Positions 1 through 64,000 of a stretch of 64,000 nucleotides of DNA are shown here, in pieces (the stretch's first letter is position 1; each line of letters begins with the position of its first letter). The position numbers and the translations under genes were made by a program. Below the pieces are notes generated by a model that was not told the DNA's origin, ran no database searches, and saw only the letters and a program-made list of their open reading frames with translations. Source of the stretch: Thraustochytrium aureum (lineage: Eukaryota); contig BLSG01000391.1 in assembly GCA_012862495.1 (NCBI GenBank), positions 293,760 through 357,759 of the forward strand, read 5' to 3'.

Positions 1-1187
1 GCTCGTGTTGAGCGAGAACCAGCCGCCAGAGGAGAGGTCCTCGGGGGGCGACTCGTAGTATGCCGCTGGGGCGTGCGGCGCATAGTAGGCAGGGACGGGC
101 TTGATGCCAAAGGTGGTGCGCGGCAGCTTGCCGATGATCGAAGGCAGCTTTGGTGCGATGATCCCCGCACGTTCTTGTAGTAGGTGAGCAGCTCTTCCTC
201 CGTAGCGCAAACGCACGTCTCGTCCAAGTGCGCCTGGTAGGCGCCCACCGAGTCGAAGCCCTCGCTGGTGGCGATCTCCTCCATGCTCTTCATGATGCGG
301 TCGACCTCGGCGAGGCCAATCTCGTGGATCTCCTCGGGGGTCCGCGTGGTCGTGGTCTGCTCGTGCACGTGGTACGCGTACAGCTCCTCGCCGCGTGCGC
401 ACCGCTTGGCCACGCAGAGCTCCTCACTGAGGTTGGGGATGTACTCGTCGTTGAGGAATGCGGCAAATTCCTTGAAGGCAGGAAGAACGGCCTCCTCAAC
501 AAGGGTCAGGCACTCGGCTCTGAGCTCGGGCGTGGCCCCAGACTTGGCGAACTTTTCATCGTTGCGCAGGGGTTCGTGGTACGCAGTGGTCTCCTCAGCG
601 ACCATGGCCTCGATCTGGGATGGGATGGACTCGACCGAGATGCGCGGGGGCGTGATGCGCTCCTCGAGGCCCGTCGTCAGCAGAGTTTGCTGCGCTTTGA
701 GGTAGCGCGGGATGTCTGCGAGGCGTTCGCGGTATTGCTCGAAGTCCTTAGGCGAGTCAAAGTGCACCTTGTCGATGAGCATGGGCAAGTTGATGAGGGC
801 GTTCTCCATGGTGTGGCAGCAGATCAGGTAGAGCTTGAGGTCAGCCATTCTAATGGAGTCCTCGAGCTTGTCCTTGACGATGCCGAGCGTGACGCGGTGG
901 TCCAAGGACCAGGTCTTGGCGCGGAGGTCCTTGTCCTTTTCAGGGAAGAGGGCGTTTACGCGGTCCAGGAACGCCTGGCATTCGGCCTTGTAGTCCTCTT
1001 CGCTTTCGACGGTCATCGCAGAGAGCTTGCCATTGTATTCGCTGTATCCCAGGAACGAGGCAGACTCGGGCGAATTCTTGAGAAACGCTTGCCAGATCTC
1101 GTCCATCAATGGCTCGAGCGCGGCGTAGTCGTTGGTCTTCGCCGGCGCCGACCGGCGGAGCATCTTGGACAGGGACTTGCGCACCAT
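1..1187 (-). CDS. DUF885-family putative metallopeptidase, paralogue 1 (3' end off window; frameshift near 168)
   Basis: Manual minus-strand translation from ATG 1187: MVRKSLSKMLRRSAPAK...EEIHEIGLAEVDRI...KLPRTTFGIKPVPAYYAPHAPAAYYESPPEDLSSGGWFSLNTS. Collinear with the DUF885 gene at 2251-4189 (EVHEIGLGEVERI, LPRTPFGIRPIPAY, PPEDLSQPGWFCLNTS). Absent from the ORF track. Start could lie further upstream. Confidence 0.85.
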   Translation of the reverse strand, partial: MVRKSLSKMLRRSAPAKTNDYAALEPLMDEIWQAFLKNSPESASFLGYSEYNGKLSAMTVESEEDYKAECQAFLDRVNALFPEKDKDLRAKTWSLDHRVTLGIVKDKLEDSIRMADLKLYLICCHTMENALINLPMLIDKVHFDSPKDFEQYRERLADIPRYLKAQQTLLTTGLEERITPPRISVESIPSQIEAMVAEETTAYHEPLRNDEKFAKSGATPELRAECLTLVEEAVLPAFKEFAAFLNDEYIPNLSEELCVAKRCARGEELYAYHVHEQTTTTRTPEEIHEIGLAEVDRIMKSMEEIATSEGFDSVGAYQAHLDETCVCATEEELLTYYKNVRGSSHQSCLRSSASCRAPPLASSPSLPTMRRTPQRHTTSRPPRTSPLAAGSRSTR

Positions 1188-2250
1188 CTTGTCGCTTTTC
1201 AGCGCTTGCTTGCGCGACGAAGCAGGCTTTTGGTCACTTCGGGTGGCCGAGGCTCGGGCTCGTTCAACTAACGCCTGCCGTTCTCGATCTGCTCACCGAG
1301 CAAGGAGGCGAGCTCATTCCAAGCGAGCAAGAACAAGCCGAGCCGAGCAGGCGGGCGAGCAACGGCCTCGCGGCACAACGAGGGTGCCTCTGCCAACCGC
1401 GGCTCAAAATGTGCAGACCCACAGACCACACGAGGCACAAAACCAGCGATCCCAATGCGACGCGACGGCGGTCAGTCGGTCCTCTGACAGCTCAGCTCCC
1501 TGTCTGCTCTCTCGGGGTGTGCACTTGTGCTCGTTGTGCCGTTTTTGTGGTTTTCGGTTTTTGTGTTGTGCCCGACATCCTCCTTGCCGACACTACACGC
1601 GCGAACTCGAGGCTTGCTTCTTGAAAGTTGCGCTCGTTGCGCTTGTTGCTTGCACGTGCAGCCAGCGCCGAGGGACTCGCGACTTTGTGGCGCCAGGCGC
1701 TTGCTGGCCTTGCTCTGTTCCGCTGTTGTCTGCATTGGCACAGGAGCAGCTCGTTGCGTTGTACCCAGCCGCAGGCATTGTGCCGGGCAGGTTCAGGTTG
1801 GCGCGTTGCCAGTGCAAGAAGGCTCGCAGCGCGCCTGCTTCAAGCTGGACCTGCTGCCTGAGTACCTACTCTGCCTGCCTTCTCTTCCTGCTCTCGCAGC
1901 CGAGAGCCGAGGCTCGACCGTGCGTTGATACAAACAATTACTCCACTGCCAGACTGCCAGGGCGGTGCGCTCTACTCGCTCGACGTTGAGTCTGCTTCCG
2001 TTGTTGTGCTCGAGCGACCGGGCAGCCGCGAGGCACAACAGCAATACTCAGGTACGCCAGGCCGCCAGCAGGCCTGCGGGAAAAAGCCCCAGCAGTCTCG
2101 AACAGGACGCAGGCAGACGCAAGCGGTCCACACGGCCAGGCAGCTCGCAACGAAGCAAGCAAGCAAGCAAGCACGCGAAGGTCGCCCCCCACGTGCTCGT
2201 CGTCCAAGCGCCGACTCGGCTCGAGCAGAGCCCAGGTACTGCAGGAGAAC

Positions 2251-4189
2251 ATGTTTGCCTGCTTCAGCAACAAGAAGCGCGCGCAGCAGCAGACGACCGC
2301 CGCGCGGCTCGAGGCTGCGCGCAAACGCGAGGCCGAGTCGCGACGCAAACTCCGCGAGGCCGGAAAGGACGAGCAAGTCCAGGGCGGGCCTGCCGAGGAG
2401 GCGCCCGAGCAGCAGCAAGCGCTCGGGCAAGTTGCTGTCGAGTCGAAGCGCGAGTCGAAGCGCGGGTCGAAGCAGGTGGCCAAGGCGGCGCGGGCGAGCT
2501 ACGATGACTTTGTCAAGTTGCTCGACGAGTACTGGGCGGAGGCTTTGGCGATGTCGCCGATGGGCGCCACGCAGATGGGCTTCCACGAGTACGACGACCG
2601 GCTGGACCAAGGTCACCGTCGAGCACATGACCGCCTGGAAAGAGAGCTGCGAAGAGTACCTGGACAGGCTGGAGAGCATGTTTCCGGCCTCCGACGCGGG
2701 GCGGTTCGAGGGCTGGGACCTCAACGGCAAGACCACCCTGCTCGTTCTCCAAGACTCGCTGCGCAGCGACATCCGCATGACCGAGCTGGAGAACTACTTG
2801 ATCCAGATGTGCACGCTCTCGGCGCCGCACCTGGACCTCCCGCCGTGCCTGGAAAAGAACAAGTTTGACAGCGAGGCGGACGTGCTCAAGTTCAAGAAGC
2901 GGCTCGAGGACATTCCGCGCTACGTGCGCAACCACTGCAGCATGCTGGAGCTGGGTCTGGAGAAGAACATCACGCAGAGCCGTGTCGTGCTGGAAAACGT
3001 CCCGGGCCAAGTGGACGCCATGTTGGCAGCCGAAACCGACCCGTTCAGCGCCCTCGTGGAGGAGAACTGGGCCAAAGCGAAAGCGTCGGACGCCCTTCGT
3101 AGCGAGGTGGAGGCTGTGATCTCGGACAAGGTGCTCCCCGCGCTCAAGGAGTACGCCGACTTTCTGCGCGAATTCTGCCCCAAGCTGAGCGAGGAGCCTG
3201 CGATGCCCAAGCGCATGGCCAACGGCGAGGAGCTGTACAGCTTCCTGCTCGAGTACCACACCACGACCAAGCTGTCGCCCAAGGAGGTGCACGAGATTGG
3301 GCTTGGCGAGGTGGAGCGCATCACGCGCACGATGCGCGAGATTGCCGAGTCGGAGGGCTTTACCGGCGAGAACGCGGTGGACGAGTACCAGGCCATGATC
3401 GACGAAAAGTGCGTCGCGGCCACTGAGGAGGATCTCTTGGCGCACTACCGCGCAGTGGCGATGGACATCAGCCCGCGGCTGCCAGAGCTGTTTGGGCTCC
3501 TGCCGCGCACACCGTTCGGGATCCGGCCGATCCCCGCGTACGCGGCCGAGCACGCCCCGGGGGCCTACTACCTGCCGCCGCCGGAGGACCTGAGCCAGCC
3601 GGGTTGGTTTTGCCTCAACACGAGCTTCCTGCCGTCGCGAAAGACGTACGTTGCGGAGGCACTGGTGGCGCACGAGGCGATCCCAGGCCACCACATGCAG
3701 ATCGCACTGGCGACGGAGAACGACAAGCTGCACACGTTTCGCAAGTTTACGTACCAGACCGCCTACGTTGAGGGCTGGGGCCTCTACTCGGAGTGCCTCG
3801 GGTTCGAGCTGGGCCTCTACAAGACGAACGAGTCGCACTACGGGCGTCTCCAGGCCGAGATCCTGCGCGCCGCGCGCCTCGTCGTCGACACGGGGATGAA
3901 CTACTTTGGCTGGACCAAGCAAAAGGCCATGGACTACATGCTCGAGCACAAGGCCGGCACCTTTGAGGACTGCGACAGCGAGAGCACGAGGTATCTGGGC
4001 CTGCCGGGCCAGGCTTGCGCGTACAAGATTGGCGAGATCAAGATCCGCGAGCTGCGCGCACGCGCAGAGAAGGACTTGGGCGCCAAGTTTAAGATCCGCG
4101 ACTTTCACGACCTGCTAATTGCCGTCGGGTCGGTGCCGCTCACGGTCTTGGAGGAGATCGTGGTTGACTGGATCGCGGAGCAGCTCTGA
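2251..4189 (+). CDS. DUF885-family putative zinc metallopeptidase, paralogue 2 (frameshift near 2605)
   Basis: Joins ORF 2251 (MFACFSNKK...MGFHEYDDRL) to ORF 1925-4189. Family motifs HEAIPGHH, YVEGWGLYSE, RAARLVVDTG, PGQACAYKIG, FHD..L..GSVPL. Confidence 0.9.
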
Positions 4190-4556
4190 AGCGGCCTTCG
4201 CCAACGTAAAGCTACTAGTTTTCCTGTTCGAATCGTCCCTTTGTGGTCCGCGCAGCGTCGGCGTTCAACGTTCTTGAAAAGAGCGAAGCGGGGACGACTC
4301 GACGCCGCTCTTGCAAGCAGCCGGAGCCGGGCGAGGAGCGGATTCCTGGACGAGCGCTTGGCACAACCAGCCGCCGCGACCGCGACCGCGACGCGAGAGT
4401 TTACGTGTAAGAAAAGAAAAAAGGTGTTTCGTTTGTATTTTCAGCGCCTCGCGGACGCCTCCCAACAGAGGAATTGATGACAGAGGGTGGTTTTGAAGTG
4501 ACCTGAAGTAGTGTTCGAGCCGCACGAGGCGCGGCATGCGCCGGCGCGCCGGGCAT

Positions 4557-5758
4557 CTAGTACTCGACAAGGTTGCCAAAGATGAGGTCCTGCTTGTCCT
4601 GGTTCTTGGCCTGGAGGATGCGCGTGACCGGGATGTGCTTGTTGAGCTTCTTGTCCGCGATGTACTGGTCGGCGATGGCCATGGCCTTCGACTTCTCCTG
4701 CTTGGAGGCGCCGCGGCCGACCCAGACAAAGATGCCGATGTTGGCGTGGACGAGGAAGACGTCGCTCTCGTCGAGCATGGCCCACTTGACCTTGCCGGTG
4801 TGCTCGTGGGTCATCTGGATCGAGCCAGTCTCGTCCGAGATGCGGAACAGCTGGATGGTGTCCGGGTCGAGGTTCTCGTCCTTGCCGGCCTTGTTCTCGT
4901 CGAGGAGGAAGGGGTCGTCGGCGGGGCGCACGTCCGAAAGGCTGCCGCCGAGGATCTTCCAGAACTCGTCGTCGGCCACGTTGACCTTGGCGGCCTTGCC
5001 CTGGCGCGAGCTGACGGTGTTGCTCTGGAGGTTGGCCGCCTTGGACTTCTCAAAGGCGGACGACTCGGCGCCGCACCAGAGGTAGACCTTGAGGCCGGCG
5101 TCGAGGACGAACGAGTCGCCGTGGTTGAGGTTGTTGGCAGCAACGGGGATCTCGTAGGCCTTGGTGGTGCGCTTGGTGCGGCGCACCATGAGCAGGCGGG
5201 GCACGTACTCCTCGGGCTTGACCTTGCGGAAGCCGCTGGGGTGGCCGCCGTCCATGTAGATCATCTCCTTGAAGTAGCTCTGGAAGAGGCGGCTCTCGGA
5301 GCCCTGGAGCTCGCGGTGCTGGATGGGCCCGTCGTCGAGAGGTCGTCGAGCTCGACGGTCTTGTAGGCGGCGACACCGATCTCGTCCTGGGACGAGTCGT
5401 TGCCCAGCCAGAAGTGCACGTCCCAGGCGAGCTTGTCGGTGACCTTGCCGTTCTCGTCCTTGACCTTGTAGGTGTTGAGGACGATGTACGAGTCGCCGGA
5501 GAAGAAGCTGCCGTAGTCCTCCTTCTTGATGCGGGCGACGCCAAAGTCAGGGGTGTCGTTGGCGGTGCGCTTGTTCTCGACGCGCCAGACCTCGAGGCCG
5601 ACCTTCTGGCCGGCGCCCTTGAAGGCCTTGTCGCTCGCGGCGGCGGCCTTGCGCAGGTCGCGGTTCTCCTTGCTGCCGATGCCGGCGATGTTGGAGTCCT
5701 CGAGCGAGGCCTGGCCGACGTCGCCGTTCTCGTCGCGGCCGAACTCGTCGACGCTCAT
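4557..5758 (-). CDS. Severin/fragmin/gelsolin-like actin-severing protein, three gelsolin domains (frameshift near 5338)
   Basis: GLEVWRVE, FFSGDSYIVL, VHFWLG.SSQDE.G.AAYKTVELDD, GGHPSGF, LNHGDSFVLDAG, LDESDVFLV, IFVWVGRGAS. ATG at 5758. Confidence 0.92.
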
Positions 5759-5989
5759 CTTCCTAGCGGGCGAGACTCTGTTCGCTTCTCTCCGACAGCA
5801 AATGACTACTTGCGATTCGGCTGCTGTGGTGCTGGTGCTGGCTGCTCGGCGGTGAATGGGGTCTGCTTTGCACGACTGACTTGACCGAGTCTGTCTTCCG
5901 CATTCGCATTCTCCCACATCCACTTCGGCCACCTTGACGTCTATCCACTACGCCAACCTGTGCTATCTATCTATCCGTCCTCCATTGCA

Positions 5990-6086
5990 CAACACCAAAA
6001 AAAACAAAGAAAACAAACGAAAAAAAAAAAACCAAAGAAAAAAAACCAAAGAAAGAAAAGACAAGCAAAGCAAAAAGGGAAGAAAA
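5990..6086. repeat. A-rich low-complexity tract
   Basis: Runs of A interrupted by C/G upstream of the gelsolin-like gene. Confidence 0.8.
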
Positions 6087-6663
6087 CACACCTCGCACGA
6101 GTTCAAGCGGCATGCTGGCACAAGACCCCGCGCACAGGCACACATTCGCAAGGCAGCGAAACTCTGCGCGACGCGCTGCGTTTGGTAGGCGCGGCCCAAA
6201 AGAGCGCACCCCCGTGCTTCTGGCTCCCGTAGCCAAAACGCCCACCTTGGCAAGGTGAGCCTGAGAGGAGGAGGAGGGGAGCGGGGGCGATGTGAGCCGA
6301 TGTGAGCGTGTTCGTCGACAGTGGGCTGTGAGGCGGGCTGCTCGTTTCGGCGCAGCAGCGTCCAACGCCTCAGCCAAAACCAAAAGGTCCAAAGCCAAAA
6401 CCCCCATGGGGAAACCAAGCCGAAAGAACAGCTGCCAGCACAGCGTGAGGCGGAGAAAACGACGGGAGGAAGGAAGGAAGGAAAAGGGCGCCACCACGGA
6501 GAGCGGGGGAGGTGTCCAAGGCCGCTGGCACAGTGCGGATCCAGGCGGCTTTTGCTGGTTGCTTGTTGGTCTGCTTGCGTGGGAGGCGCATGCGGCAGGG
6601 AGCGGGATGGAGTCAAGTGGCCAACAAGTTCGTGGCCTTTTCGTTCGCCCTCCTGCGCTGCAA

Positions 6664-6695
6664 GCGTGCATTCCGCGTGCATTCCGCGTGCATTC
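6664..6695. repeat. 11-bp tandem repeat (GCGTGCATTCC) x~3
   Basis: Directly visible. Confidence 0.8.
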
Positions 6696-7951
6696 TTCCC
6701 TCCTCTGGTCCATGTATGTACGTTCGCGTGCACCTCCGCCCAACTTGATTGCCTCCCTCAAATGCAGCGCGAGTCCGCCTTTTTTTAATGTTACTTTTGA
6801 AATGAAAGGGACGTAAAGAGCCATCCGGCGGCCAGGCTGTGAGGCGGAGCCGTGAGATTCGTTCACTCTTTGCAAACGTTCGCTCCGTTTGCGCTCTCCC
6901 TCCCAACCGCAAATGCACTCCCTCTCTCTCCCGCTCGCGCTCCAATCACTGCACTGCTGCGTGGCGTGCGCTCAGAACGACCGCCTCGCCCTCTTTCCCG
7001 TTCAAGAGTGCGCGCAATGCAACCCCAGCATCCAAGCAGAGGCAGGCAGGCAGGCCTCCATGCAGGACAACCAAACATAGTTCCAGCATCTGGCTACTCG
7101 TCGCCGTGCGGCGCGCGCACTCTGGCTTTCCTCCGCCCTCCTTCGCTCCTCTCTCCCTCCTTCGCTGCCTCCCTCTTCCTCCCCTTCCTCCCCTCCCGCC
7201 GTGCGGGGGAATGCGGCGCGCCAAGGCGACGGACGACGTGCACGCTGCCCGCGCTGGGCCCGCCGCCGGGGCTCTCGGCGCAGCGAGCACAGCGGCACCG
7301 AGCAAGAGTTGGCCCGTCGCGCGGCAGCGCGGCCCCTGTTGGCGCAGCCCAACTGGCGCGGGCAGCAGCCGTTCGTATCTTTTTTTGGCGACCTACCTGC
7401 TACTACCTACCTTCCTGCATACCTGCCAGCCTGAAGGCCACGCCGGCCTGCCTGCGTGCCGGCTCGGTCGGCCCTGGACAGGCTCGCGCTGGCGGCGGTG
7501 CCAACGACTCTGACGTTGTTTTGTTTTGTTTGTTTTGTGGCAGTGTCCCGGCCCGCTTATGCAGCCAGCCGCATGCGGTCGCCAGCGGCGCCGAAGAAGA
7601 GCCGTCGCGTGTCCAGAGCCGCAGGAAAGGCGAGCTGGACACTGCGCCCTCTCTCCTCACGAGCACGACTCCGAGTCAGAGGGCTGCCTGCGCTCATGAG
7701 AGGCGCGCGTGTACTAACTCGAGTAGAGTAGGTGAGTACTCTCCCCCGCTCCAGAACTCCGCGTGCTCGTGGTGCGCCTCGCTCGCGTGCTCTCGGCGCC
7801 GAAGAGGGACGCAGGGCGCGTGGCCGCCGCTGCACACCTGGACGCCACGTGACACAACCAAACACAACGAACACAACACGTTGACACACCACCAGAACAG
7901 ACGCTTCTGCCTGAAGATCAGGACAGCGCAGACGTGCTCGTCGCGGCCTGG

Positions 7952-10110
7952 CTACCAGTCGAGCTTGAGCGTGACAGTTGTCGACCGCGCGAAGCTCTTG
8001 GACTCGGCGGCCGAGCGCGCCTCCTCGCCGTCCGCGGGCCGGCTGCGCACGAACTTGGACGTCGAGAGACCGCGCAGGCCAGCGACGTACCTGTGCGTCC
8101 GCGGCGGGTTGGTCGCCTTGCTGATGCCCGTCTGCGTGCCCGACTGCCTCGCCAAGTAGACTTGCGACTCCGACTCGCGCCGAAAGTGCGACTTGACGGT
8201 CTGCGTCGAGCTTGTTCGCGCGTTGCGGAGGTTGACCAGCTGCAGCGCGCGCCGACGCAGCGCCCACTCGTTCCACTCGTAGGACGGGTCAATGTGCCTC
8301 TCCACAAAGTGCGTCGGCGTCTCCGTTGCCCTGTCCACCATCTGCGGCTTGCCCCTGTGCGCGGCAGCCGCGGCGCTCGAGCCCCCTCCGCGCGAAGTGC
8401 GCAGGAAGCTGTGCAACGCCGCTTGCGGGAAGTGCTTGTCCAGCGACATGAGGTGGATCAGCTCCGGGTAGGCGCGCGCCGTCTCCAGCAAGGCCGCCAC
8501 AACGCCCGCCGGGTCGCGCATAAACTCTGCCAGCGCCTTTCCAGTGTGAAACACGCTACATGCGCCCCTAAACCTGACGACGCCGAGCGCGGGGTCGCCC
8601 GGGAGGAGGAGCCCGTTGCGCCGCGCCGCGGTCCACGGGCAAAAACCTTGGTACTCGAGCGCGAGGTTCATAAAGTCTGGCGTGCTCTCGGGCGTCAGCA
8701 GCACGGCCTCCTCGTCCGACCCACCCCCGTCCAGCGCCGCTGCGCTAGCAACCGCCCCGTCGCCCGCCTTGCCCTCGGGCTCGCTGGCCTCGCGCCAGCT
8801 CGACTTTGCCTCTGCCTCGCGCAGCGGCTCTTCGGCCTTTCCTTCGTGTGTGCCGCCGCGCGGCCTGCAGCCGCCGCGCGGGTTTCCTCGTCCGCGAGAG
8901 CGCGCGCGAGCCACGCCTGGTCCAAGGTCAGCGCGCACGAGTCGCGAAACTTGAGCAGCGAGGCAGAGACGACGTGCCGCGAGTCGATAAGGTCGAGCTC
9001 CTGCTCCATCGCGGCCCAGATCTCTGCGCAGACGTCAAACTTGNNNNNNNNNNNNNNNNNNNNNNNNNNNNNNNNNNNNNNNNNNNNNNNNNNNNNNNNN
9101 NNNNNNNNNNNNNNNNNNNNNNNNNNNNNNNNNNNNNNNNNNNNNNNNNNNNNNNNNNNNNNNNNNNNNNNNNNNNNNNNNNNNNNNNNNNNNNNNNNNN
9201 CCAGGTCTTGCAGCACGGTCAGGACGTCGTCGAGCTGGTCCTCCATCTTGTCGAGCGCCTCGATGGTGTGCCGCGCGTCCTCCTCCAGGCTGCTCAAAAA
9301 CGCGACGTACTGCCGCCGGTTGCTCAGCTCGTGCTGCCAGCGCTCCACTACGCTATCGTCTGGAGCCTTCTCCGAGTCCCCACGGGCGCGGTGCACAAAC
9401 ACAAGCGTGCTCGAGTACTCGGCGCAGGCCGCTGCAGCGAGCTGCCGCTCTTCGTGCAGCGCTCGGAGAAGCTTTTCCGCGCTGAGTCGCGCCGCGCCCG
9501 GCGCGTCCACAATGCCAGCGCCGCCCTTGCCGACGCGCCGGTTGAAAAGCCGGATGCCGTGGACGATGTTTGCCAGCTCGCTCAACTGCAGCTTCTTGTC
9601 CTCCGCCTCCATCGACATAAAGGCCTTGAGACCGATCTTGGGGAACACGCTCTCCAGGGCGGCGGCAACCTCCCGCTCCACGCCGGCGTCCTTGTTGATG
9701 TCGGCGCCGGCGCAGCAGAGCAGGTAGTTGAACACCTGCCTGTACACTGCGTTGATGGCTTCGAATTCGCTCCCCTGCGACATGTCCATGCCCACGATCG
9801 TCGCCCGCAGGGCGTTAAGCCGCGTTTTCTTCGCCTTTTGGCTGGACTCGAGCGCCAGCTCAGTCTCCAGAAACACAGAGTCAAACTCGACCTGCATGCG
9901 CAGCGTTTCCATCTGGGGCGAGTCGGAGAGCTCGAGCTTCTCCACGGTGAGCTCGACCAGCTCAGCCACGGCGTCCTCCGTCATCGGCTTGTCGAGCTGA
10001 AACCGCACGGGGTTCTCCAGCACCACCGTCTTGGCCACGAAGGCGGCCAGCGCCTCGCTCGCAGGGCATCTTTCGCGGATGCGCTGCACGACCGCCTTGA
10101 TGTCCTCCAT
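7952..10110 (-). CDS. CFAP206: Cilia- and flagella-associated protein 206 (N gap, frameshift near 8880)
   Basis: N-term SEALAAFVAKTVV...SPQMETLRMQV, EVAAALESVFP, QLSELANIVHGIRLFN; C-term LEYQGFCPW...GLLLPG, PELIHL, YEWNEWALRRRALQL, SHFRRESESQVYL. Confidence 0.9.
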
Positions 10111-10746
10111 CGCGCCTGCTCGCCTGTTTGCTTTCCGCGACGCTTGCTGGCCTCCGTGTGGTTTTCGGTGTTCGAGAGCGCTTGCGACAAGCGGGGTGGC
10201 CGGTCGGCGACCGCGTCCGGCTCGCGTCCCCTCCGCGGCTTTCGCGACGTTTCGGTCTGTATTCCTGCCACGCCCCCACGCGCGCGATCGCCTCGTGCTC
10301 AGCTGGGCAACTCGGCCGCCAGCACTGGCATCGACCGAGTCAAACCCCAACGCGCCCAACGGATCTGTTTTCCAACAAACGAGACAACACGAACGAACAA
10401 ATCCTCCGGTTCGCCAGGCGCACCGCTTCTCGAGATGGTTGACGCGGTTGTCGCGTCCCGTGGGCGGATCGACGGGCGTTGGTCGCAGCGGTCGAGTTTG
10501 GAGCCCAGCGGGCCAAGCCCAGGTGCAGGCCACCACCGCTGCGCGTGGTTTGAGTGGGGCTGCATCCAGACTATCCAGCAGCCCGCTGCCATGGCGCGCA
10601 AGTCTCTTTAGAGATGCCCGGCTGATTCGCACGCGTTTCATTCACCCTTGCGGCTGCGCGCGCCTGCCATCCTCCGCGGTCAATGAGCGCTCGCAACGCG
10701 ACAAAACCCGAGCACGTTGCCATCTCCATCACGACCATTTTGAAAA

Positions 10747-11570
10747 TGTTCGCCAGCACTTGCCGTCTCCAAGCGGGTGAAAGTCTCTCTAGAGCTAGCT
10801 ACTAGAGCGTTTCGCAGCTTTCTTGGTCGCAGCAGCATTCTTGGTCGCAGCAGCATTCTTGGTCGCAGGACACTCCTGTATGGCACCACTCCGTGGACAA
10901 AACCGCAAGGCGTGCGTGGAGCTGATGTAGAGAAAACCAAGGTGCTGCTTCGCTACATCTTCGTCAAGCAGCTTCCGCTGCTGCTGCACGAATTACATGA
11001 TCGCAACCAGGTGCGACTCTCGTTTCTGCATCTGCCACGCACGACCGAGGAAAATGCGGTACGGGCCTTTGCACAGCACAACGTTGGGTCGCACTCCGTC
11101 GCCGAGTTCCAGGTTAGCGAGACGCGCAAGATTGTGCGCAAGGACGGGACTGTGGTCGCGAGCGTTGTGGTCGAGTTTCTCGAGCAGAGTCAGGCGCGCG
11201 CCGCGTTCAATTCGCCGTGTGCGGCGCAGCGCAGGTGCGGCGGATTCGCCACGTCTCGCCCGTGCTAATGCGGCCGGGTACCTGGACAAGGCGGGCACGC
11301 AGCGCAAGATTGCTGCGCTCGGCGAGGATCCCTGCGAGGTGGCCAGGTTCTTGCCGATGCGGCTCAACTAACGCAAGACGCTCAGCGTGGGGGCTGACGT
11401 GTTGGCCCTGGCCGCGCCGACATGCTCAGCGCCAGGCGCCAACCCCCCCGAGTGTTTGGTGGAAGTGATAGACGCTGTTTACGATCAGCCCCGGCTGGCC
11501 AGGCTGGCGAGGAAAACGAGGTTTCGCTTTCGCTTTCTGATGGCACGGACCACTTGGTCGCCTGTTTAGG
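10747..11570 (+). CDS. Hypothetical protein, possibly mitochondrial; frameshifted, boundaries uncertain
   Basis: Coding-like stretches in successive frames (RAFRSFLGRSSILG..., VRLSFLHLPR...VVVEFLE, YLDKAGTQRKIAALGEDP, ECLVEVIDAVYDQP). Arg/Ser-rich N-terminus containing an 18-bp tandem repeat at about 10821-10869. Confidence 0.35.
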
Positions 11571-11850
11571 CGACGCGGCAGAACGTGGCGCGCGACGTAG
11601 ATGAGCGGTTTGAGCGCGTACTGTGACTCGCAATTTCGGCCGCGCAAGGCGATGACGACGACGGGCCGAGCCGGCTGGCGCGCGGACAGAGCAAGGAGCA
11701 GTCACGAGAGAGGAACGCTTATTGCTGGGGTTTGATCTAGCGCAAGCTGTGCTTCGAGGGCTGGCCGCGCCAACCGCAGCCAAGGCGCTCCGAATTCGGG
11801 ATGGTCGGTGCCCAACTTGCTCACACATGCGCCACGATGCCGCTCCGGCG

Positions 11851-12747
11851 CTACTGCGCCGTCACGTGGAGCACGCCCATGAGCTTGGTCTGCTCGTCGC
11901 AGCGCGCTTGTTGGCAGTCTGGCCCGCATTGCGCTGGGTCCGGGATCGACGTCGCCGACGCGCACGATCCGGTGAACTGGTCCTTGAGAGCCTGCCAGTA
12001 CGCAACTGAACCCTGCCAGCCAGCCTGGCCCTTTTCGCAAACTTGGTCCGGGTCGTTGACGTAATCAGGCAGGTAGCGCGCGTAGTTGGGCAGCCAGGTG
12101 ATCTGGATCGCGCCTCGACCGAACCAGCAGTTCGCCGTGTCCACTTGCTGGTTGCCCCAGTAGTCGGTGCAGCCCATGGCTGGCCCTGTCTGGTCTGTCG
12201 TGCCGGGAACGACCTTGGGGTCCCAGTCGCCCTGCTTGGCAGGCGTGTAGTCCGAGACCTGGCCGCCGCTGCAGCTGTTGGCAGACCATGCAGGGCAAGG
12301 GCTCGTATGCTCCTTGCACGCCCGGTAGTTGGCCGACTCAAAGTACGTTTGCCCGAGGAACGCGGCCAGAGTCAGGCAGCGCGAGCCAAGGACCTGGCTG
12401 GGAAACTGGTCGACCACATCGAGCCCCTGGTTGTACTCATCGATTGCAGCAAGCAGGTTCGAGAGGGTGTAAAAGTTGTCGCAAACGCCGTTGTCAGGGC
12501 AGCTCCCGGAGCCGTCCCCCACTTGGAGGTTTAGCGCGCTGCCGTTGCCGATGTAGGCGCCGCACTCGCTGAGCGCCTCCTGCAGCGCCTGGGAGCTTGC
12601 GCTGACCGTCGAGTCATGTAGCAAGAGCGCGTTCAGGCTTCCGGACGTCGCGCGGAGCCTGCCCGCAACGCCGTGCGTGACCTCCAGGGCGTTCCCAAGG
12701 CAGCCTGCGCTGGCCACGACGACCGCAGTGCAAAGGACGGCTTTCAT
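11851..12747 (-). CDS. Secreted glycoside hydrolase family 19 (chitinase-like)
   Basis: Hydrophobic signal-like N-term MKAVLCTAVVVASAGCLG; GH19 motifs LAAFLGQTYFES (cf. AAFLAQTSHET), CKE, WFGRGAIQITWLPNY (cf. YYGRGPIQLSWNYNY); Cys-rich. Confidence 0.82.
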   Translation of the reverse strand: MKAVLCTAVVVASAGCLGNALEVTHGVAGRLRATSGSLNALLLHDSTVSASSQALQEALSECGAYIGNGSALNLQVGDGSGSCPDNGVCDNFYTLSNLLAAIDEYNQGLDVVDQFPSQVLGSRCLTLAAFLGQTYFESANYRACKEHTSPCPAWSANSCSGGQVSDYTPAKQGDWDPKVVPGTTDQTGPAMGCTDYWGNQQVDTANCWFGRGAIQITWLPNYARYLPDYVNDPDQVCEKGQAGWQGSVAYWQALKDQFTGSCASATSIPDPAQCGPDCQQARCDEQTKLMGVLHVTAQ

Positions 12748-13111
12748 CGTTCCAAGTTCCAACTCTCGGTTGGGGTTGATGTTCTATGCGGGCACGACGG
12801 ACGGATCCTCCTTGCCGAGTTGCTCAATCGGCGCTCGCTGCACCACGGGCCTGTTCGCATTCGGGCCTTGCCAGATCGCATCGAGCGCCCGAGCGAGCGA
12901 GTAGGGAGCACGTACTCAGGCACCGTAGCGACAGGTGCGAAGAGATGCGGTCATCACAGGAAGAGATCAGCGACGCCAACGGGCCGCAGCGCGACTTCAA
13001 CTTTTTCAATCATCAAGATCAATCAAGAAAGATTTGGCGAGTTCAGGGATACAATCTTGAATGCCGAGAATCTATTCTGAACTGAATCGAATCGTTCAGG
13101 AGTCAGCGGCG

Positions 13112-13643
13112 TGACAGTTGAGTTCTGGATCGGCGAGTCGACTGCACTTTCTCGCTTTGTGAGGCGGTCGAGATTCCTCGCCTCCTGAGGACTTNNNNNN
13201 NNNNNNNNNNNNNNNNNNNNNNNNNNNNNNNNNNNNNNNNNNNNNNNNNNNNNNNNNNNNNNNNNNNNNNNNNNNNNNNNNNNNNNNNNNNNNNNNNNNN
13301 NNNNNNNNNNNNNNNNNNNNNNNNNNNNNNNNNNNNNNNNNNNNNNNNNNNNNNNNNNNNNNNNNNNNNNNNNNNNNNNNNNNNNNNNNNNNNNNNNNNN
13401 NCCCGCTCGTACTTCTCCCCTCCGCTGTGAGGCGCGGGCCCATCGTCCTCCTCATTCTCTAAGAGGACTTTCGAGTCTTGAACGTAGCTCCTCTCTTCCG
13501 ACGACTCAAGTATCGTCGCTCTTGAGGGACATGGTGAGAGGTAAGTCCACGGGTGGAGTAGGACAGGCTGTGAGGGCGCAGCAGGCCAGCATGCATGCGT
13601 CACCTTGTCAAGTGAAAGGTCATTCATTCCTTCATGTGTTGCA
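13112..13643. mobile_element. Candidate solo LTR or gap-collapsed LTR element
   Basis: Starts TG (13112), ends CA (13643), flanked by GGCG on both sides (13108-13111, 13644-13647). Non-coding, contains an N gap and internal similar motifs (TGTGAGGCG...GAGGACTT) on both sides of the gap. Confidence 0.3.
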
Positions 13644-13969
13644 GGCGAGAGAGAGAGCAAGAGAGAGAGAGAGAAAGGACGACTTCTAAGCTAGAGCGAG
13701 CACGCACGCACGCAGGCCTCCTTCATTGGGCTCCTGCTGGCGGACTCGCCTGCGACGGCGCGCGGCTGCGGAGCTGCGGAGCTGCGCCTGCTGCGGCGCG
13801 CCTTGGACTGCTGACGGCGCTCGCTCTCCCGCGGCGGTGCTGGCGCGGGTGCTGCTGCGGGCCCGGAGCGGTCGGCGACGATCTCGACGGCAGCCCGTCC
13901 AACCACTCGTGTGTTCGTTCATCCGTCCGGTGCAGGGCGCCCGAGTCGGCCCGGCGGCGGCGGCCCGCC

Positions 13970-15538
13970 ATGCAGGCCGCGCAGAGCGGAGGCGCGGAGC
14001 GCGGCGTGGTCGCCTTTGTCAGGTCGGCGGCCGACCAGCTTGCGAATAAGGTGACGGACATGGCTGCCAAGCAAAAGGAGGGCGGCGGCGGCGGCGGCGA
14101 CCTCACGTATATCAGCTCGTTCATCGTCAAGGTGCTCGGCCGCGAAGAAGGGCGCGGCGCCGGCGCAGGCAGTGACGACGACCAGAAGCAAAACCTCGAC
14201 CAGTCCTATTCCTCTGTCTCGCTGACCTCGAACGAGTCGGAGGCCGTCGATTCGCCCCCACAGACCGTTCGAGCCCCTGCGCCTGTTCTAGAAGGCCACG
14301 AGTCGGACCAGGACCCGGTCTCAAGCAGCGGCGAGGAAGAGACCACAGAAACTGTCGCAGCCGCCGCCCGCAGCGACGAGCAGCGCCGAGAGTCCCAGCA
14401 GAGCGAGCAAGCCGCGGCGATAGAAACGGACGAGGAGCGCATCATCGCGCGGCTCCCAAAGAGTGCCAAGAAAATGTCAGAGAACGACTGGGCCTTCCCG
14501 ATGGACGAGGTCAAGATCGAAAAGACCATCGCCTCTCCAGGCCAGTTCAGCAAAATACTGCTGGCCAAGTACCGAGACGACAAGGTTTGCGTCAAGCAAG
14601 TCAACGTGCACGACGAGGTGTACGCCGTGACAGAGATCGCGCTGCTGCGATTCCTCTCGCACGAAAACGTGCTCCCACTGCTCGGCGCTGCAAGGCAGAC
14701 CGTCGACGGCTCGCCCACGATCATCGCGGTGACCGAGTTCATGGCGGGCGGGAGCCTCACCGACGCGCTGCGCTCCGACGTCAAGGCGCCAAACAAGAAG
14801 AAAATGGCCTTTGACTGGAAACTTCGCGTCCGCGTCGCTCTGCACGCCGCGCGCGCGATCGAGTACATCCACTCGCACGGCGTCATCCACCGCGACATCA
14901 AGAGCGACAACCTCCTGCTGACCTCGCGCGGCGACGACCTCGTCTGCAAGCTCTCAGACTTTGGGATGGCGCGCGGCGTCTTCGGCAAGCACGAGCTGCA
15001 GGACTCTGACGAGGTTGCGAGCTCTGGCTATTTTGCCGCCTCGCGGCCCGGGCACCGTCGCGCGCAAACGATCTGCGGCACGGACGAGACGATGGCCCCC
15101 GAAATGATGCTGCACGCCGGGGACGAAGGACAGCCTTACACCACGTCCGTGGACATATTCAGCTTCGGGTGCGTTCTCATCGAGCTCTGCAGCAGCCGGA
15201 TGCTCTCGGAGAAGGGGTTTCTGGACCGCACTCCGCAGAACGGGTTCACTTTCCAGGAAGCAGATGTTCGCGCCGCCGCGCTGCCGGCCTGCCCCTTTTC
15301 TCTCCTTGAATTGGCTGTGCACGCTGTGCAAGACGAACCAGGCGAGCGCCTTGCGCCGCGCGAGTGCAGAGAGTGGCTCGATGACCTCACAGCGGAAATG
15401 AGGGCCGGGCCGATCGACCTCGTGGGGTTTTCCTCGCGAGACAAGCTGCGCCGCGGCAGCTCCGCGGCGCAGCTTGCCGCCCTCAAGGACAAGGCAAGCG
15501 CGTCGCAGCCAAAGGCAGGCTGCTGCCTCGTTTCATGA
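13970..15538 (+). CDS. Tyrosine-kinase-like protein kinase (LIMK/TESK-like) with C-terminal CaaX
   Basis: VCVK, HRDIKSDNLL, DFGMAR, TICGTDETMAPE, DIFSFG; acidic disordered N-term; ends GCCLVS-stop. Confidence 0.88.
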   Translation: MQAAQSGGAERGVVAFVRSAADQLANKVTDMAAKQKEGGGGGGDLTYISSFIVKVLGREEGRGAGAGSDDDQKQNLDQSYSSVSLTSNESEAVDSPPQTVRAPAPVLEGHESDQDPVSSSGEEETTETVAAAARSDEQRRESQQSEQAAAIETDEERIIARLPKSAKKMSENDWAFPMDEVKIEKTIASPGQFSKILLAKYRDDKVCVKQVNVHDEVYAVTEIALLRFLSHENVLPLLGAARQTVDGSPTIIAVTEFMAGGSLTDALRSDVKAPNKKKMAFDWKLRVRVALHAARAIEYIHSHGVIHRDIKSDNLLLTSRGDDLVCKLSDFGMARGVFGKHELQDSDEVASSGYFAASRPGHRRAQTICGTDETMAPEMMLHAGDEGQPYTTSVDIFSFGCVLIELCSSRMLSEKGFLDRTPQNGFTFQEADVRAAALPACPFSLLELAVHAVQDEPGERLAPRECREWLDDLTAEMRAGPIDLVGFSSRDKLRRGSSAAQLAALKDKASASQPKAGCCLVS

Positions 15539-15780
15539 CAGGAGCGCTTTTCGTTCGGCGCGAGTTGCGAGCGGCATGTGCGGTGGGAGAGGTTTTGCGC
15601 CACTCCCTTTTAAAAGTTTTGACGTGATAGATTAGTGCGAGATGATGGTAATAGAATTGAATGCGTTGTGTCCTGGTCGATTGATGATCCTCGTCATGAT
15701 CTTGCCTTTCTGCTTTCTATGTTTCAGCGGCTGCTCGCTCGAACGATAGCGCGATTCGTGCAGCGCAGCCAAGGGTTTTG

Positions 15781-16295
15781 CTATGCTTTCTCTTCCTCCT
15801 CCTCATCGTCGTCCTCGTCCATACCAGCAGCACCGGCCGAATCAGAAGCTGCAGGGCCCGCCGCAGCGGACTCTGCCACAGCGTTGCTCTCCCTGCCAGA
15901 TGGCGCTTCCGCGTCCTCCAAGACCTGGCCCGATTCTCCCAAAAAGGGCTTCATCTCCATGGCGTGGCGAGCCTTCAATTCGCTCTCCTTGGTCCGCAGC
16001 AGCTTGAGCAGGCGCTTTTTTTCGCGCTCCGCGCAGGCGTCCCCTTCTTGATCTTATTCCGCTGCCTCCGCAAGTCGCGCTCTTCCAGTCGCCACAGCTT
16101 GCGTTCGTGCTGCTGCCGCCTCTCCACCTCGCCGCGCGTCTCTGCCTTGTCAGAAACAACTTCCACTGCCGCCGGCATGGGCTCATCGACCATCGCGGCA
16201 TCGCCGCCCGCATCCCGGGCCTGAGGCGCGCCAGCCAGGCCGAGCAGGTCTTGGCGCAAGGCTTTGCCACGTTTCGCGCGCTTGGTCTTTCCCAT
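15781..16295 (-). CDS. Small basic/coiled-coil protein with acidic tail (frameshift near 16040)
   Basis: MGKTKRAKRGK...RRQQHERKLWRLEERDLRRQRNKIKKG joined to EKKRLLKLLRTKESELKARHAME...MDEDDDEEEEEKA. Confidence 0.55.
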
Positions 16296-17287
16296 TCCCG
16301 GACCTCCAGGACGCGGCTCTGCGCTCCACAACGACGACTAACGGACGAGAATCACGCCAGGACGCAGCGCCTTGCGCACGTTCGGACGCTGCTTTTTTTC
16401 GCGCCGTCGAGGCCGTTCGCGCGCTGCATCGCGGTGGCCGGCCAGCGCGTCAAATTGGTGGCCTCGCCTTGCATCCCGCGGGGAAACACCGGAGAAACTC
16501 GATCGAGCTCGAGGATGTTGGTCGTCCCATTGCTGGGGCTGCGGCCGTGGCGCTGCGTTTGGTCGCCAGAGCCTTGCCGCATTCGTCGCGCGTCCTGCCG
16601 CTGGGGCGTAGGCCGACGTGCGCCGGCGTGCGTCGAGCTGCCTCGAGCGCGGCGCGCGAATTTGAGCCGCTGCAGGGCGACGGTCTTGCTGGGTGTCCGG
16701 GGCGCTTCCTCGGCTAGCAAGGGGCGGCAGGCCTTGCGTATGTTGTTGCGTATGGGCGGTCTACTGCGGGCTTGGGATGCCTGTTTGGTTGCCTTCCAGG
16801 TTGCTGTTGCTTGTTTACGGCTTGTGCTCGAGCTCCCCAAGGCAGGTTGCCAAGCTGAACACAAACGCAGTTGCGCGCGCCTCCTCGACAGCAGCGACCA
16901 GGGAGCGCGAGTCCGCGTCGCTCTATCCGCCAAGCGAGCACAATGCCTCGCCTCCATCATTCTCCGGGCGCTGTCGTCGGCCAACCGCGACACCTTACCG
17001 CGCGGGATCATGCAACGCTGTCCCAAAATTTTCCAGCGGTTCGGCCGAGCTTCGAAGCTGTGTTCGCGTTGGCATTTGTCCGCGCCTGTCGCCAAGCCCT
17101 GCGCTAGTGCATTGGCTTCTCGAGGAGCGAGCGAGCTGTCTGATCTGCCTCGCCATGGTCGGTCTTCGCCTCGTGATTGAAGTGGACGGCGAAAAGCGTT
17201 CTCCACAGGGAAACGCAACAAAGCGTTTCAGCAAAACGATCCGTTGAAAAGCGGACGATTCAATGGAAAGATTGATCGACTGCCCGT

Positions 17288-17364
17288 GCAGCACAGCAGA
17301 TCAGCACAGCACAGCAGCACAGCAGACAGCAGAGCAGCAGAGCAGCAGAGCAGTTCAGCAGAGC
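17288..17364. repeat. CAG/CAGCA/CAGAG low-complexity repeat
   Basis: Degenerate cagcacagcag...cagagcagcagag array. Confidence 0.75.
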
Positions 17365-17775
17365 TCAAGGAGCTCTCGTTGCTGCAACGCAGCATTTTTG
17401 ATTGGCCAAAGCGCGCCGCACGAGGCCGTGCACGACACGGCGCGAAAGGAAAGCCCAGTGACGCTGGCAAACCAACTCACCACACACTGCGGCGACGCTG
17501 CCAGCCACCGGCAGGGCGGTAAGAAGCCGCTCAGGCAGCGGGTCGTTGCGGAGGAGAGAGAGATCTTGCGCAGAGCTGGGCAGAAAGTCTGCGCCGCGCT
17601 CGAGCATCCCTTGCGTCGAGGCGCCAACAGTTTCGCGGAGCGCGCAGTCGCTGGCATCTGCCGTGCAGCAAGCGACGAACGCCTGCAGCACACGATCTGC
17701 TTCGCAGCGCTGGGCAGTCTGCGCCGCTGAGCGCTCGCGCAACTTGGGCGCGGCTTGCAACCCCACGTCCAAAAC

Positions 17776-20700
17776 ATGTTCGGAGGGGGGTCGAAGCGCA
17801 TCAAGCAGCTCGAAGAAGCTGTGCAGGCGCTCGAGGAGGAACGCCGCAAGCTGCAGGAGCAGGCTTCACAAGCAAAGGCCGAGGTCGCCAAGGCCAACCG
17901 CCGCCCGCGAGGCCGCCGATGAGGCCAGGGCCAAAGCCGTCGCGGAGCGGAATGAACTGGCAACGCGGGCCACCGACGCGGAGTCGACGCTCGCTACGTA
18001 TCAAGCCCAATTCGAGCAGGACGCAGCTGCATGGGCAGAGCGGCTCGAGGAATCCGAGCGCCAGGCAGCGCGCGCGGCGGAGATGGAGCCAGAGCTCGCT
18101 GGACTCAAGGCTGAGCTCGCCAGCATCGAGGAGCGCGAGCAGGCGCGCCAGGAGGAGCTAGACTCTGCAGCAGCCAGACACCGCGAGCAGANNNNNNNNN
18201 NNNNNNNNNNNNNNNNNNNNNNNNNNNNNNNNNNNNNNNNNNNNNNNNNNNNNNNNNNNNNNNNNNNNNNNNNNNNNNNNNNNNNNNNNNNNNNNNNNNN
18301 NNNNNNNNNNNNNNNNNNNNNNNNNNNNNNNNNNNNNNNNNNNNNNNNNNNNNNNNNNNNNNNNNNCGAGCAGATTGAGCAGTTGGAGATCTCTCTCGCT
18401 CAAGCGAACGAGGCCACCGCTGCCCTCGAGCACCGCATTGCCCAAGAGTCTGCAGAGGCGAGCAGGAAAAACCCAAGTGGTAGCCTCTCTATAAACGCCG
18501 CTCCGAGCCCCAAGTCGGACGCGGAGGAGGCCCAAAGCCCGTCCAACGAGCAGCGTGGAGAAAAAGGCGCCTGCGCGAGTCCCAAGCGGAGCCCCATGAG
18601 CTCGAAGCGGAGCCCGAAGCGGAGCCCGAAGCGGAGCCCGAAGAGCCCCAAAACCAGCCCCAAAAGCCCCAAGCGAAGTCCGAAAGCGATGCGCGGCCCA
18701 AAGAGCCCCAAAGCACCAGATTCCCCAGACGCCGGAATTCGCAACAAGATCGGCTTCAGTGAGAACGCCCCAGGTGACGCCGCACTGCCCCCAGGCGACG
18801 GGGACCTGATCGACAAGTACCGTGACGACCTGCTCGGGCTCGACGCCGCTCTGGAACGGGCCATATCTGACCCAGAGCTCGCCGTTCCCGGCGCGGACGG
18901 AGATGGCGCAGAGACCAACATGGAGGCGTTTTTCGAGCAAACGGCAGATGACTCGGCCGCAGCCGGCGCGGCTGAAGCGGCCCAGATCGAGCTGGACAAC
19001 ATGTTTGAGATCGACGGCGACGACATGTTCAGCCTCGGCGTGGAGGTGGAGCCCTCTGGCCAAGTCGTCGATGAAGTCCCAGCGAGCCCAAAGGACGAGA
19101 GCGAGATTAACTCCCTGTCGCAGCCCAGCCTGCCGACGTCAAGGGGCATGCTGCGCGCTCCGTCCAAGGGCGGCAGTTTATCCGTGGAGCTCGGCGAGCA
19201 GTCGAAAAAGATTCGCGCCCAACTCGTTCTGGCAAGGAGCGAACTGACCGCAGCTCGCGAGGAGCAGGAGCGCTTGCGAGACCAGCTCTCCGAGAAAATG
19301 AAGGAGCTTGTTGACCAGGGCGAGAAGAACTATCACCTTTACGAAAAGCTGCAGTCTCTGAAGAGCGCCGAAACTGGCGTGCGGCAGCAGCTGGAAGATA
19401 TGCGCGAGCTAGTCGTGAGGGAGATTGCAGGCCCCGCCGCAGATCCTGCGGCCTACAAGAACGTCTCCAACGAGGAGCTCATGCGCGTCTTCAAGCAAGC
19501 GAGCGAAATCGGCACCAACCGGCCGAGTCGCGCCGCTGGCGTGGTCAACGAAGCAAAGCTGATGCGCCGAGTACGCGCTGCCGCCGCCGAAGAAGAGCAG
19601 CAAGCGACCTCGGACGAGGCAGAGAGGAGCCTTGACATTGACGGCGACTGGGGCGACGACCAAGGCGGAGGCGCGGCGGGCGAGCAAGAGCCAGGCGCTG
19701 CGGCGATCATTTCGCGCGTTGAGGCAATGAGACTTGACGCTGAGATTCGGTTGCTCAAGCAGACCAACAGGAGGCTACAGAACAGGGTTGAGGACATGGA
19801 ACTCACAGAGCGCACCGGGCTGGCCGCGATCGAGTCGATGCAGCAGCTCAAGCGCCGCAGTGACGACCTTGCACAACGGCTCCGGCGAGAACGGGTAAGT
19901 ATTATAGACGTGAATGGAGCGGGATGCTGGGCGGAGGCCATCGAGGGCTATGCCCGGTTCAATCGCCCTGACCATGTGCCCGCGCCGGCTCAACAGGAAA
20001 TGCGCAACAAGTCGGAGGCGGAGCTCACGAAGGCGAGTGAACGCGTCAAAGCGCTCACGCAGCACATCGAAAAACTCATGATCCACCTCAAGCACGAAGC
20101 CGCAGCCAAAAAGATTGCCTCAACCGAAGTCAAGACATACAAGAAGGAGACTGCGCTCCTGCGGCAGCGGAACGCTGCTCTTGCAAAGAAGGCTGCTGCG
20201 AAAGAGCGGCTTTTGAACGAGCTCAGGGAGGGCTCGCGCATTCTCGAGGACCAGCTGCGCCTCATGGACCAAAAGTATGTCCAGCTTCGCACAAAGCTGG
20301 ACTGGACCCGGGCCACATCAAACCGCGAGGTGAAAAAGATCCAGCAGGAGGCCAACAAGCTCCGCGCAAGCTTTGCACTTGCCTTTAGTCAAGCGAGCAC
20401 GAGCACGGACGGCGCGCTCGCGTTCAATCTCCAGGGACTGCTTGGCGGCGGCGCATCTCGCAACGTAGACGAGTCTGAGTGCGAGTCGAGCGAGAACGAC
20501 GACGACGACGAAGAGGGCGAGGATGGAGAGGAGCTGGGCGACCAAGACGACCAGGAAGAGGCGAAGGCCACCTCGGACGACGTCGAAAGGTTCGGAACCG
20601 CGAGCACAAACGCGTCATCAAAGCGAGCGGCTGGAAATACCTTGCTTGGAGTTTCGCGCACAGGATCAAAGACGCCACCGTCAGCAATCCATGGAAAGGT

Positions 20701-20815
20701 CTCCAACCAAGCTGCTGCCGGACGCGGCGAGCTTGGCCAGGACTCTCGCGCAGCGCTACCGGCGATCGAGTCTATCATTCCGCAAGGTTCTGAGAGGTAC
20801 AAGCCACGGCAGTAG
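17776..20815 (+). CDS. Large coiled-coil protein with SPK(R) repeats; one intron (19895-19996), frameshift near 17897, N gap
   Basis: ATG 17776 MFGGGSKRIKQLEEAVQALEEE; heptad-rich segments; LTQHIEKLMIHLKHEAAAK...ILEDQLRLMDQKYVQLRTKLDW; intron GTAAGT...CTGAC...CAG. Confidence 0.75.
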
Positions 20816-21397
20816 GCAAAGGAGGCTGTGTAGCACGCTGGGTCGGCGATTGTCCATGACATAAACGAGTGCCCATGAAANNNNNNNNNNNNNNNNNNNN
20901 NNNNNNNNNNNNNNNNNNNNNNNNNNNNNNNNNNNNNNNNNNNNNNNNNNNNNNNNNNNNNNNNNNNNNNNNNNNNNNNNNNNNNNNNNNNNNNNNNNNN
21001 NNNNNNNNNNNNNNNNNNNNNNNNNNNNNNNNNNNNNNNNNNNNNNNNNNNNNNNNNNNNNNNNNNNNNNNNNNNNNNNNNNNNNNNNNNNNNNNNNNNN
21101 NNNNNNNNNNNNNNNNNNNNNNNNNNNNNNNNNNNNNNNNNNNNNNNNNTCATACCTAGCCCCTGCGCTTTTCTTTTTCTTTCTTTTCAGTGTTGAACAA
21201 GTGATTGAAATCAATCAAGGACAGCCCGGGTTTCAGTTTTGCCAGCATCTTGTGCCGAGCACACGGCCAGGCGGTGCGCTGTCTGCTGTCGTCTGCGATA
21301 CTTTGTTATAAAAGAGCCTGAGGGTGAAGTCGAGTTTGAAATGTGGTGTTCTCTACTAGCTCTCTACTAGAGAGTTCGTCAAAAGCAAGGTCGCGAA

Positions 21398-23481
21398 TCA
21401 CTCGCAGGCTAGCTTCGAGTCGAAGGAACTAAGGCAGATCGCAAAGGCCTGCAAAGGCGAGAGCGGCCAGGCCAAGTCCGCCGTGAACAGGTCCTTGCCA
21501 ACGCGGCCAAACTGGAGCACGATCGTGTCCTCGTCCTCAGGCGAAATAAGCTGAAAGTTCTTGACCGAAGCCATCGTGACTCGGCCATTAAAGTTGAGGA
21601 CAAACGCCGATACGTGATCGTTCCAGCGAGGCGGCTTGTTCACAAGCTCGACCAGGTCGTTCATGTCGCGGTCCTTGAAGCGCGTCACGAGCTCGTCCGC
21701 CTTGCGCGTTGGCCGCACCTGGACGCGCTTGCCCTCCGAGCTGACCTTGGGGATGGCCACCTTCATCTTGCGCGGGCCGCGGGAGCCGAGCACATTGCTG
21801 GCGTACAAGACGCAGCCGAGCTCCTCGCGCACCGGGGTCGCCCCGACGTGAAGCGAGTCTGGGTCGGCGTGCTTGGGGTTGACGCCGTGGTCAAAGATCT
21901 GAAACTCGGTCCCGATGAAGTTGGCGCGGAGCTTGCCAATAAAATTGCCGCTCCCCTTGTTCAGGTCTTTGGGGTCCATGGAGATCGAGTAGTTGCTGGT
22001 GCGGTTTTTGGCACGCTTCTTGGCGGCCATCAGGAACCTGTCGCCCTCTTTCAAGAAAAGGTGGTACTCGGGAAAGAGCCGGCTCGAGCCAGCCTTGGAC
22101 CGCTCGATGTAGCACTGCACGGTGCCCGCCGATTTGGGCACCGCGTTCATGAGAAACGCTCGCATGTCGGTGAAATCAAACTTGTGAGCAGAAGAGGAAC
22201 TGCCAGCCTTGCCGATCGGTCGCTCCACGGCCTCATACTCGTCTTCGCTTGACTTGCGGCCCGCGTCTTCGTCCTCCTCCTCTTCGTTCAGGGCAATGTG
22301 CTTGCGCGCGGCCGGCGCCTTCTTTGCGCGCGAGTTCGAACGGGACCGCTGCGCCTCAGCCACCTCTTCGCTAACGTCTTCCTCGTCATCTTCGTTGTTG
22401 AACGACCGCCTGGCGAGGCTTGGCTCGGCCTGCTTTGACTCTGGCTCTCGTGCGGACTGCTTTCGGCTCGACCGAGACTTGTCTGCTTCCTGCCGTTGAA
22501 GGGGTTTGGCGCTCGTGGCTTTCTTCGAGGGCCTGGATGCTCTGCTCGTGGTCTCGGCCTCCTCTTCCTCGTCGGCTGACTCTTCTTCTTCGTCAGCAGC
22601 TGCGCGGCGCCGGGGTGCCGCAGCAGGTCGGCGTTCTTCACCGCTTGCTGCTGCTCAAACTCCGCCTCCTCGTCTTCAAGACCGGCTTCCTCGTCGACGC
22701 TGAGCTGCTTGCTCCTGGACGAGGTCGACTTGGACTTGCTCGAAGACCGTGGCCTGGAGGACGAACTGGTCGGCTTTGAGCGCGCCGACTTGGACGACGA
22801 CGACGAAGACGTGGAGGAGCGCGTCTTGGACGAGCTGCTGCTCTTGCGAGCGACAGGCTCCGGATCGGGTGTGGGGTCGTACGAGGCCTGCAAGCCGCGC
22901 TTGAGCAGGTCCTGCTCGACCTTTGACTCGACGGTGTGTACGCGAGCGGGGGGCGACTCGTCCTTGGTCTCGTCCTCGACGGCGTTTGGATGGGAAAACC
23001 GTTGCTGCTCGCGCTGCGCGCCGTTGTTTGAGTGCGATTGGACGTTGGCGACGCGCGGATCAAAGGCTGGTTCATGGTGCGAGTTCGACTCGGGCACGCG
23101 CGCATGCAGCGACTCGTAAACGCCGCCATAAGCACCGCTTACATTGCGTCCAGATCCGCGAAAGCTGTCGGCGTACCCGGTGCGCTTCACGACAGGCCGC
23201 TCGTCGAGGTCGTCCTCGCCCTCGAGCGGGTCGATGGTCTTGGGCGCTGAAAAGTTGCGCGTCCTGTTGGAGCTGATGGAGCGCGAGGCGCCCGTAAAGG
23301 CCCGATTCGTCTGCACGGCCCCGGACTGCCCTCGGCGTTGCTGCATCTTTTGCCTGGCACGCTCCTTTTGCTGTTCGAGCGCTCTCTGTCGCTGCGCCAT
23401 GTTGGAGAGGTCGCCAGCGTACCCGGCAGACTTGCTCTCCACCTCTGCGTCCATCTCAAAGTCATCGTCCCGCCGAAGCAT
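21398..23481 (-). CDS. TULP: Tubby-like protein (frameshifts about 22500-22625)
   Basis: Tubby domain FLMAAKKR, TSNYSIS, GKLRANFIGTEF, RGPRKM, NKPPRWN, LNFNGRVTMASVKNFQ, LQFGRVGKD.FT.D, PLSPLQAFAICLSSFDSKLACE; N-term RQRALEQQKERARQK. Confidence 0.93.
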
Positions 23482-24569
23482 TTTCCCAACTCGCGCGCTC
23501 GTTTCGCGTCGTGCGTGCGGCAGGTCGCGCGACGCCCAGCTGGTGCCTGCGGTTGTCCTCGCGCTGCTGCCCACGTCCGCTCGACGCTGTTTCTGCCTGG
23601 TTGTAGAACTGCAGCGCGGGTCGATGCATTCAAGCACGTTGAACCGTCGCCGCTCACGTACAGATGCAGAGGGCTGAGCGGGCTGAGGCCGTTGGCGGCC
23701 CGAGCGGCCAGCGCTAATTAATCCCCCGAGGCCAACCCCTCTGAGAAAGCCAAACAAAGAAACGGAGCGACTGCATCCACACAGAGAGACCGCCAAGCAT
23801 GCAACCAGCCAAACGAGTTCAATGCGCCCTGGCGGCAGCGGAGCGACGGAGCTCGCCGGCCCGCGAAGAAGCCAACAAAACTCGTGCGCAAAAACAGCCC
23901 CAAGCCAGCGAAGGCCACCAAAAAACAACACCCCAGAGACTCTCTCAGCAAACGCGTGGCATTGCAGCCTGGCTCTCCGAGCGCGAGCTCGACCTGCTCC
24001 TCGACCTCCACAGCCCGTGCGAAGGTGGAAAAGGTACCGTTGGAGGCGTGGCTCAACGGATACGGAAAACCCCGTTCTGGTGCAGCCTCGCACCGTCTTC
24101 CGCCACCGCCGCGGCATACTGGCGGCCGTGGCGCATATCGAACTGGCGGCGCGCCGGGTGTTCGTTGGAGCGTTTCTGCCAGCGCCATTGCGATGCGATT
24201 CATGCGAATGAACGACGTGTCCGTTGAGCAGCCAACGCCCTTGCGTAAACGTTGAGTTGGGCTCGCTCGCCGAGCGTGATGAAGGCCGCGCCGAGCGGAG
24301 ATCACCGCGCTGTTCGCTCGGCAGCGCCCCGCCAAGGCCAGCCCAGCGCTGGGCGAGATCTTCCTTGCGGATATTTTTCCTGCACGTGATGGGAGGGTCT
24401 GGCGGGCGGACAGCCGGCGACAAGGGGAAGCCCGATTGTTGCCGCCTCAGGCAAGGCCTGCGAGCTCGGGCACCAGTGTACCGGGAACGGCGATACAGGT
24501 AATTAATCTATCTACAGGTGATCAAGATCAGGCGCAGTCCTCGCTGGACGTTGCTGGGGCCAATTGCGG

Positions 24570-27016
24570 CTAAAGCTGGCCCGCATCGCAGAGCGCGGCG
24601 ATGTCGCGGAGGTAGAGTTTGCCGACCACCTTGCCGTGCTCGACCACGAAGAACGACTTGCGCTTGTGCACGTCAAAGAAGTTAATCGCGTCGTTGAGCG
24701 GCGTGGTGGTCGGCAGCGCGAGCGTGGAGCGATCAATGCGCGAGAACCGGAACAGGTCCATTTTCTCGGCACCGAGGGAGGCCCACGTGTTGCGGTTGCG
24801 CTTGAGGAGGTGCAGGGCCTTCCAAGTGATGGAGCCGAGGTAATACATTTCGTCGAGGTCGTCGACAATGGCGAACAGGTACAGGGGGTCGAGCGCCGAG
24901 TTGTCGGCGCGCAACAGCGCCTGCTCGATTTGCTCTGCGTCAACGCGGCGCGGGATGCAGGGCGCAGTCGGGTGCATGATTTTCGACACGGGCAGCGAGT
25001 AGCTGCTCTGCTTGCGCACATGCGGGAAGGTGGGCAGGTTTTTCGCGTTGGCGAGCGACTCGTAGATGCTGACGCTGATGTTGCGCGCTGCGGCCTGGCC
25101 GACCAGCACAGAGAGCAGCACAGGCAACATGTAGGAGAGCTGGCTTGTGAGCTCAAACTGCGTCCGGGGCGGCGCGCAAAGGTCAGCTCTGCGCCCAGCA
25201 GCGGCAAGCGACAAGGGGCCATCGAGCGCGTCTAACGTACACAAACCACCGCCGTGGACACGGTCCCCGTGGCCCCGGCGGTGAAGGAGGCCGCGCCGAC
25301 GAGCGCGTACCCGCCCGGCGTAAGGTCTTGAGCCCCAAAGCTGTGGATCACTTCGCCGAAGAACCGGCCGATGGCGGCTCCTACGGCAAACATGGGCGTA
25401 AACACGCCGCAGGGAATCGGCAGGTTGATCGCGAGCGCCGCGAGGCAAAACTTGATGGCTGCGAAGAGCAGCAGATTGATGAACTTGGTAGGCTCGTCCC
25501 AGTGGGCCGAGTGCGTCGCTTTGCTGATCTCGTCGTTGACGAAAAGGTCGTCCACAGCGTTGTGCAGCGAAAACTGCATAAAGTCGCCGAGCGGGAAGAG
25601 CGCCGCGCTCGTGATGACGGCCACAATCAGCGCGAACGAGTAGGAATTGCGCACGTACTGGGGCCCCGTCTGGCGCAGCGCTGCGATGCGCTGGTGGAGA
25701 ATAACAAAGCAGCCCCCGAGGTAGCCGCAAATCATGGAGAGAAACACGAAAAGCGGCAGTTCAATGAACCGGTACGGCAGCGGCTCAAAGTTGGTCGTGA
25801 AAAGCGAAACGACGTTGGTGCGCGACTGGCCGTAGTTGGAGAGCTCTTTGAAGACGAAGGCGCCGCACACGACGCAGAAAAAGGACTTCCAGTACTCGCT
25901 CGTCTGGTACAGCGAGCTCGTCACCTCGATGGAGAAGAGCACTCCGCCGATGGGCGCTCCGAACGTGCTAGAGACGCCGACCGCGCATGCAGCCGCGAGG
26001 ATCTGCTTTTTCAGGGCCGGCGAGCGGCGGATCTCGGCAAAGATCGGCAGCCGCAGCAGCTGGTTGGCAAGGATGCTGCTGATGTGCACGAACGGACCCT
26101 CCTTACCGATCACCATCCCGCTCGACAGCGCGAGCAAGAGCCCAATGACCTTGCTGACCAGCGTGCGCAGGCTCAGGTAGCCCCTGATCTGGAACCCGGC
26201 CAAGATGGACTTCATCTGCGGGATCCCCGACCCGCCCGCGGCGGGGCTGATGCGCTCCGTCGCCAGCACCGACCCGACGGCGAGGGCCATCGTGAACAGC
26301 GTCCACAGCAGGTACACCCCGACGGAGCTCTGCGCCGAGTAGGCCAGGCTCGCCTTGCCCATGACAAGTGCGGCGACAGCCTCGTCAATGCACCAGGCCA
26401 GAATGGAAGACAAGATACCAAGCAGGCCCAGACAAAGCCAGGAGCTCTCGAGGATCATGTACACCCACACCCGCCCCAGCCGCTGGAGCAGGCCGCGCTT
26501 GACACGGGCGGCGTCGAAGGCGTGGCCGTCGACCAGACTCTCCTCGGCGTCGCCGTCGTCCTGCTCCGCGGGCTGCCATGTCGAGCACGGGGCGCACAGC
26601 GTGGTGCAGCACTCCTCCTCTCTGTCGTCCGAGAGGTCGATGGAGAAGGGCGACGGGTACTGCGAGACGTGCCTGGACAGCGCGCTAATCCTGTCATCGC
26701 ACTCATCCAAGCTTACTGAGGCAGGCCCCGGCGCCTCATCGGCTCTCCGGCTGCCTAGCTGCTTGCGCACATCGCTGCTACTCGACACGCGGAACGAGTT
26801 GCTCTCAAAGTTGTACTCGAGCTCCTCGCGAAGCCCCCCGTCGGCCTTGGCGACCACCTCGCGGAGTTCGTCGCTGTCCGCGCGATACCGGCCCCACCCG
26901 TCCTCCTCGCGCCCGGCGGCCACTCTGGCCGCCCTGCTCGCCCTGCCGACGTACTCTTCGTCCGCCTCCTCCTCCACCGCGAACCCGTCCACGACCTCGA
27001 GGCCGACGTGCGCCAT
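24570..27016 (-). CDS. CLCN: CLC chloride channel with C-terminal CBS region; intron 25158-25240
   Basis: GSGIPQ, GKEGP, FGAPIGGVLFSIEV, PCGVFTP; 83-nt intron GTACGT...GCTGAC...CAG joins STAVVC to FELTSQLSYMLPVL; SIYE; CBS-like tail. Confidence 0.92.
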
Positions 27017-27048
27017 CCAGGTCGCAAGGATGCAAAATGCGCCGCAAA

Positions 27049-27178
27049 GCGGGCCACTGCAGAGCAGCGCAGGGCGATACAGGGCAGCGCAGGGCAATAC
27101 AGAGCAGCGCAGGGCAATGCAGAGCAACGCGGGCCACTGCAGGGGCTAATGCGGGCCACTGCGGAGTTTGATGCAGGG
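27049..27178. repeat. ~20-bp degenerate tandem repeat (CAGRGCAGCGCAGGGCRATR / GCGGGCCACTGC) running into a gap
   Basis: Directly visible upstream of the CLC start. Confidence 0.7.
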
Positions 27179-27936
27179 NNNNNNNNNNNNNNNNNNNNNN
27201 NNNNNNNNNNNNNNNNNNNNNNNNNNNNNNNNNNNNNNNNNNNNNNNNNNNNNNNNNNNNNNNNNNNNNNNNNNNNNNNNNNNNNNNNNNNNNNNNNNNN
27301 NNNNNNNNNNNNNNNNNNNNNNNNNNNNNNNNNNNNNNNNNNNNNNNNNNNNNNNNNNNNNNNNNNNNNNNGGGCGATGCCGGAAAATGCCGGGCGCTGC
27401 GTGCTCCGCGGGGCTCCGCAGGACACTGCAGGCCACTGCAGTGCGATGCGGGCGATGCGGGTCAACCCGGGGGCGCGGCAGGGCCTCCGTGGCCAACACA
27501 CGCGCGCGCGCGGCCCGCTGCGACTCTGCCTCGCGTGCGTCTTCGAGTTACACAAGTACTCTTGCTTGAGGGCTGGTTGCTGTCACGGGGATCATTCTTT
27601 CGTTCCTTGGTTGTTTCCTTCCTTCGGCTCTCTTTTCTTCGCTGTGTTCGTTTTGTTCGTGGCGGTGCAAGTCGCCAAAGAGTTTATGGTTTGGTTGTTT
27701 TGGCGCATTGGCCGGGCGCGGACGCGGCGTTCACTCAGGCCACCCTCGCGGCGTTCAGAAGCGCGTGCAACTCGACGCAAGTTGGAGTACCTCGGCCTGC
27801 TCACTTGCGTCGGAGCGTCGTCGGTGTACCTTGGGCGGCCTGGCGTGCGGCTGCTGGCTCACTTGGCCCTGGGCCGGCCCGGAAAGGCGGCCGACGGGGC
27901 CCTGGCCTCGTCGGCGGCGAGCCCGCGAGCGGGTAG

Positions 27937-29304
27937 ATGGGCCGGGAGCCGGTGGAGCGGCCGAAGCACCGCGTGCTGATGGTCTGCGATTTTTTCTGGC
28001 CCAGCCTGGGCGGCGTGGAACAGCACATTTGGTCGCTGAGCCAGTGCCTTCTACGCGCCGGGCACAAGGTGGTGGTGCTGACGCATGCGTGGGACGACCG
28101 TCATGGCATTAGGTACATGACGAACGGGCTCAAGGTGTACTACGCGCCGTGGATCGCGCTGTTCCAAAACTGCACCCTGCCAACGTTCTTCCCGCTGCTG
28201 CCCATGCTCCGGGAAATCGTCCAGCGCGAAGGCATCGAGATTGTGCACGGGCACCAAGACAGCTCTGCAATGGTCCACGAAGCGCTATTTCACGCACAGA
28301 CGCTGGGGCTGCGCACGTGCTTCACAACGCACTCCCTGTTCAACATCTACGACACGGCAAGTTTGCACTTGAACAAGGTGCTCACCTTCACGCTGAGCAG
28401 CGCGGACCACGTCGTTGCGGTCTCGCACACGTGCAAGGAGAACATGGTGGTGCGATGCCAGGTCGCCGAAGACTCGGTTGCAGTGATCCCCAATGCCGTG
28501 GACAGCTCGTCGTTCACGCCAGACCCAACCCTGCGCGACCCCGCGCCACGCGTAAACATCGTCGTGATCAACCGCCTCGCGTACCGCAAGGGAACAGACT
28601 TGGTGGCCCAGGTCATCCCGCTTGTCTGTGCGCGGTTTCCGCACGTCCACTTTATCGTCGGCGGCGACGGGCCGAAGCGCCTCCTGTTGGACGAAATGCG
28701 CGAGCGGCACCAGCTGCACGACCGGGTCGAGCTCCTTGGCAGCGTGCCGCACGCCGATGTGCGGTCCGTGCTGTGCCGCGGCACGATATTCCTCAACTGC
28801 TCGCTCACGGAAGCATTCTGCATGGCCATCTTGGAGGCGGCCTGCTGCGGCCTGTACGTAGTCAGCACGAGGGTAGGAGGCATTCCGGAGGTGCTTCCGC
28901 CAGACATGATTGCCTTCGCGCGCGAGCCGACGGCAGCGTCGATCGTGGAGCGGATCGCCCTTGTTATCGAGGGCGGGGCCGCGTTCCAGCGCGACCCTTT
29001 CCTGACTCATCAGCGGGTCAAAGACATGTACAGCTGGCGCGAGGTGGCGGACGAGCACGCCAAGGTTTACGACAAGGTCAAGGCGCAGGAGCGCCCGGAC
29101 TTTGAGCAGCGTCTGCGGCGCTGCTCCAAGGTGGGCCCGATCGCAGGGTTGATGTCGATGCTTCTCGTCGTTCTGGATTCGATCATTCTGCAGTTCCTCG
29201 AGCTGCTTCGGCCAGCGCAGGACGTCGAGCCTGCGCCAGAGCTGGCTGCGCTAGCGCAAATGAGCGCCCGTGCGCAGCCGGCGCAGCCAGCGAGTTGCAG
29301 ATAA
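27937..29304 (+). CDS. PIGA: Phosphatidylinositol N-acetylglucosaminyltransferase subunit A (GPI-anchor biosynthesis)
   Basis: MVCDFFWPSLGGVEQHI, IRYMTNGLKVYY, VIPNAVD, RLAYRKG.DL, GGDGPKR, FLNCSLTEAFCMAILEAACCGL.VVSTRVGGIPEVLP; C-terminal TM segment. Confidence 0.96.
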   Translation: MGREPVERPKHRVLMVCDFFWPSLGGVEQHIWSLSQCLLRAGHKVVVLTHAWDDRHGIRYMTNGLKVYYAPWIALFQNCTLPTFFPLLPMLREIVQREGIEIVHGHQDSSAMVHEALFHAQTLGLRTCFTTHSLFNIYDTASLHLNKVLTFTLSSADHVVAVSHTCKENMVVRCQVAEDSVAVIPNAVDSSSFTPDPTLRDPAPRVNIVVINRLAYRKGTDLVAQVIPLVCARFPHVHFIVGGDGPKRLLLDEMRERHQLHDRVELLGSVPHADVRSVLCRGTIFLNCSLTEAFCMAILEAACCGLYVVSTRVGGIPEVLPPDMIAFAREPTAASIVERIALVIEGGAAFQRDPFLTHQRVKDMYSWREVADEHAKVYDKVKAQERPDFEQRLRRCSKVGPIAGLMSMLLVVLDSIILQFLELLRPAQDVEPAPELAALAQMSARAQPAQPASCR

Positions 29305-29641
29305 TTATAAGCAGCGAGAGCAAGCAAGAGGCCAGCGCCTCCCACAGTGGCGCTGACGCTGCTCCGAGGTGGGCCCGATCGCAGACGTACTGTTGGTGCT
29401 TGTCGTCGTTCTGGATGACAAAAAGCAAGAGCAAGAGGCCGCAACCTCCCACCGTCCTGGACGTTCGTTTCCGGAAAAGAAAACGAGCCTTGTCAGTTCC
29501 GTTCTGTCGCCATTTTTTTACTCTTTAAAAAAGCAGGCTGGCTCCGAACAGCCGCTCTGGGATTCCGCGCAAACGGTCTCAGCGCGAACAGCAGCAGCGT
29601 CGAGCGCAGGGGCACACCCAGCTGCGGCCCGAGCCGCTGCA

Positions 29642-30274
29642 TCAGTACATCACAGCGGAGCGGTCCATGGTGCCCTTGGGCAAAACAAGCTTCTCCCGGT
29701 TTTTGACGAGCTTGTCATACAAAAACGCATAGTTGTTGCGCAGGTCGCAGCAGCTCTGCACCAGGTTAAAGTACTGCTTCTCGTCCATGTCCACCACGGA
29801 CGCCGCGTAGTCCACCACGTGCGGCCGCTTGCGCATCGTGCTCAAGACCTTTGCTCGCTTCGCATAAAAGGTCGCGAGGTTTTTCAGAAACCCCAGCGCC
29901 TGCGACGACACGTTGGTGAGCATCCCGAGCACCTCCTCTTGCACCTGCACGCCAAAGTTGTTGCCGTCCTCGATGCGCGGGATGTTGAGCCGCACCCAGA
30001 GGCGTAGCGTGGCGAGGTCTTTGAGCATCTCTGTCACCTCCGTCTTGATCACCTTGATTGCCTCGCTCACCACCGCGTTGGAAGGGATGACCGTGCCGCG
30101 CTCGCTCGCCCAAGAGTGCACGACCGCCTCCTCCAGCACATGATCATGCTTGAGCTTGCGCGCCCGGAAGCGAAGGTGGGCTGCCCCGAGCGCGGCCACC
30201 TTGATCGGGATGCGCTCGCTGATGATCTTCTCGGCGTCCTCGTTCACTTGAGCCTTGAACGCGTCCAGAGCCAT
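29642..30274 (-). CDS. PSME3: Proteasome activator PA28/REG subunit
   Basis: LWVRLNIPRIEDGNNFGVQVQEE activation loop; PHVVDY; LRNNY; KN.EKLVLPKG...MY C-terminus. ATG 30274. Confidence 0.9.
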   Translation of the reverse strand: MALDAFKAQVNEDAEKIISERIPIKVAALGAAHLRFRARKLKHDHVLEEAVVHSWASERGTVIPSNAVVSEAIKVIKTEVTEMLKDLATLRLWVRLNIPRIEDGNNFGVQVQEEVLGMLTNVSSQALGFLKNLATFYAKRAKVLSTMRKRPHVVDYAASVVDMDEKQYFNLVQSCCDLRNNYAFLYDKLVKNREKLVLPKGTMDRSAVMY

Positions 30275-30642
30275 GGTGCGCCGCCGTCCGCGACCCGCTC
30301 GAGCGCCGCCAAGTCCGCTTTGCAAGCAGGGACAGAGCACTCTGCACTGCGAGACGCGAGCGCTGCGTGCAGTTGATTGACCATCATGATCAGAGACGAG
30401 GTCGGCCACGAGCGTCTGGTGGCTACGAACAACATGAACAGGCACCTCGGGACGCTGCGAGTGGCGACCGCGTGCCCGCATCGGCTGGGGGACGAGGGCG
30501 GGGTCGCCTCGGCGCGCCAAGCAAAACGACCTCGTTTCCTTTTTCCTTTCCGTGTCTACAGCGCGCCATTCTCAGCAGCTTGCTGGGCGCCGGCATCGCG
30601 TTGTTGTGCGCCTACCTACTGCCCGCCAACACGGCTCAGCGA

Positions 30643-31893
30643 CTACGGCTGCTGCTGCTGCTGGGCGGTTGGCGCAGGGCCCGCGACGGCGTCGCCAGCC
30701 AGCTGAAGGCGGGCGTTCAGGCGCTTGACAGACCCCAGCGCGGCGTCATCCATCTTGAGGTTGCGTGAGCGCGTGTTCCCGATTTGAGACAGCGGCGTTC
30801 GCGCCTCCGGCACGGCAATAGCGGCGAGCGCAGCCTTGCCCTCGGCAACCGCCTCCTCGAGCTGTCTTGCGCGCTTGAAGATGTTTGCGAGTGCGTCGTG
30901 GTCGATTCCTGGCTCCTCGTCGCCGGCTTGGTTAGGGCCGCAAAAACCGATTGCCGCCAGGTTTTCTTTCCCGACCGAGACGCATTTCTCGGCAGAGTCG
31001 AGCTCGGCGCGGAGTCGAGCGTTCTCTCGCATCGCCAAGGCGATCTCGCGCTCGACGTCCTCCAGGTCCTGGTCGAAGCGCGCTTCGTCGAGTGCGAGCT
31101 GGGCCGTGAGGCCTTCACTCCCGATCGCTACGTCGTCTGCAGGTTTGGCGGCAGCCTCCTGAGTCTTGCTGTGATCTGGCGCCGGTTTCGTTGGGACTGC
31201 AACTGTGTCTGGGACAACGAGGACGTTGCGCTTGAGGTAAATCTCGAACCGGTCAAAGTTTTCGTCGCAAGAGCGTTTGAATTTCTGGAGGAGAGCTGCT
31301 GTGCAAGCGGAGAGCTGCGTGGGTGGGAGATAAAGGCCTCAAGGCCGTCAGAGGCCGTCTGCAATGCGGGCGGCGGCGAAGAGAAGCTCTGCTTACCTCG
31401 TTTTCTGTGACGTTGGATGCATTGAGCTCCTGCATTGTTGAGCACGCAACGCGAGACGAAACTCGTCAGCGCACTGGCAAAGCGCTACGCCCACCAACCC
31501 GCCCGCCCGCCCGCCCGCCAGCCAGCCAGTCTCAGGTAGTCCGTCAAAGCGAGTCGTACCTTTTTCACCTGTGCATCGACCACTTCCACCGCGTCCGAGA
31601 TGTAGTCTTCAATCACAATGCAGGCTGCGCACAAGCCCCTCAGCCAGCGCCGACGGAGGGCAAGGGAGGCGCGTCAGTGGCGGCGTGCGTCCATGCGCAC
31701 GGCTGCGCTTCCAGCTCGACTCACCGTCGTCAATAAACCTTGAGGGGGCCACGCCAAAGTAGGCCTCCTCCCGAGACGTGGGCGCAGGGCTACCAGTCAC
31801 ACCGGCCGATGACTGGCCCGCCTGCGTTGCCAGCGCGTCGTCCGTCTGCGTTTCAGACCGGCCGTCAGCGTCGCCAGTCGTGGCGTCGTGCAT
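30643..31893 (-). CDS. MIS12: Kinetochore protein Mis12/Mtw1, four exons
   Basis: Exons 31893-31725, 31624-31560, 31429-31397, 31314-30643 with GTGAGT/GTACGA/GTAAGC donors and CAG acceptors give EEAYFGVAPSRFIDDACIVIEDYISDAVE...CDENFDRFEIYLKRNVLVVP, matching Mis12 F.F.P..F.DD and D.NFD.FE.Y..RN motifs. Confidence 0.8.
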
Positions 31894-33216
31894 GGCGCCG
31901 ATTCAGAGCGCAACAAGGCGACAGATTGAAACTGGCGCCAGTGCCTGCGCGGCCCTGCCTCCGAGCCTCGTCGCCCTGCCTACTCGCCTGCCTGCCTGCC
32001 TGCCGTCAGGCCCTGCCTGTTCAATCAATCACGCTCTGCGCTCTGGAGTCTGGAGAGACATTCTCATGGCGCCAACGTGCGCTTGCGGAGTGGGCAAAAT
32101 GTCCAAACCCTATGGAAAAAGAGGATTAAATAAATTGAAAACCTTATTTTCATAGGTTTTGAAAACCGCGCACTTTAGACCCCTGCGGATTTGAATTGCG
32201 TTCCGCAATGTATTCCATGCAATCGCTCATGGATGGAACGATTACTCACCGACGACGGGGCGAGCGCGGGGCTTGTGGACTCGAGCTGGAGCAGGGCGCT
32301 GGAGAAACAGTCGCCGTCCCTGACTGACTGAAACCTGTCTGGAAATCCGCTTTCGCGGGGTTGTGTGTTGGCTGCGTCTCCCCGCAGGAACGGTACGCGC
32401 NNNNNNNNNNNNNNNNNNNNNNNNNNNNNNNNNNNNNNNNNNNNNNNNNNNNNNNNNNNNNNNNNNNNNNNNNNNNNNNNNNNNNNNNNNNNNNNNNNNN
32501 NNNNNNNNNNNNNNNNNNNNNNNNNNNNNNNNNNNNNNNNNNNNNNNNNNNNNNNNNNNNNNNNNNNNNNNNNNNNNNNNNNNNNNNNNNNNNNNNNNNN
32601 NNNNNNNNNNNNNNNNNNNNNNNNNNNNNNNNNNNNNNNNNNNNNNNNNNNNNNNNNNNNNNNNNNNNNNNNNNNNNNNNNNNNNNNNNNNNNNNNNNNN
32701 NNNNNNNNNNNNNNNNNNNNNNNNNNNNNNNNNNNNNNNNNNNNNNNNNNNNNNNNNNNNNNNNNNNNNNNNNNNNNNNNNNNNNNNNNNNNNNNNNNNN
32801 NNNNNNNNNNNNNNNNNNNNNNNNNNNNNNNNNNNNNNNNNNNNNNNNNNNNNNNNNNNNNNNNNNNNNNNNNNNNNNNNNNNNNNNNNNNNNNNNNNNN
32901 NNNNNNNNNNNNNNNNNNNNNNNNNNNNNNNNNNNNNNNNNNNNNNNNNNNNNNNNNNNNNNNNNNNNNNNNNNNNNNNNNNNNNNNNNNNNNNNNNNNN
33001 NNNNNNNNNNNNNNNNNNNNNNNNNNNNNNNNNNNNNNNNNNNNNNNNNNNNNNNNNNNGAGCACGATCGAGGACATTGAGGGTGCCTTTTCGCCATTGT
33101 GGACGCGGAATGCGCCAGGCGTGCAGCAGCGCGCTGGCAGTGGCGCTTGACGCAGGGCTGCTGGTGCGGCTGGCGGACCTGCAGCAGCGTTAGGCCAGGC
33201 GGGTGCGGTCGGGACG

Positions 33217-34766
33217 ATGCCCGCTCGAAGGAGCGGGGGCCAGAGGGCGGTCGCGATGTGCGGGCGGCGGCGCACTCTGGGCCGCCTCGCCGCGGCCTGG
33301 CTGGCCGTGTTCTGCACCGGCGCGGCGGTGATGTTCTGGACGCTTGAGGTCAAGGAGGTCGCGGTTGGGGCGCCGAGGGTGCTGCTGCGAGGCGCAGCGG
33401 CGGACTGGGCTGGGGACGACGACGTGGCGCGGACGGTACCGCGCAAGGGGTGGGCGTCGAGCCGCTCGGACCTGAACGGCTCGCTGGCGTTGGTCGGGAT
33501 GAGGGTGGGGTCGAGGCGGCGGCGCGGAGGCCGTCGTGGAATCGCGGTGGACCGCCTTCGTGCAGAGCGGGGTCGCGTACCTGTGCCAGGTGCTGCACGC
33601 GGACGGGAGGTTCACCTACGTGCTTCGAAAGGACCTCACGTCCGACCGCGCCTCGTACAACGTGCTGCGGCACGCGGGGGCCGTATACTCGCTTGCAGCC
33701 TACTGGCACTGGGCGCAGGCCCGGGAGCTTGACGAGCCCCCACGCGCGGACGTCCTATTCAAGGCGCAGGCTGCTGCAACGTACCTTTTGGAGAGCTTCC
33801 TCAAGCCTGTGCCTGGCCAGGACGACATGCTGGCCATCTGGGACGAGCCCGAACTCATCTCGTTCAACCACAACAGATTGAGGTGCGCCAAGCTGGGCGG
33901 CGCCGGGCTCACTCTCGCCGCCCTCACAACGCTCGAGCGGGCGGCGCCCGGAACGATGCCCCCTGGATAAGCTCGAGCGCGTCGCGGCGTTTGTATTGTT
34001 CATGCAAAACGAAGACGGTGGCTTCGTCTCCAAGTTTTGCGAACCCCACGGCAAGGACTCCTCGTTCGTTTCCCTGTACTACCCGGGCGAGGCGGCGCTC
34101 GGCCTCGCTTTGCTCTACCAAATCAATGGCAATTTGCGGTACCTCCGCGCCGCGCTTGACGCGCTGCTTTTCTTGGCAAGGTCGCGCGAGGATTCCCACC
34201 GGGTCGAGCCGGACCACTGGGCGATGCTAGCCTCCGAGGTGGTTGTCCAGAACGCGCAAGCTCTTGGCGCCGTTTACTCGTCAGATGTCCGAGCCAAGGT
34301 CGACGTGCATGGTCGCCGAGTGGCTCACGCGCTGGGAGCACTATCCAAAGAGATGATCGCGCGCGGACAACATGCTCCTCGAGACCGACGGACGACGCCA
34401 ATAGCTACCCGGCTCGAAGGCCTCGCGGCCGCGATTGGCTTTATCGGCCCGGCGATGCCCCGGATGCGGGACGAGGCGCGCGTTGCTGCGCGATTTCTCG
34501 TGGCATCGCAGATCGTTGCTCCAGCGTCTCCGCGGAACGGGGGCGTTCCGAAGGCGGTTGGCGCTGACGGCCGCCCCAGCGCGGTTGCTTCGGACAACGA
34601 GATCCGCATCGACTACGTCCAGCACGCGATTTGCGGGGTCATGCGCGCCATCGACCTCGGGTTGCATCGCGACGAGCCGCTGGTCGGGGCAAGTATTCTA
34701 TCGAGCATGGGCGCGGAGTTGGTCTCTGGGCAGGTCTCGAAGGCCATCTCGAAGACCAACTCGTAG
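33217..34766 (+). CDS. Type II membrane protein with bacterial-like alpha/alpha-barrel domain (frameshifts near 33535 and 33962)
   Basis: N-terminal TM (LAAAWLAVFCTGAAVMFW); motifs DGRFTY, YNVLRHAG, AKLGGAGL, MQNEDGGF, SLYYPGEAALGL, DHW, IRIDYVQH. Confidence 0.6.
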
Positions 34767-35740
34767 CGCAGGAGCTGAGGCAGTTCGAAACCAAAACCTG
34801 TCTAAAGTCGTGCCTCTGACGCTCACTCATCATGATTGAGTGGGTGGGCTTTCGTCCCAATCCCAAGCCTCTGCTCTGCAGCAGAGTAGTCCTTACTTGC
34901 TCCTCTACCCCCCCCGTTTCACTGTGGGACTCTCTCTGGGCCACGACAGGCGGCCACCCAGCTGCAGACCTCACGAGCCTCGGACGGCCGTGCGCGCTCA
35001 GACCTGAAGGAGGCCGTCGTGCAGGAGCGAAAACTGGACCAAAACGACCAAAACGACACTGTCGGAGCGAGCATCGAGCACAATCGCACGGAGTACCAGC
35101 GTAGAGTAAGTAGTACCAACCCGCACCGAGCACCGAGAGCAGAAGACGATCGATCGGTCATGCATCCACTGGCAGATGAACGTCCATCCACTGGCACCCA
35201 GACGACCTTCCATCCCTCGTCCTGCATCCATCCAGCTGCCCATGCATCCGATCCACCATGCGTGGACCGTCGGTCGGCCAGCCAGCCATCGAGCGTCCCG
35301 CGCAAAGGATCCGAGGGCGCCTCGTCAATGGAACACAATGCATTCCAGGCGGCACTCGGGCAACGACTTGCCCGTCCCCGACGATATCGGCGTAAATCCC
35401 GAGTTGCGGCTCGGCGATTAACGCCTGCGCGACGGGGCCGCTACCGCGCATGATCTCTGCTGGAGCGTGTTGATGTTGTTGTCAGTGGTGTCAAGACACT
35501 GCGAGTTTTCTTTTCTTGTTCGGGATGGATTCTGCTCTGCTGTCGTCGTCGTGCTCGACGCTCTCTTTGATCAAGAACAGTGTCCCAACCACATGTCTGA
35601 CGACCGCGCGAGGTGCGGCAGCGCGAAGTGGCTCGCGAGGCTGGCTGACTTGGACTCGCTGGGATACTTGCTGCCTCGACACGGTGCTGTGCTGCTGTTC
35701 CGGCCGGTGGTTGGTTGATCGGTCGCTCGGGTTGGCAGGG

Positions 35741-37225
35741 ATGGACAAGTTTACGGCCACGTGTGGCTCTGTCGAGGCCGAGGATACCGAGGCGGCTGCT
35801 GGGATGCTCAGTCGGGAGGACGAGTGGCAGGGCGCCCGGACGCGCGAGCTGGACGGCGATGTGGTCTTGTCGGTGAGCGCGCGCAGGTGGCTGGCGTTTG
35901 GCATTGTGATGGTCCTGCTAGGCCTGTATCTGGTCGAGTCTGGCCCCGGTGGTCTCATCGGCGCGTTCGAGAGCGGCGGGGATGGCGTGGAGGATGTCAA
36001 GCATGCGCAACACGTCCCAAATCCAGACGTGGCGCTTAATCACGCAACTCTCGAGCCGGAACTGGCCTCAGCTTCGACGTACACGTTTCGCGGAGACACG
36101 GGGGTGGTCCTCACCAACGCATCACCTCGCCTCGCCACCCAGAGCGAGCCAACGTGCCAATGGCTACAGCGCTCGCTTCGCTACAGCGAGGCGTGCGGAC
36201 TCACTGGGTCCGAGCCGCCGTTCAAAGTGCTGGTCGGTGGGATTGGCCGGTCCGGCACCAAGTTTTTCACAACGCTGCTCAACGAGCTCGGATACCACTT
36301 TTCGCACGACCGCAGGGGAGGACCACCTACCGACGGAAGCGNNNNNNNNNNNNNNNNNNNNNNNNNNNNNNNNNNNNNNNNNNNNNNNNNNNNNNNNNNN
36401 NNNNNNNNNNNNNNNNNNNNNNNNNNNNNNNNNNNNNNNNNNNNNNNNNNNNNNNNNNNNNNNNNNNNNNNGGGAGGACCACCTACCGACGGAAGCGACG
36501 GCGCCGTTTCATGGATGCAGGACTTCAGCCCTGAGCCGTTCAAAATGAAGGACGGCTCCGAACGATCGTGCACCCCAATCAACCGCTGGGAGCTGACCCG
36601 ACGGTTCAAGCACGTGTTCCACTTCGTTCGAGAGCCGCTGCGAAACATCAACTCGCGTTTCAACCAAGGCAAACCCGGTGGAGCCATTTTCCTGCAAACT
36701 GACTGTGAGACCACGTTCGTGCGTGACCTGCCGAGAAAATTGTCGTCCTTTGATCGGAGGCTCGCAGAGACGCTGCGGCACTGGGTCTTCCACAACAAGT
36801 TTGTCGAGGGCACTGCGGATTGGGGTTTGCGGGTAGAGCAGCTCGACCGGGACCGCATCTTCACCATTCAAGAGTTTGCGCGCCGGGCGGAACTGGACTT
36901 TGTCCCAACCGAGGAAAGCTTCTGGAAGGCCAATCTGCCAAGCTCGCAAACCAACTCCGAGCACACTACAAAGTTGAACGAGCTCACCTGGTCTAGACTC
37001 GAGAGGGTTGACCCAGAGTTTACCAGCATCGCGCAGGTCATGGCCTTGCAGTACGGCTATCCAATTCAAGTAGGAAACCTCACCGGCCCCATCCTGCGCA
37101 CGTTGTGCCCGGACGGGAGGACCTGCAGCTTAGAGCACCTCCCCGAGATTAAGTGCGGATTCGACGAGGAGCAGGGGATGCGTTTCGACTGCGCTCTGCC
37201 TGCCAGTGTGTGGGTTCCGGCATGA
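35741..37225 (+). CDS. Membrane-anchored P-loop sulfotransferase-like protein
   Basis: TM WLAFGIVMVLLGLYLV; 5'-PSB-like VLVGGIGRSGTKFF; 3'-PB-like HFVREPLRNINS. The internal gap is flanked by duplicated sequence. Confidence 0.65.
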   Translation: MDKFTATCGSVEAEDTEAAAGMLSREDEWQGARTRELDGDVVLSVSARRWLAFGIVMVLLGLYLVESGPGGLIGAFESGGDGVEDVKHAQHVPNPDVALNHATLEPELASASTYTFRGDTGVVLTNASPRLATQSEPTCQWLQRSLRYSEACGLTGSEPPFKVLVGGIGRSGTKFFTTLLNELGYHFSHDRRGGPPTDGSXXXXXXXXXXXXXXXXXXXXXXXXXXXXXXXXXXXXXXXXXXXXGGPPTDGSDGAVSWMQDFSPEPFKMKDGSERSCTPINRWELTRRFKHVFHFVREPLRNINSRFNQGKPGGAIFLQTDCETTFVRDLPRKLSSFDRRLAETLRHWVFHNKFVEGTADWGLRVEQLDRDRIFTIQEFARRAELDFVPTEESFWKANLPSSQTNSEHTTKLNELTWSRLERVDPEFTSIAQVMALQYGYPIQVGNLTGPILRTLCPDGRTCSLEHLPEIKCGFDEEQGMRFDCALPASVWVPA

Positions 37226-37754
37226 GCCGGCCGGCTCGTTTACGATTGGCCTCTCCTGCCGATTTCGCTGCGAACAAGAGCCGCGGCCGCCCGTGGTGTC
37301 GCTCGCATACGCATACCAGCCGCACCTTCTGTTGTGCTTCTGTAGAAAGCGCCAGCAGACCTGCAGAGTGTGACTGCAGGTCTGCTGGCGCATGTATTCG
37401 ATGGGCTTGGCGGTCTCACAAAGCGAACTAACTTGACATGAGTTCTGGTTGTCTCGCCTCCTCCCGCACGTTGAGCCGGGCCCTCGACCAGAGAGGCGCA
37501 GAGCGGGCAGGCCACCCGCCATCCACGCGCGCAGTCCGCAGCGCCGAGCGAGCCAGCTCGAAGGTGCAAGAGCGTCGCATGATCGTTGCACGGTAGTCTC
37601 GGCGTAGTCGTTCGTGGCAGTTGCAAGCAGACCCGAAAGTGTTGTCGCTCGCTCGCTCGCTCGCGCCAACGCACAGCTGCGCGGGCAGGCGTGCGGGGGT
37701 ACGCGGGCGCGCCCAAGCTGCGCCAGGCTGCGCGGCCAGCTGCGGCTCGGGACG

Positions 37755-40700
37755 ATGGACGGCGCGGCGGGCAGCACGATCGCCTCGATGATCCGCCGGT
37801 TTCGGACCTCGATGCCGACAGACCCCGACTCGCGCAGACAGCAGGCGACGCACGGGGGAGTTCTGGTGGGCAAGGCAGGCGACAGAGGGCCATCGCGGCG
37901 GGGAGGACGCCCGCCGGCCCAAGGCCGACCTGCTTCAGTCGCCTGCGAGCGCGGCTGACAGCTCCAGCGACGACTTGGGCGGGTCGGCGCTCCAAGAGGA
38001 AGTGGATGCGCTGCGGCGCTCATTCAGCGCTCAGAGCGCAAAGGGCTACGAATGGCTGCAACCGGCGCCACTTTCTCCGAGGCCAGGCGGCGCGAAGCCC
38101 TCGGCGCGCGAGTTTGAGACCCTGGACGACCTCATCGCTCGGGACGTCGAGGAGTTTGCCAAATCTGCCACAGTCAAACTAAGCGCCGAGCTTGAGAGGC
38201 AGCGCCAGCGGCGCTCCACAGCCGACGACGACCAAGTCTTGCGCGACGACTCATCCGAAGCAGAAGCCGACGCTTCGGACAGCTCGAGCGACTCGCTCGT
38301 TCGAGGCCCGCTTCGAGCGCGCGCCAGGCCGCGAGCCGGCTCGCCCGGCCGGGCTCGAGCACCGCGGCGCGGCGATGCCCTCCCAGTGGCCGCACGGTCG
38401 TCTGGGTCGTCGTCGCCAGCGAGCATCGTTGAAGCGCACGGTGCAGCGGGGCGGCCCTCGAGTCGCCTTTTTGATCCTGAGCGGGCCGAGGCCGCGGTGC
38501 GCCACGCCAGGGAAAAGCTGCGCGAAATCGACGAGCGCGTCAACAGCGCCGCTGTACTTTTGCCTCCGTCGCAGGACATCTCGACCGCGTTCGTTGTAGG
38601 CAATCTCGAGGCTGCCATGTTTCGCTTCTCGCTCCGCGGCGCTCAGGACAGCACGGCGCCAAGCACAGAGCCAAACCCAGCCGCATCTGAGGCGCCCGAC
38701 GGGGATGCCGCACAGCCTGAGGCCAAAGCGCCTTTGGCTGGCGATGTTGAGAAGAGTGCTGCAAATAAACCAGAGGAGACCGAGGCGCCCAAGGGCGAGG
38801 ACATGGGGGCAAGGCTGGCGCAGGAGCGGATTCGCGCCATCGCTCAACGCGCACGCCAGCGCGGCGGGGAAATCGATGCGGCCTTGCGGCAAACTGGCGC
38901 ACACAGCTCAGTTCACTTTGACTTTGCGGAGAACGACTGGATCTCAGACTCAGACTCTGACTCGGGGGATGATCCTGCTCACCACGGCCCAAGCCCTTAC
39001 TCAGCATACCCAGAGCGCTTCGCGAGGTTGAACGGTCGCGTCGGGCGGGCCAATAGTTACGGCGCGGAGCCGAGCTTGGGCGACATTCCGGAGGAGCTCG
39101 ACCTAGCCATGCTGAGCCTTGCCCGACGGCTCGAAAACCCAGGCGACAAAACGGAGGCCGCGAAAGAGGCCCAATCAGCAACAAACATGGCGAGCGTCAA
39201 GCGCGCCGTCGAGGAGCGCATCCGCTCGATCACCAACGCCAAGGACGACGAGGGCCTCCCGCCGCTCCCGGCTGGCCAAGACGCGGCGCTTGACATGCTC
39301 GCGGCGCGGTTCCGCCTGGCCAACGACTTTGACCGCCACCCAAGCCTCATCCAACGGGACTACCTCACCGACATTCCGCCGGACGATCTGAGCCCCCGGT
39401 ACAGGGCGCTGCACAACGCGTTTCACGCGCGGGACTGGGATGAGGACGGGCTCGTATCGGACCACGATGCGCGGCGCATTGTCGAGGAGCTGTCTGGGTG
39501 GGCTGGAGTTCCAGTTCGGCCGTCCGAGGACGAGGTGCTCCAAGCCGCAGGTCTGATGACGGCCAGTGGACACGCAAGCCGCCACCTCTCCTTCAAAGAC
39601 CTTGTCCGAGCCTTTGACCGGCTCGCGCCGCCTCCTGCGTCGCCGCCCGCGGTGCAGAACGGTTTTGCCAATGCAGATAACGCGGCCCGGAGTGCCCGCG
39701 ACGACGACACTGATGATGGTACAAGTACAGGCGGCGAAAGCTTCTTGGTCGCGCACCAGCCGAGGCGCGCAGGCAAGGGACGGCGGCCCGCATCGGACGA
39801 TTCCTGCTCCATCGCCAGCAGTGCCTCCAGTATGTCTCGCGTCCATGCGAGGGACATCCGCCGCCTCGCTGCGCGCCTCGAGCATGCCCAAGAGCTTCTG
39901 CGCGCCGCAGGGGCAAATAGGGCCTCCTCCGAGGAGGCAAGACCGGGGATCGCCGCCGCGCACGGCCGCCGCAGCAGTCGCTTCCGCTGTGCCCCTGGTC
40001 GAGCCTCGGTACCCCGGCGCGCCCCCTCCGCCGAGCGGCGCAACGCCTGGCTCGGAGCGGCTGGGGCCCTACATCCTGGAGCGCCCACCGCCGTTCAACC
40101 CGGAAAAGCACTTTAGCCCATCTGCACCGCTCCTGAGCACGCGTGAGCTGCAAGGCCCACGAGTTGGCAAAGACGAGATAGTCNNNNNNNNNNNNNNNNN
40201 NNNNNNNNNNNNNNNNNNNNNNNNNNNNNNNNNNNNNNNNNNNNNNNNNNNNNNNNNNNNNNNNNNNNNNNNNNNNNNNNNNNNNNNNNNNNNNNNNNNN
40301 NNNNNNNNNNNNNNNNNNNNNNNNNNNNNNNNNNNNNNNNNNNNNNNNNNNNNNNNNNNNNNNNNNNNNNNNNNNNNNNNNNNNNNNNNNNNGCAAAGAC
40401 GAGATAGTCCTCAAGCTTAGCGAGCTGGAGCGCGCCGTGCAGAGCGCTACGATAGAGTATTACAAACGGCAGCTGGAGCAGCAGCGCCCCGAAACGGCCG
40501 GGACAAAAGTCGCCTCGGGCGACCCCGGCCCAAACACCGCTCCGCTTCGCGAGCCGGCTGTGTCGCTAGGAAGCAGAGCGAAGCCGGCGGCTGGCTCAAG
40601 GACTCCCTCGAGAGCGTCAACGGAGCGCAAGGGTTCCCCTGCACATGGGGCGTTGCCGGTCGCTTTTGAGTACGAGGAGGCCAAGGGCGGCGGTCGGCTC

Positions 40701-40922
40701 CGCATCCGCGGTTCCAAGCCACCCGGGTCGGCGAGCCCTGCTTTGCGCTGCCGCGAAGAAACGCTTGGCGCGACGCCGTCGGACTTGCCGCCGCAGAGAC
40801 GAGCAGCACCAGCTGTTGGCCAGCATTTTGCTCTGCACGAGCAGCGCCTCGCGCATGTTTGGGCGCAGCTCGGCGAGTTTCAGGCGATGCGCCAGCGCCT
40901 GACGCGGCGCGTGGCATTCTGA
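37755..40922 (+). CDS. Large low-complexity protein with PROSER3-like N-terminal motif and an EF-hand-like pair (frameshifts, gap)
   Basis: MDGAAGSTIASMIRRFRTSMPT..(fs)..EFWW; ORF 37975-40116 with FHARDWDEDGLVSDHD and LSFKDL; continues past the gap into ORF 40437-40922. Confidence 0.5.
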
Positions 40923-41202
40923 ACTTTGGGGCACGGACCGAACACGTGAAGTGCACGAGTTACGGGGTTGCGGTGCGGAATGCAACAACTCTTTTTAAAA
41001 AACTTTGTCGACTACCGTACCGGCACTCGCCTTCGAACGCGACTTGTTTCAGGACTCACATGTCAACAGGAAACGGCAGGAATCAGTCGCTGCCTGGTCA
41101 GGTCCAGAGAGACGCGCGACGGCGTTGGCCCAGGCAAAGCCGCGCCGCAGCGAACCCGAGCAACAGCTCGCCGGAACGGGTATGTACAGGTCGCGGCCGG
41201 GG

Positions 41203-41811
41203 CTAGGTAGGCACCGGAAAGAGCGCGGCGCGTTTGGACGCGAGCTTGGCCCGGAGCGCTTCAAGCGCGGTTCCGAGGCGGTCCGCGCGTTGCGCGTCCG
41301 TCTCGCCCGCGACGGCCGCCGCCGCCTCAGGCTCAAGCGCCTGCATGCAGTCGCGCAAGCAGTCCTCCACAAAGGCCCCGACGCGCGCTGCATCGTCCGC
41401 GCGCCTTAGCTGCACCTCCTCTTTGTGCTTTTCCATGATGGCGACCTGACGCTGCAGTTTGTTGACCATGCACTCCTGCTCCTGCTCCATCTGGTTTTCC
41501 AGGTCAACCTTGTCTCGGCGCAGCTGCGCAAGCTGCTTCTGCAGCGTGTTGGAGATCAGCTCCTCTTCGCGCTCCACCTCAAGCGCCAGGCGCTCCTTTT
41601 CCTTCGCGAGTTGTTGGAGCTTTTTGTTGAGCTTGTTGATGATGCACTCCTCCTCGGCCTCCGCCTCAAGCGAGTTCTTCACCAGGAGCTCGCGATGCTT
41701 GTGGAGCTCCGCGTTGAGCGCCTTGTTCTTGCGCTGCTCCGCGGCGAGCTCTTCACGGAGCAGCGCCACGTCGCCCGCCTCGGCACCCGCCTCCACCTCC
41801 ACGTTGACCAT
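41203..41811 (-). CDS. CCDC6-like (DUF2046) coiled-coil protein
   Basis: EAEEECIINKL, EREEELISNTL, LRRDKVDLENQMEQEQECMVNKL repeats typical of CCDC6. The 5' end may extend into the gap. Confidence 0.8.
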   Translation of the reverse strand: MVNVEVEAGAEAGDVALLREELAAEQRKNKALNAELHKHRELLVKNSLEAEAEEECIINKLNKKLQQLAKEKERLALEVEREEELISNTLQKQLAQLRRDKVDLENQMEQEQECMVNKLQRQVAIMEKHKEEVQLRRADDAARVGAFVEDCLRDCMQALEPEAAAAVAGETDAQRADRLGTALEALRAKLASKRAALFPVPT

Positions 41812-42564
41812 CTTCACGTGCACGCCAGCCTCGAGCGGGCAAGAGAGCGACGCCCGGCAGACGNNNNNNNNNNNNNNNNNNNNNNNNNNNNNNNNNNNNN
41901 NNNNNNNNNNNNNNNNNNNNNNNNNNNNNNNNNNNNNNNNNNNNNNNNNNNNNNNNNNNNNNNNNNNNNNNNNNNNNNNNNNNNNNNNNNNNNNNNNNNN
42001 NNNNNNNNNNNNNNNNNNNNNNNNNNNNNNNNNNNNNNNNNNNNNNNNNNNNNNNNNNNNNNNNNNNNNNNNNNNNNNNNNNNNNNNNNNNNNNNNNNNN
42101 NNNNNNNNNNNNNNNNNNNNNNNNNNNNNNNNNNNNNNNNNNNNNNNNNNNNNNNNNNNNNNNNNNNNNNNNNNNNNNNNNNNNNNNNNNNNNNNNNNNN
42201 NNNNNNNNNNNNNAGCTTGGTGAAGATGGTGGTGCGAGCGCCGTGACGAAGGGCGTGCGTGCCGACTGCGGCAACGCGCTGCGCGGTCGCCGCGGCGCCG
42301 GCCGGGACGGGCGCCGTGCGGGGCGGTTAATGCGGTGGATGTGCCTCGGCGTTGCGCTGTTCGATTTCTCTCTGCTAGGTATGTACTTTTTCCCCAACGC
42401 GCTCGCGACCGCGTCGCCCGACCCGGCCGCGCTGCTCTGCCCAGCTCGCAAGTTGGGGAAGTGGAGAGGGGAAAGGGCGGCCTGCACGTGCAGACACGCC
42501 CTCGTCAATCGGCGCTGTCGGCCAGTCACTATCTCGTTCGCTCACACACACTCCACTTACTACC

Positions 42565-42646
42565 CTACTCTTGCGGTGCGTCGCCAGGCGCGTCCTCGGC
42601 CTCGGCGGCTGGCGATGCCGCCGCCACCTCCTCGCCCTGATGCTGC

Positions 42647-42698
<52 letters not shown>

Positions 42699-43457
42699 TG
42701 GCGGCGTCGGCGCGGTCTTTCTGGATGGGCAGGAAGAGCTTGAACTCGGGCGGGAGCTCGTCCTCCGAGTAAAGGCGGTCGGAAAAGTAGATGCGGCGGA
42801 TGCGGCAGTTGGCGTGGATCTGGACGCGCAGCGTCTCGATGTAGTTGGTCCCGTACGCGCGGCGCGTAAAGTCGGAGAGGTTGAACTGGATCTGGTTCCA
42901 GCCCTCGTCGAGCCGCATCGGCATCGTGCAAATAAACGGCTTGACGCGCGTCGTCGACTGGTAGTTGCTGGCGCGGAAGCGGCGGCGGACGTTCTTGTCG
43001 TCGAGCACTTGCACCTCAAAGGTAAAGTACTTTTTCAGGTTCTTGATGATCATCACCAGGAAGGGGAGCTTGATGCCGAGCGTCTTCTTGGCGTCGGCCG
43101 GGCAGCTGCGTTCGTGAGGCAGTCGCGCGCGCGTTAGCCGCCCGATTCTCTCCTCTCCTCCTCGCCTCCTCGCCTCTCCTGAGCGATGCGACGGGGTGCG
43201 ATCTTGGCGCGCGGCCTCGTCCCTCCTCCACGCCGGCGCACTCCGGCAGCCCGGCGCGCCCGGTCCAGCCCGACTTACGAGATATAGTTGGTCGACACGT
43301 TGGTGCCCATGATCTCCAGCACGCTCGACTGGATGTCCACATCCGTGATCCTCTTGATGTGTCCATTCCTGACCTTCTTGTCCCAGATCGCCAGCGGCTT
43401 GCTGCCAATGCTGTACAAGATGGACAGAAACCCGGACTGAAACGTATTCTTAAACAT
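42565..43457 (-). CDS. CFAP20: CFAP20/BUG22 with polyQ C-terminal extension; intron 43106-43278
   Basis: [22 protein letters not shown]...[42 protein letters not shown]...[15 protein letters not shown]; intron GTAAGT...CAG. Confidence 0.98.
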
Positions 43458-43513
43458 CTCGCCTGCTCGCCGGCGCCGCCGGACCCTGCGCTTTCACCGC
43501 CTCTTGCTGCGAC

Positions 43514-43519
<6 letters not shown>

Positions 43520-43546
<27 letters not shown>
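43520..43546. repeat. (CTG/CAG)n microsatellite upstream of CFAP20
   Basis: Directly visible TGC run. Confidence 0.85.
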
Positions 43547-43551
<5 letters not shown>

Positions 43552-43713
43552 CTGCTTTCGCGACGGTCGCGTCCGGCTGTATCGATCGCTCCCTGACTGG
43601 CTGGCTGGCTGGCTGGCTGGCGGGCCGCGTCTGCTCCTCGGCTGCTTGCGAGTCTGCTTGCAGCTCTGGCGGCGGTCCGCCGGCATCGCCACCTTGCGGC
43701 CTATGAGCGCGCG

Positions 43714-43772
43714 GGCGAAAGCGAGGCGAAAGCGAGGCGAAAGCGAGGCGAAAGCGAGGCGAAAGCGAGGCG
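43714..43772. repeat. 11-bp tandem repeat (GGCGAAAGCGA) x5
   Basis: Five perfect copies plus a partial, upstream of CFAP20. Confidence 0.9.
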
Positions 43773-44792
43773 GACGCGAGGCGGCTGTGAGCGGAAGGCC
43801 CCTCTGGCGCTCGAGCCGCCTGAAACGGCACTATTCTCTCTCGCTAGCGCGAAAACCACGCGGCCGAAGTCCGCCAAAAAACGTTGAAAACGCTCGAAAA
43901 CACCGCGAAAAGCAACCTACGCCCAGAGGAAAGCGCCGACCCCGCGAGCAACCAAGCCATCCATCGTGCGAGGCTGTTGAGAGGCTGCGCGAACGCCTCT
44001 CAGGCTGCGTAACCGACATGTCTGTCCGCTCGCACGGCGCTGGTGGTGAGCAACATCTTCCATCACCTTCATGCCGTGCGTTGTGTCGCGCTCGCGGAGG
44101 TCAGAGCAGCTCGTGGGCGCCAAGGGGCCTGGGCTAGGGCGCTGTTGCGGGCCGGCCAGCGGGACGTGCGTTGCTTTGCCGAGCCACGGCCCTTGCCGCT
44201 GCACGCCTTGCTTGTTTTGCCGCAGATGTCAACGTCGCACGGCGAGTGTCGAGCAGAATAGACCGGTTGGCGCCCGGCATGCGTGAACGGGCCGTTCGTA
44301 ACGGAGGTACCACAGTGACTCCACAAAGAGCTCGGAGCACGTGACAGTGGGGACGGAGTGACGCGCGCGGCANNNNNNNNNNNNNNNNNNNNNNNNNNNN
44401 NNNNNNNNNNNNNNNNNNNNNNNNNNNNNNNNNNNNNNNNNNNNNNNNNNNNNNNNNNNNNNNNNNNNNNNNNNNNNNNNNNNNNNNNNNNNNNNNNNNN
44501 NNNNNNNNNNNNNNNNNNNNNNNNNNNNNNNNNNNNNNNNNNNNNNNNNNNNNNNNNNNNNNNNNNNNNNNNNNNNNNNNNNNNNNNNNNCACCCGCTCT
44601 GCGAGCCGTTCGCTCGCAGGAGCGTCGGGCGCCGCAGGGCAGGTGCGTGGGCATCCACAGGCGGCAGCCGCTGCCAGCCTGCGTCCTCGTGGCTCGAGCG
44701 GCTCGCTGGAGCGGCGCTCTTGATCCGAGCCAGCCAGACCGCATTCAGAATTCAGAATCAGAAGATAGATGCATCGATCAGTTCAGAGTGGA

Positions 44793-47700
44793 GAGCTGGG
44801 GATCATACGGTGGGGTACCGCAGAAGAAAAACCCCCGAAGGGGGATTGGGGGATGGCGGACTGGGAAGAAACCCGCGAGTGAGCACGCAAACATCGGTGG
44901 TCTGCATCACTGGTCGGCAGTAGTGACGTCGTTCTGACAGCGGCTACTCGGGTGGAGTGCTATACTGGTTTTTATCGACTCGCTATTTATAGATAGCAAA
45001 CATAAGCAGTGGTCCGCAAATTAATTTCGAGCCTTCACCTTAGGCTTAGTCGCAGGGCTGGCGCGGATTTGCTCAATTCGTCAAACCTGATTTTCGCCGA
45101 TTGAAGACGGTTTTGCGAAGTTTACGGAACGCATTGGTGCCCATCTGAGGAGACGGTCGACGCCGGAAGATCCTATTTCGCCATTGCCATGTTAAGCGGC
45201 GTGGATTTTTCAAATCTTCAGTCAAGGATAGTCCGTCTCACAAAAGTTGGTCGAAGATTTCGAGTGCCGTGGTTGGACAGCGCGGCGGCGGGCGCAGCTC
45301 CCGAGGCTCCAAGGTCAACAGCAAGCAGTCCATGAAGCGAACCTGTGCGCGCGTCGTGCAAGTACCCACATAGAGGTGCGCCATGGGTCGGGCAACAGAG
45401 ACGATGGCAAGCGACGCCAGGATCAAAGATGCCAAGGACTTGACACCAGCGCAGCGAGAGCACCTGCTCCAAGTCGCAGCCCAGCTCAACAGGCGCCAAG
45501 CACAAGGGGTCAAGCAGCTGCTCTTCCCGAGTATTGATCCGAACTCGGCCCAGTGCGACTTGGACAGTGGGAAGTGGACTGTCTTTCCGGTCCACGTCTG
45601 GGCTCCCTCGTTGTACGACCCCAGCCTCTCTAGCGGCATACCCTGCATTCGCTGCGATTGTCCAGTGCCCTGGCAAAATGGTGAATTCCGCTACAAGAAG
45701 GTGTTTGGGGTCAATGGCCAGTCGATCCTCCTCCACGTGCTTTACAGGTGCCCAGAGCAAAGGTGCACGAGGTGCTTTATGAACTCAAACGAGAAAGTTC
45801 TCGCGAGAATGGGTGAGCACGCGAGGTCTCACTTTCGCTTCTTTCAGAGCAAGAAGGCGACGCTGGAGCATTCTCTTTGCGAACACCTTTACAGCATGGT
45901 CCAAAAGATGAGCGCAAAATCAGTTGCAGCTCACTTTGCATCAATTTACGCCATGGAGCACCGGGTGCGACGGCACCAGCACATGAGCAAAACTCTGGAG
46001 AACAGCGGGCCGCGAGGCCAACCCACGCGAAAGCGACAGGAAACGATTCAAGCCGCGTTTGCAAGACAACCGCATGGACCGCAGCGAGCCCCGAACTTGA
46101 TTTCCAAGTCAGCATCAGATGCCAAATTTACTGAGGCGAGAACTGTCGCCAACGTGGGCGTCGACTTGGTCCAGGGCGTCGGGCCTGGTAAAGTTTCTAC
46201 TCTCGTGGAAGCCGGTTACGAAACCGCACTCGATATCGCGCTTGTTGACGTGTCAACCTTCAATGGACCAACACCAGAGGCAGCGAATCATTTGCGCAAC
46301 TTTCTAGGGAGCAAATCGAAGGAAAAGGGGACCAAGCTCGTCACAACACTACGTGCTCTCGCGATCAAACGCATTGCTGCTGCCGAGAAAGCCTGCCTCA
46401 ATGCTCTGAGTGGCCAAAAACTCAAGTATCACGAAAATTTGAAGCAGATCCGCACGTCGCTGGCTGAAGAAGCCGAGATCGACGCGGAGAACAGACGCAG
46501 ACAAGCCGAATTTGACGAGACTGGAGCGGATCGAGCAAAAGCCATGGTAGCGACAACAGACTCGCCACATGTGCCACGTCGTGCGACGGAATATCTGGGC
46601 AGCTTTGAGGTCAACGGCGGCGCTGTCTTCACGCGGAGCTTGGTTATGTCAGTCGTGTTTGACAAGTTCCGGCTCCGCGGCCCACAGCTGCTTCAGCAAA
46701 TGATGAGTATACCGTCCCGCGTCCTGCGCCTTGACTCGTCATGGAAAGTCGGCAACTTCATTCGCGTCCAGAACTTGCAGACAAAGGAGCATTTCCAGGC
46801 GTACGGCTCGCTCTTGGTGATTCTGAACGAATACGGCCAAGTGATTGCCTTCAAGCTTTGCCAGGGGCGAGAGGAGCTTAAGGCTCACAAGCCACTGTTG
46901 GAGCTGATTTGCTCTACTCAAAAGGCCCTTCACAAGCAACTTATCAAGGAAGGCAAACTACCTGCGTGTGACAACCCCGGGGTGGCGACGATTTTTGTCG
47001 ACAACTGCTGCATGCACCGGCCTTTCCTCCAGGGCGTGTTTGGCGCGCACGTACGCGTCCTGCTTGACGTCTTTCATTTCATGCAGCGGTTCGAACCATT
47101 TGTAACGGCGCAGAAGGGCACAACTATCCAGAAAGAGTTTTATGCAGGGCTGAGCCGCGCCATCTTCCAAGTCGAGGCCGCCTCTGACGCCGCAAGCGAA
47201 ACGGAGAGCGACGCGAGCGAGCCGCTCCGTACACGCTTGCGGGGCTCAACAGCAAGGCGCAGGGTCCCGCCGCCAGGCGAACTCCTCAAGTCGGTCTCGA
47301 ATTACCTAGGGAAGGTCATCAATGGCCATGGCCTCCGCGAAGGCAACTCTAAGGTGAAACGTTGGGCAAACCTGGCGAGCTACGTTGACGGCAGTTTACC
47401 GGAGGAGCCCCCCCAAACGCCCAAAATGTCTGTGCTCAAGCAGGAGGTCACGGTAAAGCGTGGGAATGTGCATACGACAAAGACCTTTAGGCAGTTGTGG
47501 GACACGCAAGCTGAGCACATCTCCAGAGGTTGCCTGAGCGATCCTGAGAACGTCGACCTTTACAATATTCTCGCTGATGGCGTGAGCGTTTCAAGTGCAC
47601 GCGGGACGTCGAGCGTTGAAGCAGTGAACCTTGTCGCAAAAGGCGCATCGATTGGTGGTCGTGTGACAAGCGTTCAGCTCGTTTTCTTTCGCCTAACCGA

Positions 47701-50699
47701 GATTTTCACTGCTTTCAACCGGGCCAGGGAGGCGAAATATACGGCAATCGAAGGTGTCGAGTCACAGTACAGGGACCTTGCCGACGAGCTCAGGGCCAAC
47801 TCGATCGCGAGTGCTTTTCACACAGAGAGGGCGGATCTTCCGTACCCCAATGCGCGCGCCCCTTCGGTACGCATAACGATGTCCCTTTTCGGTTTGTCGG
47901 ATAACTGGCTCGACTCACATTCTGTAGCTGGTGGAGTGGGTGAAGACGTTGGGTTCCTGGACGACGACGATGATGTCAGCAGGGAAAACTTCGACGCTCA
48001 ATCAGGCGATGCGGATTTTCCAGTTGACGATGGTCCCGATCCCCAAACGCTCGGTGTAAAACCCAGCGTCTACTCTTTCGAGGCTAGTCTCTTTCTTGGC
48101 CTTTTGATGGCAGGGCGACAGGATGTTTTACAAGCAGCGTTTGGAGACCGTTGCAACGGCCTCGCTGACCCGCAGCGGAACTGGGAGCCACTGCGGACCA
48201 ACTTGGACCAGAGTCGGGCCTTTCTCTTTGCATCCAGAGCGATTGTGCTCGTGTGGGTCAGAAACCAAGTCATGCGGTGGGATATGAACGACCCGCTCGT
48301 CCAGCTAATTCGACTCGAGTTGGTGACACGAGCGTGTGATGGTATGCTCGCAGTTTCGGAACTGAAAGGCGCTGACATTGGCGTCGAGATCGAGAGGCAA
48401 GACGCAAGGTCGCTCAGTGCCCTCTTTGAGGCATACGTCGCCGAGCTCAACGACATTTCGCGGCTCTTTGACTCGTCGTCGATGTCCATGAGGTGCCTAT
48501 CACTTTACCCGTACCTTTTGTTGCTCTATTTGCGGCACACCTCCGGAGTCTTGGTCCACGTCTTTGTGCACAACCGAGTATCTGGACGGTCGTCACAAGA
48601 ATTTCGTCTCGATGCGAGGCTGCTTGACAGAGCGAAGCACAGGCAGGCAAAGCCGGCCGTGGCAACGTCGTTCTGCTCTGTCTTTCTGGCTTCGACTGTC
48701 AATGATTACTCTGTATACACCGGGAATCTGCTCGGAAAGGAGGTGCTCGTGAATCCTGAAGCGCGCGGCCAGCGTCTCAGCTCGCGCTCGCCAAACTGCC
48801 AAAGGGCCAAAGGGCCACCGCTCAGCAGGGCGAAAAAGCAACACCTGAAGCAAGCCGACCTGCTGCCCGCCGACCATCCAGAAATGTTCAGCTTCAACTG
48901 GAGTGACCTACGCTACACGCTTGAACGCCAAACCATCGAGAAGCTGGTTGGCAGTTACTCGACCTGGCATTCAAAGACTGTGGAGAAGATGCGGACGACC
49001 CCTACAATCCTGAAAAAACTGTCGGCGCTGTTCAACGCAGAGGTTACAAGCTACAGGAAACGACTTGAGGTCGATGGCCCACCTGAGGTGTTCGTGCGCT
49101 CGGAGGAGGTTGTGACGGAAGTGCAGGTGATGAAGTTCAAAACGCCGACCATGATTAGGGATTACCTGTTCAAATGGACGAAGTCTCCAGAGGAGAGAAA
49201 GCTTGCTCGGCAAGCTGCGGCTCAGATTCGAAAGGCCTCACCTCAGAGTACTTGCGACAATGTCGCGATTGGCAACGGCCCCATCCATCTTGACGAAGGG
49301 TTGGACAAGAGTTACCCTGGCTGGGCGGGAACCCTCCCAGGGCATGTGAGTTCGGTCCCTGGCCAGCTTGGCGCCCGGACGGTATCGCCTGTGTCAGCAC
49401 ATTCCAAACTACGCTTTTACGCGCCCTTCATCGTGGACGGCGTTCTAAGCATGGGCACCGCTGACAAGCACAGGCGTTGTGAAGCGCCTTCAAGTCAGAA
49501 GCCAAGCAAGCGCCCCTGCCTTGAGCGCACGCCCGACTGCGTTTTAGTTTCGAACAGTGTTCGCGAAGCAGTGGCTGCTGCTCTTGCTTGCCGTCACCGT
49601 CTTCAGCCGAGGTCTGACAGGCTAGGACCATGGCGCGACGATTTCGCTGCTCCATGGGCCCTTTCGGATGATGAGAAAGATTTCCTCGTCTCTGTCCGTG
49701 CGGTTTGGCACGCCGATCGCGTCATGCGGATGCGTCAGAAAAGTGCCTTTCTGCAGTCGGATGCGCTGCATCACCTTACCCCCCTATTTCTGCGAGACAC
49801 GAGTGGAAATGATGGTTGGCTCTCTGGCGACTGCATCGAGCTGTTTGGAGCAGCAGTGAACAACCAAGGGACATTGCTTCGCGGGCTCGTTCCGCCAAGT
49901 CAAGACTGGTTCTTCATCGGCCCGATGAGCGTGCAGTACCTCGTAGGATTCAGCAAGGTGACTCAAGATCTGCGAGCGCTGAGCGAGCGCAGGAATGTCA
50001 ATGTTTTGTTCATTGCGCTGCATCTCGAGGCGGAAAATCACTGGGCTATGGTGGCAGTCTACCTCCAATCACGCGTGATGAAGTATTACGACTCTCTCGA
50101 CAAGTGCCAATCACCTGGTACCTTTGAATGGGCCTATGGAGTTCTTGAGAGACTTGTGCAGAGTCGACTGCTCCCTACAGAAAACGGACTCGGCTCGCTG
50201 GACGAGTGGAAAAGTGCGTCCGGCAAAGGATCCTGCCCGAGGCAAGTGCTCGATGATTGTGGGGCTTTCATGTGCTGGAATGTATGGGCGCTTGCCAGGG
50301 CAGGGCCACTCGTCGGTTCTGGCCATGTCCTGAAATGGAACAGCTCGTGGAGCGGCAAGTTCAAGTCGAAAGGAGTTCGCAAGTCGGGGAGGCAGCTGCT
50401 CCGTGGCCGTGTCCTTCTCGAGATACTTCGTTCAAACGCGATTGAAGGGATGCTTACTGTGACAACACATGCTGGGGCGGATATCACCTGACATGTGGAG
50501 TGCCCAACACCGAAACGGCGCAACGGATAGTTTTAGTATCTCCGGATTAGTCCGGATTTAACCATTTAAGAGGAGGCGAGTCTTGTGCTCTTTGATTTGG
50601 TGATAATCCGAAAGGAGACGACCCGTCGTGTTTCTCCGTCCATATCAAATACGTGATGGTTTTTTTCCTACTTGCTTCACACCGTACGATTCTTAGGCC
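44793..50699 (+). mobile_element. Complete autonomous DNA transposon, DDE/DxxH class, Dada-like, encoding a Ulp1 domain
   Basis: AGAGTGGA at 44785-44792 and 50700-50707 (9 bp CAGAGTGGA if the preceding C is included). Left end GAGCTGGGGATCATACGGTG vs reverse-complemented right end GGCCTAAGAATCGTACGGTG is 14/20 ungapped with core ATC[A/G]TACGGTG. Single long transposase ORF; visibly lower GC than host genes. Confidence 0.85.
45383..50491 (+). CDS. 1702-aa transposase: Cys/His-rich N-term, HhH, DDE core with DxxH, C-terminal Ulp1/SENP (C48) protease
   Basis: CIRCDC...YRCPEQRC; VQGVGPGKVSTLVEAGYETALDIA (HhH); VLRLDSSWK, LNEYGQV, IFVDNCC, LLDVFHFMQR, RGTSSVEAVN; protease WLSGDCI, HWAMV, YYDSL, PRQVLDDCGAF. 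Confidence 0.88.
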   Translation: MGRATETMASDARIKDAKDLTPAQREHLLQVAAQLNRRQAQGVKQLLFPSIDPNSAQCDLDSGKWTVFPVHVWAPSLYDPSLSSGIPCIRCDCPVPWQNGEFRYKKVFGVNGQSILLHVLYRCPEQRCTRCFMNSNEKVLARMGEHARSHFRFFQSKKATLEHSLCEHLYSMVQKMSAKSVAAHFASIYAMEHRVRRHQHMSKTLENSGPRGQPTRKRQETIQAAFARQPHGPQRAPNLISKSASDAKFTEARTVANVGVDLVQGVGPGKVSTLVEAGYETALDIALVDVSTFNGPTPEAANHLRNFLGSKSKEKGTKLVTTLRALAIKRIAAAEKACLNALSGQKLKYHENLKQIRTSLAEEAEIDAENRRRQAEFDETGADRAKAMVATTDSPHVPRRATEYLGSFEVNGGAVFTRSLVMSVVFDKFRLRGPQLLQQMMSIPSRVLRLDSSWKVGNFIRVQNLQTKEHFQAYGSLLVILNEYGQVIAFKLCQGREELKAHKPLLELICSTQKALHKQLIKEGKLPACDNPGVATIFVDNCCMHRPFLQGVFGAHVRVLLDVFHFMQRFEPFVTAQKGTTIQKEFYAGLSRAIFQVEAASDAASETESDASEPLRTRLRGSTARRRVPPPGELLKSVSNYLGKVINGHGLREGNSKVKRWANLASYVDGSLPEEPPQTPKMSVLKQEVTVKRGNVHTTKTFRQLWDTQAEHISRGCLSDPENVDLYNILADGVSVSSARGTSSVEAVNLVAKGASIGGRVTSVQLVFFRLTEIFTAFNRAREAKYTAIEGVESQYRDLADELRANSIASAFHTERADLPYPNARAPSVRITMSLFGLSDNWLDSHSVAGGVGEDVGFLDDDDDVSRENFDAQSGDADFPVDDGPDPQTLGVKPSVYSFEASLFLGLLMAGRQDVLQAAFGDRCNGLADPQRNWEPLRTNLDQSRAFLFASRAIVLVWVRNQVMRWDMNDPLVQLIRLELVTRACDGMLAVSELKGADIGVEIERQDARSLSALFEAYVAELNDISRLFDSSSMSMRCLSLYPYLLLLYLRHTSGVLVHVFVHNRVSGRSSQEFRLDARLLDRAKHRQAKPAVATSFCSVFLASTVNDYSVYTGNLLGKEVLVNPEARGQRLSSRSPNCQRAKGPPLSRAKKQHLKQADLLPADHPEMFSFNWSDLRYTLERQTIEKLVGSYSTWHSKTVEKMRTTPTILKKLSALFNAEVTSYRKRLEVDGPPEVFVRSEEVVTEVQVMKFKTPTMIRDYLFKWTKSPEERKLARQAAAQIRKASPQSTCDNVAIGNGPIHLDEGLDKSYPGWAGTLPGHVSSVPGQLGARTVSPVSAHSKLRFYAPFIVDGVLSMGTADKHRRCEAPSSQKPSKRPCLERTPDCVLVSNSVREAVAAALACRHRLQPRSDRLGPWRDDFAAPWALSDDEKDFLVSVRAVWHADRVMRMRQKSAFLQSDALHHLTPLFLRDTSGNDGWLSGDCIELFGAAVNNQGTLLRGLVPPSQDWFFIGPMSVQYLVGFSKVTQDLRALSERRNVNVLFIALHLEAENHWAMVAVYLQSRVMKYYDSLDKCQSPGTFEWAYGVLERLVQSRLLPTENGLGSLDEWKSASGKGSCPRQVLDDCGAFMCWNVWALARAGPLVGSGHVLKWNSSWSGKFKSKGVRKSGRQLLRGRVLLEILRSNAIEGMLTVTTHAGADIT

Positions 50700-51084
50700 A
50701 GAGTGGATCAGAGAGCAGAACGGTTAGGGATCTGTCCGGCCCTTCTATGTTCTCTCCCCGCCGCACTTAATCGCTGCCTTCGCACGGCTGCCAGGCTCTC
50801 GGCATAATCTAAAGTGCGCGGGCGCGCGCGTGGGCCTTAACTCGGCGGCCCCAGCAAGCACTGAAGAGTGCGCGAAGTGCGAGGCAGGCTTAAGGGCCGC
50901 GTGGTTTGTAGTGCGTCGCTTGAAGACGGACAGGTGGAGAGCATCTCGGTCGAGAGTGATCGATGGATGATCCATCGTCACTCATCGGCTCGAGCGACAG
51001 TCGCGAAACCAAACACAACGTGCAGAGTCGAAGCAGCAGGCCATCGAGTTTGAGCCGCGACGATCGTTGTTTGCGGGAGCAAGG

Positions 51085-52110
51085 ATGGGCGCCACGGGGA
51101 CCAAGCCGACCAAAAAGTTCAACGTAGCCGTGCTCGGCGCCGCCGGCGGTATCGGACAGCCGCTGTCGCTGCTGCTGGCCACCTCGGAGTATGTCAAGGT
51201 GCTCCATACGTATGATGTCATGCCCGTGGTGAACGGCGTGGGCGTGGACTTGAGCCACATCGAGACCGAGTGCCAGGTCAAGGGCTTCGCCGGGGATATG
51301 AAGGACAAGGAGGTCTCGAAAGCCAAGCTCGCCGAGGCGCTCAAGGGCATCGACATCGTCGTGATCCCCGCCGGAGTGCCGCGCAAGCCCGGCATGACCC
51401 GCGACGACCTGTTCAACGTCAACGCCGGCATCGTGGCCAACCTCGTCGAGGGCGTCGCTGACAACTGCCCCAACGCGATGATCTGCATCATCTCCAACCC
51501 GGTCAACAGCACCGTTCCGATCGCCGCCGAGGTGCTCAAGAAGAAGGGGTGCTACAACCGCAAGCACCTCTTTGGCGTCTCCACGCTCGACGTCGTGCGC
51601 GCCAACAAGTTCGTCTCCGAAAAGTGCGGCATTCCCCCGTCCGAGGTGAACGCGTTCGTCATCGCGGGCCACTCGGGCTCGACGATCATTCCGCTCCTCT
51701 CGCAGCTCCCAGAGGCGGCCAAGGCCAAGCTCTCCGAGGATGACATCAAGGCTCTCACGGAGCGGATTCAGAACGCCGGGACGGAGGTTGTCGACGCCAA
51801 GGCTGGCGGCGGCTCCGCCACGCTCTCTATGGCCTACGCAGGCGCGCGTTTTGTCAAGTCGCTCATGCGCGGCATGAGCGGCGAGCAGGACGTCGTCGAG
51901 TGCTCGTACGTCCCGTCGACCATCACCCCGCTCGCCTTCTTTGCTTCGCGCGTGCGCCTGGGCCCCAGCGGCGCCGAGGAGGTTCTCCCGCTCCCGGCGG
52001 ACATGAGCGATTTCGAGAAGTCCAAGCTTGAGAACGAGGCCAAGCCGGACCTCCAAAAGTCCATCGATGCCGGCGTCGCTTTCGTCGCCTCTGCCATGGC
52101 TTCGCTTTAG
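51085..52110 (+). CDS. MDH: NAD-dependent malate dehydrogenase (MDH2-type clade)
   Basis: [83 protein letters not shown]. Confidence 0.97.
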
Positions 52111-52833
52111 GCCGTCGCGTTCGCGCCAGACCGGGTTGAGCGAACACCATCCACTATGAAACACCCAAATCAATTTGCCTCGCTCCCTCCGTCCAACTTG
52201 CCCAGCATCCTGCCCGCCGCCATGACCTTGAGCTCGTCCGACGGCGGGCCCCTGTGGGGCTCATGGCACGGGCTTCGATTGCAGCGGTGTTGCTCAGTTT
52301 TTGAGGTTGACATTGTTGCGTGGCAGCATTCAGCAAGCACCACTGCCTGTAGATCATTGCCTGTAGACCACTGCCGCGCCGGTCCTCCGACTTGCCCGGC
52401 TCGCCGTCAGGCCCACGCAGGCATCGACCAGCGGTCCCACCCCGAGCTTCCGCCAGGGCGTCCTCCGAGGGCCGTGGCGCGCGTGAGAAATACCCAAGTA
52501 CGTGCACGAAACGTGGTGATCAACGGACACATTTTCTGTCGAGCAGGCGCAAATCGATCGAATCGCTCGCCGCGCTGCACGTGCGAGCGCTGCTGCGGGG
52601 CCGCGCGCCAGGGCGCAGCGCAGCGACGCAAAGCCTCCAAGGCGGAGAATTGTTGCTTGTGTTCTGGTTGCGGCGCTTGGTTTCGCGCGGCACGGACGCG
52701 TCGACCCGCCCGCCCCTGTGGTCTCCAACTCTCAGCGCGGTGGCCAGGGTGCGGGCAACGCAGCTGGCGGACGCCACAGGACCGTGGGCAGCTCACGAGG
52801 CCGCGCGCAGGCGCCAGCGCCGCGCCGCGCACG

Positions 52834-55800
52834 ATGCATCACAAGGTCGTGAACGACTATACGGCGTCGACAAAGACAGGGAATGACAATATTAGGGTGT
52901 TTGTGCGGGCCAGGCCTCCCTCGGACGGGTCTGCGCCAACCAAGGAGATGTGGCCCACCCCTGGGGACGACCAGGGCAGGATAGCCATTCGCGACACTGC
53001 CGTGAAGAACGGAGGCGAGCACGCGTTCCGATTCGACGGGGTGTTCTGGACTCAAGTGCCCCAGGACGCGCTGTTCTCCGAGGTCGCTCGCCCGCTCGTC
53101 GAGCACACGTTGCAGGGGTTTAACGGGTGCTGCTTTGCGTACGGGCAGACTGGATCCGGCAAGACGCACTCGATGTTTGGGGCGCGCGGGCAGCAGCGCG
53201 GCATCATTCCGCGCTGCGTCGATCTCGCCTTTGAGCACACCGAGCGCGACAAGCGCGCCAACCGCGACCTGCAGGTCAAGATCACAGTGTCAATGCTGGA
53301 GATGTATTGCGACGAAATGCGCGACCTCGGGAGCGCGTACGCAGCAAATATTGCCGCGAACGCCCAGGGCGGTCGTCCTCGCCTCAACACCTCCGACTGG
53401 TACCAAGAGCGGCTGAGGCAACGCAAGTCGTTTGGGGCCTCGCCCGGGGGCGACGCCACGAGCGACGTCGCGCTTGTGGCGATGGGCGCCCCCGAGGCCG
53501 ACCTGGAGATCCGCGAGGACCTCGGCGGCAACGTGTACGTGAAAAACCTCTCTGAAATCCCGGTCACCAAGCCGTCGCAAGTCTTCGACATCGTGGAGCA
53601 GGGCTTCGCCCTCCGCGCCACGCACGAAACCAAGCTCAACAAGGAGTCATCGCGTTCGCACACCATATTCACGCTGACAGTGGCGCAGACGGACACGAGC
53701 ACCGGGATCACAGTCAAGGGCCACCTCAACCTCGTCGACCTCGCTGGGAGCGAGCGGCTCGGCAAGAGCGAGGCGCAAGGACAGCGACTCAAAGAGACGC
53801 TATTCATCAACTCGTCCCTCTCCGCGCTCGGCAAGGTCGCCGCCGCGCTCGACCCCTCCACGCCAGCCGGCTACATCCCGTACCGCGACTCCAAGCTGAC
53901 CCGCCTTTTGCAGAGCTCGCTCGGCGGCAACGCGCACACCACTGTGCTCGCCACGCTGCACCCGATCAAGACCAACTATGAGGAGTGCCTGAGCACGCTG
54001 CAGTTCGCCAACCGGTGCCGCTGCGTCGTCAACCAGCCGCGCGTCAACTACACGGACGACCAGGGCCGCAACTTGATGGAGGAGACCATCCGCCGACTCC
54101 AAGCCGAGGTGAAGCGCGTCCGTCTACTGCTGGCGGTCATCGTCTCCAAAAAGAACAAGCAAATCGAGGAGATTCTAGCCACGCTGGGCCACAACAACGC
54201 GCGCATTCTCGGCGACGGCCGTGTCCAGCTGCCCGACGGCCAGGTCTTGGGCTCGCGCATCGACATCGACTCGATCGAGCGCCAAGTGACCACGTCGCAG
54301 CAGGCCGCCGAAGCGGAAGCCGCTGCGCAGCGAGGCCTCTACGGATGGGGCCTGGGTTCGGTGGCTCTCCAGGGGGGCTTGGGCGTGGCCAGAGCCACTT
54401 TTTGAGCCCTGGGTCGCCAGGAGGACCGCAGGGCCGGCTTGCTGCTGGCTCCCCCCGAGGTGGCGCTGCTGGGCTCGCGATGGCCTCGCTTGGCGGCAGC
54501 ATGCCGGGCTCGCCATTGGCGCCAGGCGGCTCGGCGCTCTCGTTCCTCCACTTGGAGACCGCGCCGGACGACCTCATCCACCACATCGGCTCTGCGGGGC
54601 CGGCGAGCCCTGGGGGCACAAATGGNNNNNNNNNNNNNNNNNNNNNNNNNNNNNNNNNNNNNNNNNNNNNNNNNNNNNNNNNNNNNNNNNNNNNNNNNNN
54701 NNNNNNNNNNNNNNNNNNNNNNNNNNNNNNNNNNNNNNNNNNNNNNNNNNNNNNNNNNNNNNNNNNNNNNNNNNNNNNNNNNNNNNCACAAATGGAGCGC
54801 CCTGGGATGCGCTCGTATGGGAAACTGGCGCGATCGGGCCTGGCATGGGGTCCCGCGCCGGGAACGAGTCCAGCGGGGAGCTGAGCCCCGACGGACACGC
54901 CCTCGCGTTGGCCAATGCCGCAACGAGCCGCGCACCTTGCGACTCGCTCGGCCAGATCCGGGAGGAAAACCGGCAGCTGCGCGCCTCGGTGCACGCCCTC
55001 AAAGGCGAGAACGGCAGGCTGCGCAGCGCTGTCGAGAAACACAAGCGCGAGTCCAAAAAGCAAGAAAACGAGCACCGGCGTCAGCACCCTCAAGGCGCGC
55101 GAAGAGGTCAAGCAGCAGCGCGAACTCGTGGCCAAGCTCAAAGGCGAGGTGCGCGACGCCTCAGTGTTGGCCAAGACAAACGTCGAGGTTGTGCGCCACG
55201 AATACGAGCAAAAGCTTGCCGCACTCGTGGATCACTCGCGACAAGTCGAGGCCAAAACACAAGAGCGGGTGGGGCGGGTCCCGGACGCGCTCCGCGTGGA
55301 CTCGGCCAAGATTCACGCTGCCAACAAACACGCCGAGCGCATCGAGGCGGCACTGACGCGCAAGCACGAGGAGCATGTGCGCCAGCTTGTCGAGGCGCGC
55401 GAGGCGCAGGTCGCGGCCGTGCGCGAGCAGGCCGAGTATTGGATCGCCAAGAAGGACGCCGACTGCAAGCGCCTCGTTGAGGACTTTAACCTCTACCACA
55501 AGCGGCGCGCCTCGGAGGTAAACGAGTACCGGCGCGAGCTCAGGCTGCTGTACGAGCACTGCAACACGATGGCGCGCGTGATCAACAAGGTGCAGCTCGG
55601 CGAGTACCGCATCCGTGCCTCGTCCTCGCGCGCGAACCTGCTCAAGCAAGTCTGCGTGCGCACAGGCGACATGCCGGAAGATGGCTTGCTCGCCGATGCG
55701 AGCCGCCTCCGGCTGTTGCGAGAGCAGATCCGCCTCGTCGCCGGGCTCGAGGCTCAAGCGGCGAGCCGGCCACAGACAGCGGGTGGGTCGGGCGCTGGCC

Positions 55801-56349
55801 CAGGCATGCGCGAGGAGCGCCCCTCACTGCTTTCGGGACCTACTCGTCCTCCCCCTCCTCCTCCGCGTCGTCGTCGACGTTGTCGAAAGACCTGCCTCCG
55901 CGCCCAGCTTCGGCAAGCGGGACCTTTCGGAGCTCGGGTGGGGATTCTAAGCAGAGCGCGACGCAGAGCGCGGGCCCGGCCATCGAGGACGAGGCGATTC
56001 TGCTGGCTGGCGTCGAGCACGACGGGGTCATGCTCGATGCCAGTCTCGACGACCTTACCGGGGGGGGCTCTGCGAGCTCGTTTGCGCGCTGCGCGCTTTC
56101 CTCGCGTCGGACGGCTCGCGGCAGATTATTGAGCGCCAGCTCCTACGCAAGATCTCGAGCAATGCGACCGTCTCGTACATCAAGACGCTCGAGGAAGGCC
56201 TCGAGACTTACAAGCAAAGCTTCAAGGTCGAAGCCGAACGGTACCGGCAACTGCGCATCGCGTACGAGAGCTTGCAGCGGCGTCAGGATCGTAAAGCCAA
56301 GGCCAAGGCGCGAGAGAGGGCCAAGCTAAGGCCGACTGTTGTTCCGTAG
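52834..56349 (+). CDS. Kinesin with N-terminal motor domain and coiled-coil tail (several frameshifts, gap)
   Basis: NIRVFVRARP, FAYGQTGSGKTHSM, SSRSHTIF, LNLVDLAGSER, IPYRDSKLTRLLQ.SLGGN, STLQFANR; coiled-coil tail continues in shifted frames to TAG at 56349. Confidence 0.85.
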
Positions 56350-56739
56350 GCATGTAGGCATGGCCAACGCCCGTGCATTGCGCGCGTCCTGCGGGGTTTT
56401 TCTCGCTAGGGAACGAACTGTTTTTTGTGTGTAAGACCCTTGAAGAGCTCGACTTTGTTTGCCAACCTGTAAATGTCTGCGCTGTGCGTTTGTGCGCCGC
56501 GAGTTGTTGTTTGTAAACCGCAGCTGCGACGAAGTGAAAGCGAAGCTGCGACAGCGTGTGAGCACTGCTACGACAAGATCGAGCGCAGCACCTCGTCATT
56601 GACGGTCGCCATGAAGCGCGCGCTTGGGGCGGGCGGCTCGCGTGGATTTGCTGGATGTGGCATCCGCCGGCGCCTCGCAATACACCGCCCTGGGCGCTCA
56701 GCCGGTTCATTGACTCACCTCTCATTCGACATTCGACGC

Positions 56740-57375
56740 CTAAGCAAGGTCATTGCGTTCAAAGCGAGAAACGTCCCAAAAGGCGCACTCGACGACGCGA
56801 CCCGCAAAGGTGCGTCCCTCCAGCTTGAAGCGCGCCGCGAGGGCCTCGGACGCTGAACCGAACTGGACAAAGACCTTGCCAAGTCCGGCAGTGCGTGGCG
56901 TTCCTGGCGGGCCGGGCCTCGGCACCCGCACCATCTTGACCGTGCCAAACTGCTCGCACTCCTCCTTCACATCCAGCAAGATATCCTCGTACTCGCCGTC
57001 GTCGGCGAGCTCCTGCTCGGAAACCATGTTGAACAGAACGAGGACAGGCGTGGGGGCTCGGCCCAGCGTTTCCGGAGCGGCGCCCGGCCCTCCCCCGGCT
57101 TGGCTGGGCCTCCGACGGGGATGGCGCTAGCCCCATCGCTGGCCCAGGGGGCGGCGCGCGGCCTGGCGGCGCCATACCAACGAGCTCCGGGTTGGCGCGG
57201 CGCGCACTGAGTGTGTGCGTCCCGATCTGGAGCCCGTTGAGGTCGCGGACAGCCTGGTCGGTGTGGCTCGGGTCCTCGTACTCGCAAAAGCAAAACCCTT
57301 TCGACACGCGGTCGACCGGGTCCCGGATAACGTGGAGGCCGCGCAGGTTTCCAAACGCCTCTAGAAGCTCCAAAA
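56740..57375 (-). CDS. U2AF2: U2AF large subunit, C-terminal part (RRM2 and UHM); remainder in gap; frameshift near 57075
   Basis: ELLEAFG.L....SKGFCFCEY.D...TDQA...LNG; NMVSEQELADDGEYEDILLDVKEECEQFG.V..V.VPRP...GLGKVFVQF...LEGRTFAGRVV. Confidence 0.9.
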
Positions 57376-58353
57376 NNNNNNNNNNNNNNNNNNNNNNNNN
57401 NNNNNNNNNNNNNNNNNNNNNNNNNNNNNNNNNNNNNNNNNNNNNNNNNNNNNNNNNNNNNNNNNNNNNNNNNNNNNNNNNNNNNNNNNNNNNNNNNNNN
57501 NNNNNNNNNNNNNNNNNNNNNNNNNNNNNNNNNNNNNNNNNNNNNNNNNNNNNNNNNNNNNNNNNNNNNNNNNNNNNNNNNNNNNNNNNNNNNNNNNNNN
57601 NNNNNNNNNNNNNNNNNNNNNNNNNNNNNNNNNNNNNNNNNNNNNNNNNNNNNNNNNNNNNNNNNNNNNNNNNNNNNNNNNNNNNNNNNNNNNNNNNNNN
57701 NNNNNNNNNNNNNNNNNNNNNNNNNNNNNNNNNNNNNNNNNNNNNNNNNNNNNNNNNNNNNNNNNNNNNNNNNNNNNNNNNNNNNNNNNNNNNNNNNNNN
57801 NNNNNNNNNNNNNNNNNNNNNNNNNNNNNNNNNNNNNNNNNNNNNNNNNNNNNNNNNNNNNNNNNNNNNNNNNNNNNNNNNNNNNNNNNNNNNNNNNNNN
57901 NNNNNNNNNNNNNNNNNNNNNNNNNNNNNNNNNNNNNNNNNNNNNNNNNNNNNNNNNNNNNNNNNNNNNNNNNNNNNNNNNNNNNNNNNNNNNNNNNNNN
58001 NNNNNNNNNNNNNNNNNNNNNNNNNNNNNNNNNNNNNNNNNNNNNNNNNNNNNNNNNNNNNNNNNNNNNNNNNNNNNNNNNNNNNNNNNNNNNNNNNNNN
58101 NNNNNNNNNNNNNNNNNNNNNNNNNNNNNNNNNNNNNNNNNNNNNNNNNNNNNNNNNNNNNNNNNNNNNNNNNNNNNNNNNNNNNNNNNNNNNNNNNNNN
58201 NNNNNNNNNNNNNNNNNNNNNNNNNNNNNNNNNNNNNNNNNNNNNNNNNNNNNNNNNNNNNNNNNNNNNNNNNNNNNNNNNNNNNNNNNNNNNNNNNNNN
58301 NNNNNNNNNNNNNNNNNNNNNNNNNNNNNNNNNNNNNNNNNNNNNNNNNNNNN

Positions 58354-58548
58354 GCCCTCCTCCACGTTCCCCCTTCATTATACGTATATTCAATATAAAA
58401 ACAAAAACCACAGTATCATAATACCGACATTCAAGAGATTGTATTGAACATTGACTGTCTCCAGTACTGACCATTGAATGAGTAATGAATGTCAAGTATG
58501 TAGTACTGAATATCAATTATGTAGTACTGAATGTCAATAGTATAACAA
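58354..58548. repeat. AT-rich island with ~21-bp tandem repeat (TATGTAGTACTGAATRTCAA)
   Basis: Sharp composition shift next to a gap; two near-perfect copies at about 58497-58538 plus degenerate copies upstream. Confidence 0.65.
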
Positions 58549-58817
58549 GGAAGGGAAGGCGGTGCACCGACGCGGAGGATGAGCAGACCGCGAAGCAGCT
58601 CGCGTCTCGGGCGCCCATCAGGAGGGCTGCAGTGCTGCTGCTGCAGGCGCTGGCACTCGAGTATACTCGTGCACGCTGCCGCTCACGGAGCCCTTTGTTG
58701 CCGAGGTTTTGGTCGTTGTCGGGCGCGCTCAGGCGCTGATTTATTCCGCTCGCTCGCTCGCTTGCTTGGTTGCTTGCTCGCTCGCTCGGCGGCCGAGTCC
58801 GCGCCCGCCGCCAGCGG

Positions 58818-60529
58818 ATGCCGCTCGTGTCCGGACTGTATGCGTCCTCCGGCAGCGAGGACGAGGAGGACGATGCGGGGGCTGTCGCCGTGCCTGGGGT
58901 CGGCACGACGAGTTTAGAGGGTTTTGCGTCTGCGCCCAAGGTGGAGGTGGACGAGAGGCATACGAGCACGGCGGCGAGCTACGCCATGGCCCAACCTGTC
59001 GATGCGCGGTCGGCTGTGATTTCGTACAACGCCAAGGCAGGTGCTCTGTCGGCGCCCATTCAGGGCCCCAGTAACCCGTTTCGCCAAGGCCAGGCTCGGG
59101 TCGCGGCGGCCGCGATGGACGATATCGCCTTCGACAGAGCATATTACAGCAGCCGCGATGAAACGATGGCAGGGAAACGAAAACGGGGCGCACCAGGAGA
59201 CGCAAATTTTGGCGCCCCACCACCCCACCGCCGCCGCCGCCACCAGGTTCCGCTCATCTTGCGTTGGGTGGCCAGATAGCGAGCGAAAGGGGAGAAGCAG
59301 ACGGTGGTGGACCTGACCTAGTTGCTGGCCAGGACGGCGCAGACGAGGAGAGCGTACCAGCTGCGCAGGTTGCGTTCCTAGCGTCGCTGGAGAAGCGGCG
59401 CGAACAGGCCAAGCGGCAGAGGCAAAAAGCAGAGGCGGAGGAGCAGAAGGACGGCGAGTCGCGCGTCGTGCGCGGCGAAGCGATCGCCGGTCTCGCAACC
59501 ACAACCTTCCACGGCACGGAGGAAACCGACTATCAGGGACGGTCGTGGACCGTCCCGCCCTCAACAGTCAGGGCCGTGGACCCCGCCTCGCACGAGTGCG
59601 AGATCCCGACGCGCTTGGCGCACACCTGGCGAGGCCATTCAAAAGGGGTGCAGGCAATCGAGTTTTCGCCGCGGTACGCCCACCTCCTCCTTTCCGGCAG
59701 CCTGGACTCGACCTGCAAAATTTGGGGCTGCTACGAGTCCTCTGGCGGGGGGAACGGGCGCGGGCTCAAGCGGACGTATGCCGGCCACAGCGCGCCGATC
59801 CGCGCGCTCGACTTTTCGCCGGATGGCACGCAGTTCGCATCGAGCGGATTTGACAAAAAGGTCGTCTTGTGGGACGTGGAAACCGGTAAACACCTTCTTC
59901 AGTGGCACACCGGGGCCACCGCGAATGCAGTGCGGTTTTTCCCTGAAGACAGCAACGTGCTGCTGGCGGCTTGCTCGAACCGGAAGATCCAGCAAATGGA
60001 CCTCCGGGAGGGCAAGGTTGTCCAGCTGTACGAGCACCATCTGGGGCCGGTCAACACGCTGACCTTCTTTGACCGCAACCGGCGGTTCGTCAGCACGTCG
60101 GACGACAAGATGCTCCTGGCCTGGGAAATGAACATCCCGGTGCCGATCAAGTACATTCAGGACCCCTCGATGCAGAGCATGCCGGTCGTGCGGCGGCACC
60201 CAACCGACAGCTATGTGGCCTGCCAGTCGATGGACAACCAGATCCTGACCTTTGAGGCGGGCACCAAGGTGAGGGCCGGGAAAAAGCGCTTTCGGGGCCA
60301 CAACAACGCCGGCTTCGCCTGCGCGATCGACTTTTCGCCCAACGGGCGCTACATAACCTCGGGCGACAGCGACGGCAGGCTCTTCTTTTGGGACTGGCGC
60401 TCGTGCCGCAAGCAACGGGTGCTGCGCGCGCATGACAAGCAGCCCTGCCTAGGCGCGATTTGGCACCCCATCGAGCCGTCCTGGGTAGCGACTTGCGCGT
60501 GGGACGGGCTCATCAAGCTCTGGGAGTAG
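58818..60529 (+). CDS. CDC40: Pre-mRNA-processing factor 17 / CDC40, WD40 (frameshift about 59215-59265)
   Basis: PIQGPSNPF, DYQGRSW, HTWRGHSKGV, YEHHLGPVN, RRFVSTSDDK, PVPIKYI, CQSMDNQI, KKRFRGH, WHPIEPS.VATCAWDGLIKLWE. Confidence 0.93.
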
Positions 60530-62387
60530 AGCTCGGCGAGCGCGTTGTGCGCTTCACCCATCGACAGACCCGTCCCGAAGTGCAAAACCGATCTTGATTG
60601 CCATACCCTTACCACCACTCACTCTCTGAAGTCAAGCCTTGCAACGAACAACACCAGCCCGCGACAAGTTGACATCGACCAAGCGCTCGTCATCGACCAC
60701 GTCGCGCGGCGCCTGATGGGTGGGCGAATCACATCGAGCGAGCGCCCATCCGCATCCCATCGGCGGCGCCCGCGTACTTTGGTCTCCAAAAAAAAAGTGC
60801 CCTCATCAGCCGACCAAGTGAACGATAAAGAACAAAAGGAACAGCTCGTCCGCCTCAAAAATCGTCGATTTTTTTCGTCTGCGAGAAACGTAGCGAACGA
60901 GCTGGGAGCCCGCAGAGCCCCAATCGCTCGAAACCGCCCGGACCCGGACCCGCGTTGCGCAGCGCGTGGGGCCGCTGCGGGCAGGGCTGCTCGCTGCGTT
61001 AGCGGCCCGCGGGCGACGCCGCCGTCGCGGTTCGTGGGACGGCGCGGATCGGCGTGATTTTGCGGGTTTCGGTGCATGGGTTGGGATTGACGCAATTCGC
61101 GCGCGCCGCGCGCACGCCGCACCCGCGCGGGCCGGACGCGGCCGAGGGATGCAGCTGGGATGCCCTTGGTTGACTGAATGCGGCCGAGCGCGCGGTGCTG
61201 CACCGTGTTGCGGCGAGGGGAGAAGGGTTTTGGATTTTGCGAAGCCGGACGATTGGCGGATTTGTGCTTGGGGCGCGCTGACCCGCCTCTGCGCGCGTAG
61301 AGGCGCTTCAGAGCTCGTGCGACGTGCTTCAAGGGCCGCGTCAAAGGCCTGGGGGGCATGGGTTGTGCGCTGGTCCAGCACGAGGCTGTTGAATCCGGCG
61401 CTACTTGAGGGGGAACTTCCGGGCAATGTGCGTCGATTCCGGACAGCTCTGCGTCGTCTCAGCGTCTCCGCTCCCGCGCCATCATGAGGCTGCTGTTTCT
61501 ACTCCGACTCTGAGGGGGCGCAAGCCTTGGTTTCCTCGAGCTTGAGGTGAGGCTCCACCAACGAGTAGGCCTTCGTGCTTGGCAACACAATGCGCGGGAA
61601 GCAGCAACGCTCAGATGCCAACTGCCAGCCGTCAGAGCCGCCCTCGCGCCCTTCCCCTTGCCCTCATTTGCTGGGCAGGGTGCCCTTTTGCATTCCGGAG
61701 AGCCGACTTGTCACTCTAGGGTTTGCGCAAGGCTTGTCGCCCCTCTACAAATGAGCGTTGGCCTCGCGCAACATTCCACGACGAATCTGCATGCGCTGCG
61801 CAGCAGGAAAAGCAGTCGGTGGCGGGAGGTGTGTGTGTTGGGGGGGGGGGAGGAGGGGAGGGGGGGGGTCAACAAGGACGCGTTTCGCTCGACGCCTTTG
61901 GCCCCCTCCGGCAGCAGAGAGTCGTTAAACGGAGACCTTGGTGGTTTCTTCGCCATGCCTTCCCTAACACCTTCGAGCAGAGCCTTCGGGCGCAGTTTCA
62001 ACAATGGGCGTGCGACCGTCGCGAAGGAGGCGGGCTGGCCTGCACAACGAATAGCGGCGGAGGCACCTTGCTGCCCGAGTGGCCTCGAACGCACCTGTCA
62101 ATTTGACAGAGTAGAGCCAGCGGTGCTGCTCGGTAGCTTGCGCTCTCGTCGCCTGTTGAAAGTACCGAGCGGATTGCAATGCGTTGAGGGTATTCTGCTT
62201 CTACGATGCCTCTCGCCAGCTGGCGCGTTAGACTCTACATGGCAGACAGCCAGGGCGCTCTCGAGTGCGTCCGACGTCGGCGGACTGCGACCATCCGCCG
62301 TGCCCTTCCCTGATTCCGCGCCCCCTGTGGCTTGCTCTAGAGACTGTTGCGCTCCGCTCCATCGGCCGACATCGCCGGCAAAGGACT

Positions 62388-64000
62388 CTACTCTTCAAAA
62401 TCGTCTTCATAGGCGGGCTCATGCGCAACCGCATCCGGCTCACACCTTGGGTCCGGCTCGCACCTCGAATCGGTGGGCTGCGGCGCCTCCGCGGCAAAGG
62501 CTTTTGCCCGTTCGAGCGGTTCGCGCACCAAGGACCTAGCGTTCTGCTGCCCGACGCGCCTTTTGGTCGCCGCTTGGCAAAGGTCGTGGATTGGCATCCC
62601 CAACAGCGCTGCTTCGCTTGCGTACGATGCGGGGTTGACGCTAGCGACCAAAGTGGCCAACGCCTGCCGCAACATGGCCGACTCGCTCGACGCCTGAGCC
62701 GCGACGCTCTCGAAGCGCTCGATGTCCTCGCGAGCGTCTGCGGCGTCGTCGCTCATCTGCACGTAGCGGCGGCTCAGCTGCTCGACTTGCTCTTCGAGCC
62801 TACTGACGGCCTCGAATAGCGACTCTTCTCGCTCGCGCGCCGCGTCGCGCTCGTCCGTGACAACCTCGAGCTGGTCTGCGGCGTCTGCGACGCGGCTTTC
62901 GAGGTCGGCCACCTCACTTCGCGCAGCGTGGGCTTCAGCTTTAGCGGCGGCAAGCGCTGCAGCGGAGGACGCTTCAACAGCCTCAAGCCTCTGTCTCTCT
63001 TCGATTAAGACGGCGACCTGCGCCTCGAGCCGAGCTTGGGTCGATTTTGCCTCAAAGAGCTCCTCAAGGGCGGCCTCCGCTCCAGAAGCCCTTTTCTCGC
63101 TTGCGCTCAGAGTTTGGCGGAGCATCGCATTCTCCTCCTCGAGAGCTCGAACAGACGCGCCGGCAGCCTCGGCGGCAGCCGCAGCCCCTGCGCCATTGAC
63201 GTGAGTCTCCTGAAGCTCGCGCACCTTTGCTTCCAGCTGCGCAATCCTGAGCGCCCCAGCGTCTGGCGCAGTGCGCGTGGCTGCAAAGTCCGCAAGCCCG
63301 CTGATCGCCACGCGAAGCTTCTCAATTGCATCTGGGCGTTCCCAGGCGGCAGGGGCCTCACGCGCCACATCTTGCAAGCAGCCTTGGAGCGCTTCGGACA
63401 TGACAGCGTCATCCTTGCTTGCGCAAACCGCACGCGCTTGTTCGAGGGACTGTCCGGGTGTGAGCAGCTAGGCCTTCGAGCTCGCAGGATTTAGAGACTG
63501 CCAGCCTACGGCGCTCCACTGCGGCAGCTGAGTCGCGGCGGACGTGGTCGGCAAGCAGGGCGGTCTCGGCACTCAGCCCATCCCAATCAACCGCAACCCC
63601 AGTCGCATCGCCTTGCAAGCCGCCTTCGCCCTGATCCTTGCCGCGCTGCCTTGCCACCGCTGCAGCAAAACCTTGCAGCAGCGCATTCGTTCTCTGTGGT
63701 TCTTGGCCTTTTGCTATGGCAACAGGCTCGGCGCGTCGCCTTGGCTCACCAAGCACTGCTTGCGTGTGCGAAACAATACTGGCAAGCCACTCGACACGCG
63801 AGGCCTCTGACGCACAAACGCTGTCTCCTGTAGCTTCGCATTCGACCTGCTCTGCAAAGCCGAATCGCCGGCGGAGCTCCGCCACAACATCGACAAGAAA
63901 GCGAATCGGCGGGCGCTTGAGGAGCTGCTGCGTAAGGCGCGGCTTGTCCCAGCCGAGGCTTGCGAACGCGGCCTGGGTCTGCGCCACTGCCACCACAATC
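62388..64000 (-). CDS. Protein with IFT54/TRAF3IP1-like N-terminal CH domain and coiled coil (5' off window; frameshift near 63452; may extend past 62388)
   Basis: TQ..F......KPRLTQQLLKRPPIRFLVDVV...IAKGQEPQRTNALLQ resembles the TRAF3IP1 N-domain (LL.KPPFR.L.DI; I.AG.EPE.TN..LQ); heptad-rich ORF 62388-63401 follows. Confidence 0.65.

What the first reader, a model, noticed from the sequence alone, without database searches (positions are those of the whole stretch)
44785..50707. Intact ~5.9-kb Dada-like DNA transposon with exact TSD, inserted outside any recognisable small-RNA gene
Seen: AGAGTGGA (or CAGAGTGGA) flanks both ends; the termini are imperfect inverted repeats (14/20, core ATC[A/G]TACGGTG at positions 10-20); one uninterrupted 1702-aa ORF has the motif series LRLDSSWK / NEYGQV / VDNCC / LDVFHFMQR / RGTSSVE. 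Knowledge (from memory): this series resembles Dada-superfamily transposases of the DxxH group, described as targeting tRNA, U1 and U6 genes with 6-7 bp TSDs and sub-terminal inverted motifs. Inference: the reconstructed empty site (...GATCAGTTC-AGAGTGGA-TCAGAGAGCAGAACGG...) shows no tRNA or snRNA signature and the TSD is 8-9 bp, so this may be an undescribed lineage with a different targeting rule.
Basis: partly seen in the sequence, partly recalled or inferred. Interest (0 to 1): 0.9.

Follow-up and report, generated by a model that had tools for sequence, protein, structure and literature searches.

The report
Dada transposon with circle-type joined ends
An intact 5.9-kb jumping gene of the Dada type sits between ordinary genes of a eukaryotic genome with an 8-base footprint, and end-to-end joined copies in its own family and in two distant relatives suggest that it likely moves through a circle, as bacterial IS256 elements do, rather than by plain cut-and-paste.

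Summary
The element spans 44793-50699 (5,907 bp), has an 8-bp target duplication and 14/20 inverted ends (about 7e-4 by chance), and one intronless 1,702-aa ORF. Contigs of an independent run break exactly at both ends and include an element-free allele.

The protein is Dada-type. Its CCCC finger spacing equals that of Dada-U6_DR, its D451/D540/E746 triad and DxxH motif are conserved across 116 aligned sequences, and 21 of 46 scanned relatives carry DUF6729. No small-RNA gene was found at this site or at relatives' sites.

New lead: the right end is joined to the left end across 7 bp in this family (one contig). Two distant relatives assemble as unit-length circles with 5- and 6-bp spacers, while linear copies have 8-bp duplications. 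The closest solved fold is ISCth4 (IS256 family; Z 13.9), which makes 6-8-bp junctions and 8-bp duplications. [quoted passage not shown] It would reinterpret the published 6-7-bp Dada duplication. New variant of a known superfamily.

The parts
44785..44792 (+). Left copy of the 8-bp target site duplication (AGAGTGGA)
44793..50699 (+). Transposon, 5,907 bp, termini 5'-G...C-3'
   Evidence: contig breaks at 44793 and 50699 and an element-free allele in run X2
44793..44812 (+). Left imperfect terminal inverted repeat (14/20; 10/11 core at 44802-44812)
44823..44831 (+). Subterminal GAAGAAAAA motif at position 31 of the element; the same motif lies at position 29 in the left ends of distant relatives
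   Evidence: homology inferred
45383..50491 (+). Single intronless ORF, 1,702 aa: Dada-type transposase fused to an Ulp1-like protease
   Evidence: contigs of run X1 (likely RNA) cover much of it
45644..45775 (+). N-terminal CCCC zinc finger C88/C93/C128/C131 (spacing 5/35/3, as C389/C394/C429/C432 of Dada-U6_DR); homologous to the DUF6729 region of relatives
   Evidence: versus PMC3706591; P0014 match to aa 69-195
46169..46255 (+). Helix-hairpin-helix-like insert (aa 263-291); weak
   Evidence: Pfam HHH_5 E 0.022, below its cut-off; a similar G-x-G-x-x-K motif in 30 of 160 fetched proteins
46733..47620 (+). RNase H-like DDE core with helical insertion: D451, D540, DxxH (D562/H565), E746
49991..50308 (+). 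Ulp1/SENP-type (C48) cysteine protease domain with H1553, D1570, Q1621, C1626 present
   Evidence: Pfam PF02902 E 1.2e-4 on the whole protein and 5.5e-6 on the domain; SENP5 E 0.001
50680..50699 (-). Right imperfect terminal inverted repeat
50700..50707 (+). Right copy of the 8-bp target site duplication

Best explanation
This is an intact Dada-type DDE DNA transposon (44793-50699) with an 8-bp target duplication, lying outside any recognisable small-RNA gene, whose transposase carries an Ulp1-like protease domain, and it likely moves by an IS256-like route through joined ends. Inferred steps: the transposase binds the weak inverted and subterminal motifs; one end is nicked and attacks the flank a few bases outside the other end; this gives a right-end/left-end junction with a 5-7-bp spacer, as a circle or a head-to-tail dimer; the junction is then integrated into a new site with an 8-bp stagger. 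The protease would cut SUMO or another ubiquitin-like modifier, probably to ease chromatin access or silencing (inferred from family only). Shown here: the ends, the TSD, the intact ORF, conserved catalytic residues, presence/absence polymorphism, an internally deleted derivative and the junction sequences. Not shown: catalysis, free circles, or the origin of the spacers.
For: Ends and TSD. Dada-type protein: finger spacing identical to Dada-U6_DR. In alignment A2 (query plus 115 relatives), D451 is D in 105 of 105 non-gap rows, D540, D562 and H565 in 116 of 116, and E746 in 85 of 89 non-gap rows. DUF6729 is found in 21 of 46 relatives scanned, and Atlas DUF6729 clusters score 0.91. The same motif order was read by eye in Dada-5S-A_CaAu in the supplement of PMC8869645. 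Fold: AlphaFold model pLDDT 85; the best PDB match is ISCth4 of the IS256 family by Foldseek (E 9e-4, the only hit at or below 1e-3) and by VIA (Z 13.9, rmsd 4.7, 259 aligned, against P element 9.4 and Hermes 8.9). Junctions: run X2 has a joint 50699->44791 with 5 letters between, that is right end + 7 bp + left end (table 5c). Two of 34 related loci are circular contigs (L012, L013), each one element long (5,097 and 5,021 bp, against 5,066 bp for the linear relative L006), with 6- and 5-bp spacers between the ends. Linear relatives with both flanks have an 8-bp TSD in 2 of 3 cases (L006 8/8, L008 7/8). ISCth4 makes 6-8-bp junction spacers, IS256 makes 5-, 6-, 7- and 19-bp spacers, and both give 8-bp TSDs (PMC7780238, passages). 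Kojima and Jurka saw apparent 8-bp repeats around Dada-U1 but chose 6 bp partly because tandem copies were 6 bp apart, which is the pattern this route predicts.
Against: The junction in this family rests on one contig of one run. Its kind (same-strand or strand-changing) was not printed, and its depth (4.6) is like that of host single-copy contigs, which fits a chromosomal dimer better than a free circle. L012 and L013 are only about 25% identical in protein to this element. Their right ends were placed with a ruler from L006 (1-2 nt uncertain), the L012 spacer also occurs 14 nt earlier inside the proposed right end, and L012's transposase gene is frameshifted. Circular contigs can be collapsed tandem arrays. 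The spacers could not be traced to donor flanks. L018 shows no TSD (4/8). No eukaryotic MULE transposase appeared among the listed fold matches, so ISCth4 may be closest by default, and a shared fold does not show a pathway. Circles of cut-and-paste elements can be repair by-products. The X2 empty allele lacks the element plus 15 bp between two GATCAG repeats, which could be an excision scar and so fit cut-and-paste. Of 13 listed differences in the ORF, 10 are non-synonymous (partial list), so purifying selection is not shown.
Confidence: 0.57

Rival explanations
1. It is the same Dada-type element with an 8-bp TSD, but it moves by ordinary cut-and-paste like MULE, hAT or P. The joined ends are by-products: excised copies sealed by end joining, or insertions next to another copy.
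For: P element and Hermes are the next-best folds. The X2 empty allele can be read as excision plus microhomology repair. Spacer lengths differ (5, 6, 7). Circles of maize Mu and K. lactis alpha3 are reported without the pathway being settled in the passages read (PMC3942029).
Against: All three junctions appear to keep both ends whole with short spacers in the IS256 range. The two circles are one element long. ISCth4 stands 4.5 Z units above P element.
Confidence: 0.3
2. It is a target-specific Dada whose target is an unrecognised multicopy RNA gene or repeat, such as a spliced-leader RNA or a divergent snRNA.
For: Target specificity defines the described families. Both this site and L006 have TTC just before the left TSD. 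Rfam misses undescribed RNAs.
Against: Three differing right flanks in X2 (agreement 0.61). No repeated 14-mer in either flank within the window, no stable fold and no Pol III A box. The site is length-polymorphic between strains. 0 tRNA genes in 34 of 34 related loci, 0 Rfam hits in 20 of the 34, and no tRNA in the empty sites of L006 and L008.
Confidence: 0.07
3. It is a Zisupton/KDZ or MULE element rather than a Dada, since an 8-bp TSD, inverted ends and an Ulp1 domain fit those groups.
For: Zisupton has TIRs and 8-bp TSDs (PMC12730594 passages). Ulp1 in Zisupton and some MULEs is recalled, not from a call. Mutator/MULE clusters appear in the Atlas at 0.77-0.79.
Against: No KDZ, SWIM or MULE Pfam hit in this protein or in 46 of 46 relatives scanned. 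DUF6729 clusters rank first. The finger spacing and motif series are Dada's.
Confidence: 0.05

Closest known systems
Dada superfamily (Kojima & Jurka 2013, PMC3706591; Kojima 2022, PMC8869645), especially the non-animal families listed without a target (Dada-1_ES, Dada-1/2_LB, Dada-1_CV, Dada-1_MB)
   Same: DDE triad with DxxH; N-terminal CCCC finger with identical spacing; same motif order; length within the 4.7-11-kb range; short inverted motif near the ends.
   Different: 8-bp TSD (published 6-7); weak terminal inverted repeats (published none); no small-RNA target; no C-terminal CCHC finger but an Ulp1 protease; no DEDDy exonuclease; intronless (published only for Perkinsus); end-to-end junctions, which neither paper discusses as circles.
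IS256 family / ISCth4 and prokaryotic Mutator-like elements (PMC7780238, PMC3942029)
   Same: Closest solved fold; DxxH in a helical insertion; 8-bp TSD; terminal C; joined ends with 5-8-bp spacers.
   Different: Eukaryotic host; about 9% identity; 1,702 aa against about 400 aa; zinc finger, HhH-like insert and protease; D2-E distance of 206 aa; pathway not demonstrated here.
Zisupton/KDZ (PMC12730594 passages; Ulp1, SWIM and SAP content recalled)
   Same: 8-bp TSD, inverted ends, large transposase, Ulp1 domain (recalled).
   Different: No KDZ or SWIM Pfam hit; Dada-type motifs and DUF6729 relatives.
KolobokP (PMC9587614 passages)
   Same: A eukaryotic C/DxxH transposon for which a copy-out/paste-in-like circle was suggested from excision footprints.
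   Different: TTAA 4-bp TSD, long direct repeats, homing endonuclease; there the circle is implied, whereas here junction sequences are seen.

Membership tests
Dada superfamily | DDE triad with DxxH after the second D | tested here: met
   D451/D540/E746 and D562/H565 conserved in A2; RNase H fold with helical insertion
Dada superfamily | N-terminal CCCC zinc finger | tested here: met
   C88/C93/C128/C131, spacing 5/35/3 as in Dada-U6_DR
Dada superfamily | C-terminal CCHC zinc finger (stated for all Dada transposases) | tested here: not met
   No CxxC after C131; an Ulp1 domain lies at the C-terminus
Dada superfamily | 6-7-bp TSD | tested here: not met
   8 bp here and in L006 and L008; the authors did not exclude 8 bp for Dada-U1
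Dada superfamily | Insertion at a fixed site in tRNA, snRNA or 5S genes | tested here: not met
   differing flanks in X2; relatives
Dada superfamily | No TIRs, but short subterminal inverted motif also present in the target | tested here: inconclusive
   A 10/11 inverted core at positions 10-20 is present, but the match extends weakly to the tips (14/20) and the motif is absent from the flanks (at most 5/11)
Dada superfamily | Phylogenetic nesting among named Dada transposases | not testable with these tools
   All but one of the looked-up hits are unnamed or 'hypothetical'; Dataset S1 of PMC3706591 is unreadable; the tree has no named references
IS256-like copy-out/paste-in pathway (works like) | Intact ends joined by a short spacer, with an 8-bp TSD on insertion | tested here: met
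   Spacers of 7 bp (X2), 6 bp and 5 bp (L012, L013); one contig each
IS256-like copy-out/paste-in pathway (works like) | Spacer derived from one donor flank; donor left intact; free circle | not testable with these tools
   Donor flanks are not available and only contigs were seen
Zisupton/KDZ | KDZ catalytic domain with CxC/SWIM fingers (recalled) | tested here: not met
   No such Pfam hit in the protein or in 46 of 46 relatives scanned
Zisupton/KDZ | 8-bp TSD and TIRs | tested here: met
   definition
Ulp1/SENP protease (C48) | His-Asp-Gln-Cys catalytic set in a C48 fold | tested here: met
   H1553, D1570, Q1621, C1626 align to SENP5/SENP2; Pfam above cut-off; activity untested

The most novel reading that the evidence does not exclude
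Dada and its wide, unnamed microbial-eukaryote relatives form a eukaryotic transposon group that moves by bacterial-style copy-out/paste-in through joined ends. The true TSD is 8 bp, the published 6-7-bp value partly reflects junction spacers, small-RNA targeting is a derived trait of some lineages, and non-targeting lineages such as this one have repeatedly gained an Ulp1 protease.
Probability: 0.35. Interest if true: 0.85.

Novelty: new variant of a known kind. Interest (0 to 1): 0.63.

Why it matters
How Dada moves has never been tested in the papers read, and its TSD length was left open by its describers. An intact, intronless, compact copy with exact ends and a predicted junction substrate makes the question directly testable in vitro. 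If joined-end transposition holds, a major bacterial pathway would extend to a eukaryotic superfamily. The superfamily definition (6-7-bp TSD, no TIRs, small-RNA targets, CCHC finger) would need widening, and this non-targeting enzyme would be the natural comparison for finding what makes other Dadas site-specific, which bears on their proposed use for targeted gene delivery.

Tried and rejected
No whole genome is held, so copies could not be counted genome-wide; no second copy or fragment lies in the window. Three word-based homologue searches found nothing, and 10 of 10 window proteins were absent from the exact look-up, so the host is not identified. Single-protein scans of viral, metagenome (39) and prokaryote genome collections (74), a terminal-motif scan of viral contigs (72), alignment scans of viral and genome contigs (109, 110) and tblastn of plasmids (73, best E 4) gave no relative. 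The single-sequence fold was unusable (pLDDT 34). Sequence searches of the PDB with the core gave nothing significant. No RNA holder is on record in the run list. Rejected readings: a 9-bp TSD, a 7-bp TSD and a 6-bp GATCAG TSD, because X2 copies share C50699 and diverge right after it. A U6-like look of the L006 flank was not supported by Rfam. A naive hairpin search for circle junctions failed because the relatives' inverted ends are only about 3 bp; generic DR+IR scans gave chance pairs. The tree is the quick version, with 82 of 116 rows kept, and has no named references; the protein is sister to P0001 (support 88) and the Ulp1 label needs 4 changes. The second Atlas query did not complete. 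Iyer 2014 is not held.
Full report
Observation. The element is real. AGAGTGGA occurs exactly twice in the 64-kb window, at 44785 and 50700. Between the two copies lie 5,907 bp whose tips match at 14/20 as inverted repeats, with a 10/11 core at positions 10-20. Among 468,234 possible end pairs around the ORF, only 44793/50699 has both an 8-bp outside repeat and at least 14/20 inverted match, against 7e-4 expected. The ORF 45383-50491 is uninterrupted (1,702 aa) and differs from host genes in GC and GC3. No genome is held and no other copy lies in the window.

Independent support for the ends. Two of four requested runs could be read, both as contigs. In X2 (DNA by guess) one contig begins at 44793, one ends at 50699, and three unlike loose ends follow 50699. 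Other copies therefore share these ends and have other flanks, C50699 is part of the element, and the TSD is 8 bp. X2 also holds an element-free allele (joint 44749->50706). That allele lacks a further 15 bp between two GATCAG repeats, so it shows presence/absence but cannot confirm the octamer. X2 further holds an internally deleted derivative (46138->50173). X1 (RNA by guess; it carries a spliced CFA20 intron) has contigs over much of the ORF and none over 43533-45587, a weak hint of transcription. Of 13 listed differences in the ORF, 10 are non-synonymous (the table was cut), so selection on the protein is not shown.

Target. Rfam at gathering score and ARAGORN found nothing in the window, and Rfam to E 10 on each flank gave chance hits only. 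The reconstructed empty site has no tRNA call across the junction at ARAGORN's 80% setting; looser settings scatter sub-threshold calls along the whole stretch, including across the junction. It has no Pol III A box, no recalled snRNA hallmark other than the ubiquitous H-box pattern, no stable fold and no repeated 14-mer. The site is intergenic, 378 bp upstream of malate dehydrogenase.

Protein. Word-based searches were empty, but full HMMER gave 147 hits with E at most 0.001, the best at 7.7e-24 and 34% identity. Of 46 long hits scanned (46 of 147), 21 carry DUF6729, 4 carry a C-terminal Peptidase_C48, and none carries a KDZ, SWIM or MULE domain. A profile search added P0002 to the protease-bearing set; P0001 shows the motifs by eye only. 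In alignment A2 (the query, 114 of the 147 hits and one cluster member) D451 is D in 105 of 105 non-gap rows, D540, D562 and H565 in 116 of 116, and E746 in 85 of 89. The cysteines C88/C93/C128/C131 have the same 5/35/3 spacing as the CCCC finger of Dada-U6_DR (PMC3706591), and the motif order matches Dada-5S-A_CaAu read by eye in the supplement of PMC8869645. That DUF6729 marks Dada proteins is my inference; no held paper uses the term. The C-terminal CCHC finger stated for all Dadas is absent. An Ulp1/SENP domain with H1553, D1570, Q1621 and C1626 is present. The looked-up relatives (20 of 147) are nearly all unnamed metagenome or run-assembly proteins, so nesting among named Dadas could not be tested. 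The quick tree (82 of 116 rows) puts the protein on a long branch beside P0001 and needs 4 changes of the Ulp1 label.

Fold. With A2 the core folds confidently (pLDDT 85, pTM 0.84). Its best solved match is the IS256-family transposase ISCth4, by Foldseek (E 9e-4) and by VIA (Z 13.9, rmsd 4.7, 259 aligned), ahead of P element (9.4) and Hermes (8.9). No eukaryotic MULE structure appeared among the listed rows, so this ranking is among what is solved.

Joined ends. Table 5c lists in X2 a joint from 50699 to 44791 with five letters between, which reads as right end, 7 bp, left end. It is one contig at depth 4.6 and its kind was not printed. An alignment scan of metagenomes gave 34 related loci from 123 pattern matches (22-40% identity), with no tRNA in 34 of 34, no Rfam hit in 20 of the 34 and one chance hit to E 1 in 9 of the 34. 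In one subfamily the left end is fixed: GGT lies 28 nt before ACGAAGAAAAA at 8 of 9 sites (L011 and L016 are one locus), with unrelated flanks. Three loci have both ends with outside flanks: L006 (147-5212, TSD 8/8), L008 (726-5543, 7/8) and L018 (4/8, no TSD). Two of 34 contigs are circular (L012, L013). Each is one element plus a spacer of 6 or 5 bp between right and left ends, far from the assembly seam, and L013 has an intact 1,188-codon frame across the seam. Their right ends were placed with a ruler from L006 and are uncertain by 1-2 nt; L012's gene is frameshifted.

Mechanism. ISCth4 forms junctions with 6-8-bp spacers and IS256 with 5-, 6-, 7- and 19-bp spacers, and both insert with 8-bp TSDs (PMC7780238); prokaryotic Mutator-like elements have 6-10-bp spacers and 8-9-bp repeats (PMC3942029). 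Three junctions of 5, 6 and 7 bp beside 8-bp TSDs, plus the fold, make an IS256-like joined-end route the best reading (0.57). Ordinary cut-and-paste with junctions as by-products remains a strong rival (0.30): the evidence is single contigs, circles may be collapsed tandem arrays, the spacers are not traced to donors, and the X2 empty allele may be an excision scar. Kojima and Jurka saw apparent 8-bp repeats at Dada-U1 and Dada-tIA sites but proposed 6 bp, partly because tandem copies were 6 bp apart, and did not exclude 8 bp. The joined-end route predicts that pattern. I noted the X2 joint before consulting earlier scan notes; note e1-9108784 then prompted the comparison with insertion sequences, and it is not independent evidence. 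Notes e1-9873306, e1-7284027 and e1-7146183 report other Dada-like elements outside RNA genes; I did not check them.

Comparison and novelty. The element works like a Dada-type DDE transposon and shares its catalytic and N-terminal signature. It fails three published features (6-7-bp TSD, small-RNA target, CCHC finger), so I file it as a Dada-related variant and not as a member of any described family. Nine literature searches showed no listing on non-targeting, Ulp1-bearing or circle-forming Dadas, and the two Dada papers contain no use of 'circular' or 'protease'. Repbase and most subscription papers could not be searched and may hold such families. The Ectocarpus Dada is listed as incomplete with TSD unknown (PMC12477816 supplement row). 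A copy-out-like circle has been suggested for KolobokP, and circles are reported for Mu and alpha3, so eukaryotic precedents exist.

Papers seen. PMC3706591: parts 1-3 of 4 (main text into the reference list), passages and the supplement list; its protein alignment file and figures were unreadable and may bear on membership and TSD length. PMC8869645: parts 1-3 of 5, passages, and part 1 of 109 of the supplement. Passages only: PMC12477816 (plus supplement rows), PMC5751038, PMC13565253, PMC4455052, PMC12730594, PMC5718144, PMC9587614, PMC7780238, PMC3942029. Zisupton domain content and Ulp1 in MULEs are recalled; Iyer 2014 was not held.

Verdict. A real, intact, polymorphic Dada-related transposon; new variant of a known kind; interest 0.63. 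The most novel reading, that Dada as a group moves through joined ends and has an 8-bp TSD, has probability about 0.35 and would merit 0.85.

Noticed in passing
L012:4564-5180 plus wrap, L013:2873-3586, L004, L006, L007, L009 (minus strand, downstream of the transposase): A subfamily of relatives carries a second, convergent ORF of about 240-300 codons inside the element. It is more conserved at DNA level (70-90%) than the transposase gene and has no Pfam hit.
   Followed up: partly
window 46138-50173: Run X2 has a joint skipping 4,034 bp, that is an internally deleted, likely non-autonomous derivative of about 1.9 kb.
   Followed up: no
window 44750-50705: The element-free allele in X2 also lacks a 15-bp unit between two GATCAG repeats and differs in the TTCAGA/ATCAGA-like run upstream: an excision scar or a length polymorphism.
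   Followed up: partly
P0069 (NCBI MFK7809473.1): A Dada-type transposase with an Ulp1 domain is annotated as an Ulp1 isopeptidase of a bacterial MAG on a 5.2-kb contig; probably a eukaryotic contig binned in error.
   Followed up: no
L024:4008-6896: A relative with a weak OTU-like protease hit (E 3.5e-4, below cut-off), suggesting a second kind of ubiquitin-like protease in this group.
   Followed up: no
window 43105-43279 and 51085-54405: Host context: a spliced 173-bp GT-AG intron in CFA20; malate dehydrogenase starts 378 bp right of the element, followed by a kinesin; FAP206, PA28, PIGA, Tubby, CLC and an intronless DUF885 gene lie elsewhere. This points to an intron-poor, 63% GC flagellate-bearing protist; a thraustochytrid-like host is my unverified guess.
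   Followed up: partly
window 2504-4189: An intronless DUF885 gene (a family described as bacterial; E 8.5e-137) with host-like GC3, possibly an old horizontal acquisition.
   Followed up: no
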